A stretch of DNA of 64,000 nucleotides from a virus: the IMG/VR virus record IMGVR_UViG_3300032242_001694; one strand, written 5' to 3'. Positions within the stretch are counted from its first letter, which is position 1. Each line of letters opens with the position of its first letter. Of the stretch, positions 1 through 64,000 are shown piece after piece. Position numbers and translations under genes: made by a program. The notes beneath the pieces are model-generated. The model was not told the origin of the DNA and searched no databases. It worked only from the letters and a program-made list of their open reading frames with translations.

Positions 1-774
1 GCCACTTCCACCAGCACCAGCTCCACCAAGAAAAAAACGTAATCTAGGAAGTAAAGATATTCCATTAGATCCATTATCAGAAGGACCGCTAACAGTGCCA
101 GCACTTCCAGAAATTGCAGGAAAAAATGGAGCAGATGCAGTTCGGCTAGACCCAGAGCCCCCGCCACTTGGCCCTGTTCCACCACCGCCAGCTCCGCCAC
201 TCATGCCACCTGTCACTACTAGCCCTGTCGTTGGTAGTAAATTCACTTGACCGGCTTGTCCTGTTAGAGATATATTACCAGCAGCTGCAGTGCACAAACT
301 TATACCTAAAGAAGCTAATGGAGCTGCTGCTATAAGATCTGCAGCAGCAACAGTACCAGCAGTTCCTACAGTTTGAGAAGAAGAACCACCACCTCCTGCG
401 TTGCCACCAGAAGCAATACCAAGAAGATAATTTGCAGTAGTGGCTGGATAAATTGAAGCATATGTTGCTATGCCAGCTAAAACAGTCCTTCCTACACCAA
501 CAGAAAAATAGAGAACATCTGGCAATAGAGCTGCTGGAAATAGAAAGTTATACTGGTTGCCAGAAGCGCCACCACCGCCGCCACCACCGCCGCCAGAAAT
601 TGCTAGACCATTACCGCCACCGCCACCGCCACCAAGCATGAATATGTTGATCATGTTTATACCGCGTGGCTTTATCCACTCGTACCAGCTGCTTCCAGCA
701 CTAGTAGAGTTACCAACAAATATCTGCTGATCGAAACCTTTTCGGTTAGTTGGCAGATTAAAGAAGTCAAGCAT
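1..774 (-). CDS. Glycine-rich virion/fibre-associated protein (partial, runs off window start)
   Basis: ATG at 774-772 overlaps the TAA of the upstream gene (TAATG). Hand translation MLDFFNLPTNRKGFDQQIF...WIKPRGINMINIFMLGGGGGGG stays open to position 1. Not in the ORF track because it has no stop in the window. Confidence 0.75.
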   Translation of the reverse strand, partial: MLDFFNLPTNRKGFDQQIFVGNSTSAGSSWYEWIKPRGINMINIFMLGGGGGGGNGLAISGGGGGGGGGASGNQYNFLFPAALLPDVLYFSVGVGRTVLAGIATYASIYPATTANYLLGIASGGNAGGGGSSSQTVGTAGTVAAADLIAAAPLASLGISLCTAAAGNISLTGQAGQVNLLPTTGLVVTGGMSGGAGGGGTGPSGGGSGSSRTASAPFFPAISGSAGTVSGPSDNGSNGISLLPRLRFFLGGAGAGGSG

Positions 775-1604
775 TAGTATTTACCAGCTACAGCCGTCAC
801 TATGTATCCGTTGGCAGTCGTAGTGCCGATACCGGCAACCAGTTTAGCTCCAGGAGGAAATGCAATATTAAGAGGATAATCAATATCTACGACTGCAGCT
901 GTAGCGATACCACTTACCGCAGGCAGTGAGATTTCTCCGATAAGCGTAGTATTCAATGTTAGTGAAGTATTCGCGATAGTCGCGCCACTAGAGTACGGGC
1001 CAAGAAAACCACCGATAATACTAGCGTTTGCAGAACTTGGTCCATTGAAGTATGAGTTGGTCTGAGTGTATGAAGTACCAGAAACGTTGGCGATATAGAA
1101 TTGTTGAGAGTTAGTAGAGCCAACCCCAATAATCAATCGATATGAAGATATGCCAGAAGTTGTTGTAGCTGGAGCAGACCAACCCCAAGTTATGTTATTT
1201 CCAGTTGCAGGAACTGTATTTGAGATTTCTGTTGAGAATGCTCCAGGCTGACCAAAAGCATCAATCGCTTGAACTTTGGCATAATATACCCCAGGAAACA
1301 TCGTTCCTGCAGTAGCAGAAACCACTCCGGTTAGAGTTTGTGGAGCCGTGGTATTAGCAGTCAAATGACCCACGCCACCCTGCGTCATCCAGAGTCTTAA
1401 TACGTTTGCTGGATTAGTGCTGTTAAATTTTACACGCACGCGCTGGACAAACCCGCCGTTTGTTGCGTCTGCCTGATAGATGGTGTATGTATTTGCGTCT
1501 GCTCCCGTGTAACCTGTAGTTGTAGTGGCTACTGGGCTAATCATTAACACAGAACCCTGTACATCACCTACACGTGAAAAGATTGGCGATTGATTACCTG
1601 CCAT
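774..1604 (-). CDS. Virion structural protein, Thr/Ser/Asn-rich beta-sandwich (FN3-like segment)
   Basis: YYAKVQAIDAFG...STEIS and W-S-A-P...SYRL resemble fibronectin-III strands; RBS AGGAG; co-transcribed with the fibre gene. Confidence 0.6.
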   Translation of the reverse strand: MAGNQSPIFSRVGDVQGSVLMISPVATTTTGYTGADANTYTIYQADATNGGFVQRVRVKFNSTNPANVLRLWMTQGGVGHLTANTTAPQTLTGVVSATAGTMFPGVYYAKVQAIDAFGQPGAFSTEISNTVPATGNNITWGWSAPATTTSGISSYRLIIGVGSTNSQQFYIANVSGTSYTQTNSYFNGPSSANASIIGGFLGPYSSGATIANTSLTLNTTLIGEISLPAVSGIATAAVVDIDYPLNIAFPPGAKLVAGIGTTTANGYIVTAVAGKY

Positions 1605-1614
1605 TATTAAACTC

Positions 1615-4600
1615 CTATATTAAATTGAATCCTGCTGCTGTAGCATAAACTTGTCCTGCTGTTATAGTAGTTCCCCAGTAAGTATTGGCAGCGGTACCCG
1701 ATGTGAATAATATCTGACCAGCTGAACCTGCGCTTCCATTTGCGATGATAACTCCATTAACTGCAAGATTCGCGGTAACTGTCAACTGCGAAGAATTAGC
1801 AATGATGTTAGTTCCAACGTTTGCCGACGTAGTAACGTATAATGTAGCAGTATTAGTTTGATTAACGATATTTATAGCAATCGCATTAACTAAACTAGAA
1901 TTTGCAGTAAAAGCAGTCCCAACGTTTGCCGACGTAGTAACGTATAGAGTTGTTGTATTAGTCTGACCTGTTATATTTATGGCCGCAGTATTAACTAGCG
2001 TTGCGTTAGCCGTAAACGTAGTGCCGACTGTGTGAGATGCTGCGTTGACTATACCTGTGTAAACTCCAGTTGTATTTGCAATCGTAACAGCATTAACATT
2101 TAGACCAATAGTATTTAAGTACGCATTAACTGTGTTGTTACCAACAAACAGAGTGGTAACGTTTGCGATAAGTCCTCCGGTTCCAGTACCTGTAGTTCCA
2201 GTGGTGTAAGAAACTGCATTTATCGAACCGCTGAATAGAGCGCCAGTAAGTAGTGCATAGTTGGCAAGATTTGTTGAGAGCTGGTTAGTGTTTACATATG
2301 ACTTACCATCAACATACGACGTAGCATTGCTGTAAGCGGTGGCTGCATTACTCGTTATCGCAGTGTTGACTGTACCAATTCTAGTGTCGGTGTATGTTGT
2401 AGCATTACTGTAAGCAGTAGCAGCATTGCTGGTTATTGCCGTGTTGACTGTACCAATTCTGGTGTCTGTATAAGTTGTAGCATTGCTATAAGCTGTTGCA
2501 GCATTACTCGTTATCGCAGTGTTGACTGTACCAATTCTAGTGTCGGTGTATGTTGTAGCATTACTGTAAGCAGTTGCAGCATTGCTCGTGATAGCAGTAT
2601 TAACGGTGATGATTCTAGTGTCAACGTATGTCGTGGCATTACTGTAAGCTGTAGCAGCGTTACTCGTGATAGCGCTGTTAACTGTAGCAATTCTGGTATC
2701 AACATAGGTAACAGCATTAGAATAAGCTGTCGCTGCATTGCTCGTGATAGCAGTATTAACTGTAGCGATCTTTGTATCAACGTATGAAGTAGCGTTACTG
2801 TACGCAGTAGCCACATTTGCAGTCATTAGAGCAGTGTTGCTGTATAGAGAGAGGTTGCTTGATAGCTGGGCGTTTGAGACAACGTTTGCAGCTGAGACGC
2901 TTCCAACAAAGCTTGTATTGTTAGACGTTGCGTTGAAAAACGTAGAGTTTATAGTTGAGTATACAGTAGTGTTGCCAACATAGATTGTGTTTGCTTGGAA
3001 ATTAGCAATATGAAATGTTGTGTTTGTCTTGTCAATGTAAGGAGATGCATCCGGCTCTGGAAGATAGTTGTCAAAGACTTTAAAAGTACCATCGCTTGCA
3101 TCTCTAAAGAAACCGGCGTGGTGGTAAGTACCGTCGTTATAGTTACCTGCAAAACCAAGATCTGGATTTGCCACGTCACTGTTGCTGTTAAGATAGATCA
3201 TGTTATCTTTAACAGACAAGCTTTGAACGTTAAGAGTAACAAGGTTACCGCTAACTGTTAAGTTTCCTTGAATCGTTACATTACCGCTTACTGTTAAGTT
3301 ACGGCCGACTAACAAATCATTTATAGTATTTGCATTATTTGCTGAAACATTGCCGGTGAAAGAATTAATTCCGTTTGAAAGCAAAGCATAATTGGCAAGA
3401 TTAGACGATAGCTGACTCGTATTAACAAATGATCTGCCATCAACGTATGAAGTTGCGTTAGAATAAGCAGTTGCTGCATTTCCCGTGATAGCCGTATTTA
3501 CAGTGCTAATGCGCGTGTCGGTGTAACTAGCAGCGTTAGAATAAGCAGTTGCGGCGTTGCTCGTGATAGCGCTGTTAGCTGTAGCAATTCTAGTATCTGT
3601 GTATGAAGTGGCATTGCTATAAGCAGTGGCTGCATTACTTGTTATAGCCGTGTTAACGGTGATGATTCTAGTATCAACGTATGTTGTAGCATTGCTATAA
3701 GCAGTAGCAGCATTAGAAGTTATAGCTGTATTAACAGTACCAATCTTTGTATCAGTGTAAGTTACAGAGTTACTGTATGCGGTAGCTGCATTAGAAGTTA
3801 TAGCGGTATTAACGGTAATAATTCTAGTATCAACGTATGTTGTGGCATTACTGTATGCGGTAGCAGCGTTAGAAGTTATAGCCGTGTTAACAGTACCAAT
3901 TCTAGTGTCAGTATATGTTGTAGCATTACTGTATGAAGTTGCAGCTTTGGTATCTGCGTATGAAGTAGCGTTGGAATAAGCAGTCGCCGCATTACTTGTT
4001 ATTGCGGTGTTAACTGTACCAATTTTTGTATCAACGTATGAAGTTGCATTACTATATGCCGTAGCAGCGTTGCTTGTTATAGCTGTATTGACCGTACCAA
4101 TCTTAGTGTCTGTGTAAGAAGTAGCGTTGCTGTAAGCAGTAGCTGCAGCAGTATTTGCAAATAATGTAGCATTAGAATATGCATTGGCTGCTTTTATATC
4201 AGCGTAAGAAGTAGCGTTACTATATGCCGTAGCAGCATTACTTGTTATAGCAGTGTTAACAGTTCCGATCTTTGTGTCAACATATGAAACTGCGTTGCTG
4301 TAAGCAGTCGCTGCATTAGATGTTATAGCAGTGTTGACTGTACCAATCTTGGTATCAACATATGAAACTGCGTTGCTGTAAGCAGTCGCTGCATTAGATG
4401 TTATAGCAGTGTTAACAGTTCCGATCTTTGTATCAGTGTAAGAAGTAGCATTTGAATATGCGGTAGCGGCATTAGATGTTATAGCAGTGTTGACTGTACC
4501 AATCTTGGTATCAACATAAGAAGTAGCATTTGAGTAAGCATTAGAAGCTTTATCGTCAGCATATGTTTTTAAAGCATAGCTAGAAGCAGCAGTTCCTCCT

Positions 4601-6630
4601 AGATTTGTAGAATCATTAGCAGTGAGCGTTGCAACATTAGATGACAAGCCAGCTGTAGTCTGGTAATTAGACAAGTTACCAGACAACTGGGCATTAGAGA
4701 CTACATTAGCAGCGGAAACACTTCCAACGAAAGAAGTGTTATTAGCAGTCAGTGTAGCTACATTGCTAGACAGTCCGGCTGTAGTTTGGTAGCTTGACAA
4801 GTTACCTGTTAGCTGAGCATTAGAAACAACATTAGTAGCTGAAACACTTCCAACAAAAGAAGTGTTGTTAGCAGTGAGCGTTGCAACATTGCTTGATAGT
4901 CCAGCCGTGGTTTGGTAGTTACTAAGGTTACCAGATAACTGGGCATTAGATACTACATTAGCAGCGGACACCGATCCAACAAAGCTTGTATTATTGGAAG
5001 TTAAAGTAGCTACATTAGAAGATAATCCAGCAGTAGTCTGGTAGTTACTAAGGTTGCTAGACAGCTGAGCATTTGACACAACATTAGCTGCAGAAACTGA
5101 ACCAACAAAAGAAGTGTTGTTAGCAGTGAGCGTTGCAACATTAGATAACAAGCCAGCTGTAGTCTGGTAATTAGACAAGTTACCAGACAGCTGTGCATTA
5201 GACACAACGTTAGACGCATCAATCGATCCAACAAATGAAGTATTGTTGGATGTTGCATTGAAAAAAGTGGTGTTTATAGTCGAGTAAACTGTAGTATTGC
5301 CAATATAGATCGTGTTGGCTTGGAAATTAGCGATATGGAATGTAGTGTTTGTCTGATCAATATACTGAGACGCATCAGGCTCTGGCAGATAGTTGTCGAA
5401 AACTTTCCAAGTTCCAGAAGCGTGATCTCTAAAGAACCCAGCATGGTGGTAAGTGCCATCATTATAGTTAGCTGCAAAACCAAGATCGGGATTTGAAAAT
5501 GTAGAATTAGAATTCAGATAAATCATGTTATCTGAGATTGATAGATTATTTGCCCCAATAACTTCTACGTTGCCGGTGATAATAAGGCTCTTCACTGAAA
5601 CGTTGCCGGTGAACGTGGCAGTTGTTGCTGTTACAGACGTTGCATTTACTGTTCCGCTGTAGTTTGGAAGATAAGATGCGATGTTTGCATTTAATCCAGC
5701 AGTAGTCTGGTAATTAGATAAGTTAGAAGAAAGCTGACTTGTGTTTACGTATGACTTGCCATCGACGTATGAAGTTGCATTGCTGTAGGCCGTGGCGGCA
5801 TTTGAAGTTATAGCGGTGTTAACGGTAACTATTCTACCGTCGGTGTAGGCAGCTGCATTGCTATAAGCGGTAGCAGCGTTAGAAGTTATAGCCGTGTTGA
5901 CTGTACCAATTCTAGTATCGGTGTATGCAGTAGCGTTGCTGTAAGCAGTAGCTGCATTAGATGTTATAGCGCCATTGACTGTGCTGATCTTAATATCAAC
6001 GTATGAAGTTGCATTGCTATACGCGGTTGCAGCATTACTGGTTATAGCAGTGTTGACTGTACCAATTCTAGTATCTGTATAAGCAGTAGCGTTGGAATAT
6101 GCCGTAGCAACATTTCCAGTCATCAATGTCGTATTGCTGTACAGAGAAAGATTACTAGAGAGCTGAGCATTAGAAACGACATTAGCAGCCGAAACGCTCC
6201 CGACAAACAGGGCGTTATTGGCTCTTCCGGTGTATGCCGTTGAGTTGATTGTAGCGTTGACGGTGCTATTGCCGTATGTTACCGTGTTGGTAAACGTATG
6301 GGTATTTGTCCAAGTGTATCTCGCAGCCGAGTTAACGCTGCCGCCACCGCCGCCACTTACCGCAAGCCAAGAACCATTTGCGTTTAAGAAATAACTGTCA
6401 GCTGCCTGTTGGTCTGCGGTTGGAGCTGCAAATGAATATGTTACCGTAGAATTTGCAAGAGACAGTGAAGTTGAATTAATCGTCGCATTGACGGTTGAGT
6501 TGCCAGTAAATATCGTATTGCTTAAGCCAATCGTAGGAGTATTAGATGTGGTTACAGTTTCTCCGGCATCAGTGTTTCCACTTGCCTGCAAAACCATATT
6601 ATTGTCGTCTAAGAAAAGAATACCCTGCAT
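1615..6630 (-). CDS. Long repetitive fibre/adhesin-like virion protein (1671 aa)
   Basis: 22 tandem 26-aa repeats in three blocks, five 42-aa repeats, a duplicated ~100-aa domain and a beta-rich C-terminus. Confidence 0.8.
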   Translation of the reverse strand: MQGILFLDDNNMVLQASGNTDAGETVTTSNTPTIGLSNTIFTGNSTVNATINSTSLSLANSTVTYSFAAPTADQQAADSYFLNANGSWLAVSGGGGGSVNSAARYTWTNTHTFTNTVTYGNSTVNATINSTAYTGRANNALFVGSVSAANVVSNAQLSSNLSLYSNTTLMTGNVATAYSNATAYTDTRIGTVNTAITSNAATAYSNATSYVDIKISTVNGAITSNAATAYSNATAYTDTRIGTVNTAITSNAATAYSNAAAYTDGRIVTVNTAITSNAATAYSNATSYVDGKSYVNTSQLSSNLSNYQTTAGLNANIASYLPNYSGTVNATSVTATTATFTGNVSVKSLIITGNVEVIGANNLSISDNMIYLNSNSTFSNPDLGFAANYNDGTYHHAGFFRDHASGTWKVFDNYLPEPDASQYIDQTNTTFHIANFQANTIYIGNTTVYSTINTTFFNATSNNTSFVGSIDASNVVSNAQLSGNLSNYQTTAGLLSNVATLTANNTSFVGSVSAANVVSNAQLSSNLSNYQTTAGLSSNVATLTSNNTSFVGSVSAANVVSNAQLSGNLSNYQTTAGLSSNVATLTANNTSFVGSVSATNVVSNAQLTGNLSSYQTTAGLSSNVATLTANNTSFVGSVSAANVVSNAQLSGNLSNYQTTAGLSSNVATLTANDSTNLGGTAASSYALKTYADDKASNAYSNATSYVDTKIGTVNTAITSNAATAYSNATSYTDTKIGTVNTAITSNAATAYSNAVSYVDTKIGTVNTAITSNAATAYSNAVSYVDTKIGTVNTAITSNAATAYSNATSYADIKAANAYSNATLFANTAAATAYSNATSYTDTKIGTVNTAITSNAATAYSNATSYVDTKIGTVNTAITSNAATAYSNATSYADTKAATSYSNATTYTDTRIGTVNTAITSNAATAYSNATTYVDTRIITVNTAITSNAATAYSNSVTYTDTKIGTVNTAITSNAATAYSNATTYVDTRIITVNTAITSNAATAYSNATSYTDTRIATANSAITSNAATAYSNAASYTDTRISTVNTAITGNAATAYSNATSYVDGRSFVNTSQLSSNLANYALLSNGINSFTGNVSANNANTINDLLVGRNLTVSGNVTIQGNLTVSGNLVTLNVQSLSVKDNMIYLNSNSDVANPDLGFAGNYNDGTYHHAGFFRDASDGTFKVFDNYLPEPDASPYIDKTNTTFHIANFQANTIYVGNTTVYSTINSTFFNATSNNTSFVGSVSAANVVSNAQLSSNLSLYSNTALMTANVATAYSNATSYVDTKIATVNTAITSNAATAYSNAVTYVDTRIATVNSAITSNAATAYSNATTYVDTRIITVNTAITSNAATAYSNATTYTDTRIGTVNTAITSNAATAYSNATTYTDTRIGTVNTAITSNAATAYSNATTYTDTRIGTVNTAITSNAATAYSNATSYVDGKSYVNTNQLSTNLANYALLTGALFSGSINAVSYTTGTTGTGTGGLIANVTTLFVGNNTVNAYLNTIGLNVNAVTIANTTGVYTGIVNAASHTVGTTFTANATLVNTAAINITGQTNTTTLYVTTSANVGTAFTANSSLVNAIAINIVNQTNTATLYVTTSANVGTNIIANSSQLTVTANLAVNGVIIANGSAGSAGQILFTSGTAANTYWGTTITAGQVYATAAGFNLI
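2310..6105 (-). repeat. Intragenic 78-bp (26-aa) tandem repeats in three blocks (~2310-2810, ~3440-4545, ~5765-6105)
   Basis: Consensus TAYSNATSY(T/V)DT(K/R)IGTVNTAITSNAA; 6, 12 and 4 full copies; synonymous positions differ between copies. Confidence 0.9.
4619..5248 (-). repeat. Intragenic 126-bp (42-aa) tandem repeat, 5 copies
   Basis: NNTSFVGSVSAANVVSNAQLSGNLSNYQTTAGLSSNVATLTA x5. Confidence 0.9.
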
Positions 6631-6648
6631 CTAAAATCCTAAAAAAAT

Positions 6649-6725
6649 TGGCGACCCCTGCACGACTCGAACGTGCGGCCTACAGATTAGAAGTCTGTTG
6701 CTCTATCCAGCTGAGCTAAGGGGCC
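6649..6725 (-). tRNA. tRNA-Arg(UCU)
   Basis: GGCCCCTTAGCTCAGCTGGATAGAGCAACAGACTTCTAATCTGTAGGCCGCACGTTCGAGTCGTGCAGGGGTCGCCA; anticodon stem ACAGA/TCTGT with loop CT-TCT-AA; encoded CCA. Confidence 0.97.
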
Positions 6726-6785
6726 TATTCTTTGGATCAATCCGTAATATATATCAGCTTCAAAATGTCATATTAAAAAGAACTT

Positions 6786-7101
6786 GTGGGGAGATTCTGT
6801 TTCTAAGCTCTCCCCGAGCTCATATTACTTATTTCTTTTCGGCAAATGCCTTGATGGCTTCAGCCAAAGCAAAGATCTCTTCTTCATCTGGATATGCGGG
6901 ATACACTCCAGCGAACCCATCTTCTTTTCTAATTACTGCTTCATTGAATTTAGCGTGGTAGCCATTCTGCAGTTGCTCGCGCGCAGCCATGTAATATTGA
7001 AAGCGCATTTCGTAAGGTGTAGCTGTCATAGTTAGTTCCTTTCTGTGTGTGTTGTGTGTAGTAGTGGGGAGATTCTGTTTCCAAGCTCTCCCCGAGCTCA
7101 T
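6786..7101. repeat. 38-bp direct repeat (6786-6823 and 7064-7101) flanking a small gene
   Basis: GTGGGGAGATTCTGTTTC(T/C)AAGCTCTCCCCGAGCTCAT, one mismatch; forms a GGGGAGA/TCTCCCC hairpin; second copy is the 3' end of the tmRNA gene. Confidence 0.92.
6829..7029 (-). CDS. Small conserved T4-like phage protein (PYE.R...YP..EEI..A family)
   Basis: Likely start MTATPYEMR at 7029, with RBS AAGGA after a CA-rich leader. Confidence 0.7.
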   Translation of the reverse strand: MTATPYEMRFQYYMAAREQLQNGYHAKFNEAVIRKEDGFAGVYPAYPDEEEIFALAEAIKAFAEKK

Positions 7102-7359
7102 TCTTAGGCAGCTAGTGCATAAGAGATAGGTGCATTATCGTTTGCATCTGTAACGTTTGCCATGATCTCAGTAGTACCTTTATCACACCTGTCGATCCTA
7201 TTTCGCCCCCATCAAAGATACACGCGTTTGGATTCGAACCATGTTCTAGTCTTCTCGATCTGCGCTTCCCACAGTGCTGACCCGTGTATCCGTGGTGGAG
7301 GCGGCGGGTACTGCCCCCGCGTCCAGTGTGCCTATGCCGTATACGTCAACGACCATTGC
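7064..7359 (-). ncRNA. ssrA: Circularly permuted (two-piece) tmRNA, alphaproteobacterial type; tag (A)NDNAPISYALAA at 7145-7104
   Basis: Acceptor segment ...GACGCGGGGGCAGTACCCGCCGCCTCCACCA ends at 7293 and precedes the canonical 5' end GGGGGCGAAATAGGATCGAC (starts 7210). Resume codon GCA AAC GAT AAT ... GCT GCC TAA. Confidence 0.93.
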
Positions 7360-7364
7360 AATTC

Positions 7365-7395
7365 TATTTATATCATGTCTTAAGCATTTTGTCAA
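7365..7395 (-). promoter_or_regulatory. Composite sigma70-type/T4-late promoter for tmRNA
   Basis: TTGACA-17 nt-TATAAATA; the -10 box is the T4 gp55 late consensus. Confidence 0.8.
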
Positions 7396-8505
7396 CTATA
7401 AAACTCGCAGCAGGATAGTGTTCTCGTTGAGTCGAGCCGTAAAGCCATTCTCTTTTAAAGTAGCAATCACCTTCTTTAGGTTCATCTTGCCCGCTTTTGC
7501 CACTTCGTCAACAATTTTTGCAGTCTGTCGCCCTGTTTTATAGGATTTTGACTGATTTTCATCAAATTTGTCGATAGAAGTGCCCTTAACTGACAATCCG
7601 CCGCGGTCTAGGGCCACAAAGTGTGTCAAAAACCCATATTTTGTGTTAAAAGTCCACAATTCTTGGGCTCCGATGACTTTTGAAGGCGGAATTGAGGCCA
7701 ACTTGTAGTCTTTAGCCTCTTTTTGGAACTTGAAGCCCTTGAGAAGCTTGTCAACCGACACGGTCTTGGGCTTACGGACTGCCCGAGTCTTCTTGGCTAC
7801 CCCTGCGTAGCGCTCACAGTCGTCGATAAGTCGGGCAATATACTCCATCCGAGCCTTGAGCTGACGAGCCGTGTAGTTCTTATAGCCCTCGAGCACGGCT
7901 TTGTCGCCATAGACACCCAGGGCTAGCTCTTCGAGGTATGGCTTGTAGTACGCAGCGACTTTTAACGCATGGGCCGGAGGCATCTCGATCTTTTGGAGGT
8001 AGGAGTACATGTTGACCTCCTCTTCTCCATCGATCATGGCCTCAACGTCGCCGATGATGTCGCTGACTTTGTCCTTGACGCGGTCTTGAATAGAAGGTTT
8101 CTCAGCCTTCTTGAGCTCTTCCTTGATCGGAGTGATGTGGACCAAGGCGTTGGTCAAGGCCCGCTCGACGTGGTCTTTCCAGACAGGGGCAGATGGGTGC
8201 TCGGGATCAAGCATCGACAGTCGCGCTGCCCAGCCGGCGTACATAGGCCACCACACGTCGGGAATGCGGTTGAGCTTCTTAGCCACTTCTTTGCGGCCGG
8301 TAGCCTCGAGATACGCCTTGACATAGTCCTTGGAGTCGTTGCGATCGCACATGGCGCTGTACCAAGTGAGAGCCTTCATCTCACTGGCGCGAATCTCCTT
8401 CTGCGTCGGCTCATCACCCATGTACTTGTAGTTGATGATGTATGTCTCAGAGCGAGACTTCTGTGCCTTCTTTTTTGTCTTTAATTGTAGGAGACTCTTT
8501 GCCAT
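7396..8505 (-). CDS. Conserved hypothetical T4-like phage protein (basic, 369 aa)
   Basis: Long ORF; C-terminal LWTFNTK...GLSVKGTSI...RLNENTILL is typical of a T4-like conserved family. Confidence 0.7.
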   Translation of the reverse strand: MAKSLLQLKTKKKAQKSRSETYIINYKYMGDEPTQKEIRASEMKALTWYSAMCDRNDSKDYVKAYLEATGRKEVAKKLNRIPDVWWPMYAGWAARLSMLDPEHPSAPVWKDHVERALTNALVHITPIKEELKKAEKPSIQDRVKDKVSDIIGDVEAMIDGEEEVNMYSYLQKIEMPPAHALKVAAYYKPYLEELALGVYGDKAVLEGYKNYTARQLKARMEYIARLIDDCERYAGVAKKTRAVRKPKTVSVDKLLKGFKFQKEAKDYKLASIPPSKVIGAQELWTFNTKYGFLTHFVALDRGGLSVKGTSIDKFDENQSKSYKTGRQTAKIVDEVAKAGKMNLKKVIATLKENGFTARLNENTILLRVL

Positions 8506-8652
8506 TATACGTATCCTTGATAAATGGATTCTTAAACTTCTCTGTGCCGATAAGCAGGATCATGCATACCGGCCAGAGGGTCATCATTGCCGCAAATACA
8601 CCGGTCCAGAAGATACTATCCGCTGCACCGGTGCATGCCTGTCCTAGAGGGC

Positions 8653-9612
8653 TCAAGCTGCCTCAGCCATCTCGATAGCTGTCTCGAGAGCCTTGGACTT
8701 GAGGTTACGGTTGCCGCCGTACCAAGAAGAAGTCAGGCGGTTGTCGGCGTTGCGCCCCATGACGTGGTCTGTCATGTAGGTCACTGCGTTGAAAGCCTGC
8801 CACCAAGAGCCTGGAGCGAACTCAGTGCCGGGTTGGTTCATGAGAACGTCAACCGCGGTCAGTGCGTTGCGAGAGACTTCTTTCTTCTTGTTCTCGTGGC
8901 TGCCAGAGACTGGGAAGATGCGCTTGAAGTAGTCAACCACACTCTCGTCAGTGTAGCGCTTGGAGCCCAAGAAAGCAGCCGCCTCCTTGTACTGAGCCAG
9001 GCGATCGTGAGCCACGCCGAGGACAGACTTGACCTCGTCGCCGTTGAAGGCTTTACGGTGAGAGATCTTCACCATGTTCTGAACTTTCTCGCTCAGCGCA
9101 GCCGTCACCGTGTTGTTGCACACCGCGCGAACTGAGGTGAAGCGTACGTCGGTGGAGAAGCCGTACTTGTGGAAGTTAGTGAAGAGCAGGTAGCCGTCGA
9201 CGCGATCACCGCCAAAGAGCTCGAAGGTGTCGTTGACCTTGGCCAAGCCCCAGACGATCTGACCGTCGCGGAGCGAGCCGGCTGTCTCCATGGACATGTC
9301 GCCTGCACCGATGAAGTCGTTAAAGAACTCGAATGCATCGGAGTTCTGGATTGGATTCCAGTCGTCGGAGACCACGTCGAGCATCGAGCTGTCACTTGAG
9401 CGAACCAGCGCAGACCGACCAACCGGTACCTGCACGCCGTTGATCTCAGCAAAAGCCGGAACCTTGCTGACAGACCAGTTGAGACCAGCAGCCTCAAGCA
9501 TCTGGTCAGGCGTCAAGTCAGCCGGAACCAGTGTACCCAGACCATGCCACGGCACCTCGCCGGTGTACGCCATCTGAGCCTTACCATTAACCATTTCAAT
9601 CATATGAGCCAT
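8653..9612 (-). CDS. DUF932 / TIGR03299-family protein
   Basis: MAH.IE...PWHGLG, ETAGSL..G, RAVCNNT motifs. Confidence 0.85.
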   Translation of the reverse strand: MAHMIEMVNGKAQMAYTGEVPWHGLGTLVPADLTPDQMLEAAGLNWSVSKVPAFAEINGVQVPVGRSALVRSSDSSMLDVVSDDWNPIQNSDAFEFFNDFIGAGDMSMETAGSLRDGQIVWGLAKVNDTFELFGGDRVDGYLLFTNFHKYGFSTDVRFTSVRAVCNNTVTAALSEKVQNMVKISHRKAFNGDEVKSVLGVAHDRLAQYKEAAAFLGSKRYTDESVVDYFKRIFPVSGSHENKKKEVSRNALTAVDVLMNQPGTEFAPGSWWQAFNAVTYMTDHVMGRNADNRLTSSWYGGNRNLKSKALETAIEMAEAA

Positions 9613-9686
9613 GTTTTTTCCCTTTCATCAACTCAGCTTATATTCTTATAATAACCAATATGGGAATAAATGTCAACTACTTTTTT

Positions 9687-10054
9687 TCACAGAGACCATC
9701 TAGTCTTTACGGGGCTCTCGTAGCCGACGATGTGATCATCCATCTCGTTGTACTCACGCATCTTGCGGTACAGGTTGATCACGTTAACGAAGTACGCCTT
9801 GGGATTAGACCAGCGGCGATCCATTAGGATGTACTCGTCGCGCTGAGCCTTGTACCGCTCGATCTCACCCGCCACTGCCAGAGAAGCAGCCTTCATGCAC
9901 TGCTTGCCAGACCAGTGGGGATTAATAAGGTGGTAGTACGCGGCTATCTCGTCGTGCACCATCATAGCCATCCGAGCGTTATCTGCCGGTGCCTCGTGTA
10001 CCTCGAGTACCACGTGTTTCCTTGCTTTCTTTACATCAATTGCCACTGCAGTCA
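9687..10054 (-). CDS. Hypothetical early protein
   Basis: Start moved to MTAVA because the track's start overlaps the promoter -10. Confidence 0.6.
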
Positions 10055-10113
10055 TCCTGTTACCGTTGATATATCTATTATACATAGAATCTAGATAATG
10101 TCAACAACATTGT

Positions 10114-10188
10114 TTAGTGTAAAAGAAAAAGGACTGCGACCAGCACAACAGCCAGCAACAGTCCTTGAATGATCTCTTTAATGTCCAT
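10114..10188 (-). CDS. 24-aa membrane peptide
   Basis: MDIKEIIQGLLLAVVLVAVLFLLH; RBS GGAGG. Confidence 0.55.
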   Translation of the reverse strand: MDIKEIIQGLLLAVVLVAVLFLLH

Positions 10189-10218
10189 GATAGCCTCCCT
10201 TGTTTAGGCTATTTAGGA

Positions 10219-10377
10219 CTATGGTAAGATAGTGGCTATGAGCATCCCGGCAGCTGCAAACAGCAGCGACATGGTGAATATCTTCGGACCATCTGGTCCA
10301 AAGAAGTAGTAGAGTCCACCGAAGATCGGTATGATTAGTAGCCCCACCAATCCGCCGACTAATAATCTAGTCTTCAC
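10219..10377 (-). CDS. Small two-TM membrane protein
   Basis: GTG start overlapping the upstream TGA; VKTRLLVGGLVGLLIIPIFGGLYYFFG... Confidence 0.5.
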   Translation of the reverse strand: MKTRLLVGGLVGLLIIPIFGGLYYFFGPDGPKIFTMSLLFAAAGMLIATILP

Positions 10378-10796
10378 TGCGTATCCTTCACAATCTGCTT
10401 ATAGCCGGCTCCTGTAGGATGGATGCCGTCTGAACTGAGTCCCTTGATCTCTACCACGGTGTCACCCTTGGTCTTGGCGATCTTTCTAATCATCTCTCGG
10501 ATGGTCTCGATGTCGACGTTGCTGGCCTTGAGGTTACCAGCGGGAAGGATCCAGTACACCTTGGCGTCGTCGTGGATGCGACCTCGAACCTTGAGCAGCT
10601 CTTGGTTGGTCTTGACATACTGGTGGTCGTTGCTGCCTAGAGATATAATAACTTTCTTGGCATTGAGCAGGTCGGTGTTATACATAGTGTTGAACTGCCA
10701 AGTATTGATACCGCCTTTGCCAACCAATACACACTCAGGCCGAGAGTTGTGTGTTCCAACGGCGATGCTGTCGCCGATAATCATGCAATCAATCAT
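10374..10796 (-). CDS. SGNH/GDSL-like hydrolase
   Basis: GDS, G.ND and DGIHP blocks. Confidence 0.75.
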   Translation of the reverse strand: MIDCMIIGDSIAVGTHNSRPECVLVGKGGINTWQFNTMYNTDLLNAKKVIISLGSNDHQYVKTNQELLKVRGRIHDDAKVYWILPAGNLKASNVDIETIREMIRKIAKTKGDTVVEIKGLSSDGIHPTGAGYKQIVKDTQ

Positions 10797-12337
10797 CTTC
10801 ACTCGTCTTATTGCTGTTGAGGTCAAAGTCATTGCTTATATGCATGCCACCTGCCAAGTAGAGCGGTACGTAGGCCTCAGGACCAAATCCTAGGCGGTCG
10901 TATATAAGGTAGCGAAACGTGCCACCCTCTCGTCCGTGGTCGACTATCTTCCTAATCACAAATGCAGCCGCAGCCAGCCTAGACTCGAGATCGAGGCTGT
11001 TCCAGATCTCTTCGTCGCGAATCGCGTCTTCGTCACCCTCAGTAGTCATCTACGCTTCCTATCTCACCTAAGTCTACTACTCGAACCAGCCTGTCATTAA
11101 TGAAGTAGCTCAGAGTCTTGGCCTGCTCTGCTGAGAGCATGATAGACTCGTCTTCTGTCTCAATGAACACCTTATCCCCGATGATATTCACCGTGGCCGC
11201 AGGCACGAACTGGTCGGCTGACTTAAGCGTGATAAAGTTAAAATCGTAGTCGTCGTGTGCTTTCTTTTTCATTCCGCGTTAATCCATGATCTTTCCATGA
11301 GACGATGATTGTCGTCCAGCTTCTTTTCCATAGCCTCGTCGCTGAGTTCCTCGTACCAGTCGACCACCTGCTTGGCCAGCATAATGTACCCGGTTGGTGA
11401 AGCCATACGGTAGCCGCAAATCTCGTGAATAGCCTTTTTGTAGATCTGCAGACGCCTGTTTTCTCGCTTCAGCTGTTCAGTCTCTTCTGCTGCATCACCG
11501 ACATGCTTTAGAGCAATGTCAACCATCCTATCAAAGCTACTCATCGTACCAGTCTCCCACCTGCTCGTACACTTTGTCTATCACGTCGTGAATAGTTTTA
11601 CATGCTTCATGGAACTTATTATAGTCTTCCTCTGAGATCTCCACGACCTTTGGCTTGTAATCTCTGCCGTAGCTGCAGTCTTCCCAGTTGGTGTCTTTGA
11701 CTAGATCCCACGGAATTAGGTTGGTGCAGGATCCGATGCCGGGTGGAACATGATCATCGCCACCCATTGCGTTGTATTCGTCTACGTACACTTTCATCTT
11801 ACGAACCCCAATAGTGTCTAGTCATCACTCTTTATCCTCTGGTCCATAGATACATTCTTCTGTAGCTTTACCTTGGTATTAGGCCAAGTCCAGCACTCAC
11901 CGGTGTCGTCGGTAAAGCAGACCCACAGCAGGTGGTGCTCCTGACCGTAGTCGATCAGGAAGTGGGCCTTAGCCGGTCCCTTCGGCGTGTCCAATGGGAT
12001 TGTTGGGTTTAGTTGGATAATCAATTGCTCTCCAATCCGTGCTTTCTGGCATCAACTCGACCATACCCGGTGCCTGCTCACTCAGCGAGTTATAGATGTC
12101 AAACGACGTGGCGTTGAACCCATACATCTCGGGGCGGCACCAGTACTCCGAGCCGGAATGGCCGTGGAACACGAGATGCTTCTCGTCCCGCCAGTCGACC
12201 CTCTCTTCCACTCGAATGATCCCACTATTTAGCCGCCACGAGCTGCCATCGCGATACCCGCCCGTCCAGCCGCCGAGCACCTTGTATCCCAATGGCAGCT
12301 TGAGCACGACCCATCGATCTGGACTGTAGTAGCTCAC
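10789..12337 (-). CDS. Run of six small hypothetical genes (10789-11049, 11039-11272, 11269-11544, 11537-11797, 11818-12024, 11969-12337)
   Basis: Tightly packed or overlapping start/stop codons on the coding strand. Confidence 0.6.
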
Positions 12338-14691
12338 TGTATCCCCATCTCTTCGCATTCCAACGGAAATTTTTCTAATGCCTCCGCTACAATCAATCGC
12401 AAGCGCTCGCGGAAACCTGGGATCTCCAGAATCTCCGCGATGCATACCATTTCTTCCACGTAGTCGCTAAACTTCCAATCACTGCGTTTCATGATGCTCT
12501 CCTATAATCAGATAGTACCACTAATCGCCAATTATGTCAACTAGACAGCTGGATCAGCGTTGTCCACTTTCGTGGGATCAATGATAGTGGTGTCGGTAAA
12601 GGTGGTGCCGAAGTCCTTGGTGTCCAGCTCGGCGCGCTCCTCGGGTGTGAAGTCGCCTGCCTCGCAGTAGTAACCCAACGCACCGCACTCCGCACAGGGC
12701 TTCCGCTTTACCTTGCCGGTACCCTTGCATGGCTCGCAGGAGATGGTGGTCTTGTTGACGCGACCAAACGCGTCCATATAGAATTCTGTCATGTCATGTC
12801 CTCCTATTGACCTACTACTTATCAGAGTTCTCTAAGCGTCCCAAAGTTGCGGGTACAGCCCGGAGTAGACTGCTGGCGAAGCCTCTCCGTGAGTACCTCA
12901 TGCGCCTTCTTGGGGCTGTCGAAGTAGCCCTTCTCGGTGAGCTCCTCCACCACGACTTCCTTGGTCTGTACGACCTTCATGGTCATGGAGTAGTACCTAC
13001 CCTTGAAGACGTTCTTCTTGAGTGCGTTGATGAGTGGGCCGTTCCATAGACCCTCCATGTGCGCCCTGTTCATCTCAGGTCGAAATCCTTCTTGATGGCC
13101 TTCTCGATGTCCTCACAGACAGCGACCATCCAGCGCTTGCCCTCGCCTACAGTCAGGGGGTCGTTCTTGATCTTGGTGACAATCCCGAGGCATGAGCGAG
13201 CAGTCTGCTTCTCGACGAGTGGCTGGTTGTCGAAGAGCCACCTAATATCAGCATACGCTGCCTCCATCTGTCCGGCTCGCTCCATCCAGAACTCTTTGTC
13301 TTTCTTAAGCTCTTCGATCTCACGCTGCTTGTTGAAGATCAGCTTGTCCGTGATCTGGCATCTGTCGAAGAGGCCATGGCCGCTCTCTAGGGCAGAGAGC
13401 CTATCGTCGATCGATCGAGTACGCTGGACAAAGTACTGCATCAGGTGGTCGATCCGCTTGTTTGGATCCACGCCGATACCCACCCCACCGCCGATGGGAG
13501 TAGCCCCCATGCCAGCGCCGCTTCCATAGAAACCATCCTTATTCATGTCAATACCCCCTAGTTAGTAACTTGTATATAGTAAACGCTAAAATAGCCATGA
13601 TGGCAACCCCGGCTGCGTCGCCGGAAACGTCGTGGATAGCCTTCGTCAGGTTAGGCCCGATCTCAAGCATTCTATTGCGCCTCCCTGTACATCTCGTCTA
13701 CCCACTTATCTAGCTCCGCCACCTGCTGGTCGTACTCGTCCTCTGCTATAAGGGCGTTCATGAGCTCGTGGTCCAGCTTGTCCATGGTCCGCTCGTAGAT
13801 CTTTTCAATCTCGTTCTCAGTCATCACTTCTCATCCTTACTCAGCTTCACCAAGGGCTCAAAGAAGGTGCCGACCAGCATGTAGATCAACACCGCCTGAC
13901 CGTAGCCCACCGTATGGACGCCGTCTACCGCCCCCACCAGACCGTCGTTCCAGAACCACATGATCAACACCGCGTTGATCAGAGTCGTCACTATCTGAAC
14001 AACCATCTGACCGATAACTTCAATCACTTTTTCACTCATTTGCGGTAACCTTTTCTCACTAGTGTCAGCTCCTCAGTGGGGCGACTTTCATACACATACA
14101 CGACATTAGGCGACTGGCCACGACTGACTCGGATGGCCTTGATCTCGTTCTCGAGGGCTTCGATCCGACTGTTGGCCTCTCTACGGATGGCCCATATCTC
14201 AGCGGTGATCTCTCTGATGCCTCTCATGGCTCACTCCGGGGTTACGTCAAATGTGAAGGTGGATACGTCCGTGGCCAAGATGCCGTAGTCGTAGGCGTCG
14301 TGGCGGTGCTGGAACCACCGGTCGTTGGACACCTCAAGGCACCAGCAGCCACCGAATTCAGCCACCATGTCCTTGGTGAAGTCCTCAATGGCGCCGATCT
14401 CTTCTTCTTCGAGACCATCCATCTCGCCATAGTTCAAGGCAGTGGCCCAGTGGGTAGGCAGTACATAGGTCTTGGTAATCATACGCGGAACCCCTCAAAG
14501 TAGCGGACGTCTGACTCGGTGGTGTAGGGATCCTCAGAGCAGATCCGAGCCACAATGGCGTCCTGATAGGCATCGATCTTGACGGAGAGCATATCCGCCA
14601 TCGAGTACTCACCGTGACCCATCAGGGAGGCGTAGTTGGCTTCCAGCCACTCGAGGCCCTTGCGCATTTCAACCAAAGTCAGCTTTTCCAT
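12334..14691 (-). CDS. Run of small hypothetical early genes (12334-12492, 12541-12792 with CxxC motifs, 12822-13073, 13070-13546, 13824-14039 membrane, 14036-14227, 14231-14482, 14479-14691)
   Basis: ATGA overlaps and RBSs; lies downstream of the early promoters. Confidence 0.6.
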
Positions 14692-14775
14692 AGCAATCTC
14701 CATTCCTTGACTATAATAAGATTCTATCATAGAAACGGAATTATGTCAACCCACTTTGTACAAAAAAGACGGCTA

Positions 14776-17700
14776 TTAAACCGTCTTGTAGTGCCTCTGC
14801 CACTGACTCGTAGGAACCCCATAGCCGGTACCAGCCATGTAGCTGTTCCACATGATCCGCATGACCTCTCTGGCCGTCCTAGCCTTGCTGATGTCGTACT
14901 TGAGGCGGTTCAGCCTAGTGGGCTTGGTGGCAGGATCCAGCATGGCCACCGCCCTAGAGCGCGCCTCCTCTAGTGGAAACGTCTCTAGGGCATTCAATTC
15001 CGCTACATCCATCTGTTTCATCTTGCAGTCACCAGAGAGGGCGACACGCGGTACCTGCCCAGAGCGGTCTTGACGTCGATGGACTTGACGTTGATCTTCT
15101 CGATGGTACCTATCACGCTGCCGCGAACCTTGGTCTGGATGATCACGCTCTGGCCGGTACGGAACTGCATGCCGGCGAGGCACTGGACCGTGTTATGGCG
15201 AGCCTTGATGATCTGCCCGACCGCGTTCAACTCGGCCACCGTATCGAGGGTGTCGATGAGTTTCTGGATCTGCTTCAATGTAGAGATAGCCATGGTGTTT
15301 TCCTCTGTTCCGATCATATTAAGATTCTATCATAGAAACAGAATAATGTCAACCCCAGTCCTTGAAGTTGCCGGCATCTTGGTTCTCTTTGTAGCCGTCC
15401 ATGTACTCGTCGTAGCCCTCCTCGCCCTCCTTTAGGGGGATGTAGAAGCCGTGTCCGGTACCATTTGGCCACCAGTGGGGATCTATAGGGCGACCGTAGT
15501 AGCTGTCTGCAGAACCCCTGTCGTAGGGCCCACCGTGGCGGGAACGGTCCTTCAGGTCAATCTCATCATCAAAGTCAGTCATTACGCTACATCCTTCTTG
15601 TACTGCTGCATCCGCTCGTCTTCGATGACGTACCAGCCCTTGCTCCGGGCCTTACGGTTGGCTGCGATGATCTTCTTGTTGGCCTCTACCATCTGTCTGC
15701 CGAGGTAGTCCAGCATGTCGCGGGTGACGGAGCCGGCGTCTGTCTTGACGGCCACCAGCTCGAGGGCGCGGAGTGCCATCATGTCCTTGGTGGCAGCTTC
15801 CTTCTTCTGGAAGTGGACGGCTGCCTCGAAGGACTCGACCCAGACGGTCTTACCATAGTACTGGGTGGTGGTCCAGCCGGCGAAGTGATTCATTGTGGTT
15901 GACATTTATTCTCTCCTTGTTTATATTATAACTATACGACATGCAGGGAATTATGTCAACCACTTTGAGTGAAATAAACCAAAAATTATGCGGCTTCTTG
16001 GTTTAATTTTGCGGTGACAGCCTTCATCGTGGCCAGGTTCTTGGCCTTGATCTCGGCAGCGCGCATGATCTGAGCTGCACTCTGGGGCTTCGACACCTTG
16101 GCGATTGCCTTGTTGACGCTGTCCCGAGCCTTCTGGATGGGATCCTTAGGGGCCTTAGGGGCTTTAGTAGAACCCTTCGGGGGCTTGCCGGTGGTGGCTG
16201 GAACAGCGCCTTCAACGATCTTGATGACGTTGATGAATTCAGCCATGACCTCCGCGGTGATGACGGTGGAGGCCAGAGGGATCGCGAAGATGGACCAGCC
16301 CTTGGCCCGCTTGATCAGGGTGTAGCGGAGGTTAACCTCTGCGGTGATGGCTTCGAGGTGCTTGGAGCCCGAGCCGACAATGAAGGTGCCGGACTTGACG
16401 TTGAGCTCTACCTTGCCGGTACCCTTGGTGGAGGGCTTGACGTAGAAGATGTTGTCGGAGTAGGGCTGTGGGAGGTAGCCGGCTTCAGTGACGGCGGCGG
16501 AGAAGGTGGCGAAGGTGGGGGCGAATTTCATGGTAGTCTCCTTGTTTCAATTCCTATTATAACTATACCCTGTTCGGGGAATAATGTCAACCGTATATTT
16601 TGCCAATTTCATAGGCAGTGATACGGTAGAAGATGCCGGCATCCAGATCGTCTTCAGTCAGGCGACCTTCCAACACGTTACGGGCCATCTCGGCGAGGCC
16701 CTCAGCCTCAAAGATACCCACGATAGAGTGGAAGTTTGCGGTCTGGTCGACCATCTCCACCACGTACACGTTCTTGAATCCGTCAGTCATTAGAGTACTC
16801 CGTCAGCCTTGAGGCAGATGAAACCGGCCAGCAGCATGACTGGGCCGAGGGCGATGAGGGCGAATAGGGTGTCTGGGTGCATCGATCAATCTCCGTTAGT
16901 TCCTATTATAACTATACCCCGTCCATGGATTAATGTCAACCTTTTTTTCCACGTTTTGTGAAATTATTTTCGGAACAATTCCACCCACTGGCCTGCGGGG
17001 CTGGCCTCCGACGACCTCCACGTGGAAGTCAGAACCCAGCTGGTCGGCAATCGACCGACACGCTGCCCAAGCCCTATCGTCAGATGGGAACTTGAGCTCC
17101 TGGACTATCTTGGCAGTCCTAGCCTTGAGCTGTACCACTACGACCTTGACACTCATATCTGGTAGGACTCCACGTCGCTGTCGCCACAGTACTCCATAAG
17201 GAAGTTCTCGGCCAGCACGTAGTGGTCGAACTGGATGAAGAGGGTAGGATTACCAGCAAAGCCATTGGCGATAAAGGACTCGATCCGGCCGTCGTGCTTC
17301 TGGACCATGGTCAGCACCTCGCCTATCTGGGTGTCGTAGGCCACGTCGATCTCGATGATGATCTTTTCAATGTCAGTCATTTAGAATTCCTTTCCTATTT
17401 CCTATTATAACTATACGACGTTCCCCGATTAATGTCAACAAAAAAAGAGGCCGGGAGCAAAATTAATTGCATCACCGGCCTCCAGGAGCGGCTAGGGAAA
17501 ATGACCTAAACCTAGCCGAGGAGCTTAAAGAGACTTGGTCCAGTCACGGTAATACTCATGCACGTACACGTCTACATGCTGGGCATGCTCTGGCCGGATA
17601 GTCAAGCTGGAGTATCTCCACAGCTTTCCACCACGGCGATACAGTGGAGCGTTAGGGTTGTCCTTGCCGAGCCGGCCCTTGAGAGCCACCCGAAGACGAG

Positions 17701-18483
17701 GCTGAGCCTTACCGGTCTCGAGTTCCTTGACGCGGAGCTTGGCGTTCGCGATCTTGACGTCAGCCCTGAGAGCCTCGAGCAGCTTGTTGTCTGTCACCTG
17801 AGGAACCGTAAAGCGATAAGCCGAGGTGCGAGTGCGATTGGTCATTTAGTATCTCCTGTTTTCATCCTATAGACTAATTATACCGACATTTTGAATTAAT
17901 GTCAACAATTATTTTTAGCAGTACTGGAGCTCCACCATGTCAGCCAGCAGGGCCAGAGCCTCATCGAGAGTCCGATCCTCGGCTCTGAGGTAGTGAGCCC
18001 CGTTGACGTCCAGCATGGCGATGTTCGAGCCATAGTACTGGTCGACCAGCCGAGCCGTGTACTGGCCTGTGGTAGAGCTGAACTCGATGGTCAGGCGTAC
18101 GTCTTTTTCTTCCTTAGCCTGTGCCTCGATGAAGGCTTCGATCTTGTTGAAGATGGTCATTTTCTGTTCTCCGTTTCAATTCCTATTATTAATATATCCC
18201 ATATAGGAAATAATGTCAACAATTAATTTGATAAATTTTCGATAATTTCAGATAAAATTTGTTGTGGGTCGATATTTCCGTCGCAGTAAAAAGCCCCAGC
18301 GTTTTGGTATTGGCCAGAGATTTCGACAAGTGTATATGAAGTAGTGTGCCAGACGTTTACAGTATCCCCGTCGAGCTCGGCAGGTAAGGGGAGCGAATAC
18401 GTGGGCTGAGTAGTAGTATAGGCAGTAACCAGCTCGGATGGGTTGGCGGATACTGGGAATTCGAATTCCACGAAATTTGTCAT
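14776..18483 (-). CDS. Small early genes, most with their own promoter (14776-15021, 15018-15293, 15349-15582, 15582-15905, 15986-16531, 16587-16790, 16896-17156, 17153-17380, 17525-17845, 17915-18160, 18223-18483)
   Basis: Promoter-RBS-ORF cassettes; no recognisable domains. Confidence 0.65.
17440..17482 (-). terminator. Rho-independent terminator
   Basis: GAGGCCGG...CCGGCCTC followed by a T-run. Confidence 0.8.
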
Positions 18484-18746
18484 TTGGTTTTCCTTTGTTT
18501 TCAGATTATATTATTAATATAATCCATAAAGGAAATAATGTCAACAAAAAAACACGGAAACTAAAAATAATTTCTGACAGAAAGTCGTTGACATAATTGA
18601 AAAAGTGGTGTTTAATGGATAATTGAGTCGAGTCGGACGGAATTTGAAATGGGTTTTCGGAAATTGAAATGCGGAAACACAGTCGGACTTTGATTAAATT
18701 TAATGGCATTTTAATCGAATATAAATAACTGCTTTTTATTCGGCAG

Positions 18747-19757
18747 TTATCGGTAAGATTTACTAATAGCTCGGTGAGTATTGGTAAGACTTACCTCTGT
18801 ATTACTGGCATTGGTGTTGTCTCTATCTATTAGAGTCGTTGTACCGGTATCTGGCGATACTGTCTCGGGAAATACTGATAGTGGTGGGTACTCAGTTATA
18901 ACAGTATTGGACTCTTCTATAGTCTCTAGTCTATTGAGTATCTGGTCAATCTTCTTGGCCAGCTCTTTAATATCTAGTCGTATGTTGTGGAGATCTTTAG
19001 GTGTCATATCGCAGGTCTCAATTTCCAGGTCTATGCATTCTGGTAGGTCTAGCTTTTTAGGTCGCCCCGATCTGGTAGGTCTCAATTTCCAGGTCTCAAT
19101 ATTCTGGTCGGGTTATCCACCAATCTTATAGTCGTCCCAGCTGGTGTGGTAGCTTCCGGTGTATGATGGCTCGAATCTATTGGAGTCTACACTTGGATAT
19201 TTCAGCGCGTCGCGGTAAGCTTGGGCAGTGAGCGTGATGCTCTTCTCTTTTTCCAGGTCTTGTCTAAGCTCTGCGCACTCGGCTTGCAGGTCTTGTATGA
19301 CCAGGTCGCTCTCCCTGAGCTCTTCTCTCAGGTCTATGATCTGAGTCTCGTAGTGTAGGGAGTCGAGCGTGTTGTCGATCAGCATCTCGTTCTGCTTCTG
19401 GAGCTTCTCGTTCTGGTTGGTCAGCATGTCCTTGATCTTGCGGATGTGGTCGAGTTCCCTACACTTCTCGTGATACGCATTGAGTAGGTCTTTAAGTGAG
19501 AATGTAGTCGCGTCTTTCATGGTATAGTTCTCCTGTTAGGAAGCTGATGCCAGGTCTTCAGTCTTCATGTACTTGATCGTGTACCAGACGTCTCCTTCTG
19601 GTGGAGTCTCTAGCCCTACTACCGTGTGTCCCTGCTTGTCTTGGATGAAGTTGATCATGACTCTGGCCCCACCCTCGCTCATGCATCGAGCCTCGTACAC
19701 TCTCGGCTCCTCGGGAATCGCTACTGCTGGTGTCTTGGTCTTAGTCTTCTTAGCCAT
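18747..19757 (-). CDS. Three hypothetical genes (18747-19085 with uncertain start, 19113-19520 coiled-coil, 19536-19757)
   Basis: ORF track; AGGAG RBS before 19520. Confidence 0.5.
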
Positions 19758-19761
19758 TTTA

Positions 19762-20190
19762 CTACCTTCTGGTATTTCTAGGTACTCTATTTAGCCATTC
19801 TTCTACCAGTACTCTCTCGAGCTCGTAAGCCTCTGACTCCCACGGGCGGTCTACGTACTTAGTATTAGAAGAATAGATCTTCCCGTCGTAGCGGTGCTTG
19901 CCATCCTGGTACAGCTTGAGCTTGCCGGTGGCGTACTGCCACACGTGCACCATCTCATGCGCCAAAGTGGTCAGCAGGGCTAGCTCGTCGAGTGTCTTCT
20001 CGAGCTGGATGGTGAACTCACGGGGTCGGTGGTCGTCGTCTTCCACGAAGCACCAGCCGTCGGCTCCTATGTCTCGCTTGACCTCTACGTCGATATACGT
20101 GTTCATGGCCAGGCGATACTGTTTCTGGAACAGGAAATCCCTGAAGAAGTTCATCGCCTGGTTGATCTGTGCCTTATTGACTCTGTTCAT
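19762..20190 (-). CDS. Zn metallopeptidase-like (SprT-like HExxH) protein
   Basis: TLAHEMVHVWQY ... PWESEA. Confidence 0.75.
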   Translation of the reverse strand: MNRVNKAQINQAMNFFRDFLFQKQYRLAMNTYIDVEVKRDIGADGWCFVEDDDHRPREFTIQLEKTLDELALLTTLAHEMVHVWQYATGKLKLYQDGKHRYDGKIYSSNTKYVDRPWESEAYELERVLVEEWLNRVPRNTRR

Positions 20191-20221
20191 TATCAGATTA
20201 TATCACGGCTGGATAATAATG

Positions 20222-20926
20222 TCAACCATTAATCTCGAACGGGCTGGTGCCGTCGAAGATGGTGAGCATCGCGTCCATGTAGAAAGCTTTCTGCTTGACA
20301 AACACCTGAGGTAGCTCGTTGTCCACTGCGATTACGATCGCGATTTGGGGAATCTTTTGGCCTGTAAGCTCCTCAGCCATGGTGGCGTAGCACGTAGCTT
20401 GGATGAAGTAGCTCTGGATATACGACTCCTGCTTGAGTCTCAGGCTGGTCTTGAAGTCTACAACTGACATCACTCCGTCGAACATGGCGATACAGTCAGT
20501 CTGGCCTGCGGTGTGTAGTCTGGCTGAGTAGAGTGGAGCCTCGATGGCGTGGATGACTCCGACTCTCTCGTCTAGGACTGGCCTGATGCTGTCAAACGTC
20601 ATCTTGTTGACAGGCATAGTCTTGGCTGGATAGTTCTCCTCGTTGAGCAGGTAAGCTTCTGCGATCGCGTGGATAGCTGTGCCGCGATTCCCAGCCTGAA
20701 CTCTTATGCGCTCAGCCTTCTCAGCTCCCACTGAGTTCTGCCACTTTACTAGGCCAGACTTGTCAGTGCGAGCTCCCAGTATCGTGGTGACTGACGGGTA
20801 TGGAACTCCGTCAGCCCCGATGTAGTGTCTGTTCCCGTCAATCTCAGTTCTTACTAGAGGCTGGAAGGTCCAGAAGTCGTGCTCGAAGTTCCGGCTACGC
20901 GGTAATCTTGAGTCTTGTCTTAGCAA
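20222..20926 (-). CDS. PD-(D/E)XK exonuclease (T4-like phage type)
   Basis: PSVTTIL, RGTAIH, AGQTDC, VDFKTS and Q..CYA motifs. Confidence 0.85.
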   Translation of the reverse strand: MLRQDSRLPRSRNFEHDFWTFQPLVRTEIDGNRHYIGADGVPYPSVTTILGARTDKSGLVKWQNSVGAEKAERIRVQAGNRGTAIHAIAEAYLLNEENYPAKTMPVNKMTFDSIRPVLDERVGVIHAIEAPLYSARLHTAGQTDCIAMFDGVMSVVDFKTSLRLKQESYIQSYFIQATCYATMAEELTGQKIPQIAIVIAVDNELPQVFVKQKAFYMDAMLTIFDGTSPFEING

Positions 20927-21638
20927 TAATATATTCCTTCACCATTGCAGAGCGAACTATGTCGTTCTCATCAAATTCTATATGCTCGAACGTCTTCATG
21001 CGATTCAGGATCTTCATGAAGTCTATTAGGCCAGACTTCTCGTGATCTTTAGTGAAGTCAGACTGCCTGAAGTCACCACAGAACACGATCTTACAGTTCT
21101 TACCCACGCGAGTGATGACTGAGTCAAGCTCGTGCAGGGTCATGTTGGCTATCTCGTCTACCACAACGATGCTATCATTAAGAGTAATACCTCGTATGAA
21201 AGAAGTACTGATGAATTCCACAATTCCTCGCTGCTTGAGATACTCATAAGCATCTCCTCGTCCAAATAGTTCTGTAAAGATTGCTTGATATGGAGCTTCA
21301 TAGACCTTGGTCTTCTCTTTGTTGTTGCCTGGTAGGAATCCCATGTCGCGCGTGGGTACCACGCTTCTAACGATTACGAGCTTCTTGTACCTGTTATCTC
21401 CATCGAGTAGCTGCTTCATGGCTAGGTAGCATGAGATAAAGCTCTTGCCTGTACCGGCGATGCCGTGCAGCATCAGGTTCTTATCTCTTGCGTAGTACTC
21501 GAACGTGATGGTCTGGTTCTGAGTTAGTGGCTCGATGTTCTTGAGCTTAAAGTTAATCTTTACGCCGTTGTCTTCGCTTCCTCTTTCCTGCTGTTGAGTT
21601 CTCTTTTGTTTTCTCGTTAGACGCTTGGTTGGTTCCAT
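20895..21638 (-). CDS. phoH: PhoH-family ATPase
   Basis: GIAGTGKS, GFLPG, FIRGITL, DE..N, GD..QSD. Confidence 0.93.
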   Translation of the reverse strand: MEPTKRLTRKQKRTQQQERGSEDNGVKINFKLKNIEPLTQNQTITFEYYARDKNLMLHGIAGTGKSFISCYLAMKQLLDGDNRYKKLVIVRSVVPTRDMGFLPGNNKEKTKVYEAPYQAIFTELFGRGDAYEYLKQRGIVEFISTSFIRGITLNDSIVVVDEIANMTLHELDSVITRVGKNCKIVFCGDFRQSDFTKDHEKSGLIDFMKILNRMKTFEHIEFDENDIVRSAMVKEYIIAKTRLKITA

Positions 21639-21662
21639 GCTTATCTTTCTTATGCGTAGTGG

Positions 21663-21902
21663 TTAGAACGTATTAATAGTAGAGCGTGAAACACCACGCT
21701 GGTTACTCCTCTTAATACTCTTGAGTAGATCTCTAAATCCATTGTCGGGCTTTTGTGGTCGACCCGACACGATCATTGGAGATCCGGTGAGAAGCTGCTC
21801 AAGGTGTGGATTCTCCTTGAGATAGTCGTCAACCGCCGAGATGCTCATGAACTCTGAGAACTCTTCGTTGGTCTTCTTATTTAGAAAATTGTACGTCGGC
21901 AT
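21663..21902 (-). CDS. FmdB-like small protein
   Basis: MPTY.F N-terminus. Confidence 0.6.
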   Translation of the reverse strand: MPTYNFLNKKTNEEFSEFMSISAVDDYLKENPHLEQLLTGSPMIVSGRPQKPDNGFRDLLKSIKRSNQRGVSRSTINTF

Positions 21903-22541
21903 TTTGCAAATCCATTAGTTCTTCTTCAATCATGTAGTCAAAGTAGTCTGGATCCATTCCATCTTCGACTGTGAGCTCTTCAACGTCGCCGACGCGTAGA
22001 GCGCGCTCGATCCTGCGCTCTAGCTTCTTGTTCTTTGTCTCCTGACGTGATTCATAATCGCCATCATAATAATCGCGTTCATTGTTTCTACGTCTCGTCT
22101 TACTCATTTGATCTGTGACTCCAGTGGTAGCAGGTCTGGAAATGCAGCGCGGACTAAGTCAGCGTCGATGCCCTTGACCGGTGGTTTCTTATCCTTGATA
22201 GCGCACAGCATGAGAGCGTCTGCAGGCGTGCAGTTCTCAAGCAGTGCAATGAACATCATCTCGCGCTGAGCCTGTGTCTTCACGGGAGCTCCACCCTCAA
22301 CGTAGTAGCTCAGCTTCTTGACTTCGCGAAGCAGGACTGACTCCTGGTCCTGCAGCTCATTAGCCTTGAACGGAGGCTGGCCTTCAGGAAGCAGCCACTT
22401 GATCCGTGGATCGAATGCTCCTTGCAAGATAGTTCTAAGCTCAAAGCTGTTGTTAGCCTGTAGAGCTGCGATCTTCTCATCACGCTTTTTCAATTTAGAG
22501 ACTGCCTCTAAAAACTCGGCCATGCCGATTACTGTAGCCAT
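21877..22541 (-). CDS. Two conserved hypothetical genes (21877-22107, 22104-22541)
   Basis: Overlapping ORFs; the second has W.LPEG.PP, typical of the gene next to rnh in T4-like phages. Confidence 0.65.
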
Positions 22542-22543
22542 TA

Positions 22544-23398
22544 TTAAAACTCCTGAATATGTTCTGTTAGATGTTTAAGCTTGTTATTGATGAAGTAGTT
22601 CCAAAGCTTGTCGCGACCCTTGGACTCAAACTTATTGTACTCGTCCAAGATCTTTTCCTCAACTGACTGAGGAATAGAGCTGAGATCGATAAGCTTGATG
22701 TTGCGCTGGTAGTTGCGAAGAGTCGTGGTGTCGACGTGAGCTGAGAGATTGCCAAAGATGTCAAGCATCGCGTCAATCTTTTTCTGAGTCAGAGGCTTCT
22801 GACGCTTGTTAGGAGTGACGAATGTGTCGTCGTCGGAGAGTACGTTGGGCACGCCATCGCCTGTATCGCCGCGAAGGATATGCTCGCGCTTGTACTGCTT
22901 GGGATTGGCGTGACTGATCCACTTCTTGCGTACTGGATCGTACTGCTTGACGTTGGCGTGAGTGTGGAGCTGGATGAAGTCTTTGTCGCCGGAGAGGATC
23001 AAGATGTCCTCGTACTCGTTGTGCTTGCAGAGCGTAGCGATGATGTCGTCGGCCTCGCATGAGTCTACATCGACAACTTTGTAGGGAAAGAACTCCTTGA
23101 GCTCAGCGCGAATCTTATTCATGCACTCAAAGATAGCAGCCCAGTCAAGCTCGGAAGCTTCCTGTGACTTCTTGCGATTAGCTTTATAGTAGGGAAATAC
23201 CTGCTTGCGCCAGTAGTTCTTGTTGTCGCACGCAATAACCAGCTCGCCAAACTCAGCGGAGAACTTATTGCGATACGAGCGGAGAGAGTTGAGAACCATG
23301 TGGCGTACCATGTTCTCCTCAACCTCAGCGTTGGTGTGATTGCCCAACTGCATCATTAGATTAGATAGCATAACTTGTGAAAGATCCACAATGATCAT
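22544..23398 (-). CDS. rnh: T4-type RNase H (5'-3' exonuclease)
   Basis: YWRK..FPYYK..R, EADD, SGDKDF.QL, GD.GDG.PN. Confidence 0.93.
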   Translation of the reverse strand: MIIVDLSQVMLSNLMMQLGNHTNAEVEENMVRHMVLNSLRSYRNKFSAEFGELVIACDNKNYWRKQVFPYYKANRKKSQEASELDWAAIFECMNKIRAELKEFFPYKVVDVDSCEADDIIATLCKHNEYEDILILSGDKDFIQLHTHANVKQYDPVRKKWISHANPKQYKREHILRGDTGDGVPNVLSDDDTFVTPNKRQKPLTQKKIDAMLDIFGNLSAHVDTTTLRNYQRNIKLIDLSSIPQSVEEKILDEYNKFESKGRDKLWNYFINNKLKHLTEHIQEF

Positions 23399-23410
23399 GA
23401 TGTTACAGCC

Positions 23411-23800
23411 TCAGCTGTTTCCTTTCTCTGGGTTTCTAAACTTTAAGTCGATGGAGTCAACTACTCGTAGTGTACCGATCTCAGCACCTTCATCGGTGAA
23501 TACGCTATTGGCCAGCTCGGTGAATGGATGCTCCATGCCGTGATACTTACAAAGAAGAGCCCTCACCGCCTCAACGATGAAAGCTCCGTCTTTAATGTAT
23601 GCGTCTTCCTGATCTTCCTCGATGCCGAAGTCAAAGGCTGCTGCCTCGAGTTGAGTGAATAGCTGTGGAATCACGTTGGCCAATGTCTCGTTGATGTGAT
23701 AGTGCTTGAGGAACGACATGCGGTCGTCGACTTCAGACTCGTCTAACGGGATAAACTTAGTGTTTGAGTTACTCTTTGGAAACTTTATGACGTTGTCCAT
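23411..23800 (-). CDS. Hypothetical protein
   Basis: MDNVIKFP start; preceded by TTGACA at 23839-23844. Confidence 0.65.
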   Translation of the reverse strand: MDNVIKFPKSNSNTKFIPLDESEVDDRMSFLKHYHINETLANVIPQLFTQLEAAAFDFGIEEDQEDAYIKDGAFIVEAVRALLCKYHGMEHPFTELANSVFTDEGAEIGTLRVVDSIDLKFRNPEKGNS

Positions 23801-23853
23801 TTGGTTCCTATTATGATATTAAACTAGCTACTCATTATTGTCAACTAGTTTAT

Positions 23854-24846
23854 TTATGCGTTGTCGCTTGCCAGAACGGTAGAGCCCTCGGTGGTGAACT
23901 TAAAGTCGTACACCTTGCACTGTGTATTGCACTCTAGATCGTTGATTAGTCCTGCTCTTTTGTCCTGTGGTACGTAGAACACGAAGAACCCGCCACCACC
24001 TGCACCGAGAAGCTTACCACCTAGAGCTCCAGCTTTCATTGCGCAAGTATAGACTTCGTCGAAGTAGTCGCTGGTGATCTCCTTGACGATACTCTTCTTA
24101 TCCATCCACGCATCGTTGAGCAGGGCACCGAATGAATCTACGTCGCGATCGATCAGGTGACCCAGCGCAATGTAAGCCTTATCGCGACTTCTCTTCACAA
24201 GATTTAACTTATCTTTATCACTCATCGCAGCGCTCTGCTTCTGCAGGATGCTGTTGGCCGAACGACCGATCCCGCTGTACACGAGTAGCAGGTTGTTCTC
24301 GAGTAGCTTCAGCGTGAACGGATCAATCTTGGATGTGTCGTACAGTATTACCTGATCTTTAGCGAACTGGAACAGGTTGACTCCACCCCAAGCAGCTGCG
24401 TACTGGTCCTGCTTACCAACGGGATACCCACACTTCTCCATCTCAATCATGCACGCGCACTCGGCGAGCTGACTCTTGTTTGGCCTGATGCCCGAGTAGC
24501 TCGAGAGCGCGTTGACGAGTCCGACTGTAAATGCAGATGAAGACCCCAGTCCCGATCCCTTGGACAAGATGTCCGAGATGGATGAGACAGTGATCTCCTT
24601 GTTGATCTGAAAGTACTTGAGCGTCTCGCTCGTGATACCGCTCTGCATTGTCTCTACGTCCGGAAACTCCTCGATCTGGTCATACATGACCTTGACACCC
24701 ATGTGCTTGGTCTTATGCAGCATAACGTAGATGTACTTGTCGATCGTGACTGACAGGGCAGCACCGAGATCATCTTTATAAAACGACGGCATGTCACTGC
24801 CGCCGGAGAAGAAGCTGATGCGAACTGGTGTGCGGGTGATGATCAT
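23854..24846 (-). CDS. hddA: GHMP kinase, HddA-like heptose-7-phosphate 1-kinase
   Basis: TP.RISF..GGSD, GSGLGSSS, GKQDQY, GGKLLGAGGGG. Confidence 0.85.
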   Translation of the reverse strand: MIITRTPVRISFFSGGSDMPSFYKDDLGAALSVTIDKYIYVMLHKTKHMGVKVMYDQIEEFPDVETMQSGITSETLKYFQINKEITVSSISDILSKGSGLGSSSAFTVGLVNALSSYSGIRPNKSQLAECACMIEMEKCGYPVGKQDQYAAAWGGVNLFQFAKDQVILYDTSKIDPFTLKLLENNLLLVYSGIGRSANSILQKQSAAMSDKDKLNLVKRSRDKAYIALGHLIDRDVDSFGALLNDAWMDKKSIVKEITSDYFDEVYTCAMKAGALGGKLLGAGGGGFFVFYVPQDKRAGLINDLECNTQCKVYDFKFTTEGSTVLASDNA

Positions 24847-25844
24847 GTCTTATACCTAAACATCTCTACTGGTTTCTTGCGCGACTCTACGTCTGGATAA
24901 TTTTTGAGCATAGAGCTGAGTAGAGTCTCCCACTTAGACTTGATGCGATCGATGTTGTAGCGACTATCCACGAAGAACTTATTGAACCGGATAACTTCCT
25001 CACTCTTCTTAGTCTCTACCATATGGATCGCTGCTTCGAGGTGACGAGCAAAGATGTTGGCGTGCTCGTTCTTGTTGTTAAAGTCACCCTGATACATGAT
25101 GTTGAGAGCTCCTGAAGTCTCAGGAAGTGCGCCAAAGTTAGGATGCACGCACAACAAGCCAGCAGACATAGCCTCAAGCATTGCGCGACAGCTGGTCTCT
25201 AGCCAGATGCTGGGATACGCGTGGATGTGAGCTGTGTTAAGGTAAGACTTGAGATCGTCGTTGGGTACGAACCCGTGATAAGTCATCTGAGGATGACTGC
25301 GAATCTCGTCGTAGAGTGGCTCGAACTGTTCATCAGCTTGATCCCAGCCATAGATCTTAAAGCTTGAGAACACGTCGAGATGAATGTTGGGATACTTCTC
25401 AGCCAGATGCTTGAACACTGGCACCAGCAGCTCCAGCCCACGCTGCGGAGTAGACGTATAGCAGATGTGGATCTTACCGTCGTAGTCTTTCTGCAGACAG
25501 CTATTAGGAGCTGGCTCGATACCAGACTCAAGGATGATAGACTTATTGTCGTAAGGCAAGCCGTGAACTAGCTGGTAGCGCTGGTACTGCCAGTCAGAAA
25601 TGAACACGAACTTGTGGATGCTGTCGATAAAGTTCTTATCTTGAAACTTCTTGCTCTCCGGATCTTCAGGTAGATCGTGACACCAGAATAGCCTGATCTT
25701 ATCTTCTTCAAACTCGCGATGGCGAGACGAGATGATCTGGAAGTTCTCGAGTAACTTCGGGTCAATGATCTGTGCTAGCTTTCTCTTCGCAATCTCCGTA
25801 CCGCCGAACGCGTTCTTGGAGATCTCATTCTCTTCAAAACTCAT
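24843..25844 (-). CDS. GT-B glycosyltransferase
   Basis: GGTE, YTSTPQRGL, YPS.W.ETSC..MLEA, GALPET. Confidence 0.85.
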   Translation of the reverse strand: MSFEENEISKNAFGGTEIAKRKLAQIIDPKLLENFQIISSRHREFEEDKIRLFWCHDLPEDPESKKFQDKNFIDSIHKFVFISDWQYQRYQLVHGLPYDNKSIILESGIEPAPNSCLQKDYDGKIHICYTSTPQRGLELLVPVFKHLAEKYPNIHLDVFSSFKIYGWDQADEQFEPLYDEIRSHPQMTYHGFVPNDDLKSYLNTAHIHAYPSIWLETSCRAMLEAMSAGLLCVHPNFGALPETSGALNIMYQGDFNNKNEHANIFARHLEAAIHMVETKKSEEVIRFNKFFVDSRYNIDRIKSKWETLLSSMLKNYPDVESRKKPVEMFRYKT

Positions 25845-26575
25845 ATTGTAAATCCACTCTTGGTTGCATCATTGAAGAACATCTTACACGTATCGAGAGA
25901 GAACTCATTCAAGTCTTTGCCGAGTATGTCAAGCTTCTTGATCAAGTCTGGAGTCATCGTGATGATGTCTGCTCCAACCCTCTCTGCCTGAATATAATTA
26001 TATGATTCACGAGGTGATGCCCAGAGTAACTCAACATTGTAAAGCATGTCCGAGTCGTGCTGCAACAAGCGATAAGCTTTAGCATCTTCAAACACTTCGA
26101 TAGGATCTACACCAGCGTCTGCAATGCGACCGGCAAAGATTGAGATGATTGATGGTACTTTTGGATTTAAGTTGGCGAGTGTAGTGATTACTTGAGCAAC
26201 TGTGAACACAGCCGTTACGTTGAGCTTGACGCCTTCATGACTGAGATGCTTAATGACTTGACTCGTGTAAAGCCCATTAGTGAACATGATTGGGATCTTT
26301 ACATAGATCGGGTAATTGTACTTACTGGACCACTCATGTATCTTGAGAGCCTGATCTACCATTCCGTAGTGGTCGTCTGCAAAGACCTCAAAGCTAATAC
26401 ACGTATCAGGTCGAGTAGTTGACAAAAAGTCCAGCACTTTGTGTGCGAACTCACCATAGTCAGTCACTCCTGCTTGTCGCATCAAAGTTGGGTTGGTAGT
26501 AAATCCCGTGATTTGTGAGTTTTGAGATGCTTTAACAATACCGTCAAAGTCTGCGCCATCAGCGAACAGCTTCAT
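25841..26575 (-). CDS. tal: Transaldolase (TalC-like)
   Basis: Start MKLFADGA at 26575; GFTTNPTL, YVKIP, NVTA.F, FAGRI.D, WASPRE. Confidence 0.9.
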   Translation of the reverse strand: MKLFADGADFDGIVKASQNSQITGFTTNPTLMRQAGVTDYGEFAHKVLDFLSTTRPDTCISFEVFADDHYGMVDQALKIHEWSSKYNYPIYVKIPIMFTNGLYTSQVIKHLSHEGVKLNVTAVFTVAQVITTLANLNPKVPSIISIFAGRIADAGVDPIEVFEDAKAYRLLQHDSDMLYNVELLWASPRESYNYIQAERVGADIITMTPDLIKKLDILGKDLNEFSLDTCKMFFNDATKSGFTI

Positions 26576-27083
26576 TATATAACTCCTTAATGATTTCACA
26601 TGCGTGTAGTATATTAGCAGCGTAGTAGTCTGGCTCTTTATCAAGAGGCTGGCCACCGATGTAGATAGTCTTTACACCAGCAGCTCTACCAGCCTCAATG
26701 TCTTTCCATGAATCGCCGATCATAAAGCTCTTACTCTTATCGACTGAGTAGTAGTTGGTGAGCTCGTTAATCATACCTGGATTAGGCTTGTAAAGCTCAG
26801 AACCTCTGCGACAAGCGCAGAGGTAATCGTCGATCTTTAGATCTCTCTTGATCTTTAGCATGATCTTAGACAAGTCGTCAAATGTCATCTTAAAGTCAAG
26901 AGCGTCTGGCTGATTTGTGACTATAAAAGTATTATATCCAAGTTCTTTAACTATGTCAATAGCTTTGTTGACGTCCGGTAGATACTCAAACTCTTCAAGC
27001 TTCCAAGGAGGTAGCTTAACACCATCCCTGTCAATCATCTTGTTGATGACGCCGTCGCGATCAAAGAATATAGCTTTTACCAT
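26559..27083 (-). CDS. gmhB: Heptose-1,7-bisphosphate phosphatase (HAD)
   Basis: FFDRDGVIN, VTNQ, KP.PGM, MIGDS..D..AG. Confidence 0.88.
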   Translation of the reverse strand: MVKAIFFDRDGVINKMIDRDGVKLPPWKLEEFEYLPDVNKAIDIVKELGYNTFIVTNQPDALDFKMTFDDLSKIMLKIKRDLKIDDYLCACRRGSELYKPNPGMINELTNYYSVDKSKSFMIGDSWKDIEAGRAAGVKTIYIGGQPLDKEPDYYAANILHACEIIKELYNEAVR

Positions 27084-27664
27084 TTTGTCTTCTTGATCTG
27101 GAGCTTAGGATGAGATACTACGCAGTGCCACACTACTGCTTGAAAAGCTTCGCTGTGTGGAGTAACTCTTTTAGGTGACAGCTCAGGAACTACCACTGCG
27201 ACGTCAGAGTGTAAAGCAGCGTAGCCGTTCTTCTTGCCAACGATACAAACTACTGTGCCGTCCATTTCACGAGCTTCTTTAATAGCTTCAATTAAGTTAA
27301 CAGACACATTCTTCTGTTCGTCACCACCACCCACTGACAAGATAAAGATGGCGTCATTGTGACGAAACTTGCTTACGTTTAGATACTCTCGGAAGACTGT
27401 GTCAAAGCCTTCATCGTTTGTGCGAGCAGTGAGTTCGCTAACATTATCTGTGGGAGCATAAGCCTCAATCCCACAGAGCTTGCGTAGATCATTGACGAGA
27501 TGGGAAGCATTGCCAGCTGAACCGCCGACACCAAGTACAAACACTCGGCCGTCGGTAACGTCTCGGACTTTGACAAGTGCATTGACCAGTTCCTCTACTT
27601 TGTTTTTGTCGATAGCATTAGCAATATCAATTACTTCGTTGAAGTACTCATTAGCAAAACTCAT
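27077..27664 (-). CDS. gmhA: Phosphoheptose isomerase (SIS domain)
   Basis: G.GGSA.NASH..NDL.K, TA..ND.G. Confidence 0.85.
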   Translation of the reverse strand: MSFANEYFNEVIDIANAIDKNKVEELVNALVKVRDVTDGRVFVLGVGGSAGNASHLVNDLRKLCGIEAYAPTDNVSELTARTNDEGFDTVFREYLNVSKFRHNDAIFILSVGGGDEQKNVSVNLIEAIKEAREMDGTVVCIVGKKNGYAALHSDVAVVVPELSPKRVTPHSEAFQAVVWHCVVSHPKLQIKKTKW

Positions 27665-28062
27665 TTCAATCGTCCTCTCAGTTCACTCGAGCTATAACTA
27701 TGCGCGCGATGGTTGAATACTATATTTATGCCGCGGATGTCGCAGATGGATTGTCCGGTAATCTTATCATTAAAGTGATCGGCACCAACAAACCGTGTAT
27801 TGATCTCAAGAGTTCCCATCATATTTACGAGATCTTTCTCGGTATCGTATGGGATGATCTCATCTACAAACTTGCAGGCGTTGAGCTGCATCCATCTTTC
27901 ATAGATCGTTTGAATAGGCTTATTCTTCTCTGGCCTGTCGATAGTTGGGTCGCTGTGTAGTCCAACTATTAGATAATCACATTCTTTCTTACACTCAGCA
28001 AGCATTGCAAGATGACCTGGATGTAGTAGGTCAAAAGCCCCGCATGTAAATCCCACGTTCAT
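27661..28062 (-). CDS. HIGH-superfamily sugar-phosphate nucleotidyltransferase (TagD/RfaE-II-like)
   Basis: GAFDLLHPGH, KNKP, ER, SSSELR. Confidence 0.85.
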   Translation of the reverse strand: MNVGFTCGAFDLLHPGHLAMLAECKKECDYLIVGLHSDPTIDRPEKNKPIQTIYERWMQLNACKFVDEIIPYDTEKDLVNMMGTLEINTRFVGADHFNDKITGQSICDIRGINIVFNHRAHSYSSSELRGRLK

Positions 28063-28619
28063 TACTTAATCCTAAATGTTCTAGCCTCACCGTGTCGACG
28101 TCCTAAAAGCTCTACCTCAAAGCCGGTATCATTGAGGAACTCGAGAAAAGCCTTGAACTCATGATTCTCATAACCAGGATAGTCCATGAACTCGTCGAAT
28201 GCAATTACAGTTCCAGAGCGAATACGCTTCTTAAGCTTCTGCAAGATACAAGCAGCTGCTGAGTAGATATCTACATCGATATGGATGAAAGACACTGGGC
28301 CTTTATTAGCTTTTAGAAAGCCATCAATTGTATCTTCGATGAGACCGACTACCAAGACTACATTGTCTTTTACAGTTGGCACCTCACACTTGAAAGATCC
28401 TTTGCCGATGCTAGGTCGCCAATCTTCAGGTAATCCTTCAAACGAGTCAAAACCATAGACCTTGTCTGTTGTATGCTCAGCAATTTCATTGATAGTTCTA
28501 CCACTGGCAACTCCAAACTCAATGATCATACCTTTAGCTTTGCAGAACTGAAGCATCTGCTCAAAGCCGTGAGGATCATAGTTGGAGTTGGCTAGAGCGT
28601 AGAGTTCTTCAGACGTCAT
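28062..28619 (-). CDS. TylF/MycF-like SAM O-methyltransferase
   Basis: EFGV.SG, GFDSFEGLPEDW, HIDVDIY, FDE. Confidence 0.8.
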   Translation of the reverse strand: MTSEELYALANSNYDPHGFEQMLQFCKAKGMIIEFGVASGRTINEIAEHTTDKVYGFDSFEGLPEDWRPSIGKGSFKCEVPTVKDNVVLVVGLIEDTIDGFLKANKGPVSFIHIDVDIYSAAACILQKLKKRIRSGTVIAFDEFMDYPGYENHEFKAFLEFLNDTGFEVELLGRRHGEARTFRIK

Positions 28620-29434
28620 TTGATCACCATGTAAGTGTTCTTGCCATCGGCAACAGTTTCGTTGTGCAAGAAGAACTCTGGATTGCGATCGGCAAACTTC
28701 TCTTTAAAGTAGTCTTCGTTGTTGATCGTGCCAAAGATCTTAGCCTGATACATAAGCAGCCAGTTAGTAGAGTCGACGATGCGTTCCATGATTGTCTCAC
28801 GGAAGTCAATCGGGATCTCACTGAGTGACCAAGTAGCGATTACCAGATCTGCTTTCTCAAGCTCTGACGGCTCAGTTGCGAAGTTACATGCGATGTCTTG
28901 CTTCTCCAGATAGTAGCGCTGGACGTTCTGTACTTCTGGGAAGTCGTAGATCGTGTACTTGCCGGTGAAGCCCATGTCATGAACTACCGAGCACATGTCA
29001 CCGTAGCCTCCACCGATCTCAACGATGCTCTTGTATCCCTGCAGCATCTCAGGAGTAAATCCGCAGATGGCAAGGTGAGCTACGTTTTGAACGCGCTGCA
29101 TGCTTGTGTCGAAGTCGTCTGCTACTTTAAGAAATCCATTCTGAGACTCAGGAATACCGATCCAGTTCTCGCGAAGCGCGTAGGCTACCTTCTCATCCTT
29201 CATCGCTGCGTCGAATGCAGCACCAAGGAAACGAGCTACTCGGCCAGTAGTTACAAGCGGTACGTTGTGAACTGATGCCCAGAGGCGGAAGCGAGAGAGT
29301 GGCAAGGTGGCTGTGTCGTGCTCGAACACCTTGCGCATGGTTGGCCAGTACTCTGGTCCATTTACCTGTTTAGCCTTGATCTGCGTCTGAGACATCTCTG
29401 ACTCATGATTAAAGTCGGACCAAATATAATTCAT
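28616..29434 (-). CDS. Putative sugar O-methyltransferase
   Basis: VEIGGGYG, YD.PE...QRYYL, ATWSLSE; start MNYIW after GGAG. Confidence 0.75.
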   Translation of the reverse strand: MNYIWSDFNHESEMSQTQIKAKQVNGPEYWPTMRKVFEHDTATLPLSRFRLWASVHNVPLVTTGRVARFLGAAFDAAMKDEKVAYALRENWIGIPESQNGFLKVADDFDTSMQRVQNVAHLAICGFTPEMLQGYKSIVEIGGGYGDMCSVVHDMGFTGKYTIYDFPEVQNVQRYYLEKQDIACNFATEPSELEKADLVIATWSLSEIPIDFRETIMERIVDSTNWLLMYQAKIFGTINNEDYFKEKFADRNPEFFLHNETVADGKNTYMVIK

Positions 29435-29449
29435 AACAAAAGTCTCCAA

Positions 29450-29818
29450 TTATTGCGGGCTAGGAGCTTGGCGCTCTAGGAATGCAGTGTTGTAAGTCGT
29501 TGCCTTGAAGTGCTTCTGAACAAGACTGATAACAGTCTCAGGATCAAAAGTCTTACAGGAAAACACGTCGAGATAGACATGGTCATGCTCGTTAACGAAG
29601 TGAGCGCAGATGTTACTGGTCTCGATAAGCTGTACTAGGGTGTACCCAGCCTTATTACCACTACCAAAATTTACAATTTGTGGTTCGCCATAAGCAACCA
29701 TGTCGATCTCAACGACAAGTTCTTTGACAAACGCATAGATGGTGTCATAGCTGGTGATCGCTTCGTGATCACAGCCGCCGGAATCGAGAATTAAGTGATA
29801 GCCCCAGTAGTCGCTCAT
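29450..29818 (-). CDS. speD: S-adenosylmethionine decarboxylase-like pyruvoyl proenzyme
   Basis: G.HLILD, GYT..QLIETSNI.AH, Y.DVFSCK.F. Confidence 0.85.
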   Translation of the reverse strand: MSDYWGYHLILDSGGCDHEAITSYDTIYAFVKELVVEIDMVAYGEPQIVNFGSGNKAGYTLVQLIETSNICAHFVNEHDHVYLDVFSCKTFDPETVISLVQKHFKATTYNTAFLERQAPSPQ

Positions 29819-29858
29819 TTCATGTATGCTCCTTTAGCGTTGAACGGTGTGTTATTTA

Positions 29859-30134
29859 TTAGAATCCATCAACGATTTCTGCGTACTCAACTGAGTCAAC
29901 GCGGAACGACCGCCAAGCATTCTTTTGGAGATCCCACACTGCGATAGTCTCTTGGTTCTCAGGACGCTTGTGTGCTTCCTCAAGAGCTACTTTGTTTGTC
30001 TGTGGTGGGAGGTTCTCAGGAAGGAGCGTGCAGATCATCTCACGCTTTTCTCCATTGACTTTTGTAAAGTGGATCTTACAAGTGTGGAGCTTTAGATCTT
30101 GCAGAAGGGTATCTCGGTTCACATAAGTTTGCAT
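29859..30134 (-). CDS. SH3/WYL_2-like small protein
   Basis: FTKVNGE.R.M.CTL ... VWDL....WRSF. Confidence 0.75.
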   Translation of the reverse strand: MQTYVNRDTLLQDLKLHTCKIHFTKVNGEKREMICTLLPENLPPQTNKVALEEAHKRPENQETIAVWDLQKNAWRSFRVDSVEYAEIVDGF

Positions 30135-30147
30135 AATATAGTTCCTA

Positions 30148-30426
30148 TTAGATGATGATGGATGACTCGTTAAGTAGTACAGCAGAAGACTGTGTCTGTG
30201 AGTTAACTCGCTCAGCTAGCTGAGTATAGCCTCCGATATGGAAGCCATCAACGACTACGACTGGATAAGACTTGGCATTAGGATACTTGGAGAGTAAGAT
30301 CTCGCGAGTGAAGTCGCGATCTAGTTTTTGCTCGTTGAACGCGATGTTCATAGTATTTAGCAACTGCTTTGCGCGGCTGCAGTACGGACAATTGTCCTTG
30401 GTGTATATTTCCACATGTCCAATCAT
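30148..30426 (-). CDS. nrdC: Glutaredoxin
   Basis: CPYC, YP.V, IGGY; promoter TTGACA at 30457-30462. Confidence 0.88.
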   Translation of the reverse strand: MIGHVEIYTKDNCPYCSRAKQLLNTMNIAFNEQKLDRDFTREILLSKYPNAKSYPVVVVDGFHIGGYTQLAERVNSQTQSSAVLLNESSIII

Positions 30427-30534
30427 AGTCCTATTATAACCTCTCTTGCCAATATTTGTCAACATCTATTTTAGATTCCGGATCATATCCGTGCATTACC
30501 ATATCAATGCTTATCAAATGTTCTAGTAACATAT

Positions 30535-31734
30535 TCACCTCAAGCTAAGTTGCTGGTCCTTCAGACCTTTTTCATATTTATTAAGCTTATCTAAGTAGCC
30601 TCTATTGCGAAGCTCTTTGAATATCAGGTTCTCAAACGAGAACTCGCCGCCGCGAGCAATCGCGCCAGCTCTCATGTCTGACATCTTTCTCTTGAGATCT
30701 TTAACGGTCTTCTCATCCATCTTATTCTTGATGATGTCGTCGATCATCTTCTTATAGAACAATACCTTGCGCTTTAAGTTGATGTCGTTCGTAAAATCGT
30801 AACCGCCGTGTTCTGGACGCTGGATCCACTCGTCTCTCTTGAGAGAGTACACTCCTTGGCCTTGCTGATAGGGTTGATCTGTTCCCTGAGCGTATGGTTC
30901 GAGTGAGTAACCGTAGATGGATACCTTGTGTGTGAGGGTCCATAAGGTCTTCTTAGACTGGAGATATTCATCTACTAAAGCTCTGTCTGGATTGATCTTG
31001 TTTCTGTCGAGTACCAAGTGTACGTCGATGTCTGAGTTGGGAGTGTAGTTAAAGTTGCAGTTACCACCAATCATGATAATGTCTTGCACGATGTCCATTG
31101 GCAGTCTAGCAAAGTCTCCCCAGCTCTTGGCGAACTCGATCAGCTTGTCTCTAACTTCAGGCTTAAGCTGCCAGTTGTTCCACAGCTTTGGATTAAGCTC
31201 ATTGTGGTACTCAAGACTGATCTTGGTTTCTTGAAGACTCTCCATCTTCATGGCAAGTCTGTCTGAGCCCTTCTCGTCTTTATACGGAGTTAGATCTAAG
31301 TCGGAAGGTGTCTTTTTTAACTTTTCATGTTCAATATGCTTTATGAACGGCTTCAGATAGTCTTGGTATGAAGCGTAGTCGATGCCGGCTTTGGTAACTG
31401 CCTGATGCTCAAAGTGCATGGCAATCTTATTGGCTATCTGGTAGTGATAGTTGTAGAGGTCAATTAAAGACTTCTCTACGATCTCATGTAGCTTGAGAAA
31501 GCGCGTTAGGTCGATGCCCTTGTACTTGGGATCAAAGTCGCGATCGCAGTAGATCTTTTTAGCATCTTTGCTATAACCACAGAGGAATGGAATGTCGAAC
31601 CCGCGATCTACTGGTGTTGAGTGGATCTTAGCAATTCTAGCTTTAAACTTAGGATTAACCTGAAGAGTCTGAGCAATATCAGACTCTCTCTTTGTAAGCT
31701 TTGGAACTGATCTAAGTCTGCCGAACTTTGCCAT
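30535..31734 (-). CDS. Two-domain protein with C-terminal Pol-beta-type nucleotidyltransferase
   Basis: GGNCNFNY..NSDIDVHL motif; late-like CATAAATA at 31762-31769. Confidence 0.7.
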   Translation of the reverse strand: MAKFGRLRSVPKLTKRESDIAQTLQVNPKFKARIAKIHSTPVDRGFDIPFLCGYSKDAKKIYCDRDFDPKYKGIDLTRFLKLHEIVEKSLIDLYNYHYQIANKIAMHFEHQAVTKAGIDYASYQDYLKPFIKHIEHEKLKKTPSDLDLTPYKDEKGSDRLAMKMESLQETKISLEYHNELNPKLWNNWQLKPEVRDKLIEFAKSWGDFARLPMDIVQDIIMIGGNCNFNYTPNSDIDVHLVLDRNKINPDRALVDEYLQSKKTLWTLTHKVSIYGYSLEPYAQGTDQPYQQGQGVYSLKRDEWIQRPEHGGYDFTNDINLKRKVLFYKKMIDDIIKNKMDEKTVKDLKRKMSDMRAGAIARGGEFSFENLIFKELRNRGYLDKLNKYEKGLKDQQLSLR

Positions 31735-31786
31735 TTAACAACCCATCTATTTGATTTTGTATATTTATGGCGTAATCTTGCTTACA

Positions 31787-32455
31787 TTATCGCTTGTATA
31801 GATCTTCTGTGTGGCTTACCAGCTCAGCGTCTTCTACGCTCTGGAAGTTATAGCGATCGTATGGATCTACGTTAGTCTTACCGACTGGCATAACGTTGAA
31901 AGCAATTACAGTTCTTGGATCTTCGTTCCTGTTTCTATCAGTGGTGTGCTCAAGCCAACCAGGAAACATCAGCAGCGATCCTTCTTCAAACGGAATCATG
32001 AAGTCGTTGTAGAATTTAGTAGCGCTGTTGTCGATTCTAGCTGGACTAATAACCCTGTGATAGTTATGAGGTGAGTAAAACCTAGTACCTGACGAGTTAT
32101 CGTTGCCGTCTAGGTAGTACACCCCAGCCAAGAACGTATTGAAGTGCATGTGGCGGTGATGGTTGCCGCCTTTAGGCTGTCTGGTCGACCACATAGAAGT
32201 GATCTCAAAGCTAGGAACAAATCCCATATCCACAAAAGCCTCGGATATCTTCAAGTTAAAGAAGCTAACAAGTGGGTTGAACAGATCTTCTTTATGGAGA
32301 TTAGGATGGCTGAGCTGGAGTACCTGCGGGTTTCTACTATTCTTAGAATAGATCTCTTCCCTCTTACAGAACTCCAGCAAAGCTTCTTTATACTCGGCGT
32401 GCTCTTCAAAGTTATCTCTGTAGACCGGAACGCCAAATAGTTCTCTGTTCATCAT
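31787..32455 (-). CDS. 2OG-Fe(II) oxygenase (TIGR02466-like)
   Basis: H.H...LAGVYYL ... FP.WL.H ... R..IAFN. Confidence 0.82.
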   Translation of the reverse strand: MMNRELFGVPVYRDNFEEHAEYKEALLEFCKREEIYSKNSRNPQVLQLSHPNLHKEDLFNPLVSFFNLKISEAFVDMGFVPSFEITSMWSTRQPKGGNHHRHMHFNTFLAGVYYLDGNDNSSGTRFYSPHNYHRVISPARIDNSATKFYNDFMIPFEEGSLLMFPGWLEHTTDRNRNEDPRTVIAFNVMPVGKTNVDPYDRYNFQSVEDAELVSHTEDLYKR

Positions 32456-32465
32456 GGTGTATACC

Positions 32466-32939
32466 TCAAGCTGCTAGGATGTCTTTTAATCTGTCTGCTG
32501 CGTATGAAGCAGCGAATGCGTTAGGCTTAATAAGTGGAATGACGTTACACATGCCGCGTACGTAGCCAACTGCCTGAGTAGCCACGCAAGAAGAGCCGTG
32601 CATAACGTCTGGATTGATGTCGAGATGAACTTCAAAGTGGCGATCACCAACGCAGTCAGCCAAGTCGAGATACAGCTGAGCAGCCTTCATCACTTCGTTC
32701 ATGAGACGCATGGATGGCCTGTCTTTTTTCTGGTCATAGTCGCGCTCTGTGACTACCTCGCCAAAGACCTTGCAACCACGGCACCCGTCGTGATGAATCA
32801 CCACCGCGACTGTGTAGTCGGCGTACCACAGGCCTTTGCGGTTGTGGCGCTCGGAGTCTGCTCCGATGTAGATTCTAGTAGTTTCGCTGGTATTTCTAAT
32901 GAAGTTCTTAACTTCTTCTAAGTCCATCTGCTTATGCAT
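32466..32939 (-). CDS. YkuK-family RNase H-like protein
   Basis: IYIGADS, RL..EV, EVHLDIN, KP.AFAAS.AAD. Confidence 0.8.
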   Translation of the reverse strand: MHKQMDLEEVKNFIRNTSETTRIYIGADSERHNRKGLWYADYTVAVVIHHDGCRGCKVFGEVVTERDYDQKKDRPSMRLMNEVMKAAQLYLDLADCVGDRHFEVHLDINPDVMHGSSCVATQAVGYVRGMCNVIPLIKPNAFAASYAADRLKDILAA

Positions 32940-32946
32940 AGTATTC

Positions 32947-33357
32947 TCACTTAGGTAGGTGTGATCGCTGTACCTTTACGCTGATCCATTGGTTATAATA
33001 ATCATCTCGGTGCAAAATGTCAACCGCAAACTGGGCGTGTGCTTCATAGTAACTACACTCACCCTTCTTGGTACAGAATCGCGTAATCTCTCTCTTAAAG
33101 TTGTATACCCCTTGAGAGGCAACGTCTTCAGCCAGTTCTCTATTGGAACCGTAATAATCTTTCCAGTCTGATTCAACGAGTGATCTCTTCTTTTTGCCCT
33201 TGACCACTTTGGTCTTGGTTCTCTTGAGAAGTTTCTTGCCAATATATTTCTTATTATTAGTGAGGTTCGTGATTAGATACACGAACCCCAAGTAGTTCTC
33301 TAATACTTCAGAATCGACAACCTGCCCGTTATAGAGCCAGGGATTGTCGTATGACAT
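32947..33357 (-). CDS. GIY-YIG nuclease-family protein
   Basis: GFVYLITN....KYIGKK, YYGS. Confidence 0.8.
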   Translation of the reverse strand: MSYDNPWLYNGQVVDSEVLENYLGFVYLITNLTNNKKYIGKKLLKRTKTKVVKGKKKRSLVESDWKDYYGSNRELAEDVASQGVYNFKREITRFCTKKGECSYYEAHAQFAVDILHRDDYYNQWISVKVQRSHLPK

Positions 33358-33623
33358 TACTCGTCCTCTTCTTCAATATCTTCTTCGTCTTCGTCGATCC
33401 ACTCATCTTCTTCCTCTTCTTCAACCTCAAAGTTGATGTCATCGAGGGCAGCGTCAAATGCTGAGTCTTCTCCGTAGCACTCATCAAGCGAGTCACAGTC
33501 TCTATCTTGAAAAGCTTCGATGAGAACTGAGTATACTTCTTCTCTGATAAGATCATCGTGAATTCTGTCTTTGAGCTCATCGATGATGTCGCTCATTAAA
33601 CTGGATCCTATTTTCCAACTCAT
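33357..33623 (-). CDS. Acidic hypothetical protein
   Basis: ORF with an Asp/Glu-rich tail. Confidence 0.6.
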   Translation of the reverse strand: MSWKIGSSLMSDIIDELKDRIHDDLIREEVYSVLIEAFQDRDCDSLDECYGEDSAFDAALDDINFEVEEEEEDEWIDEDEEDIEEEDE

Positions 33624-33626
33624 GTC

Positions 33627-34430
33627 TTACTCCTTACATTGCTTCTTTTTATCGGCCGCGATTGTTTTAAGATCAGCCGCTGGTACTGGATTCTTAGCTG
33701 TCTTTGAATCCGGTACAGGGAATGTAATACCACTTGCTTTTTCAACATCTGCGACAGTTACTTGATATTTAGTAAAGTCTGAGTCAAGACCATCCCTGTG
33801 TGGGAATAAAAATGCATAAGTCTTCTTGGTGGTGTTATCAGTCACGATCTTGAATAGGGCATCAGGCACCACTACTTTGTCTTCTCCAATGGTTTTAGAA
33901 CTAGACGAGTAGACGTTGCCGGCATAGATCGTATGAGCATGCTTAGTCTGGTAGACCCAAGCTCTTGCAGCTGACTCAAGATTCTTCCAAGTACCGCGAT
34001 TGACTGATGGGAGCTGTGGACTCATGTTTGACATGTAGAACGACTCGTGTTCTACCTGATCATCCCACGACATATCAGCGTCGTTTGCTAGATGGCCTTG
34101 ATCGTATCCAGAATGGGCGTAATCATTGGGTGTTGACCTAGCGGCTGCAGGAAGTGATTGATCAGTAGCAAAAGCATTAGTACGAGCGACACAACCAATA
34201 GCGTGATCGGGAGTAAGAGTCCAAGCCACCCAGTTAGGAATCTTGGCCACAGGATCGTGCTCAAGTATGTAAGCACTGCGACAGATAACAGGATGGTTAG
34301 CAATGGTTGTTGGAGTTCCATATGGCACCTGAATTAAGCACGAAGCTACTGGCTTTGGTGGTTGCTGTTCTGCAGCAAATACTGTAGTTGTTAGTAATAG
34401 ACTATAGAGTAAAACCCTTAAACGACTCAT
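33627..34430 (-). CDS. Secreted DNA/RNA non-specific endonuclease (NucA/Serratia family)
   Basis: YDQGHL, MSNMSPQ...NRG.W..LE; signal peptide MSRLRVLLYSLLLTTTVFA. Confidence 0.87.
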   Translation of the reverse strand: MSRLRVLLYSLLLTTTVFAAEQQPPKPVASCLIQVPYGTPTTIANHPVICRSAYILEHDPVAKIPNWVAWTLTPDHAIGCVARTNAFATDQSLPAAARSTPNDYAHSGYDQGHLANDADMSWDDQVEHESFYMSNMSPQLPSVNRGTWKNLESAARAWVYQTKHAHTIYAGNVYSSSSKTIGEDKVVVPDALFKIVTDNTTKKTYAFLFPHRDGLDSDFTKYQVTVADVEKASGITFPVPDSKTAKNPVPAADLKTIAADKKKQCKE

Positions 34431-35496
34431 CGGATACATCCTTCTTTACACCACCAATAATGTAGCTGGTGATCTCGGTTTCTTGTGGAGCAACCTGAAC
34501 CTCCGCGCCGCTGATCCATTTCTGAGTCCATGGCAGAGGGTTTGATCCATTCTTATATATAGGAGTCAATCCAACTGCAGTCATACGCTTGTTGCAGATC
34601 CACTCTACGTACTCGTTGAGAAGTGTCTCGTTGAGACCAATCATCGATCCATCTTTAAACAAGTAGTGAGCCCAAGCCTTTTCCTGCTCAGCTGCATCCT
34701 TAAACATCTTGATGCACTCGTCTTTGGTCTCTTCGCGAATCTTAGCGAAGTCAGGATCGTCAGTTACGAGTACTTTAAGCAGCTGCTGAGTACCAGCGAG
34801 ATGCAGGTTCTCATCACGTGCGATCAACTTAATGATTTTAGCGTTGCCTTCCATCTTCTTCAACTCAGCGAATGCCCAAGAGCAAGCAAAGCTGACGTAG
34901 AAGCGAACGCCTTCAAGAATGTTGACCGACATGAGCGTAAGCCACAATAGCTTCTTATGTTCGTATTCATCATAGAGAATACGAACGTTTTGTTCTCTCT
35001 TGTTGTTAAGAGAAATCAACTCATCGTAGTATTTGCTAATATCACCAGCACAGTCTACGATTTCTTGCATATCCAAGATTCCATCAAAGACTTCCGATGG
35101 ATTTGCATATATGTTTCGTATGATATGCGTGTACGATCTACTATGAATGCTTTCTGAGAATGCCCAAGTGAGGATCCAGTTCTCGAGTTCAGGAAGCGAA
35201 CAAATAGGTCCAAATGCCACGGTTGGGGCTCGACCTTGCACAGAGTCAAGAAGGATTTGACGCTTAAGGTTTGATGTGAAGATGTGCTGCTCATGCTCCG
35301 TCAATCCCTTGAAGTCTTTAGCGTCGCGATAGATGTCGATCTCTTCTGGACGCCAGAAGAACCCGAGCTGCTGAGTTGTCAGCTTCTCAAGGAACGGGTA
35401 CTTCTGCTTGTCGTAGCGAGCAATGGTTGGCGGATCATCAAAGAATGCATGCACCTTCGTTGGATCTTTACGGTTAGTTGAATCAAATACACTCAC
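34402..35496 (-). CDS. nrdB: Ribonucleotide reductase class Ia beta subunit
   Basis: FFWRPEE, ESIHSRSY, LEGVRFYVSF, DENLH, VAPQE.E. Confidence 0.97.
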   Translation of the reverse strand: MSVFDSTNRKDPTKVHAFFDDPPTIARYDKQKYPFLEKLTTQQLGFFWRPEEIDIYRDAKDFKGLTEHEQHIFTSNLKRQILLDSVQGRAPTVAFGPICSLPELENWILTWAFSESIHSRSYTHIIRNIYANPSEVFDGILDMQEIVDCAGDISKYYDELISLNNKREQNVRILYDEYEHKKLLWLTLMSVNILEGVRFYVSFACSWAFAELKKMEGNAKIIKLIARDENLHLAGTQQLLKVLVTDDPDFAKIREETKDECIKMFKDAAEQEKAWAHYLFKDGSMIGLNETLLNEYVEWICNKRMTAVGLTPIYKNGSNPLPWTQKWISGAEVQVAPQETEITSYIIGGVKKDVSDESFKGFTL

Positions 35497-35959
35497 AGCA
35501 CACTTCTTTCTTTTAGTTCATCTACTTCTGTATAGAGTTCCATTGGTACAATCCATTTGTACCAGTCTTTAATCGGCTTATCTTTATCCCTGACCATCAC
35601 TGCTAGCAGTGGCTGAAACGTTTCCATGTTTACTGTGCGACCCCAAGTGATAATATCTTCGGGAGCTACACCTCTAAAAGCGTTTTCAGCTTCTTCTTTG
35701 TTTTGACAATAATGAAAGATTGCGTCGTCAACATACGACGTCGACATTGGTCGCTCAATAATTTTCATGCAGCTTTTCTCCACAGGTGTTTCTTTTCATA
35801 ATCAATATAGCCTTCAGGTACGTTATAAAGCTTTTTAGTCTCACACTCATATAGAGCTGGAGTAAGGTCCGGCTTTACGTGTACAATAATGTAGTCATCC
35901 AAACGGTTAATCCTATCAAACAATTGCTCGTGTGTTAGCATCGGGTTTAGATCTTGCAT
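35493..35959 (-). CDS. Two small hypothetical genes between nrdA and nrdB (35493-35768, 35765-35959)
   Basis: ORF track; overlapping stop/start. Confidence 0.5.
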
Positions 35960-38238
35960 GCTTCGCAGTCCTCGTCGTCTGTTTCACCAATGGCGAGTGG
36001 AGTACCAACTTCCAACTCACCGGCTCCGTCGTTCGTGTTAAAGTAGTAAAGTTGCTTACCTCCATACTTATAGAACATTAACAGGTGTTGAAGCATAGTC
36101 GACAGGGGGATCTGTTCTTCTGGATAGAACTTAGGATTGTAGCTGGTGTTTACCGAGATACCCTGATCGATAAACTTCTGCAGGACTGCGCAGATCTTGA
36201 GATAGCCCTCGGGCGACTTTTGGTCCCAAAGTAGATCGTACTTCTTCTTAAGCTTTCTGACTTCTGGAACAACCTGCTTGAGAACGCCGTCTTTACTCTG
36301 CTTAACAGAGACCAGAGATCTCGGAGGCTCAATGCCATTGGTTGAGTTACTGATCTGAGCAGAGGTTTCCGCTGGCATGAGAGCCATAAGCGTGGAATTA
36401 CGGGTGCCATAAGTCTGAGCCTTTGTTCTAAGTGACTCCCAATCCATCTTATAGACTGGAGCTACGAGCTCGTCTACTTCTTTCTTATAGGTGTCGATCG
36501 GGAACTGACCGTGGTAGTACTTGGTCTCATTGGCTTTCGAGATCATGCCCTTCTCTTCTGCCAAGTCGATCGATGCCTTGATAAGGTAGTACGACCATGC
36601 CTCGGCATACTCATGTAGTTTTACTAGTCCATCATGATCAATTGACTGATAGCTAATATCATTGCGAGCCAACCAATAAGCGAGGTTAATAATACCGACA
36701 CCAAGAGGTCTTCTGGCCATAGTGGAGTTTCTGGCAGCAAGAACTGGATAATCTTGATAATCAAGTAACTCGTCCAAAGCACGAACAATAAGAGTACAAG
36801 GCTTTGCAAAGTCATTAGGATCACGGATCTTACCCCAGTTAATAGCAGCCAGAGTGCAGAGCGAGATCTCTCCGTCTGGATCATGCAGGTCGTTGAGTGG
36901 CTTGGTTGGTAGGTCAATTTCAGAGCATAGGTTAGACTGGCGAATAGGAGCCAACTCTTTAACAAAGGCTCCATGGTCATTCGCATGGTCAACGTTCATC
37001 AGATAGATTCGACCAGTATTCTTTCTCTCTTCCATGAAAGCAGAGAAGACGTCTATCGCGGGAAGCGACTTCTTGCGGATTTTTGTAGAGCGCTCAGCTT
37101 TTTCGTAAAGCTCACGGAACTTATCTGTGTTGGTGAAAAACGACTCATACAAGTCAGGAACATCTGACGGCGAGAAAAGTGTAATCTGTCCGCCAGAAAG
37201 CAACCTTTCGTACATAACTTTATTGAATTGGACTCCATAGTCAAGGTGTCTGACACGATTATCCTCCGTTCCTTTATTATTCTTTAATACCAAAAGCTCT
37301 TCTACTTCGAGGTGCCAAATAGGATAGTAAAGAGTCGCCGCGCCTCCGCGTACTCCTCCTTGAGAGCAGCTTTTAACGGCAGACTGGAAATGCTTATAGA
37401 ACGGAACAACGCCGGTATGAGACGCATCACCGCTCCTGATAGGAGAACCAATAGCGCGAATGGACCCAGCACCAATCCCAATACCAGCTTTTTGGCTAAC
37501 GTACTTAACGATTGCGGAGCTAGTTGCATTGATTGAGTCAAGCGAGTCTGCAGTCTCAATAAGAACACATGAACTGAACTGCTTTTGAGGAGTACGTAGA
37601 CCTGCCATGATAGGAGTTGGAAGCGAAATTTCGAAATTAGATACTGCATCGTAAAAGTCTTTTACCCACTTTAGTCTGTCTTCTTTATAGTTTCTAAACA
37701 ACACCATCGCGATAAGCATAAAAGCCATCTGGGGTGTCTCATAGTACTTATTAGCTACTCTATTCTTTACAAGATACTTGCCCCGAAACTGTTCCATCCC
37801 AGCATAAGTAAGGTTAAAATCGCGTTTATGGTCCAGAGAACTATTAAGATATTCAAGAGATTGATCATCGTACCAGACAAGAATGTTCGGGTCGTAGTAT
37901 CCTGCTGATACGACTTTTCTAATATGATTACCAAGAGAATCAGGATTAAAATTTCCATATACTTCTTTCCTCAGATTATAATTGATAAGATTACCAGCAA
38001 CATACTGATAATTAGGAGTATCTTCGCCGATAAGCTCAGCGGCAGCCTTGATAAGGGTCTCTTGGATCTCGGTAGTCTTAATACCGTTGTAGAACTGTAT
38101 GTGAGAGTTTAGCTCAATCTGAGACTCAGAAACACCGTTGATATTCTCACATGCCCATGCGACGACTTTATGAAACTTATTGAGGTTTAGTAACTCTTTT
38201 GAACCATCCCTCTTTACTACCTGAATCGTCGCCATCAT
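35947..38238 (-). CDS. nrdA: Ribonucleotide reductase class Ia alpha subunit
   Basis: ATP-cone VVKRDG, SSCVLI, SNLCSEI, C-terminal CEAC. Confidence 0.97.
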   Translation of the reverse strand: MMATIQVVKRDGSKELLNLNKFHKVVAWACENINGVSESQIELNSHIQFYNGIKTTEIQETLIKAAAELIGEDTPNYQYVAGNLINYNLRKEVYGNFNPDSLGNHIRKVVSAGYYDPNILVWYDDQSLEYLNSSLDHKRDFNLTYAGMEQFRGKYLVKNRVANKYYETPQMAFMLIAMVLFRNYKEDRLKWVKDFYDAVSNFEISLPTPIMAGLRTPQKQFSSCVLIETADSLDSINATSSAIVKYVSQKAGIGIGAGSIRAIGSPIRSGDASHTGVVPFYKHFQSAVKSCSQGGVRGGAATLYYPIWHLEVEELLVLKNNKGTEDNRVRHLDYGVQFNKVMYERLLSGGQITLFSPSDVPDLYESFFTNTDKFRELYEKAERSTKIRKKSLPAIDVFSAFMEERKNTGRIYLMNVDHANDHGAFVKELAPIRQSNLCSEIDLPTKPLNDLHDPDGEISLCTLAAINWGKIRDPNDFAKPCTLIVRALDELLDYQDYPVLAARNSTMARRPLGVGIINLAYWLARNDISYQSIDHDGLVKLHEYAEAWSYYLIKASIDLAEEKGMISKANETKYYHGQFPIDTYKKEVDELVAPVYKMDWESLRTKAQTYGTRNSTLMALMPAETSAQISNSTNGIEPPRSLVSVKQSKDGVLKQVVPEVRKLKKKYDLLWDQKSPEGYLKICAVLQKFIDQGISVNTSYNPKFYPEEQIPLSTMLQHLLMFYKYGGKQLYYFNTNDGAGELEVGTPLAIGETDDEDCEACKI

Positions 38239-39250
38239 TCTTTTCTACTCCTACCATATTTTCTTTAAATGTTTTCCAAACGGCTACCCATGAATACCTA
38301 TCTATAGTATACAAAAAACAAGCATTTCTGTCAACCGTTAAAGAATTCTTAATAGCAACATTTAGATCTTCGTGGATGTAACCGTTAACTCCGTTTACAA
38401 TAATATCAATTGGTCCAGTTACAGGATACGCAGCGACCGGAGTTCCCATCGTTTGAGCTTCTATGTTTACCACTCCAAACGTATCATTCTTGCTTGGAAA
38501 TACAAAACAGTCTGCCGCAGCATATTCCGCCGCAAGCTCTTTACCTACGAGAGCTCCAGTGAATCTTACTTTTGGATACTTTAACTTTAATTCTTTTAAG
38601 TACGGGCCATCACCGACCACAGTAAGATTATATAGGTAAGATGACAGCTGGCAAAAGGCGTCTAGATTCTTTTCTTTGCTAATTCTATTAACTGTCAACA
38701 AGTTTCTTGGCGAGATGAATATGTTTTTATTAGAAGTTAATCTCGGCGGACCAAAGATACTGGTGTCTACTCCTCGAGACCAGCTAATGTGTGTCTTGCC
38801 GATTTTGTGGTCATTCAAATAATCTATCATAGATTGAGAAGTGCAGAAGACGATCTTGTTCTTGTGGAATCTTCTCAGCCAAGAGTTTGTCCAGCTTACC
38901 GGAACGTGTAAGATGCTCTGTAGAAACTCTCCCCACTTGGTATGAAAAGCGGTGGTAAAGTTTAGATTTCTCTTGCTGCAGTAGAACAGAGCTGCGATTC
39001 CCAACACGCCTTCTGTGGCTATGTGGATGAAGTCGGGCTTGAAGTTGTCTATGATCTTGTTAAAGCCGAGTGGTATCGAGATCTTTACGTCTGGATATAT
39101 CCAAGAGCTAAAATTGCGAAAGAGAGAAGGCTCCACGATAAGTACCTCGTACCCATCTCTCTCAGCTTCTTTCTTTATGTTCTTAAGCGTGGTTACTACG
39201 CCGTTGATTGATGGCTCGTAACAGTCTGTAACTATGAGGATCTTTTGCAT
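38177..39250 (-). CDS. GT4 glycosyltransferase, Agt-like diacylglycerol glycosyltransferase
   Basis: KILIVTD...P.INGVVTTL, HIATEG.LG, TT.FHTK, WSRGVD, FVFPS..DTFG.V..EA, PVAAYPV.GP. Confidence 0.8.
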   Translation of the reverse strand: MQKILIVTDCYEPSINGVVTTLKNIKKEAERDGYEVLIVEPSLFRNFSSWIYPDVKISIPLGFNKIIDNFKPDFIHIATEGVLGIAALFYCSKRNLNFTTAFHTKWGEFLQSILHVPVSWTNSWLRRFHKNKIVFCTSQSMIDYLNDHKIGKTHISWSRGVDTSIFGPPRLTSNKNIFISPRNLLTVNRISKEKNLDAFCQLSSYLYNLTVVGDGPYLKELKLKYPKVRFTGALVGKELAAEYAAADCFVFPSKNDTFGVVNIEAQTMGTPVAAYPVTGPIDIIVNGVNGYIHEDLNVAIKNSLTVDRNACFLYTIDRYSWVAVWKTFKENMVGVEKNDGDDSGSKEGWFKRVTKPQ

Positions 39251-39405
39251 TCGGACACAACTTTAAATCTATCAAACTTCAGCTGGTATTCCATAGAGCT
39301 CTTAGCTTTAAGACACTGTTGCTCCGTATCAAATTTTATAGTCACCCATCCGGGTCTGTCTTCTGGGTTATTAACGTGAACCGCTATCAGTATCAGTATC
39401 CACAT
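39232..39405 (-). CDS. Small hypothetical protein
   Basis: MWILILIAV... after GGAGG; overlaps both neighbours. Confidence 0.55.
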   Translation of the reverse strand: MWILILIAVHVNNPEDRPGWVTIKFDTEQQCLKAKSSMEYQLKFDRFKVVSECKRSS

Positions 39406-40147
39406 CGCTCTGCCTCCAATGAATGATTTCAAACTTTCCATCCATAGTCTCAACCAAAGCTGTGCAAGACTCTACCCAGTCACCACAGTTCATGTACTCT
39501 ACATCTTCTATAATAGAAATATTAGCCGAATGAATATGCCCGCAGATAACACCATCAACGTGTTTAATACGAGCGTAATGTGCGAGAGAATGTTCATAGT
39601 TGCCTATAAAGTTTACTGCTTCTTTTACTTTCTGCTTAGCCCACTTAGACAATGACCAATAAGGAAGTCTGAGATAAGATCTAGCCCAGTGCAGTCCCGT
39701 GTTAATATTTAGGAGCAGTGAGTACGCCCAGTCGCCGACATGTGCAAGCCACTTCATATTCATGGTAACTAAGTCAAACTTGTCTCCATGAATGACTACG
39801 TACTTCTTGCCATTTAATGCTTCATAAACGATCTCATCGTGAAGCTCTACACTTCCAAAGTTATGCTCTAGAAATTGACGCATGAACTCGTCGTGATTAC
39901 CCGGAAGATAGATGATCCTCGTGCCTTTGCGAGACAGTCTGAGAATCTTCTGTATTACAGTCGAGTGTTCCTGTGGCCAGTACCAGCCTTTCTTGAGTCT
40001 CCAACCATCAAATATATCTCCAACGAGAAACAAGTTATCACACTCAATATCTTTTAAGAAAGATAGTAAAACTTCAGCTTTGCTTCCTCTAGTACCCAAA
40101 TGTATATCAGAAATAAATATAGACCTGTAATGATTGTTTTCTGTCAT
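39371..40147 (-). CDS. plcP: PlcP-type metallophosphoesterase (phospholipase C; often annotated as LpxH-like)
   Basis: SDIHLG, GDI.DGW, W.WPQ.H, PGNHD (His rather than the Arg of LpxH GNRD), HGD.FD, YWSLSKW.K, CGHIH, N.GDWVESCTA. Confidence 0.8.
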   Translation of the reverse strand: MTENNHYRSIFISDIHLGTRGSKAEVLLSFLKDIECDNLFLVGDIFDGWRLKKGWYWPQEHSTVIQKILRLSRKGTRIIYLPGNHDEFMRQFLEHNFGSVELHDEIVYEALNGKKYVVIHGDKFDLVTMNMKWLAHVGDWAYSLLLNINTGLHWARSYLRLPYWSLSKWAKQKVKEAVNFIGNYEHSLAHYARIKHVDGVICGHIHSANISIIEDVEYMNCGDWVESCTALVETMDGKFEIIHWRQSDVDTDTDSGSR

Positions 40148-40156
40148 GAATTTCTC

Positions 40157-40164
40157 TATAAATA
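40157..40164 (+). promoter_or_regulatory. T4-type late promoter
   Basis: TATAAATA upstream of the only + strand genes. Confidence 0.7.
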
Positions 40165-40272
40165 TTAACGCTCGGACCAATTACTTATAGTCTTGAGAGT
40201 GTCAGACATGATTGATCTCGCTTTATTTTATGTTTTTATTTTACTTTAAAAACAATAGAGAAAGAGATTCTT

Positions 40273-40692
40273 ATGCTACCTACAGATCCAAAGAAAGCGG
40301 CCCAGCTTGGAAAAGCTTGGGGCGAAGTTCTAGCTGAGTCTATCTTTGGCGTTGCCGATGTTTTAAAGAATGGCAAGAACATGAAAGCGGCTGCTAATGC
40401 TAAGCAGCTACAAGAAAATGCAGCCACTGCCGCAAAGAACGCTGTCATCCGCGCTAAGAACGAAGCTAAGCTTAAAGAGCAGCAGGAAGCTGCTTACATG
40501 AAGATGAGTCACTCAGAGCGCGAAGCTTACAAGAAGATCCTGCAAGAGCAGCGCGTTGCAACTACAGTTAAGAAAGCTCAAGACGACGAGATGATTGGCG
40601 TTGGTCACCTATTGCTAATAGTGTTAGGAATAGTAGCCATCCTTGGAATCTCAGTATACGGAGCTTTTGCCTATGGGATTATCCATAGATGA
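40273..40692 (+). CDS. Membrane-anchored coiled-coil protein
   Basis: Ala/Lys/Glu helix plus a C-terminal TM segment; fills an otherwise empty intergenic gap. Confidence 0.75.
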   Translation: MLPTDPKKAAQLGKAWGEVLAESIFGVADVLKNGKNMKAAANAKQLQENAATAAKNAVIRAKNEAKLKEQQEAAYMKMSHSEREAYKKILQEQRVATTVKKAQDDEMIGVGHLLLIVLGIVAILGISVYGAFAYGIIHR

Positions 40693-40826
40693 TAATGACT
40701 AACTTTGGAAATCCATATGACATCTGGGCTTTTGGCTATAGGCTGCCAATGGAAGCAGCAGTATTCTTAGGAACGCTGCTTGCTCTACTGTGCGTAGCCG
40801 CTATATGTCAAGCAAATAAGCTTTAA
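40689..40826 (+). CDS. 45-aa membrane peptide
   Basis: ATGA overlap; MIMTNFGNPYDIWAFGYRLPMEAAVFLGTLLALLCVAAICQANKL. Confidence 0.5.
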   Translation: MIMTNFGNPYDIWAFGYRLPMEAAVFLGTLLALLCVAAICQANKL

Positions 40827-41506
40827 GTACCAATATCTAAGCTGTCTTTAAGCGATGGGAACTTGGCAGTGATCTGGTACCAAGCGTCGGTGGCAACTTC
40901 ACGGTGCTCTTTCTGAGTGCCGTTGCCCATCCTCAGCTGACAATAATGTATCCAAGACCGAAGAGAGCCAGCCATATACATACGACTGTTAGTGAGGCCT
41001 TCAGGCAGTACAGCACGAGCTTGCTCCTTTGCAATTCCATTCTTAATAGCCCAGTCATAGCTACGCTGCACGTTTTCAATGATAAACTTTTGTTCCTGCT
41101 CCCATCGCTGGGAGATCATTTTGTCGTGTTCCGTAAGTTCAATAGAGTTCTGACGATTCTTCGTATCCTGTAATCGTGCCTCTCGATGGCTAAAGCCAAG
41201 ATCTCCTGTAGGGTCTGCATAGCGTTGACTAAACTCCTGAAAAGTAAATGACCTGTGTCGAAGGATCTGACGAGCGATGTCCCTCGTGGTATTTATTTCC
41301 ATGACTACGTGAACCATCTCAAACGGCGACCAGTGCTTGTGCTTGGCCAGATACTTGAGCAGCTTGTTAGCCGTAGTAATGTTGTGTTGGTTAGAGGGAT
41401 TAGACACTCGAGCCACGTATGCGATAAACTCATCCACACTCATCGACTCAAACTGGTTACCACCCTCGCAGGGCTGTGTGAGGGCTACGATCTTTGCACT
41501 GTTCAT
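40823..41506 (-). CDS. thyX: Flavin-dependent thymidylate synthase
   Basis: H.SPFE, QILRHRSF.FQEFSQRY, QKEH. Confidence 0.96.
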   Translation of the reverse strand: MNSAKIVALTQPCEGGNQFESMSVDEFIAYVARVSNPSNQHNITTANKLLKYLAKHKHWSPFEMVHVVMEINTTRDIARQILRHRSFTFQEFSQRYADPTGDLGFSHREARLQDTKNRQNSIELTEHDKMISQRWEQEQKFIIENVQRSYDWAIKNGIAKEQARAVLPEGLTNSRMYMAGSLRSWIHYCQLRMGNGTQKEHREVATDAWYQITAKFPSLKDSLDIGT

Positions 41507-41516
41507 GTTTATTTCC

Positions 41517-42536
41517 TTATACTTTACTCCAAGCAGTCAACGCCATCTTTGCTGCCAGATCCTTATATGTATACGTATCTATAACGTGCTTAATATACTC
41601 CGGACTCATGCCGGACTTTACCATGTCATTCACGTCTTTCTCTTCAATATAGTCTGGCCATATACAGACACTATATCCTAGTAGTCTAGCCTTGTCAATC
41701 TTTTTTATTGTCTCGGTGGCTCTTGGCTCGTTGTCGTAGACAATAACGTACTTGGACTTGTCGAGTCCTTGTAGAGAGGATATAAGATCACCACCAGCAG
41801 TAGCGATACTATTAGGAATAAACATGCTGTCAATAGGACCCTCAAAAACATACGTCTTACTATTGAGGTCAACTGTGTCCAGTCCATAGATCTTTGGCTC
41901 CGCCTCGTCGAGAATAATCGTGATATACTTAACATTACTCTTACCCAGCGCTCTACCTTGGAAAGCGTGTATCTTCTTCTCTTTATTAAGAAATGGAATG
42001 AGCAGTCGCGTTTCATCTTGGGCTAGTGACTTGCCAGAAAACTTGCCAGGAATGAGGCTATTGACAAAAGCGAAAAAGTTATTACAGACGTAGAGCTTAT
42101 GGTGATAAGCTGAAGGAATCTTTCTCTCATCAATGTACCTTTTGATCGGGTGGTCGTGTCTCAGCTGACTCACCTTCTTTAGTCCCTTGAGAACTGAAGT
42201 GGCAAACTCAGGCGGCTTCATCTTATTTACGAAGTTCTCAAGATCTACCTGCTGCGGCGACTTCTCATCGCGCATCTTCTCGAGCACGTACTGCGAGTGC
42301 ACGTTGCCGTCAAGCATCTTGATAAATTTAGGCACTCCCATAGATGCAGAGCAGTTGAAGCAGTGGAACCTGCTTTTGCCCTGTATCTCATAGATCCAAG
42401 CGCGAGCCTTGTACTTGCTCTTCTCGGAGTCACCACAGATAGGGCACCTGAAGTTGTACTTGCCCGATGACTTCCTGCTGAATCTTTCCAGTCTATGGGA
42501 TACTAGACTGATATACTTCTGTTCCAACCAATTCAT
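41517..42536 (-). CDS. 61: DNA primase (T4 gp61)
   Basis: RCPICGDS zinc finger, CFNC, EGPIDS, YDNEPR, KD.NDM. Confidence 0.95.
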   Translation of the reverse strand: MNWLEQKYISLVSHRLERFSRKSSGKYNFRCPICGDSEKSKYKARAWIYEIQGKSRFHCFNCSASMGVPKFIKMLDGNVHSQYVLEKMRDEKSPQQVDLENFVNKMKPPEFATSVLKGLKKVSQLRHDHPIKRYIDERKIPSAYHHKLYVCNNFFAFVNSLIPGKFSGKSLAQDETRLLIPFLNKEKKIHAFQGRALGKSNVKYITIILDEAEPKIYGLDTVDLNSKTYVFEGPIDSMFIPNSIATAGGDLISSLQGLDKSKYVIVYDNEPRATETIKKIDKARLLGYSVCIWPDYIEEKDVNDMVKSGMSPEYIKHVIDTYTYKDLAAKMALTAWSKV

Positions 42537-42602
42537 TACTAACCTCACCGTGTATTAATCTATTATACACAATTTAGATAAAATGTACACAACAATGTTT
42601 GG

Positions 42603-43555
42603 TTAGTGTCCGAATATTTTAAAGTAAGTTGAGACGTTTGATAGTAGCCAGACAAGTACCATGCCGCCGCCGATTGCAACCCAGATAAACTTCTCAAGCT
42701 TGCCAATCTTTTCATTGAGTGATCTGTGCTGGTCGGTAGACTCTTTTCTGAGTTGGTTGAGACACTCGATGATGTTGTTGTCTTGATCTCTCATCGTGTT
42801 GTATACGTCCTTGAGCTTGATGTCGACCTCATCGCGCCTCTTCTCGAGAGTGATGTGAATCTCATCTGTTTCTTTCTCTTGCTGGTTAATGCGCTGCTCG
42901 TGAACGGCGATCATCGCCTTCAGCTCGCCGGAGATCTCAGTAAGTTTTTCTAGCGCTATGTCTAGTCTATCGGTCGAGGCCATTGGGTACTAGTCTCTTA
43001 ATTGGAGTTGTCATTACAGTGATGTCTCTGAGCTTCTTCTTTTTAAGATTAACTCCAGGCTCACCTTTCGGTCCCACTCCGATTCCTTCTACGCCACCAG
43101 AACCAGCAGCGTTAGCCGGGGTGGTAGAAGCAAATGCCGCGCCATCTTCTTTTAAGTTAGTCATCTTTAACTTTCCTTAATGCCTGAACGATGACGTCGT
43201 CCATCTGTATACTATCGGTATTAATCACAGCTTCGTCTCTAATATTATATATCTTCTCAGGAAGAACGCCTAAGAGTATCAAAAATGGTTTGATATACTT
43301 AAACTGTAACTTCATCTTGAGATATAGTATACGAGCCATGTGCTCAGCACCAAAGACATTATACAGTATGATTAAATGATTGAGGATCAACCTATCTTTC
43401 AACTCGCCGCTGTCTACGTAGCGGGTGATGAGTTTCTTGATATACTTGATCCTCTTTAGATCTTCAATGAACTCTTCTGTAGAGTGACACTGGGGATTGT
43501 CGTAATACCTAGCGCAGTACATCAAGAAGTTCTCATCATTTAATTTTTCATTCAT
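42603..43555 (-). CDS. Three conserved T4-like hypothetical genes (42603-42983 coiled-coil+TM, 42967-43164, 43157-43555)
   Basis: Overlapping ORFs; YDNPQC...EF.EDL.R.KY ... LILNH in the last. Confidence 0.7.
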
Positions 43556-43571
43556 TAAATATTACTTTATT

Positions 43572-44201
43572 TTATAAGTAGAAGTTATTGGTATCGAAAT
43601 TCCAAGCTCCATCTAGATATATGGCTTTTGCAAGATTCCTATCTGGTGTTCCATAGTAAAATGGAACCCAGGCAGCAGGACTAGTTGGGCTGGTCTGACC
43701 CATCTTTCTAGCAGAGTTTACCCATATCACAATATCATCTGAGTGCATAGGTGTTTTTACTATGAAGTATATCATAGTTCCATTTGCAGCTGTTGGAAGA
43801 TAGAAGTGTTGTTGACCAGAATCGCCGTTGGCACTCAAGTACTGGATCTGCGTATTGACGCGAAGAGGAGTAGCCGTGATAGAAAAGTTACCGCTAGAGA
43901 CTCCGTTGTTGGAGCCAAGCGGAGTCTCATAGCTACTCATTGCTCTAGGTGTGTTAGTTACAGTGATCTGACCATTAGCAGCAGCACTGATATAGACTCC
44001 ATCAACTGAGACAACCCCTCTAGCAGTAGAGTTGGCAATAGGTAAAGTGGTATTTGCCAAAGCATAGCTGAAAGCATTTACTGAAATAGTCTGAACGTTC
44101 GCACCGGCAGCTCCAGGATTGGTTAAGACCATGATCCTGTCGTTAGCAGAGATCGAGGTCGTAACCCCTAGTTGCGAAACTCTCTTGGAGTCGTTTGCCA
44201 T
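43572..44201 (-). CDS. Probable virion structural protein
   Basis: K.VSQL N-terminus; Asn/Ser/Thr-rich; late cluster. Confidence 0.6.
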   Translation of the reverse strand: MANDSKRVSQLGVTTSISANDRIMVLTNPGAAGANVQTISVNAFSYALANTTLPIANSTARGVVSVDGVYISAAANGQITVTNTPRAMSSYETPLGSNNGVSSGNFSITATPLRVNTQIQYLSANGDSGQQHFYLPTAANGTMIYFIVKTPMHSDDIVIWVNSARKMGQTSPTSPAAWVPFYYGTPDRNLAKAIYLDGAWNFDTNNFYL

Positions 44202-44218
44202 GATAATCTACTCAGTTA

Positions 44219-45235
44219 TCAAAAGTCGTGAAGAACGTTGTCGTCAGCAGAGTCGGCAACCAGAGCTGGGGTACCATAAGCAGCTGTCTGAGCACCAAGT
44301 GAACCCATCGCTACAAGTGTCTCCATCTGGACGCGACCTGCACGACCACCTGTTCCTTCTGTGCGAAGAACCCAACCAGCATGAGCAGCACCATTGACTT
44401 TACTACCCGAGATAATCAAGAGACCTGCTGCAGTGTCGCCTCTGAACGTATGAGTTTCTTGAGCGCCAGCAACGCGTAGATCAGTAATTGCAATATTCGC
44501 GCCGCCTGCAGTTGTGGCAAGCTTGATAACAGTTGAGTTAGAGAATGAAACGTAGTAGTATGTGTTGCCGGTCAGAGGAGCGATTGGTGTGTTAGCAGCT
44601 GGAACGCTGTAGTACAGGCGATCACCGGCCAAGAAGAGAGTGTTTGCCGAAGATACAATGAACGAGCTGTTTGAGACACCAGCGACCGTGCCGTTGGCAA
44701 AGCCGGTTGAGTTAGCGATCAAGTTAATTGCAGCAGGAGCTGCGATCGTTACTGTAGGATCACCACCTACGATACCAGTGATCTGCTGGTTAGACGTCAG
44801 AGCAGTTACGCGTCCAACTGCAACGGTTGAGTTAGCAGCCGATACATTTGAATAGCCGTTAGCAAAAGTAAGTGTAACCGCAGCATTTGCAGCGTAACCC
44901 GATCCCGCTGAAGTCACGCGATAGATACCGTTAGATGTGCCTGTTGCCAGTGCCATTTCAGTCGCGTCAATCCCGAACACGCCAACTGCTTGACCTTGAC
45001 GGAAAGCGTTGATAGTCGTGTTGCCAAACATAGTTGAGTCAACCAAAGCGCGCGAACCGCTTACGGTGTTACCGATGTGTCCGTTTGGTGTGTGAGATAC
45101 AGCGATGGTTGCGATGTTAGAAGTTGAACCGCCGTTGACAAGCGCATAGGTGCCGATAGGCGCGCCATTCGACGATTCTTTAGTTGTCGTGCTGTTAGCG
45201 GTTACAGCCTGATCGTTTCTACCCCATTGTGCCAT
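44219..45235 (-). CDS. Virion structural protein (MAxWG...HAGWV...ETLVAM family)
   Basis: Terminal motifs typical of T4-like phage structural proteins; RBS AGGAGG; GATAAATA upstream. Confidence 0.7.
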   Translation of the reverse strand: MAQWGRNDQAVTANSTTTKESSNGAPIGTYALVNGGSTSNIATIAVSHTPNGHIGNTVSGSRALVDSTMFGNTTINAFRQGQAVGVFGIDATEMALATGTSNGIYRVTSAGSGYAANAAVTLTFANGYSNVSAANSTVAVGRVTALTSNQQITGIVGGDPTVTIAAPAAINLIANSTGFANGTVAGVSNSSFIVSSANTLFLAGDRLYYSVPAANTPIAPLTGNTYYYVSFSNSTVIKLATTAGGANIAITDLRVAGAQETHTFRGDTAAGLLIISGSKVNGAAHAGWVLRTEGTGGRAGRVQMETLVAMGSLGAQTAAYGTPALVADSADDNVLHDF

Positions 45236-45401
45236 TATAGTCTTCCTCCTAGAGAGATTGTTTTTCTTATTTATCTTTTTGTGATAGTCTTCATATCATA
45301 GTGATAGTCAGACATCTTCTTATGTTTAGTTTGAGGTGACTCAAGTTGTGTCTGAGTCACCGCCGTGTTACTAGCATTTCTCTTGTTAGTAACAGGCTTC
45401 T

Positions 45402-46829
45402 TCATTTATTCTTGCCCGGTTTAGCACCAGAGATAGTTGGTCTGCTGCGACCGGCTAGGCCGCCGACTTTTGAGCTACCACCGAGAGAGATCTTTGGAAG
45501 CTCTTCGTCGTGTGGCTTGCCAGCCAGCCAGCTATGAAGCGAGTCCACGTTCTTATGAATTCTTGAAGCAAATGCTTCTTTCTCAGAAGGAGTCTGGAGG
45601 TTGTCGTGGTGAGCCAAGATGCGGTGAGCAGTCATTGGATTCATCGCATGTTTCTTGCCATCCGCGAAGGTGAATGGGTGCATCCCGCGAGTTGAGATGA
45701 CCTGACGAGCCTGCTGGATTGGATGAGTGTCAGGACTGTCAGAAGCTGAGTCTTTCTTAGGACGACCGCGTGCTTCATCGATACGACTTTCTTTAACAGC
45801 CGAAGTGTTGTCGTAAGGACTTTTCATGCCATTTGCCTTGAGCATGTTGTGAGTGTTTATCTTTTTCTCAAGCTCTTTGTCATCATCACCAAAAGTCTGG
45901 TGTCTAGGAGAGCCGGCAACGTATCCATACTTTTTATTAAAGGAATCCATTCCATGCTTTTCAATATGATCGCGACGTTCTTTAGCTTCCTTGTCCCAGT
46001 CAGCTTGAGACTTGCCGTATGAGTCTTTAGGACCGGTATATCCCGGAGTGTTGTATGGATTCTTAGGATTAATGAGATGAGCGTGGCCAGACGCCATCTT
46101 TGAATCATACTCGCGCTTGTGCAGGGCATCGACCTCATCGTCTCCAACTGCTGCTCCACCTTTAGGAACTAGACCATGATCATTGTCGTGCTGCATACGA
46201 GCCCCAGCTTGGTCGCTTTTGCTCATCTTCTTATATTCATCAGCAGTTGGCGAACCTTTACTTGGACTAGATTCTTTATCATCTTCCTTATCATCTTCTT
46301 TATCGTCGTCTTCTTTATCTTCTTCATCGTCGTCGTTGGCTTCATCCATCTTCATGAAGTCACCAGCAGTCTTCTTCTTATCCATTGGAGCTGCAGTCGC
46401 AGACTTACCTGCAGCCATGGAAGCAAGCTTATTAGTACGCGCTTCGCTACCACCAGTTGTATCAATTGGCTTTAGGTTCTTTACCATGTCATCGCCTTCA
46501 GAGACAAGACCAATCATCTCTTTGATCTCTTTAAGGCTTCTACGTTCTGCTACTTCTCTGAGTGACTTCTTCATCTTCTTACCTCTATTAGGGTCTGTGT
46601 CTTTTTCAAGCTTTGCAGCCAGTGCTTTTCTAGTTGCAGGAGTTTCTCTTTCCCACTCTGGAGCGTGGGCAGGCTGGTTCAAGTTGTGAATATGCTCATC
46701 GCTGATAGTATAGTCTGCATTATCGTTCTTCACGCCAACTCCCCCGTAATCTTGATTCTGGCCCCTTACCGGAGCATATGAAGTGGTGGGTTTTAGTCCC
46801 ACCACGCTCTTCTTTTGCTTCTTAATCAT
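45402..46829 (-). CDS. Probable internal head protein
   Basis: Highly charged and low complexity; many (L/I/V/M)xE sites. Confidence 0.6.
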   Translation of the reverse strand: MIKKQKKSVVGLKPTTSYAPVRGQNQDYGGVGVKNDNADYTISDEHIHNLNQPAHAPEWERETPATRKALAAKLEKDTDPNRGKKMKKSLREVAERRSLKEIKEMIGLVSEGDDMVKNLKPIDTTGGSEARTNKLASMAAGKSATAAPMDKKKTAGDFMKMDEANDDDEEDKEDDDKEDDKEDDKESSPSKGSPTADEYKKMSKSDQAGARMQHDNDHGLVPKGGAAVGDDEVDALHKREYDSKMASGHAHLINPKNPYNTPGYTGPKDSYGKSQADWDKEAKERRDHIEKHGMDSFNKKYGYVAGSPRHQTFGDDDKELEKKINTHNMLKANGMKSPYDNTSAVKESRIDEARGRPKKDSASDSPDTHPIQQARQVISTRGMHPFTFADGKKHAMNPMTAHRILAHHDNLQTPSEKEAFASRIHKNVDSLHSWLAGKPHDEELPKISLGGSSKVGGLAGRSRPTISGAKPGKNK

Positions 46830-49800
46830 TAGCCCATATTCTGGTTAACTGAGTTGTTATTAACGTTTCTCTTCTTCATCTCAGCTGCAGCTGCCGCCAC
46901 GCGATCGCCTTGATCGGCTGGACCGCGACTAGCTGTTGCTGGAGCTGCAGCCGCCGCGCGAGCACCTGGAGCTTCAACTGAAGAACCACGACCTGCTCCC
47001 GCTGAAGCAGCTGGGCGAGGGGCAGGAGTAGGTGCAGGTGCTGCTCTTGCTGCAGTAGCTGCTGGTTTTGCAGCTGGGGCTTGAGATGGAGGTCCAGACA
47101 TCGGTCCAAGAGTTCCAGCTTTCTTGGCAGCGTCGTACTGTCTTAGAGCACCAAGTGGTGACTGATCATTGTAGTCAACTGGCGCTTCTGTTTTACCGCC
47201 ACCAAATGTGCGTTCCATCCAGTTAGGCTTACGTTCACCGGCCGCAGCTGGAGCTGGAGCTGCTGGCTTAGCAGCCTGTGGAGCTGCTGGCTTTGGAGCC
47301 TGTGAAGCTGCTGCGCGAGCACCTGGAGCTTCAACTGAAGAACCGCGACCTGCTCCTGCTGAAGCAGCATTCTGAGCTGATTGGGCGTTTGAAGCTGCTT
47401 GGCGATCTCCTTGATCGGCTGGTCCTTTTGCTGGAGCTGGGCTAGACTGTGTCTGTGCTGCGCGTTGACCTGGTTGTTCACCATATTGACCACGGCCAGC
47501 GCCTGCTACTTCTGGAGCTGCTGGCTTAGCAGCCTGTGGTGTTGGTTTTGGTTCTTCAGAATCTTGCGCATCTTTCTCAATGTCTTCATTCTCAAGTTTC
47601 TTCTTACCTTCCATTACTGCTTCTAAGTAAGCAAGTTCTTCTCTAGAAAATGTTACTTCTTCATTTTTTAGCTTGTCAACTGCCATCTTTGATCTGCTCT
47701 TAGCTTTTTTAATAAGACTATTCTGAGACTTATCAGCTATGCCGCCACTTCCGCGATCAGATGCAGCCGCTGCGTTCTGAACAGTCATCGCATCAGCTGC
47801 AGCTTGGCGATCTCCTTGATCAGCCGGTCCTTTTGCTGGACTAGCCGATTTAGCAGGTGATGTGCGCTCATCATCGCCCATCTCAGCTTGACGATTAGAT
47901 CTGCTGTCTTTTTTCTCGTCATTAACATTAGGGCCAGAAGTAGTAATCTCAACCCCACCGCTCTTTGCACCTTTACCAATTTCAATAGGATCTTTATCAC
48001 CTGTAGATACGCGTGTAATAGTTGTACCATCTTTATTAGTGTTAGTTTTCACGCTGGAACTGGCACTAGCACTGGATTTGCCAACAACAGTTCTACCTTT
48101 ACCTATAGTATCACTCGACGAATCATTGTTATCTTTGTCTTGAGATTTTAGATAGCGGTCTATTGATTGTTTACCAACGTCTTTATAACGATTTGGGTCA
48201 CTACTCCAAGAACTGCTACTAGAAGATGATGTCATCTTAGGAGCTGGACCATCTGATGAATCAAGAGTCATGTCTTTAATCTTAGAAGGATTAGTCATCT
48301 TAGGAGCTGGACCGTCAGGCGAATCATTTTCATCAGCTTCCATCTCAAGCTTCTTTGCTCTCTTAGCTTCAATGAGATCTCTGATGCGATAAGCTACAGA
48401 TTCGTTCTTGATCTTTGATGAGACTACGTCACGGCGATTCTTGAGATACTTGTCGCTCTTGTTGACCTTGCCGTCGTTGTTGACGTCATCGTCTTCTTTA
48501 CCAACTGGGTCAAGAGCTTCATCCATCTCTTTCTTGCTGCGAAGCTTCTTGAAGTCATCAGCATCAATCTTGCCATTGTGGTTAGCGTCAATCTTGCCTT
48601 GGTTACCCTTAAGCTTCTCCAACATGATCGCTTTAGCTGCTTCGACCAGAGATGAAGAAACGCCTAATGATTTATCCGATTTCATGAACGGATTCTGGTT
48701 TGGCATCTTAATCATGTTATGTCCTTCTGTTTGGGTTTTAGACTTTTTATTCTTATCATTTTCGTCTTCTGCGTCTTTACCAGTATCTACCGATTTTCCT
48801 GGACCCGGACCATATATTGGACGATTACCTGGGATGAATAGACCTCTGTTGCTAAAAGAAGCATGTCCACTGCTCTGGCCAAATCCAGATCCGGCTGGAC
48901 GAGTTGTATCTACGTCTGGAGCTGGATGACGTCTTACAGAAGGCTCTGTTTTTGGCGAAGCTGATGTGTCGGCGTGAGGTGTAGTTACTGGAGGAGGCAA
49001 CACTGGAGCTGGTGGTGTAATAGCTGCAGTCTGTGCAGCAGTCTGTGGGACAGATTGAGCTAATGCTTGTGTCTGTGGGACAGATTGCGCTTGAGTAATA
49101 TCAGCAGGCTTTGTAACTGTGCCTGCCGCGCCAAGTGGATCTGCAATTGGCTTTGCTTTAGGAGTCGCTTTAGCAAGTGCTCTAGCTCTAGCAGCTTCTC
49201 TTGTCTTCTCCATGTCAACGTCTGCAGCTTTCTTAACTTCCGCGGCAGCGTCGGCTGTATCTATCTTTGCTGGTTCTTTTACTTCTGCTGGTTTTGAGAT
49301 ATTCTTAAATGCTTCTCCTCTTTCAGCTTCACGTCCAGCATTTGCGGCAACATGATGCTGCTGCATCGCGGCATGGTGAGCTTCTTTTTCAGAGTCTGAC
49401 ATAGTCGTTCCAGTATGACTACCTGAAAGTCTATCGTCTTTACTACCAGCTGCAGTAATTTTAGTAGGTTCTGTATCAGCTTTTGTCATAGCCGACAAAC
49501 CTGCGCCTCTAGTGGCTTCTCTTCCAATTTCAGATTTTGTATCGTCTTCTTTTTTCTTATCTAAGTACTGTCTTCTAGCAGCTTCAGCTGGAGTTTCTGA
49601 TCTAGACTTAAGAGCGTCAGCTGCTAGCTTTCCAGCACCAATTGCAGCGCCGCCGCCTAATAAACCTCCAATAATTGGAGCAACAAAAGGTAAAGCCATA
49701 GCAAATTCATTAAGGCTATCTTCAATAGCTTGGACGCGATCAATCTCAGCTTGACTAAAGAGCTCATAATCTTCTTTGACGCTATTACCAGCGCCTTTCT

Positions 49801-50161
49801 GACCAATCATCTTGTTCTGCTTGTTTCTCTCGTGAACGCCTTTTTTATCTTCGTCGCTTTCGCTCTCGATCTTATCATCAGTCTTTGGCTTTAGATCAAC
49901 TCTAGTAACACCACCTTTAAGTTGCTTAGCGTCGTCTAGATTTTGGTTACCCATTTCTTGCTCGGGAGGAGCGACCTGCTTGGTAGCCATGTCCTCAACT
50001 ACTTTAGTCAAGATCTCGCCCTGCTTGCCAAGCTTTGACTTCTCGCTCGTGGCTTTCTCGTCGTCTGGACGACCGACGTTACGCATGTTGCTGCGAATCT
50101 TGGTGTTCTTATCGAACATGACCTCGAGGATAGAGTGATGCAGTGATCTATACTTTTCCAT
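46829..50161 (-). CDS. Large probable internal head protein (1110 aa)
   Basis: DxNxxGKIDxxD and D.NNDGK...SD.YL.NRR motifs; internal repeats GPADQGDR x3 and [18 protein letters not shown] x2. Confidence 0.65.
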
Positions 50162-50162
50162 T

Positions 50163-50600
50163 TTACGCCTTAGTTACTGACCTAAGCATCCAATCATGCT
50201 TATAGTGTCTATCGATTCTATCCTGTAAGAAGTTGGCTAGACCAACTGCGTTCTCTTTCTCAGCAAGCTTTTGAGTCTCTTTGAGGATCACGATGATCTT
50301 CATGTTGTCTTCTTTAAGCTTTGAAGCCATAGAAAGAGCTGATGGAATATTTATCTCATCTTTAACTACAGAGTCTTCCATGTAGCGAACAAAAGAACCT
50401 GGAGCGTACGCACCCAGAGTCCTAATCTCCTCAGCAATAGGGTCTACCGCTGAGAAGTACTCTTGATACAAGTCACCAAAGAAGTCGTGGAACATTGGAA
50501 ATGTTGGTCCCTCAACGTTCCAGTGGAAGTTGTGTGCCTTGAGGTAGATGGCGAAGGTACTCGCCAACACAACCTTCATCTTTGATACTAGCTCTTCCAT
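50163..50600 (-). CDS. dps: Dps / mini-ferritin
   Basis: K.HNFHWNV.G..F...H, D.IAE.IR.LG, H.K..WML. Confidence 0.92.
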
Positions 50601-50908
50601 TAGTGGCCCTTTGCCTTTTCTGCAGCAGCTTTAGCAGCAGATGCTGCCTTGTCGCCTGCACCTTCCATTGCCTTCTCTACTGACGAAGTCACAGTCGCAG
50701 CAATCCCAGCGTATGGAGTGTTGGCAGTAGCCGAAGCCACTGACTTTTCAAGTACTTGCTCAGCTGCTTTAACACCTGCCTTGACGACAGTGTCTGCATT
50801 CGCGATAACAGCATCCGCTGCCGCGTTCTTAATTACTTCTGCCTGCTCTTTAGACTCTTTACGGAAAGATCTCAAGAAGCTCTTTGCAAATTCTGGTAGC
50901 ATAATCAT
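50600..50908 (-). CDS. Ala-rich hypothetical protein
   Basis: ORF with overlapping neighbours. Confidence 0.6.
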   Translation of the reverse strand: MIMLPEFAKSFLRSFRKESKEQAEVIKNAAADAVIANADTVVKAGVKAAEQVLEKSVASATANTPYAGIAATVTSSVEKAMEGAGDKAASAAKAAAEKAKGH

Positions 50909-51525
50909 TCTCCCTTATAATGTTTCATATTACCCGATGGATCCACGTGAAATGCGTTGAAGTGGACGTCAGGATGGTCTCTTCTCATATTTAGGAAAGC
51001 ATCTAGGTTCGGCTTACTGTCGTCGTACATGCTTACTTTCTTGTATCCGTGCTTCTTAATGTGATCAGAAATAACACTTGCTTTCTTCTCAGCCGGCGAA
51101 GCGCTTCCAGCTATATTACCCACGCGGTGAACGTGGATGCTATTCATGTCCATTCCCTGCCTGCGGAACGTGTCAAGGAACTTATCCTTGTTGTCAAAGT
51201 CAGCTCGAGCAGTCAAGAGATGGACCTTGCTTCCTGGATGCCTGCCGATGTTCTGCTGGATCCTATTGACCCTGTTAATCATGCTTGGAATCGGCTTAGA
51301 CTCTTTGTCAAACTTCTCTGCGTTCTTAAACTCTGAGTAGTCATATGTGTGTCCAGCTGGAAGCCTGTGGGTATTGTACTCGCTGTTTGATAGTCTCTTA
51401 ACAACTTTACCTGAAGGATCCTTGACACCAATCTGAGCAGTGGTGTGCATGAGGGTGTCGTCGATGTCAACGTAGTGAGCGTGACCTCTTCTCTGCTCTT
51501 CAAGGAATCTTCTAAAGCTAATCAT
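50905..51525 (-). CDS. HAD-superfamily phosphatase with IP-like N-terminus
   Basis: DIDDTL, LTAR, K, YDDS..N; starts MISFRRFLEE. Confidence 0.78.
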   Translation of the reverse strand: MISFRRFLEEQRRGHAHYVDIDDTLMHTTAQIGVKDPSGKVVKRLSNSEYNTHRLPAGHTYDYSEFKNAEKFDKESKPIPSMINRVNRIQQNIGRHPGSKVHLLTARADFDNKDKFLDTFRRQGMDMNSIHVHRVGNIAGSASPAEKKASVISDHIKKHGYKKVSMYDDSKPNLDAFLNMRRDHPDVHFNAFHVDPSGNMKHYKGE

Positions 51526-52322
51526 TGGTCCCTCAAGATCTTAACGTGGTGTATTCTATAAGTGGACTTAGTCTTTGGATCTGCATGCTCTTCATAACCT
51601 AGATGCTGTAAAGTCTGGCCTCTCTTGACAATAGACTCATGCTCGTCGCCAAAGTCACTCTCTCCGCTGACATGAGATACTGGATCGCCAGGCTCAACGT
51701 GAATATGCATGATGTGTCTGGTTTCGCCTGGCTTGATATAACCTTCTGCGTAGCCATGCGCCAGAGTCTTGTCGTGTGTTGCCGATATATAAGCGGGCGA
51801 GTGGAGCTTTCCCTCTTCATCGGTATGATCCTGTGGATTAAAAGATAGACCGGAATATAAGCTCATAGGCTTCTTGATCTTATTCTTATCAATCGCGCTG
51901 TCCAATGCCTTATACATTGGTCTTAGATTCTTTTCGTGTGTCTCAGACTTAAAGCCATGAATAAGCGGTCTATTCATGTCCTTGCTGTGATTATCATCGC
52001 CAGTGTAGTGATCTATAATGTCTCTGTGATTATCAGAGAATTTATTATCTTTTTGAAGTTTTGCGCTGATAGCAGCTGGATCTTTACCAAGGTGCTCGTT
52101 GTCGTTTTTCTTCTTCCAGTCAGAGATCATTCCTTGATCGCCGATGTCTTCTTTAAGCTTCTTTAAAAATTTAGAAACACTGGTACCGAGCTGCTTAAAG
52201 TGAATAGGTTCAGGTATGACGCCACTCTTAGGCTCAATCACTCTAGGAGTTGCCTGCCTAAAGTGAATAGCCACTGGAGTAGAACCCATCTTATCCTTTA
52301 AGTATTCACCAAACTTCTTCAT
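51522..52322 (-). CDS. ADP-ribosyltransferase-like protein (Alt/Mod/VIP2 fold)
   Basis: YT.....N..L, LD..I, LYSG, YISAT, EHE..V.RG. Confidence 0.7.
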   Translation of the reverse strand: MKKFGEYLKDKMGSTPVAIHFRQATPRVIEPKSGVIPEPIHFKQLGTSVSKFLKKLKEDIGDQGMISDWKKKNDNEHLGKDPAAISAKLQKDNKFSDNHRDIIDHYTGDDNHSKDMNRPLIHGFKSETHEKNLRPMYKALDSAIDKNKIKKPMSLYSGLSFNPQDHTDEEGKLHSPAYISATHDKTLAHGYAEGYIKPGETRHIMHIHVEPGDPVSHVSGESDFGDEHESIVKRGQTLQHLGYEEHADPKTKSTYRIHHVKILRDQ

Positions 52323-52567
52323 TACTTCTTTCTTAGATCTTCTTGATTGCTTCTAAGATAGTCCGCGCAGGTTGACATGTAGTCAGCAGCGATTGTAATC
52401 TTTGCCTGAACCCACTCGGGCAAGTTTGTGTCTGGCTCGAGCATCGAGTTAACCTGCTGTGAGTTAAACACTATGGATCTAATCTGCGACATAGTCATGT
52501 CACCTTCATAGTCATACTCGCCCTTGTCTTTTGCTTCTTGTAGATTGAATCTCTTAAACGATTTCAT
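52322..52567 (-). CDS. Small probable internal head protein
   Basis: MKSFKRFNLQE; LPEWVQ.KIT.A.DY. Confidence 0.7.
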   Translation of the reverse strand: MKSFKRFNLQEAKDKGEYDYEGDMTMSQIRSIVFNSQQVNSMLEPDTNLPEWVQAKITIAADYMSTCADYLRSNQEDLRKK

Positions 52568-53406
52568 TAGCAGTTCCACTTTCTTAGAGCTTTGTTGATA
52601 CGTGAATCTGGATCATTTGCAGTCTTAGCCGACGTAAGTCTCTTTTTCATCCCACCCATGCGAGCGCAGAATGACTTGCGGCGATTGGCAGCTTTGCTAC
52701 CCTTCTTTAACTTTGATGGCTCAGTGGTCACTGGGGCCTTCAGGTGGCCGCCCGACTCTCTATTGTAGTGGTCTCTGCCTTTTTGAGTCAAGCCGCCAGT
52801 CTCGCTCTTATATCCCTTAGAGTCTTCTTCCATTCCACACTCACAGTCGTCGCAAGAACACTTCTTCTCATTAATAACTTTCTTAATGGTGCTGAGAGTC
52901 TTAGATCTGCCTTGACCTGGAGTGTTATCTTTAAGAATACCGGTTAGCGAGTCGGTACCGACGAAGCGCGATGATGGATCATTTGGATCCTTAGACTGTG
53001 GCTCGCCGGTGGTGTAAGCTTCTGATTGAGAAGCCTTGAGGTCTTTAGCTGTAGGGCGACCTTTTTCGCCAGGCTTACGCATATGCTCGCCTGAGCCATG
53101 CTTGATACGCTCGCGCTTAGCGTGAATATTGTCCCAGAGGCCGCGTTTTTCTGATAAATCGTGATCCATGTGTGCTGCTAACCCTCCAGCGATAAATGAA
53201 TTAACTCTATTATAGGCTGTCTGCTCAGAAAAGTCAACGAGATAACCGCGAACGTACACTTCTCTAAGTGTGTCGAACGGTACACCTGACTGCTGAGACT
53301 TCTTGAATAGGGAGATTACTTGTTTTTCTGACAGTGCCACGGCGGCCGCTGCGTGCTCTACAAAATCTAGCTGAGGACTAGAAAGGAGACTCTTCTCTTT
53401 TGGCAT
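52567..53406 (-). CDS. DUF6321-like domain protein
   Basis: GLW.NIHAKR.R and RRKSFCARM.G...SRINKALRKWNC. Confidence 0.7.
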   Translation of the reverse strand: MPKEKSLLSSPQLDFVEHAAAAVALSEKQVISLFKKSQQSGVPFDTLREVYVRGYLVDFSEQTAYNRVNSFIAGGLAAHMDHDLSEKRGLWDNIHAKRERIKHGSGEHMRKPGEKGRPTAKDLKASQSEAYTTGEPQSKDPNDPSSRFVGTDSLTGILKDNTPGQGRSKTLSTIKKVINEKKCSCDDCECGMEEDSKGYKSETGGLTQKGRDHYNRESGGHLKAPVTTEPSKLKKGSKAANRRKSFCARMGGMKKRLTSAKTANDPDSRINKALRKWNC

Positions 53407-53468
53407 TGGTGTTTCCCTTAGGCTTAACCAAGAACAAGCAGGACTGCCGTGGCTTTCTGCAACAAAAC

Positions 53469-53476
53469 TATTTATA
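53469..53476 (-). promoter_or_regulatory. T4-type late promoter
   Basis: TATAAATA. Confidence 0.8.
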
Positions 53477-54091
53477 TTATTTCTTCTTTTGCATGCCTGC
53501 TGCTATGTCGTTGTAGAGCTCCTCGCTGTGCTGAGGATGGAGAGATCCGTATCTCTTCTGGAACTCTTCTTTATTGCCAGTCGCGACTAAGTTTCTAATC
53601 TTAGTAGCTGACTCGGCGTCGCCGTCTCTCTCGCCAGCTGAGACTACCCTGATGCCATTCTTGTAGTTAAATGGAACGTTACCTTTCTTATCAGGCTGGC
53701 CATTATATCTATTGAATAGGTCTTGGTACTCTTTTACGCGATCATCGCCTGCCACTACAGTCAAGTGGTCGTGACCTTCTCTATTTAGCCTAGCCGCGTG
53801 ATGAATCAGAGTTGGGTGAGCGCTGTCTGCCATTGTAATGTTAGTATTAGGAAAGATACGCTTTGCATGCTTAAGCTTCTGAGCTGGAGTGAGCGGGTTC
53901 TTCTCGTCTCCAGTGGTGTGACTCAATACGACTTCGTGTCTAGCACCCATCTGATTGGCTAAGCTCTTTACAGTATTGACCAACTTGCCGTGACCGGCTT
54001 CAGTCGGTGGCTGCATTCTACCAAACGCCATAACTGCAGGATTCTCTCCGTAGCCGGTATCTTCTTTTATGAATGATAGGAATCTTTTCAT
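53477..54091 (-). CDS. HIGH-superfamily cytidyl/adenylyltransferase with IP-like N-terminus
   Basis: FGRMQPPT..GH.KL, KNPL, V.G.DR, SAT..R; starts MKRFLSFIKE. Confidence 0.8.
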   Translation of the reverse strand: MKRFLSFIKEDTGYGENPAVMAFGRMQPPTEAGHGKLVNTVKSLANQMGARHEVVLSHTTGDEKNPLTPAQKLKHAKRIFPNTNITMADSAHPTLIHHAARLNREGHDHLTVVAGDDRVKEYQDLFNRYNGQPDKKGNVPFNYKNGIRVVSAGERDGDAESATKIRNLVATGNKEEFQKRYGSLHPQHSEELYNDIAAGMQKKK

Positions 54092-55359
54092 TTCTTTGCC
54101 TTTGACATGAAGCCGTAACCGGCGAGATTGTAACCAGCAAAACCGCCTGGTTTATCTTCAGTTGGTGGGCTTTGATCTACCAACTTCTGCATGTTACCTT
54201 GATCGTCGGTGTGAACGTAGCCTTCGTGACCGGTAGCGATTCCACCGATACTCGTTCCCGCTGTCTTACCTTTATCCATTACTCTAACGAGAACGTTCTT
54301 AGCATTAGCCAAGTGCTTGTCGAGATCCATTCCTCTTTGGAAGTGCTCGCGATTCTGATGAACGTACTGAAGCTGGTCGTTAAGAGCAGCTGATCTCTTA
54401 TCTTTAGCAGCCTGTGTCTTAACCTTGTCCATATCTTTCTGAGCAGCGCCGGTCAAGTGCTGGATGTAACCATCTACCGATGCCTCTTCAGGCTTAGTCT
54501 TTGGATCCCTGGTTGCATTTCTTCTAATGATGCTATTCATATAAGTTTCAAGAGGAATGGCATGACCACCGATTGCATCTAGAGCTTCAGGCTTCATCGA
54601 TGCATACGTCTTTCTAGCCAGCTCTTTATGGGCGTGAAACTCTCTTTGATCTTCTGGTGTGAAGTGATCTGGATTTGGCTTGAAGTCTGTGCTCATCATA
54701 TCGACATCAGGGTGTGACTTGAAGTCAGAGTCTCTAACGTCTGGTGTAGCAACCATGCTTGCCAGATCATTTCCCTTATAGCGGGTATGCATGGCAAGAC
54801 CGATCTTTGCAGCGAGAGCTTTCTTACCCTCAGCCGAGTTCCTATCATGAGAATACTCAACGGTGTTTGGCTGGTACTTTACTTGACCATGCTCAACTTG
54901 AATATCTTTCTTACCGGAGTGAGTGAAGTCTCCTTGCCAAACTTGATCAGGAAACCTGCCTCCGACGCTCTTGCGATCCGGAAGAACCTTATGAACGTTA
55001 TCTAGTAAGTCATGAAGCTTTGCTGCTAATCCAGGTGCATGGCCGTGATTGCGGTCAATGTCTTCATGTGTAAAGTTTAACTTGGGATCTTTATTAAAGA
55101 CTGACTTACTGCCGATAAAACGCTCGCCGGTTTCAGGATGATAGCCAGCCACAACCGCTGGCGCGCCGTCAACTTTAGTCTTAAAATGATGTCCTGGAGT
55201 CTCTTGTCCGGTAAGATGTTTAGCAGTCGCTTCAAGTGAGTTGACTGATCTCGCCACGCCGTCGTGACCGCCCGTAATGTGAAGTCTATTGACATGCTGT
55301 AAGTGCTTAAGCTTGTCTTCGTTTACTTCTTCTAATAAGTACTGATAAAAGCTTTTCAT
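54088..55359 (-). CDS. DUF6267-like protein with ATP-dependent ligase motifs
   Basis: KVDGAP, QGD, EGYV, KLVD; starts MKSFYQYLLEE. Confidence 0.7.
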   Translation of the reverse strand: MKSFYQYLLEEVNEDKLKHLQHVNRLHITGGHDGVARSVNSLEATAKHLTGQETPGHHFKTKVDGAPAVVAGYHPETGERFIGSKSVFNKDPKLNFTHEDIDRNHGHAPGLAAKLHDLLDNVHKVLPDRKSVGGRFPDQVWQGDFTHSGKKDIQVEHGQVKYQPNTVEYSHDRNSAEGKKALAAKIGLAMHTRYKGNDLASMVATPDVRDSDFKSHPDVDMMSTDFKPNPDHFTPEDQREFHAHKELARKTYASMKPEALDAIGGHAIPLETYMNSIIRRNATRDPKTKPEEASVDGYIQHLTGAAQKDMDKVKTQAAKDKRSAALNDQLQYVHQNREHFQRGMDLDKHLANAKNVLVRVMDKGKTAGTSIGGIATGHEGYVHTDDQGNMQKLVDQSPPTEDKPGGFAGYNLAGYGFMSKAKK

Positions 55360-56681
55360 TGTGACTTCTCGCTAGGTCCGTAAAAATCATTTCCACCATG
55401 TTCTCCATGGCCTTCGCTGGTAACTGGCTGTTTAACTTTTTTTGCTTTAGGTGCTGCCGGAGCCGGAGGCATATTAACTTCCGGAGGAGGCGCAGCTTTC
55501 TTTGCAGCGAGTCTCTGTTGTTTATCTAGTTCTCTCTGTTGCTTTCTTGCGATAGCATCAGCTTCCAGTTTCTTAGCATGATTAAATAAATCTTTTTTGA
55601 CACCTTGTGAAGATGTGACTGGAATACTGTTTCTATACTGATGATTACCTTTTGAGATAATCATGATGCGTCCGCCGGATCCTTTTTGATCCGTATCTCT
55701 ATCTCTTCTGACAACTACTTTAGATGGAATCATTTCAGAGCAATCGTCATTTGTATTTACATGCTGGTGAGTAAGAGGATGGAGATCCATGGTAGGAATA
55801 CCTCTATGATTCCTGCCTTCTGGATCTGAGACTGCAGCCGGCATGAAATGCATCGATCCTTGAATAACGGAGTGCACGTTATTGACTCCATAATTACTGC
55901 CGTGATCTTTACCATACATGGCTCTGTGAACAATCTTTCTTTGCTCGGGATCGCTGTCGTCTAAGTCGTGATGGTATATCAAGCCTTCTGGTACCGTATC
56001 GTATCCTTGATTATTTTTATGCTTTCTAAACATGCCAGCAATTTTATCTAGTACCGGATGATCCTTGCCATTGACTTCGTGATCTTGAAGACCTCCGAGC
56101 TGTTGGAAACCACCTGCAGCTTTCAATGAATGCCATGATACCGGATTGCCATGTTCATCATGTAAGAACATGTCAGCTTTTGGCTTTGCACCTCTGTGCC
56201 CATACTGATTTGCAATTTCTTTAGTAACACGCTGTGCACCGGCAACATTTACAAACTTACCACCACCAATGTGGAGTCTCATATAAGGAGCGTTGCCTTT
56301 TGCTTTATTGATTGCGTCTTGAATATTGTTCATCTGATCGGCTTCTGCCGCTTCTTGGTCTTTACCAACTCTTCCGCCGGTCGGTTTATAGAACTTGCTC
56401 ATTGGTATGTGGTGTTCATTACCAGCATCGTCATGATGAATACCGTGCCAGTCTCCATTAATATTCTTAACACCGCTGAGTCTTACTACGTCACCGGCTT
56501 GTAAACCAGATTTTTTATGATCTGCCGAAAGAGTCCAGTCATTTCCATGTTTATCCATAGCTTCTGGACCATAGTAAACTTTATGATCGTAAGTACCTCT
56601 TTTACTATCAACTTTAGAAGATAGTGTACCGCGAGATGCTATGGGACCTCTCTCAATTAAATATTCTCTGAAGCTATACAT
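55356..56681 (-). CDS. Probable internal head protein with PD-(D/E)XK-like core
   Basis: PKAD...SLK; starts MYSFREYLIE. Confidence 0.6.
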   Translation of the reverse strand: MYSFREYLIERGPIASRGTLSSKVDSKRGTYDHKVYYGPEAMDKHGNDWTLSADHKKSGLQAGDVVRLSGVKNINGDWHGIHHDDAGNEHHIPMSKFYKPTGGRVGKDQEAAEADQMNNIQDAINKAKGNAPYMRLHIGGGKFVNVAGAQRVTKEIANQYGHRGAKPKADMFLHDEHGNPVSWHSLKAAGGFQQLGGLQDHEVNGKDHPVLDKIAGMFRKHKNNQGYDTVPEGLIYHHDLDDSDPEQRKIVHRAMYGKDHGSNYGVNNVHSVIQGSMHFMPAAVSDPEGRNHRGIPTMDLHPLTHQHVNTNDDCSEMIPSKVVVRRDRDTDQKGSGGRIMIISKGNHQYRNSIPVTSSQGVKKDLFNHAKKLEADAIARKQQRELDKQQRLAAKKAAPPPEVNMPPAPAAPKAKKVKQPVTSEGHGEHGGNDFYGPSEKSQ

Positions 56682-56708
56682 CGATACCTCTTATAACAGG
56701 GTTTTTTA

Positions 56709-56716
56709 TATTTATA
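56709..56716 (-). promoter_or_regulatory. T4-type late promoter heading the internal-protein block
   Basis: TATAAATA. Confidence 0.82.
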
Positions 56717-56721
56717 AAATA

Positions 56722-56751
56722 GAAAAAGGGACGAGCCCATAGACTCGTCCC
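56722..56751 (-). terminator. Rho-independent terminator
   Basis: GGGACGAG-TCTATGGG-CTCGTCCC-TTTTT. Confidence 0.85.
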
Positions 56752-56864
56752 CCTCAGTTCTAGATTGGTATGGTCGAGTGGAACCCCACCATGCGTCTCG
56801 ACTCTTCCTGACTTTTACATCTTGCCTCTTGCTCTGCAGTAGCAATACATACCATTTCTAGAAT
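56722..56864 (-). ncRNA. Candidate structured small RNA
   Basis: Own TATAAATA (56866-56873) and own terminator; long closing helix TTCTAGA.ATGGTATG / CATACCAA.TCTAGAA. Confidence 0.7.
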
Positions 56865-56889
56865 CTATTTATATGATACTGATGATTTT

Positions 56890-57075
56890 TTAGCTGATAG
56901 CACAAAACTTTTTTAAGAAAAAAGCAGGTGTCCAACCGTCGAATACAGCTCCAAAGTTTAGGTTCCGCATGATCTTCTTAGCCTCATCTTTGTCTTTCAA
57001 AGCAACGATCACGTGATCGGTGCTCTGCTCAACTACGCTCCACATACCTTCAATTTGAACAAGCTTATATTTCAT
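56890..57075 (-). CDS. Small conserved hypothetical protein
   Basis: TAATG overlap with the helicase; LN.G..FDGWTP.F. Confidence 0.7.
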   Translation of the reverse strand: MKYKLVQIEGMWSVVEQSTDHVIVALKDKDEAKKIMRNLNFGAVFDGWTPAFFLKKFCAIS

Positions 57076-58472
57076 TAACTAAATCCTTCAAGTTTAGTCC
57101 GGTCAAACTTACCAGCCTTTTTGCTACGCTCTCTATCTTCAGTACCAAACTTAGTCTTGTCCATTAACGGACCATCAGTCAATCCTTCCTGCTCTTTCTG
57201 CTCGACGTCGAATAGCCTCATCTTAGTCTTATCAATCCCAACGATAAACTTGCGAATAGTTGCTGGATCTGAAAAGCGATTCTTAAGCTGCTTGACCATG
57301 ATCTGGTTCTGCTCAGCCAACTCGTCCGTAGCGATAAGAGCAAACATTAAGTCAGCTGTAGCAGGCAGGCCGAACGACTCAGACGTATCCTCAAGACCAA
57401 CGTCGCTTGACGAGTAGCCAGAGCGAGTAGTCTGAGTAGCCGAGATGACTGGCACGTTAAACTCAACGGCTAATCCGCGAAGCTCTTCTGCAATCGCCTT
57501 AACGTAGGTGTATGAGTTGATGTTGTTGCCAGCCTTGAGACGGCTTGACATGCAGATGTTGAGGTAGTCGATATAGATAACGTCGGGAATGAAGTTCTTC
57601 TTGAGCTTGAGCTCGTTGAGAAGATGCCTGAAGTTACCCGAGCCCGCGCAGGCTGTTGGGTATTCCTTGATGATCAGCTTACCCTTGGCCTTAGATTTGA
57701 GCTTGGCAACGCGCCGCTCGTACATGTCTTTTGGAATGGTAGCCAACTCAGAGATTGGCAAGTCAAGCAAGTTGGCGTCGATGCGCTCAGCAATCTTTTC
57801 CTCGGACATCTCCAGTGTAATGTAGAGCACGTTGAGACCGCCAAGTAGATTGGCCGAGGCGCAGTGACACATGAACAGAGACTTACCGACTCCGGTGCCC
57901 GCTAGGGCTATGTTAAGAGTCTTACGCGGTAGACCGCCGCCGGTAATCTTGTTAAAGTAGTCCATATCGAACGGAATACGGACTTCTTTAGTGTGGTAGA
58001 ACTCAAAGCGTGTGTTGGAATCTTCGAGAAAGTCATGGCCGATGCTAGTATCAAACGACACTCCCAATGCGTCTGATAAGATCTTTGGGATCGAACCCTT
58101 AGCACGTTCACCAGTCTTGTCATCCAAGATCTGGATCGATTGCATAATCCCATTATAGATCGCTTTTTCTTGGCAGAACTTCTCAGTCTGGTCGAGGAGC
58201 CAATCAAGCTTTGTCTCTTCGGCCGAGAGACTCTCAATGACTTCTTTGGCCTCGTTGAAAGTCTGTTGACCAAGAGACTTGTTGGCAAGGTCAATTCCAA
58301 GCGCTTCCTTTGAAGGAAAGCTGTTGTACTTCTCGACGTACTCATGCATGAGTCCAAAGACTGTCCGATCGGCAACATTGTGAAAGTACTCCTCTCTCAG
58401 AAACGGAATAGCTTTGCGGCCATAGTCTTCATTGTAGACCAGATTGCTGAAAATAAGTTTCTCGACTGACAT
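57075..58472 (-). CDS. 41: Replicative DNA helicase (T4 gp41)
   Basis: AGTGVGKS, ITLEM.EE, IDY, AEELRGLA, ESFGLPATAD. Confidence 0.96.
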   Translation of the reverse strand: MSVEKLIFSNLVYNEDYGRKAIPFLREEYFHNVADRTVFGLMHEYVEKYNSFPSKEALGIDLANKSLGQQTFNEAKEVIESLSAEETKLDWLLDQTEKFCQEKAIYNGIMQSIQILDDKTGERAKGSIPKILSDALGVSFDTSIGHDFLEDSNTRFEFYHTKEVRIPFDMDYFNKITGGGLPRKTLNIALAGTGVGKSLFMCHCASANLLGGLNVLYITLEMSEEKIAERIDANLLDLPISELATIPKDMYERRVAKLKSKAKGKLIIKEYPTACAGSGNFRHLLNELKLKKNFIPDVIYIDYLNICMSSRLKAGNNINSYTYVKAIAEELRGLAVEFNVPVISATQTTRSGYSSSDVGLEDTSESFGLPATADLMFALIATDELAEQNQIMVKQLKNRFSDPATIRKFIVGIDKTKMRLFDVEQKEQEGLTDGPLMDKTKFGTEDRERSKKAGKFDRTKLEGFS

Positions 58473-58521
58473 GATTCCCCTTCGTATTCATACTCGTACT
58501 TGGTCCAGCTTGGTTGAGGTC

Positions 58522-59568
58522 TCATTCCTCAACCTCCTCTTCATCCATGATTGGACCCATCGACATCTTGTACTTCTTCTCGATATGGTCTGCCAAGTCA
58601 GTCTCTTGGAACATCTTGATCCAGAAGTCTTTGTTATCGACGATGTCGCCAGCACGCATGCTTGGAGTGTTGACCTCGCCGGTATCTTGGTTAACCGTGG
58701 CGTACCAGCCAGCCTTGGGCTTGACGATGTAGCCGCCGTCGATAGCGACGTCAAGCAGACCTGACCAGCGATTGATTCCGCCTTCGTATGAGATGGTGAT
58801 CGGGATCTTAGACTTCTCGCGAACGTAGCGAGACTTCTCAACGTTGATGACGAAGTGATAGCCCTTGATCTCCTTGTCGTCTTTGTCCTGCTGACGACCA
58901 AGGATCCAGATATTGTCCGAGCCATAGTAAGAACCGGTACCACCGCCAACGATGTCTTTTGGATAGAGACCAATCTCTTTGTAGGTGTGGTTGATGACGA
59001 TCATTGGAATGTCCTTGAGCGTCAAGTGAGGAGTCACCATGCGGAACAGGCTCTTAAGCTGCTTGGCTCGCGACATGTCAGCGACTGACTTACCATCGAG
59101 TGCGTCGTCAACTTCTTTCTTAGAAGCCAAGTTACCAATGGAGTCGATCACGATCATTACCTGATCCTTGCGGTCAAGTGTATTGATCTGCTGCATGATG
59201 TCGAACTTCAACTCCTCGATGTCAGTGATCGGAGTATGGACCACGCTGTCGAATGGAATACCAAATGCGTTGAAGTAAGACTGAGGCGTACCAAACTCAG
59301 AGTCGTAGAACAAGACCACCCCGTCCTTGTACTTCTTGAGAAATGCAGAAGCCATCAGCAGCGCAAAGCCAGTCTTAAAGTGCTTGCTTGGTCCAGCCAA
59401 CATGGTAAGTCCTGGCGTGATACCACCATCTACAGTTCCACTCAGTGCTACGTTAATCATCGGGACAGGAGTCGTAATCACGTCTTTCTTAGTATAGATC
59501 TTACTATCAGTGAGAGTTGAAGTCATCTCAATAGTTGAGTTCTTAATCAGCTTATCCTTCAGCGACAT
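58522..59568 (-). CDS. uvsX: RecA-like recombinase
   Basis: AGPSKHFKT, YDSEFG, DSIGNLASKKE, VEKSR.V.EK. Confidence 0.96.
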   Translation of the reverse strand: MSLKDKLIKNSTIEMTSTLTDSKIYTKKDVITTPVPMINVALSGTVDGGITPGLTMLAGPSKHFKTGFALLMASAFLKKYKDGVVLFYDSEFGTPQSYFNAFGIPFDSVVHTPITDIEELKFDIMQQINTLDRKDQVMIVIDSIGNLASKKEVDDALDGKSVADMSRAKQLKSLFRMVTPHLTLKDIPMIVINHTYKEIGLYPKDIVGGGTGSYYGSDNIWILGRQQDKDDKEIKGYHFVINVEKSRYVREKSKIPITISYEGGINRWSGLLDVAIDGGYIVKPKAGWYATVNQDTGEVNTPSMRAGDIVDNKDFWIKMFQETDLADHIEKKYKMSMGPIMDEEEVEE

Positions 59569-59636
59569 TATATTCTCCGTTTGATTGTCATATATTAATA
59601 GTATATCACGCTTATGTATATTTGTAAACTACTTTG

Positions 59637-62138
59637 TTAGAAGAATGAGTCGAGAGTTACTTTCTTCTCAGTCTCCCACCCGATGGTGTTGGTGATGTTA
59701 GTTAGCGGATCCAAGAAAGTCTTGGCAAACTGCTTCTCGCGGTCTATATATTTCTCAAGACCAAACTCAGCCGGCAGGACGTCAGGAGCCGCGATGGCGT
59801 TGTTGTGAATAGGATTAGGAGTCTTGAGATAGACAACCTTGATCTTATCACCGTTCTTAATCGGCTGGATATTCTTGAGACCATTCTTCTTGATCAAGTT
59901 GTTGAACATGAGTGCGGCCTTGACGTGCATGGGTGTACCGTCGATAAAGATAGAAGAAGAGCTGCGGTACTTCTCGATGCCCTTGATGCCGCTGGGTGAA
60001 GCGATTTGCTCGAACGGAAGAGTGTAGTACTCATTCTTAAAGTCCAAGACAAACTTGTGAAGGTCTGCCTCTTCTTTATTCATGATGATCTCAAGCCCCT
60101 TCTTAATAGCAACTCGGCAGATGCCTGGAGTCGAAGAGCGCACCGCCTCGATGCCCTGCATCTTAAGCTGAGGCTTGTCGTACTGCACGCCCTCAACGTT
60201 CCAAGCATTGAGGATGTACATCTTCTTTGCTTTCCAGATACCCTTGTTGGCGATAGTCTCGCGCTTCATCTTCATCTTCTGCTCGCGAGCATTCATCATG
60301 TCGGCGAGTTGTTGGTAGCACTTATCGATGTATGGTTGGATCTTAGCCTCTACGAAGTCGTCTAGGACTTTGACGATTTCTTGGTCGGTTTTACCACTGA
60401 GCATCTTCTGTACAAGAGGGCCGAACTCAACGTATATTGAGTCGGTGTCAGATGCAATGACATAGTCCGCATCCTCATCGAGCATTCTACTAATGAAAGC
60501 ATTGATCTTTTTTTCAATCCAGCGAATACTAAGTTGTCCGGAAGTCGTAATCGCTTCTGCATTATTAAAGGAGAACCATCTGAAAAACTCATTCCCCAAT
60601 GCACCGTAAGCAGAGTTGAGCTGGATCTTTTTCGCCAATTGCATATTGTGGTAACGCGCGATGAGCTTGACACACTCCGGGTCCTTGGTAGCTTCGTATT
60701 CTTTCTTGGCTTGGAGCATCTTTTCTTTGTAGACCACGCGATCATTGTACATCTTCTCCATAAGTGCTGGAAGGAAACCCTGCTTGTCTTTGCGGTACGT
60801 ACACCCGTTAGCCGCGTACGCGACCGAGCCGTCGCGGTATTCCCAGTTACCGTCAAGCATGTAGTCGATAGATGGGAACCCAACCTTATCGACGAATGTC
60901 TCAGGACTGATGTTGTACTGCATGATAAGGTGAGGGTAGAGCGAGTTCAAGTCGAAAGACACAACCCACTTGCTCATGCCAATCTTTGGCTCCTTAACGT
61001 AGCCGCCAACGAGATCACCAGGCATGTGCTGCCTTTTACTCTGAGGAATAACGATCTTCTGCTTAAGCAGGTAGTTGTGGATGATCACGTCCCACGGGCG
61101 AACAGTGGTCATCGTGTCGCCGTAGTTGACCTTGGCATCGTACGCAAAAGCCATAACCTGCTCGATGAGCTTGAGCTTGTCGTCTAGCTTGTCAACCAAC
61201 ACGACGTCGTGAATGTTGTAGTCAACAAACAACTCATAGTTCTTCTCGTACAGGTCGAACAGACTGCCGTAGTCAGAGTAGTCTAGCTTGTTCTCGCCAA
61301 GTTCTACATTGGCGATGTGGTCAAGCTTGTAGCTCTCTTGGTTCTTAAACGAGAACTTCTTGTATAGCTCGATGTAGTCCAGCGAGGCAATACCAACCAG
61401 CTCAAACACCTTGTCGATGCGAGTAGCAATATCCTTTGACGAGTTGGAAGATGACTTGCCGCGAACGATTTCGCGATCGTTGACCATACCCCACGGCGAC
61501 AGCTTCTTAACTTCGCTGTCGCCGAGTACTCGAGTGATGCGATTGACGATGTATGGAATATCAAAGTGCTCGATGTTCCATCCCGTGATGATGTCTGGAA
61601 TCCAATCCTCGTGGTTCCACAGTATTAGAAACTTAGTCAGCAGTTCCTTCTCGTCCTCACACATGACGTAGCGAACGCTGCTTGACTTAGGCTTGTAGAA
61701 CTTAGTTCCAAAGACTACGACCTTGCCGTTCTTGCTGAGTGAGATATTACTGATTGGAACCGCAGCTGTCTGTGGGTCCGGAAAGCCTTGGTCAGTTGGA
61801 GTCTCGATGTCAATGCTTACGATAGATACGAGAGTTGGATCGTAGTCAATTTCGTCTGGATACTCTTCGTTGATGTAGGCGTAGTGATAGTTTGTCAGTC
61901 CAAAGAACTCAAAGTTATCGATGTCCTGATAGCGCTTGATAAAGTCGCGAGCCTCAGGCATAGATGAGAACTCGATCTTCTCAGCAGACCTCCCATCGAG
62001 AGTCCTGTATTCTCCGTTAGGACTCAAGATGTAGAGGCTTGGCTTGTAGTCGATGACGTCTTTGATTCTCTTGCCACGATAGTAGCCTCGGCGGTAGATC
62101 TTACTACCGCGCGAGTATATGTTCGTATAGAACGTCAT
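59637..62138 (-). CDS. 43: Family B DNA polymerase (T4 gp43)
   Basis: DIET, FDIPY, DLNSLYP, K..LNS.YG, DTDS. Confidence 0.97.
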   Translation of the reverse strand: MTFYTNIYSRGSKIYRRGYYRGKRIKDVIDYKPSLYILSPNGEYRTLDGRSAEKIEFSSMPEARDFIKRYQDIDNFEFFGLTNYHYAYINEEYPDEIDYDPTLVSIVSIDIETPTDQGFPDPQTAAVPISNISLSKNGKVVVFGTKFYKPKSSSVRYVMCEDEKELLTKFLILWNHEDWIPDIITGWNIEHFDIPYIVNRITRVLGDSEVKKLSPWGMVNDREIVRGKSSSNSSKDIATRIDKVFELVGIASLDYIELYKKFSFKNQESYKLDHIANVELGENKLDYSDYGSLFDLYEKNYELFVDYNIHDVVLVDKLDDKLKLIEQVMAFAYDAKVNYGDTMTTVRPWDVIIHNYLLKQKIVIPQSKRQHMPGDLVGGYVKEPKIGMSKWVVSFDLNSLYPHLIMQYNISPETFVDKVGFPSIDYMLDGNWEYRDGSVAYAANGCTYRKDKQGFLPALMEKMYNDRVVYKEKMLQAKKEYEATKDPECVKLIARYHNMQLAKKIQLNSAYGALGNEFFRWFSFNNAEAITTSGQLSIRWIEKKINAFISRMLDEDADYVIASDTDSIYVEFGPLVQKMLSGKTDQEIVKVLDDFVEAKIQPYIDKCYQQLADMMNAREQKMKMKRETIANKGIWKAKKMYILNAWNVEGVQYDKPQLKMQGIEAVRSSTPGICRVAIKKGLEIIMNKEEADLHKFVLDFKNEYYTLPFEQIASPSGIKGIEKYRSSSSIFIDGTPMHVKAALMFNNLIKKNGLKNIQPIKNGDKIKVVYLKTPNPIHNNAIAAPDVLPAEFGLEKYIDREKQFAKTFLDPLTNITNTIGWETEKKVTLDSFF

Positions 62139-62195
62139 TAAAACCCCATGATGTTAGTATTGATTGTTCTATATTACACTATATTAGAGTAGATG

Positions 62196-62807
62196 TCAAC
62201 CAAAGATTTCAAGAGCTTCTTCATAGAGCTCGGTGCGTTCCTGCAACCCGATACTTCCACCGTTGATGAGCTTGGTAGCTTTTACGACATCGCCGGCATC
62301 GGCCACTGCATTAAGGTGACGGCTGTTCCAGAACCAAGCAGCCGACATTGCAGCTCCTTCTGGAGTCTCCAGATAAGTCACAGCCTCATCAATAGACATA
62401 CCAACGCCGTTAGCGAATGCATTATAGTTATCATGGCCAGTAAGCTGAATAAGACCGCGTCCACGGTACTTGTAACCATCGCCTGTCTCCTCTGTTCCAT
62501 TACCCATGCGGCCGCCATATACTAAGTTGGCAATCTTTTCTGGCTGGCGTGCGTAATCATTAGGATCGCGATCATGGAAATATTTAGGAAATACTCTAGA
62601 AAGTTGCTCGGCTTTATAGTTTAGATTTTCTCTAACGTGAACTAAACCACCCGACTCATGTCCTACTTGAGCTAGGAACATAGCAATTCTATTTGGTGTG
62701 TTGATCTCAAAGCGCTCCATTGCAGAGTTCAATGGATCTACAAACTTATCGATGATCTCTTCGTCAGTGTCTTCAAAGAATGACTGTAGTTGGTCTTTAG
62801 TAATCAT
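62196..62807 (-). CDS. Glycoside hydrolase family 19 endolysin
   Basis: FLAQ..HES, ENL.Y, YRGRGLIQLTG..NY, INGG..G...R. Confidence 0.9.
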   Translation of the reverse strand: MITKDQLQSFFEDTDEEIIDKFVDPLNSAMERFEINTPNRIAMFLAQVGHESGGLVHVRENLNYKAEQLSRVFPKYFHDRDPNDYARQPEKIANLVYGGRMGNGTEETGDGYKYRGRGLIQLTGHDNYNAFANGVGMSIDEAVTYLETPEGAAMSAAWFWNSRHLNAVADAGDVVKATKLINGGSIGLQERTELYEEALEIFG

Positions 62808-62824
62808 AGCATGCTCCATAAAGT

Positions 62825-62848
62825 TAAGGGGGAAGTTACTCCCCCTTA
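62825..62848. terminator. Terminator-like hairpin
   Basis: TAAGGGGG...CCCCCTTA. Confidence 0.65.
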
Positions 62849-62922
62849 TTTATTACATCCAGCGATTTCTGGTATAGTACTCAGCTTTCTTCTCTTGCGC
62901 TTTCATTAAAGCGTCGAGTAGC

Positions 62923-63108
62923 TTACTTAGCAGAAGAAGCATTATAGAACTCCTTTGCGTGCTTGCGAGCTATGAACTCAATATCACAACGAGCAACACC
63001 CAAATCGCGAAGATCGCGATCAGTAAGTCCGTTAAGTTCATATTGAGTTTTGCGAAAGGTAGCGTACTCGCTCCACTTACGTAGAACGATTGAAAATAGT
63101 GATAACAT
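62923..63108 (-). CDS. DUF1127 small protein
   Basis: R.T..EL..L.DR.L.DLG..R.DI. Confidence 0.85.
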   Translation of the reverse strand: MLSLFSIVLRKWSEYATFRKTQYELNGLTDRDLRDLGVARCDIEFIARKHAKEFYNASSAK

Positions 63109-63111
63109 TTG

Positions 63112-63606
63112 TTACTCCTTTGATGACTTAGTTTTTGCTGAAGCCATCTCAGTAGTTTCTTCAATGTCAATCTTCTTAGGCTTCTTATGTTCGGGAATCA
63201 TGTGTTCCAGCCAGATCTTTAGCATCCCGTTGACCAGCTGGGCATTCTTGATCTCAACGTGATCATTCAACGCGAACATGCGACTGAATGGACGCTCGGC
63301 AATACCCTTGTAGATTGCCTCAGTCTTTTCGTCTGAGTTATTAGACACGCTTCCCTTGATAACAAGCTTGTTATCTTCAAGAGTCATCTCAATGTCTTGC
63401 TTGCCAAAGCCGGCAACAGCCATCTCGATAACGTAGACATTGTCGTCAGTCTTCTTTAGATTAAATGGAGGGTAGGCACTCATTGCCGTGTTACCCATCT
63501 GCTCAAAAGCTTTACTAATTTGAGCTGCCATCTTGTCGTGGCCGATCATGTAGCGATCGAGCTTAGCGAATTCTGGGAAGTAGTGATTGATATTCCAGTT
63601 TGTCAT
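63112..63606 (-). CDS. hsp20: Small heat-shock protein (Hsp20/IbpA-like)
   Basis: YPPFN, IE.AVAGF, GIA.R.F.R.F.L, NG.L.I.L...IPE. Confidence 0.93.
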   Translation of the reverse strand: MTNWNINHYFPEFAKLDRYMIGHDKMAAQISKAFEQMGNTAMSAYPPFNLKKTDDNVYVIEMAVAGFGKQDIEMTLEDNKLVIKGSVSNNSDEKTEAIYKGIAERPFSRMFALNDHVEIKNAQLVNGMLKIWLEHMIPEHKKPKKIDIEETTEMASAKTKSSKE

Positions 63607-63662
63607 GTTGACCTCCTAAAAGCAAGGTTGTTTGTATTTGGTATCCCTAGCGGCGATACCTG
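63607..63662 (-). promoter_or_regulatory. ROSE-like RNA thermometer in the hsp20 5' UTR
   Basis: ACCTTGCT-TTT-AGGAGGT hairpin occludes the SD; upstream hairpin GGTATC...GATACC. Confidence 0.72.
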
Positions 63663-63701
63663 TATTATATATACCAGACTAGCTATGCACTAGCGGTATA
63701 C

Positions 63702-63935
63702 CTAGTGGAACTTTCGTTCCATCTTCTCCTTTGTGGTAACCATCACCTTCTGCATGTCTTTATCACAAAAGAAAACTGGGGTAAGGCCAGCGTCTTTAAA
63801 CTCTTCAGCTGATCTCAAGAGTCTCGTGAAGCTATTCTCAGGGTCTCTCTCAATATTAAGTTCTGCTGCTTCTTTCACCATTCTCTCCGGTAAAACTTTA
63901 AGGTTATCTACTCTTAGTCCATAGACTGTTTTCAT
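63702..63935 (-). CDS. Hypothetical protein
   Basis: ORF with RBS AGGAG. Confidence 0.65.
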   Translation of the reverse strand: MKTVYGLRVDNLKVLPERMVKEAAELNIERDPENSFTRLLRSAEEFKDAGLTPVFFCDKDMQKVMVTTKEKMERKFH

Positions 63936-63959
63936 TGGAACTCCTTATTATTTTTGTTA

Positions 63960-64000
63960 TTAGTCCCATAGCGATCTGTAGTACTTTCCAAATAATCTTA
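63960..64000 (-). CDS. C-terminus of a hypothetical phage protein (partial)
   Basis: ...RLFGKYYRSLWD-stop. Confidence 0.5.
   Translation of the reverse strand, partial: RLFGKYYRSLWD

Follow-up and report, generated by a model that had tools for sequence, protein, structure and literature searches.

The RNA ligases and internal head proteins of bacteriophage T4 are among the closest described counterparts of the genes considered here. T4 Rnl1 (gp63), T4 Rnl2 and Trl1 carry C-terminal helical domains, and a T4-style heal-and-seal pathway requires a 5'-kinase. To our knowledge, Rnl1 has neither a HIGH-motif nucleotidyltransferase partner nor a capsid-targeting leader. The leader of T4 IPI, IPII, IPIII and Alt is 10 residues long. 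Targeting depends on its positions 4 and 7, both aromatic, and processing on position 8, which is aliphatic, and position 10, which is acidic (PMC9026906). The T4 DNA ligase is gp30, and homologues of g30 were not found in cyanomyoviruses, whose signature genes of unknown function include S-PM2_138 (PMC2984593).

The gene analysed here belongs to Pfam family DUF6267 (PF19782), which occurs in 407 phage records and counts 2,876 cluster representatives, none with an assigned function; judging by the phage records and the signature-gene study (PMC2984593), nearly all cyanomyoviruses carry it. A literature search found no paper mentioning DUF6267 or S-PM2d138, and Sullivan et al. (2010) do not mention T4-GC 71, cytidylyl- or internal proteins. 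We conclude that the protein is likely to be a divergent ligase-fold (covalent nucleotidyltransferase) enzyme of a T4-like aquatic phage. DUF6267 would then be a new family inside the RNA/DNA-ligase superfamily, an enzyme class that we consider likely, with RNA as the favoured substrate.

Results

Ligase motifs in the DUF6267 protein

The gene lies at 54088..55359 on the minus strand of the window, the whole 64-kb stretch of DNA that was analysed. It is an open reading frame with an ATG start that encodes 423 amino acids, of which residues 18–396 match DUF6267 at 244.6 bits against a cut-off of 27 bits. Searches for more distant relationships returned little: an 8.5-kb region gave no megablast match to phage genomes, an NCBIfam search gave nothing useful, the DUF6267 profile had no match in T4 in a search run without a positive control, and the look-alikes in the ESM Atlas were just viral clusters without names, apart from leads to restriction enzymes at noise level.

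The initial annotation had named four motifs, KVDG, VWQGD, HEGYV and QKLVD. All are present in that order (residues 62–65, 140–144, 378–382 and 391–395) and fall on near-invariant columns. Conservation was scored in two sets, an alignment of 28 sequences (38–84% identity) and a collection of 151 diverse members. K62, D64, G65, Q142, D144, E379, G380, V382 and K392 are invariant in the 28-sequence alignment, where G143 is conserved in at least 90%. Motif I, K62-V-D-G (55165..55176, minus strand), contains the predicted AMP-accepting lysine, Lys62; among the diverse members the lysine is found in 145/147, the aspartate in 143/147 and the glycine in 144/149. The motif III-like Q142-G-D144 (54928..54936, minus strand) is placed on a β-strand of residues 140–147 in a structural model with a pLDDT of 91, and position 144 is Asp or Glu in all 151 diverse members. 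Motif IV (E379-G-Y-V) and the motif V lysine K392, recognized from the T4 Rnl1 pattern and from conservation, make up a β-hairpin (54184..54225, minus strand); here E379 is retained in 140 and G380 in 142 of 144 diverse members, and K392 in 141 of 143. Because the nucleotide-binding motif residues are 95–100% conserved across 151 divergent members, the active site appears to be under selection.

Motif V departs from the canonical KxK, since only K392 is present, with Val at +2, and the second lysine is missing family-wide. Position 396 (+4 from K392) is Arg in 134/142 members and Gln in the 423-amino-acid protein. The family also has extra invariant residues that are atypical of ligases, namely H19, H22, N104-H105 and H191-T192.

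Structural likeness to RNA ligases

The AlphaFold model of the DUF6267 protein is confident (pLDDT 91.2, pTM 0.88). In it, motifs I, III, IV and V lie on the β-strands expected of ligases (residues 380–384 for motif IV), and the order of motifs I, Ia, III, IV and V is the same as in T4 Rnl1 and Rnl2. When the model was compared with 48,161 chains, the top 12 matches were all ligase nucleotidyltransferase domains, each aligned over ∼185–203 residues, with Z-scores of 7.8 for REL1, 7.4 for Rnl2, NgrRnl and Trl1, and 7.3 for Rnl1. A second structural comparison placed ligases in 49 of 50 rows and ranked 13 RNA ligases first; the best match was NgrRnl (Z 8.2 over 188 residues), and DNA ligases reached 6.2 or less. 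The RNA-ligase scores of 6.3–8.2 are moderate, and Z values of 7–8 fall in a range that can arise without homology. The ligase-like nature that the initial annotation had read from the motifs is borne out by the AlphaFold model and by structural matches that are nearly all ligases, RNA ligases first. In a comparison with Foldseek, ligases headed the list obtained from the PDB, but none matched at E ≤ 0.001.

Sequence methods were silent. No Pfam ligase family (including PF01068, PF09511, PF09414 and PF18043) matched at E ≤ 0.1, phmmer and profile hmmsearch of the family against PDB sequences found nothing relevant, and hhalign against a T4 Rnl2-family profile gave a probability of 0.05, both alignments being shallow and of low diversity. 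The link of DUF6267 to ligases comes from structure and motifs; the sequence and profile methods that were applied gave no such link.

An all-helical insertion of approximately residues 235–362 (54274..54657, minus strand) separates the first half of the nucleotidyltransferase fold from motifs IV and V; its modelled helices span residues 235–253, 259–264, 267–283, 295–311, 316–335 and 337–362. The ligase alignments, ∼190–200 residues in length, are spread over residues 16–410. Beyond motif V the chain continues for only about 30 residues, as two short helices, and neither an OB-fold domain nor a match to an OB family was found there.

T4 Rnl1, also a phage enzyme, shares with DUF6267 the nucleotidyltransferase fold (9do4, Z 7.3; 5tt6, Z 7.1), motif I in the form T-K-x-D-G-[AS] (K99 in Rnl1, Lys62 here), an S-K motif ∼20 residues after motif I, and EGYV followed by Gly at +9 and Lys at +13, so that the E227…K240 spacing of Rnl1 is identical. 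Unlike Rnl1, DUF6267 has no match to PF09511, no counterpart of the second motif V lysine (K242) and Asp rather than Glu in motif III; its helical module of ∼130 residues precedes motif IV and there is no C-terminal helical domain, and DUF6267 is accompanied by a HIGH-motif nucleotidyltransferase and bears a capsid-targeting leader. The best scores belong to nick-sealing RNA ligases, NgrRnl (Rnl5; 6vt0, Z 8.2), REL1 of Trypanosoma (1xdn, 7.8) and T4 Rnl2 (1s68, 7.4), and motif III of Rnl2 (QVFGEF) resembles that of DUF6267 (QVWQGDF); the Rnl2 family nevertheless differs in domain architecture, and DUF6267 matches neither PF09414 nor PF18043. ATP-dependent DNA ligases (T4 gp30, Chlorella virus ligase, human LIG1) have the superfamily fold, with Z-scores of 4.8–6.2, below those of RNA ligases, and the DUF6267 gene sits in the replication module; in contrast to these enzymes, DUF6267 has no OB-fold domain, motif VI or PF01068 match.

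A near-obligate HIGH-motif partner

Immediately downstream, and overlapping the DUF6267 stop codon by 4 nt, lies a gene for a 204-amino-acid cytidylyltransferase-like protein (53477..54091, minus strand) that has a HIGH motif (T/HxGH … SxxxxR) and its own leader. The protein matches phrog_3041 ‘cytidyltransferase’ at 2.7e-40, and phrog_455 spans both it and DUF6267. From residue 10 onwards, it is 53% identical to residues 406–596 of a fused homologue, P0111. The partner is fused to DUF6267 in 20 and adjacent to it in 51 of 80 loci, and was fused or adjacent in 66 of the 69 loci that could be judged. Fusions with the HIGH-motif nucleotidyltransferase occur in both domain orders, and one DUF6267 protein is fused to a Pol-β nucleotidyltransferase. 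The adjacent protein is a split-off partner domain and a near-obligate companion of DUF6267, one that went unmentioned in the initial annotation. A frameshift artefact as the origin of the split was ruled out, because separate genes are found in 51/80 loci and the second half carries a leader of its own here.

The best profile match of the partner in the PDB is MJ0951/UPF0348 (4e-4), followed by weak matches to PPAT and NadR. A cytidylyltransferase-like protein has no evident place in a ligation pathway, a point against the ligase reading.

Leaders, late promoters and a putative packaged set

Codons 1–10 of the DUF6267 gene (55330..55359, minus strand) encode MKSFYQYLLE, a leader of the type that targets T4 internal proteins to the capsid, with a predicted prohead-protease site after Glu10. 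T4 ipII and ipIII start with MKTYQEFIAE, and the two sequences agree at positions 4, 7, 8 and 10. Residues 1–17 are disordered in the AlphaFold model. F4 and E10 are invariant in the 28-sequence alignment, and the leader is found on 64/80 DUF6267 homologues. Its presence in every orthologue was ruled out by in-frame stops that shortly precede the start codons in S-PM2 and HTVC008M; since these two orthologues have no leader, packaging would not be family-wide.

Within the 64 kb, only five ORFs, all of them adjacent, begin with M-x-x-[FYW]-x-x-[FYWL]-[LIVM]-x-[ED]. The first gene of the three-gene late unit (55356..56681, minus strand) encodes a 441-amino-acid protein with the same leader and overlaps the DUF6267 start by 4 nt. 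This protein matches only PHROGs of unknown function; it has no match in Pfam, NCBIfam or, by phmmer, the PDB, and its neighbours in the ESM Atlas were again unnamed viral clusters and restriction-enzyme leads at noise level. We considered it as the missing kinase and set it aside for want of a Walker A motif or a family match. About 28 nt upstream of its ATG is a T4-type late promoter, TATAAATA (56709..56716, minus strand). A second copy of TATAAATA (53469..53476, minus strand) directly follows the cytidylyltransferase stop codon and heads the downstream leader-bearing genes. The window contains seven matches to this sequence against 1.9 expected, a number reached in none of 100 shuffles. Downstream of the second promoter are a 266-amino-acid Alt-like ADP-ribosyltransferase (51522..52322, minus strand; PF03496 at 2.6e-7), a candidate member of the packaged set whose leader has Asp at position 10, and a leader-bearing HAD phosphatase of 206 amino acids (50905..51525, minus strand).

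The occurrence of a leader like that of T4 internal proteins at five adjacent ORF starts downstream of TATAAATA makes packaging and injection plausible, and the virion delivery proposed in the initial annotation gains plausibility from the leader and the late promoters together. The resemblance to the T4 internal proteins and Alt extends from the leader to the late promoter and to the clustering of the genes, including one for an Alt-like ADP-ribosyltransferase. The difference lies in the presumptive cargo, which here, as read from the genes, would consist of enzymes (ligase-like protein, HIGH-motif nucleotidyltransferase, HAD phosphatase and ADP-ribosyltransferase) and one protein of unknown function.

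The HAD phosphatase

The HAD gene at 50905..51525, with its DIDDT motif, had been likened to the 3'-phosphatase of T4 Pnkp, and this likeness was recovered by structural comparison. The family keeps all four HAD motifs (D20xD22xT24, T105, K148 and D168-D169), and the model (pLDDT 90.1) has as its best match among 48,161 chains the 3'-phosphatase domain of T4 Pnkp (5uj0_B, Z 13.7, rmsd 2.7, 134 of 142 residues aligned). Full T4 Pnkp ranks 2nd and the bacterial RNA-repair protein Pnkp1 4th (1ltq, Z 12.8; 4xrp_A, Z 12.6); other HAD families follow within 1–2 Z units of Pnkp, and Foldseek puts Lem4 and AphA first. The protein matches phrog_415 ‘polynucleotide kinase’ at 1.8e-5. Searches of PDB sequences with the protein and with the HAD profile found nothing relevant, and the protein had no match in T4 (no positive control was included in this search).

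HAD homologues are encoded on the same strand in 43/80 DUF6267 loci and in 14 of 23 well-covered loci, which makes the phosphatase an optional companion. The family was not found in five DUF6267 genomes, those of three near-complete relatives, S-PM2 and HTVC008M, in a search whose positive control was recovered in 4/4 cases. No P-loop 5'-kinase domain was identified: the 206-amino-acid protein consists of the HAD domain only, no Walker A motif occurs in the operon, and no AAA_33 kinase exceeded the family cut-off in the near-complete relatives. In HTVC008M a P-loop kinase of the Zeta/AAA_33 type is encoded two genes downstream of DUF6267; a homologue of it occurs in 1/80 loci. The locus thus resembles T4 Pnkp and bacterial Pnkp1–Rnl–Hen1 in combining a ligase-fold enzyme with an HAD phosphatase closest to Pnkp phosphatase domains, and differs from them in having neither a kinase domain nor a Hen1 methyltransferase in the operon, and in a phosphatase that is dispensable in many relatives.

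Discussion

The best overall explanation of these observations, to which we assign a probability of about 0.45, is that DUF6267 is a divergent ATP-dependent polynucleotide-ligase-type enzyme, probably packaged in the capsid and serving in end repair at the start of infection. The predicted first step is an attack of Lys62 in motif I on a nucleotide triphosphate, giving a covalent Lys–NMP; the NMP would be passed to a 5'-phosphate end, and that end would then be joined to a 3'-OH. The gene would be transcribed from the T4-type late promoter as the middle member of a translationally coupled trio. The late promoter and the T4 internal-protein-type leader together make it probable that the product enters the prohead core, loses its leader when the prohead protease cuts after Glu10, and is injected along with the DNA. 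It may act with the HIGH-motif nucleotidyltransferase encoded just downstream, to which it is fused in many relatives, and in the phage of the 64-kb window a Pnkp-type 3'-phosphatase may be co-delivered. Its most likely job would be the repair or joining of broken nucleic-acid ends, RNA being favoured, at the very start of infection. In this account the fold, the conserved motifs, the link by fusion, the leader pattern and the promoters are observations, while catalysis, packaging and the substrate are inferred. Near-universal occurrence in cyanomyoviruses would be unusual for an accessory counter-defence gene.

Alternatively, DUF6267 could be the phage's own DNA ligase, an analogue of T4 gp30 sealing Okazaki fragments or nicks in phage DNA, of which a copy would also be pre-packaged in this lineage; the presence of the family in 407 phage records is in line with this. 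The DUF6267 gene adjoins those for gp41, UvsX and gp43 here, in S-PM2 and in HTVC008M. Neither S-PM2 nor HTVC008M has a PF01068 or PF01653 ligase, whereas the T4 control was positive for an ATP-dependent ligase; PF01068 is also missing from three relatives that are 96–99% complete, and an Rnl1/Rnl2 domain was found in none of these five genomes. With no other ligase detectable in S-PM2, HTVC008M and the three near-complete relatives, and with g30 not found in cyanomyoviruses (PMC2984593), the reading of DUF6267 as the DNA ligase that cyanomyoviruses seem to lack has to be taken seriously. We nevertheless think it unlikely. RNA ligases outrank DNA ligases structurally, and the ∼30 residues after motif V hold no OB-fold. 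The promoters preceding DUF6267, here and in S-PM2, are of the late type, while a replicative ligase would be expected early; a cytidylyltransferase-like partner has no known role beside DNA ligases, and one phage has DUF6267 together with a classical PF01068 ligase. That same partner, near-obligately fused or adjacent, in both domain orders, invites the idea, as does one fusion to a Pol-β nucleotidyltransferase, that the ligase fold serves a chemistry other than strand joining, in a pathway whose two steps are shared with the HIGH-motif enzyme. The partner might make or activate a nucleotide-linked donor or a nucleic-acid end, and DUF6267 might pass a nucleotidyl group on to the end of a nucleic acid or to some other acceptor, in a capping-like or AMPylation-like reaction. 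The non-canonical motif V, the additional invariant residues atypical of ligases, the 130-residue helical insertion in place of the usual appended domains and the MJ0951/UPF0348, PPAT and NadR matches of the partner are consistent with this; but every close structural neighbour is a true strand-joining ligase, the motif set is that of the three-step ligation reaction, and no result points to a specific alternative substrate, so that we regard the idea as doubtful.

The initial annotation had gone further towards RNA repair, proposing a complete pre-packaged heal-and-seal system of the T4 kind, in which the DUF6267 ligase and the HAD 3'-phosphatase would mend tRNA cut by anticodon nucleases. 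The RNA-ligase-like fold and the Pnkp-like HAD protein, with its Pnkp and Pnkp1 ranks and its phrog_415 match, stand, and the leader on both proteins, the same-strand HAD homologues in 43/80 loci and the kinase near DUF6267 in HTVC008M fit the proposal. What the evidence does not support is the full pathway. No 5'-kinase is encoded in the operon or detected above cut-off in near-complete relatives, a homologue of the HTVC008M kinase occurs in a single locus out of 80, and the HAD gene is present in just 14 of 23 well-covered loci and absent from the five genomes named above. Other HAD proteins score within 1–2 Z of Pnkp, Foldseek favours Lem4 and AphA, and no anticodon nuclease is known for the host. 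We judge this complete pathway to be improbable. More improbable still is an internal head protein without catalytic activity, in which a ligase-derived fold has merely been kept. The Gln at the conserved Arg396 and the missing second lysine of motif V could be read in that way, and many internal proteins of T4 are small inhibitors without enzymatic activity (PMC3012670); against it, the nucleotide-binding residues are retained at 95–100% in 151 divergent members and are present in the 423-amino-acid protein too.

Beyond the polynucleotide-ligase-type enzyme that we prefer, a bolder and rather unlikely proposal is that DUF6267 and its HIGH-motif partner form an unrecognized two-enzyme polynucleotide-joining system. 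This would be either the ‘missing’ ligase of cyanomyoviruses or a kinase-independent form of RNA repair in which the HIGH-motif enzyme activates the phosphate end; in some lineages the leader on each half would turn the pair into injected cargo.

DUF6267 and its partner matter in view of the five T4-like genomes that were checked, a set of cyanophage, pelagiphage and related phages, in which no further ligase was detected. Placing the family in the ligase superfamily makes several questions testable, and a new ligase family could also serve as a reagent for molecular biology. One question is whether there is a new RNA-ligase family whose helical module is internal and whose HIGH-motif nucleotidyltransferase partner is obligate. 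Another is whether T4-like phages beyond the coliphages inject whole enzyme kits by means of a capsid-targeting sequence. A third is which enzyme takes the place of the gp30 DNA ligase that these abundant cyanophages lack, a role for which DUF6267, a signature gene of marine T4-like cyanophages so far without an assigned function, would now be a candidate.

The DUF6267 protein and its family

The protein under study is encoded by a minus-strand ORF of 423 aa (54088–55359), with coordinates identical to those in the initial annotation. The window derives from a T4-like phage, and genes for the gp43 DNA polymerase, UvsX and the gp41 helicase lie upstream of this ORF on the same strand; the order gp43–UvsX–gp41–(MazG)–ortholog is common to Synechococcus phage S-PM2 and Pelagibacter phage HTVC008M. 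Assignment to Pfam family DUF6267 is clear (244.6 bits), and the protein also belongs to PHROG 455, whose function is unassigned. Relatives number at least 428 in a 90%-identity collection, with 2,876 representatives at 50% identity, 594 stretches in IMG/VR and 407 phage genome records, in every case annotated as hypothetical and chiefly from myophages of Synechococcus and Prochlorococcus; no mention of DUF6267 was found in the literature searched. Elsewhere in the window, at 7063–7399 and 6649–6725 (both minus strand), a permuted two-piece tmRNA of alphaproteobacterial type (RF01849, 123.6 bits), with the tag ANDNAPISYALAA, lies beside a tRNA-Arg(TCT) gene and hints at an alphaproteobacterial host and phage-encoded ribosome rescue.

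A ligase-like fold and ligase motifs

An AlphaFold2 model of the protein, built on an alignment, was of high confidence (pLDDT 91.2, pTM 0.88), with disorder confined to residues 1–17. In an exhaustive comparison with 48,161 PDB representatives, ranks 1–12 were all ligase nucleotidyltransferase domains, RNA ligases coming top (REL1, Z 7.8; T4 Rnl2, Naegleria NgrRnl and Trl1, each 7.4; T4 Rnl1, 7.3; archaeal Rnl3, 6.4) and DNA ligases falling below them (Z ≤ 5.7), although the comparison tool warns that a Z of 7–8 is not decisive by itself. When Foldseek candidates were re-scored, 13 RNA ligases came first (best NgrRnl, Z 8.2), DNA ligases reached at most 6.2, and ligases filled 49 of the 50 rows. 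Foldseek itself gave no significant E-value for the model against the PDB, and sequence and profile methods found no connection from DUF6267 to ligase families.

The nucleotidyltransferase motifs read by the initial annotation were confirmed in the order that it gave: KVDG (62–65), VWQGD (140–144), HEGYV (378–382) and QKLVD (391–395). All four coincide with invariant columns when 28 sequences are aligned. Among 151 diverse family members, K62 is kept in 145/147, E379 in 140/144, G380 in 142/144 and K392 in 141/143, and residue 144 is acidic in every one (151/151). Motif I (T-K62-V-D-G-A) corresponds to T-K99-E-D-G-S of T4 Rnl1, the Ia-like S-K85-S to K-S-K119-G-S of the same enzyme, motif III (QVWQGD144F) to QVFGE99F of Rnl2, and motifs IV and V (E379-GYV-x5-G-x3-K392) to E227-GYV-x5-G-x3-K240 of Rnl1. 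In the model the motifs sit on the expected strands, IV and V forming a hairpin. Because a single superfamily monopolizes the structural list and the motifs are collinear, the assignment is convincing, and we put the probability that the protein is a ligase-superfamily nucleotidyltransferase at about 0.8. Unlike known ligases, it has a helical module of ∼130 residues (235–362) that separates the first half of the fold from motif IV, and lacks both an OB domain and the second motif V lysine. Codon 396 (54172–54174, minus strand), four residues past the motif V lysine, specifies Gln in this protein and its closest relatives vs Arg in 134/142 family members, which may reflect an altered activity in this lineage.

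A HIGH-motif partner

The PHROG 455 profile, at 764 positions, spans both the DUF6267 protein and the product of the next gene, a 204-aa cytidylyltransferase-like protein (53477–54091, minus strand) encoded downstream with a 4-nt overlap at the DUF6267 stop codon. In many homologs of 590–720 aa a cytidylyltransferase-like domain (PF01467) forms the C-terminal part, whereas in other fused homologs it is N-terminal; one homolog is fused to a Pol-beta nucleotidyltransferase and one to LysM. The partner is 53% identical to residues 406–596 of the fused homolog P0111, similarity beginning at partner residue 10. Of 80 IMG/VR loci, 20 encode it as a fusion and 51 as an adjacent gene, and it is present in 66 of the 69 having enough sequence. 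The partner retains both sequence signatures of HIGH-motif nucleotidyltransferases, (T/H)xGH and S-x-x-x-x-R. Profile comparison with the PDB ranks MJ0951/UPF0348 first (E = 4e-4); PPAT and NadR match weakly. No other functional association of the DUF6267 protein is as strong as this fusion, which the initial annotation does not mention, and that the two are functionally coupled is very probable indeed.

The partner gene is followed by one for a 279-aa protein (52567–53406, minus strand) that ends in a DUF6321 domain. Since homologs lie downstream of the DUF6267/cytidylyltransferase-like genes in 43/80 loci, and HTVC008M has a protein with a similar N-terminal motif at the equivalent place, the module may include this protein as a third conserved component.

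Probable capsid-targeting leaders and late-promoter motifs

We scanned all ORFs of ≥ 50 aa, in six frames of the 64-kb window, for a leader of the T4 internal-protein type (M-x-x-[FYW]-x-x-[FYWL]-[LIVM]-x-[ED]); T4 ipII and ipIII both start MKTYQEFIAE. Exactly five ORF starts matched, all adjacent (50905–56681), encoding a HAD protein, an Alt-like ADP-ribosyltransferase, the cytidylyltransferase-like partner, the DUF6267 protein and a 441-aa protein. The positions conserved in these leaders are those at which dissection of the T4 sequence located targeting (4 and 7) and gp21 processing (8 and 10) (PMC9026906; PMC3012670). F4 and E10 are invariant among close relatives of the DUF6267 protein, and the leader, or a form one residue shorter, occurs in 64/80 homologs. 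In the window phage, where the fusion is split, the second half bears its own leader, as expected if each polypeptide needs separate targeting. Capsid targeting in this lineage is therefore well motivated, and we consider it rather probable. The S-PM2 and HTVC008M orthologs have no leader, as in-frame stops just upstream of their start codons indicate, so packaging would not be common to the whole family.

The Alt-like protein (51522–52322, minus strand; PF03496, 2.6e-7) has Asp at leader position 10, a residue that in T4 IPIII allows targeting and blocks cleavage (PMC9026906). The 441-aa protein (55356–56681, minus strand) matches only PHROGs of unknown function, with no match in Pfam, NCBIfam or PDB, and has homologs in only 5/80 related loci. 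Within the same late block, a Dps/ferritin-like protein (50163–50600, minus strand; PF00210, 9e-23) is itself leaderless and has homologs in 30/80 related loci.

The 441-aa protein heads a unit with the DUF6267 and partner genes. This unit is preceded, at 28 nt, by a TATAAATA late-promoter motif and followed directly by another; the window holds seven late-promoter motifs vs 1.9 expected. The S-PM2 ortholog is preceded at 24 nt by AATAAATA, in agreement with the late consensus reported for that phage, NATAAATA (PMC2984593). Just upstream of the leader operon, between two TATAAATA motifs, a stretch of ∼150 nt (56722–56873, minus strand) ends in a GC-rich hairpin and T-run and matches no Rfam family at the gathering threshold; at the equivalent position, directly upstream of its DUF6267 ortholog, S-PM2 has a tRNA-Ser(TGA).

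The HAD protein

The initial annotation likened the 206-aa HAD protein (50905–51525, minus strand) to the 3′-phosphatase of T4 Pnkp and proposed a heal-and-seal system. All four catalytic motifs are kept in the family, and the protein matches PHROG 415, 'polynucleotide kinase'. The best match of its model (pLDDT 90.1) in the exhaustive search was the T4 Pnkp phosphatase domain (5uj0_B; Z 13.7, rmsd 2.7 Å, 134/142 residues), followed by full T4 Pnkp (Z 12.8) and, at rank 4, Pnkp1 of the bacterial Pnkp1/Rnl/Hen1 RNA-repair complex (Z 12.6). The resemblance thus stands but is not exclusive: other HADs come within 1–2 Z units, and Foldseek puts Lem4 and AphA at the top of its list, with T4 Pnkp 33rd. 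The proposed pathway is incomplete, as the operon encodes no Walker A kinase; AAA_33 gave no match at cut-off in the near-complete relatives. The HAD family is, moreover, an optional companion, found in 43/80 loci (14/23 of those with long flanks) and absent from three DUF6267-bearing genomes of 96–99% completeness, S-PM2 and HTVC008M, in a search that recovered 4/4 positive controls.

HTVC008M encodes a Zeta-toxin/AAA_33 P-loop kinase (7724–8386 of its locus) two genes downstream of the DUF6267 ortholog, followed by a 596-aa protein with cytidylyltransferase-like and DUF5824 domains and, further on, by an NT5C-type HAD. A homolog of this kinase occurs in only 1/80 loci.

The role of DUF6267

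A serious rival to RNA repair is that DUF6267 proteins are DNA ligases that seal DNA nicks. A review of T4-like cyanophages states that no homologue of the g30 DNA ligase is found among cyanomyoviruses, and lists S-PM2_138 and S-PM2_141 ('possible cytidyltransferase') as signature genes of unknown function (PMC2984593); S-PM2_138 is a DUF6267 member. Consistent with this, neither S-PM2 nor HTVC008M has PF01068 or PF01653, whereas T4 scored positive for its ATP-dependent ligase; three near-complete relatives also lack PF01068. Rnl1- and Rnl2-type domains are likewise absent from all five genomes (T4 again positive), so that DUF6267 is the only ligase-fold protein detected there. Nevertheless, the late-type promoters count against simple replacement of a DNA ligase, as do the missing OB domain and the RNA-ligase-like structural ranking. 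Furthermore, a related phage, G005, encodes on one contig both DUF6267 and, ∼19 kb away, a classical ATP-dependent DNA ligase (PF01068, 1e-19). We favour RNA end repair as the role of DUF6267, with chemistry other than ligation a possible alternative, and regard DUF6267 as a new family, distinct in architecture, inside a known superfamily.
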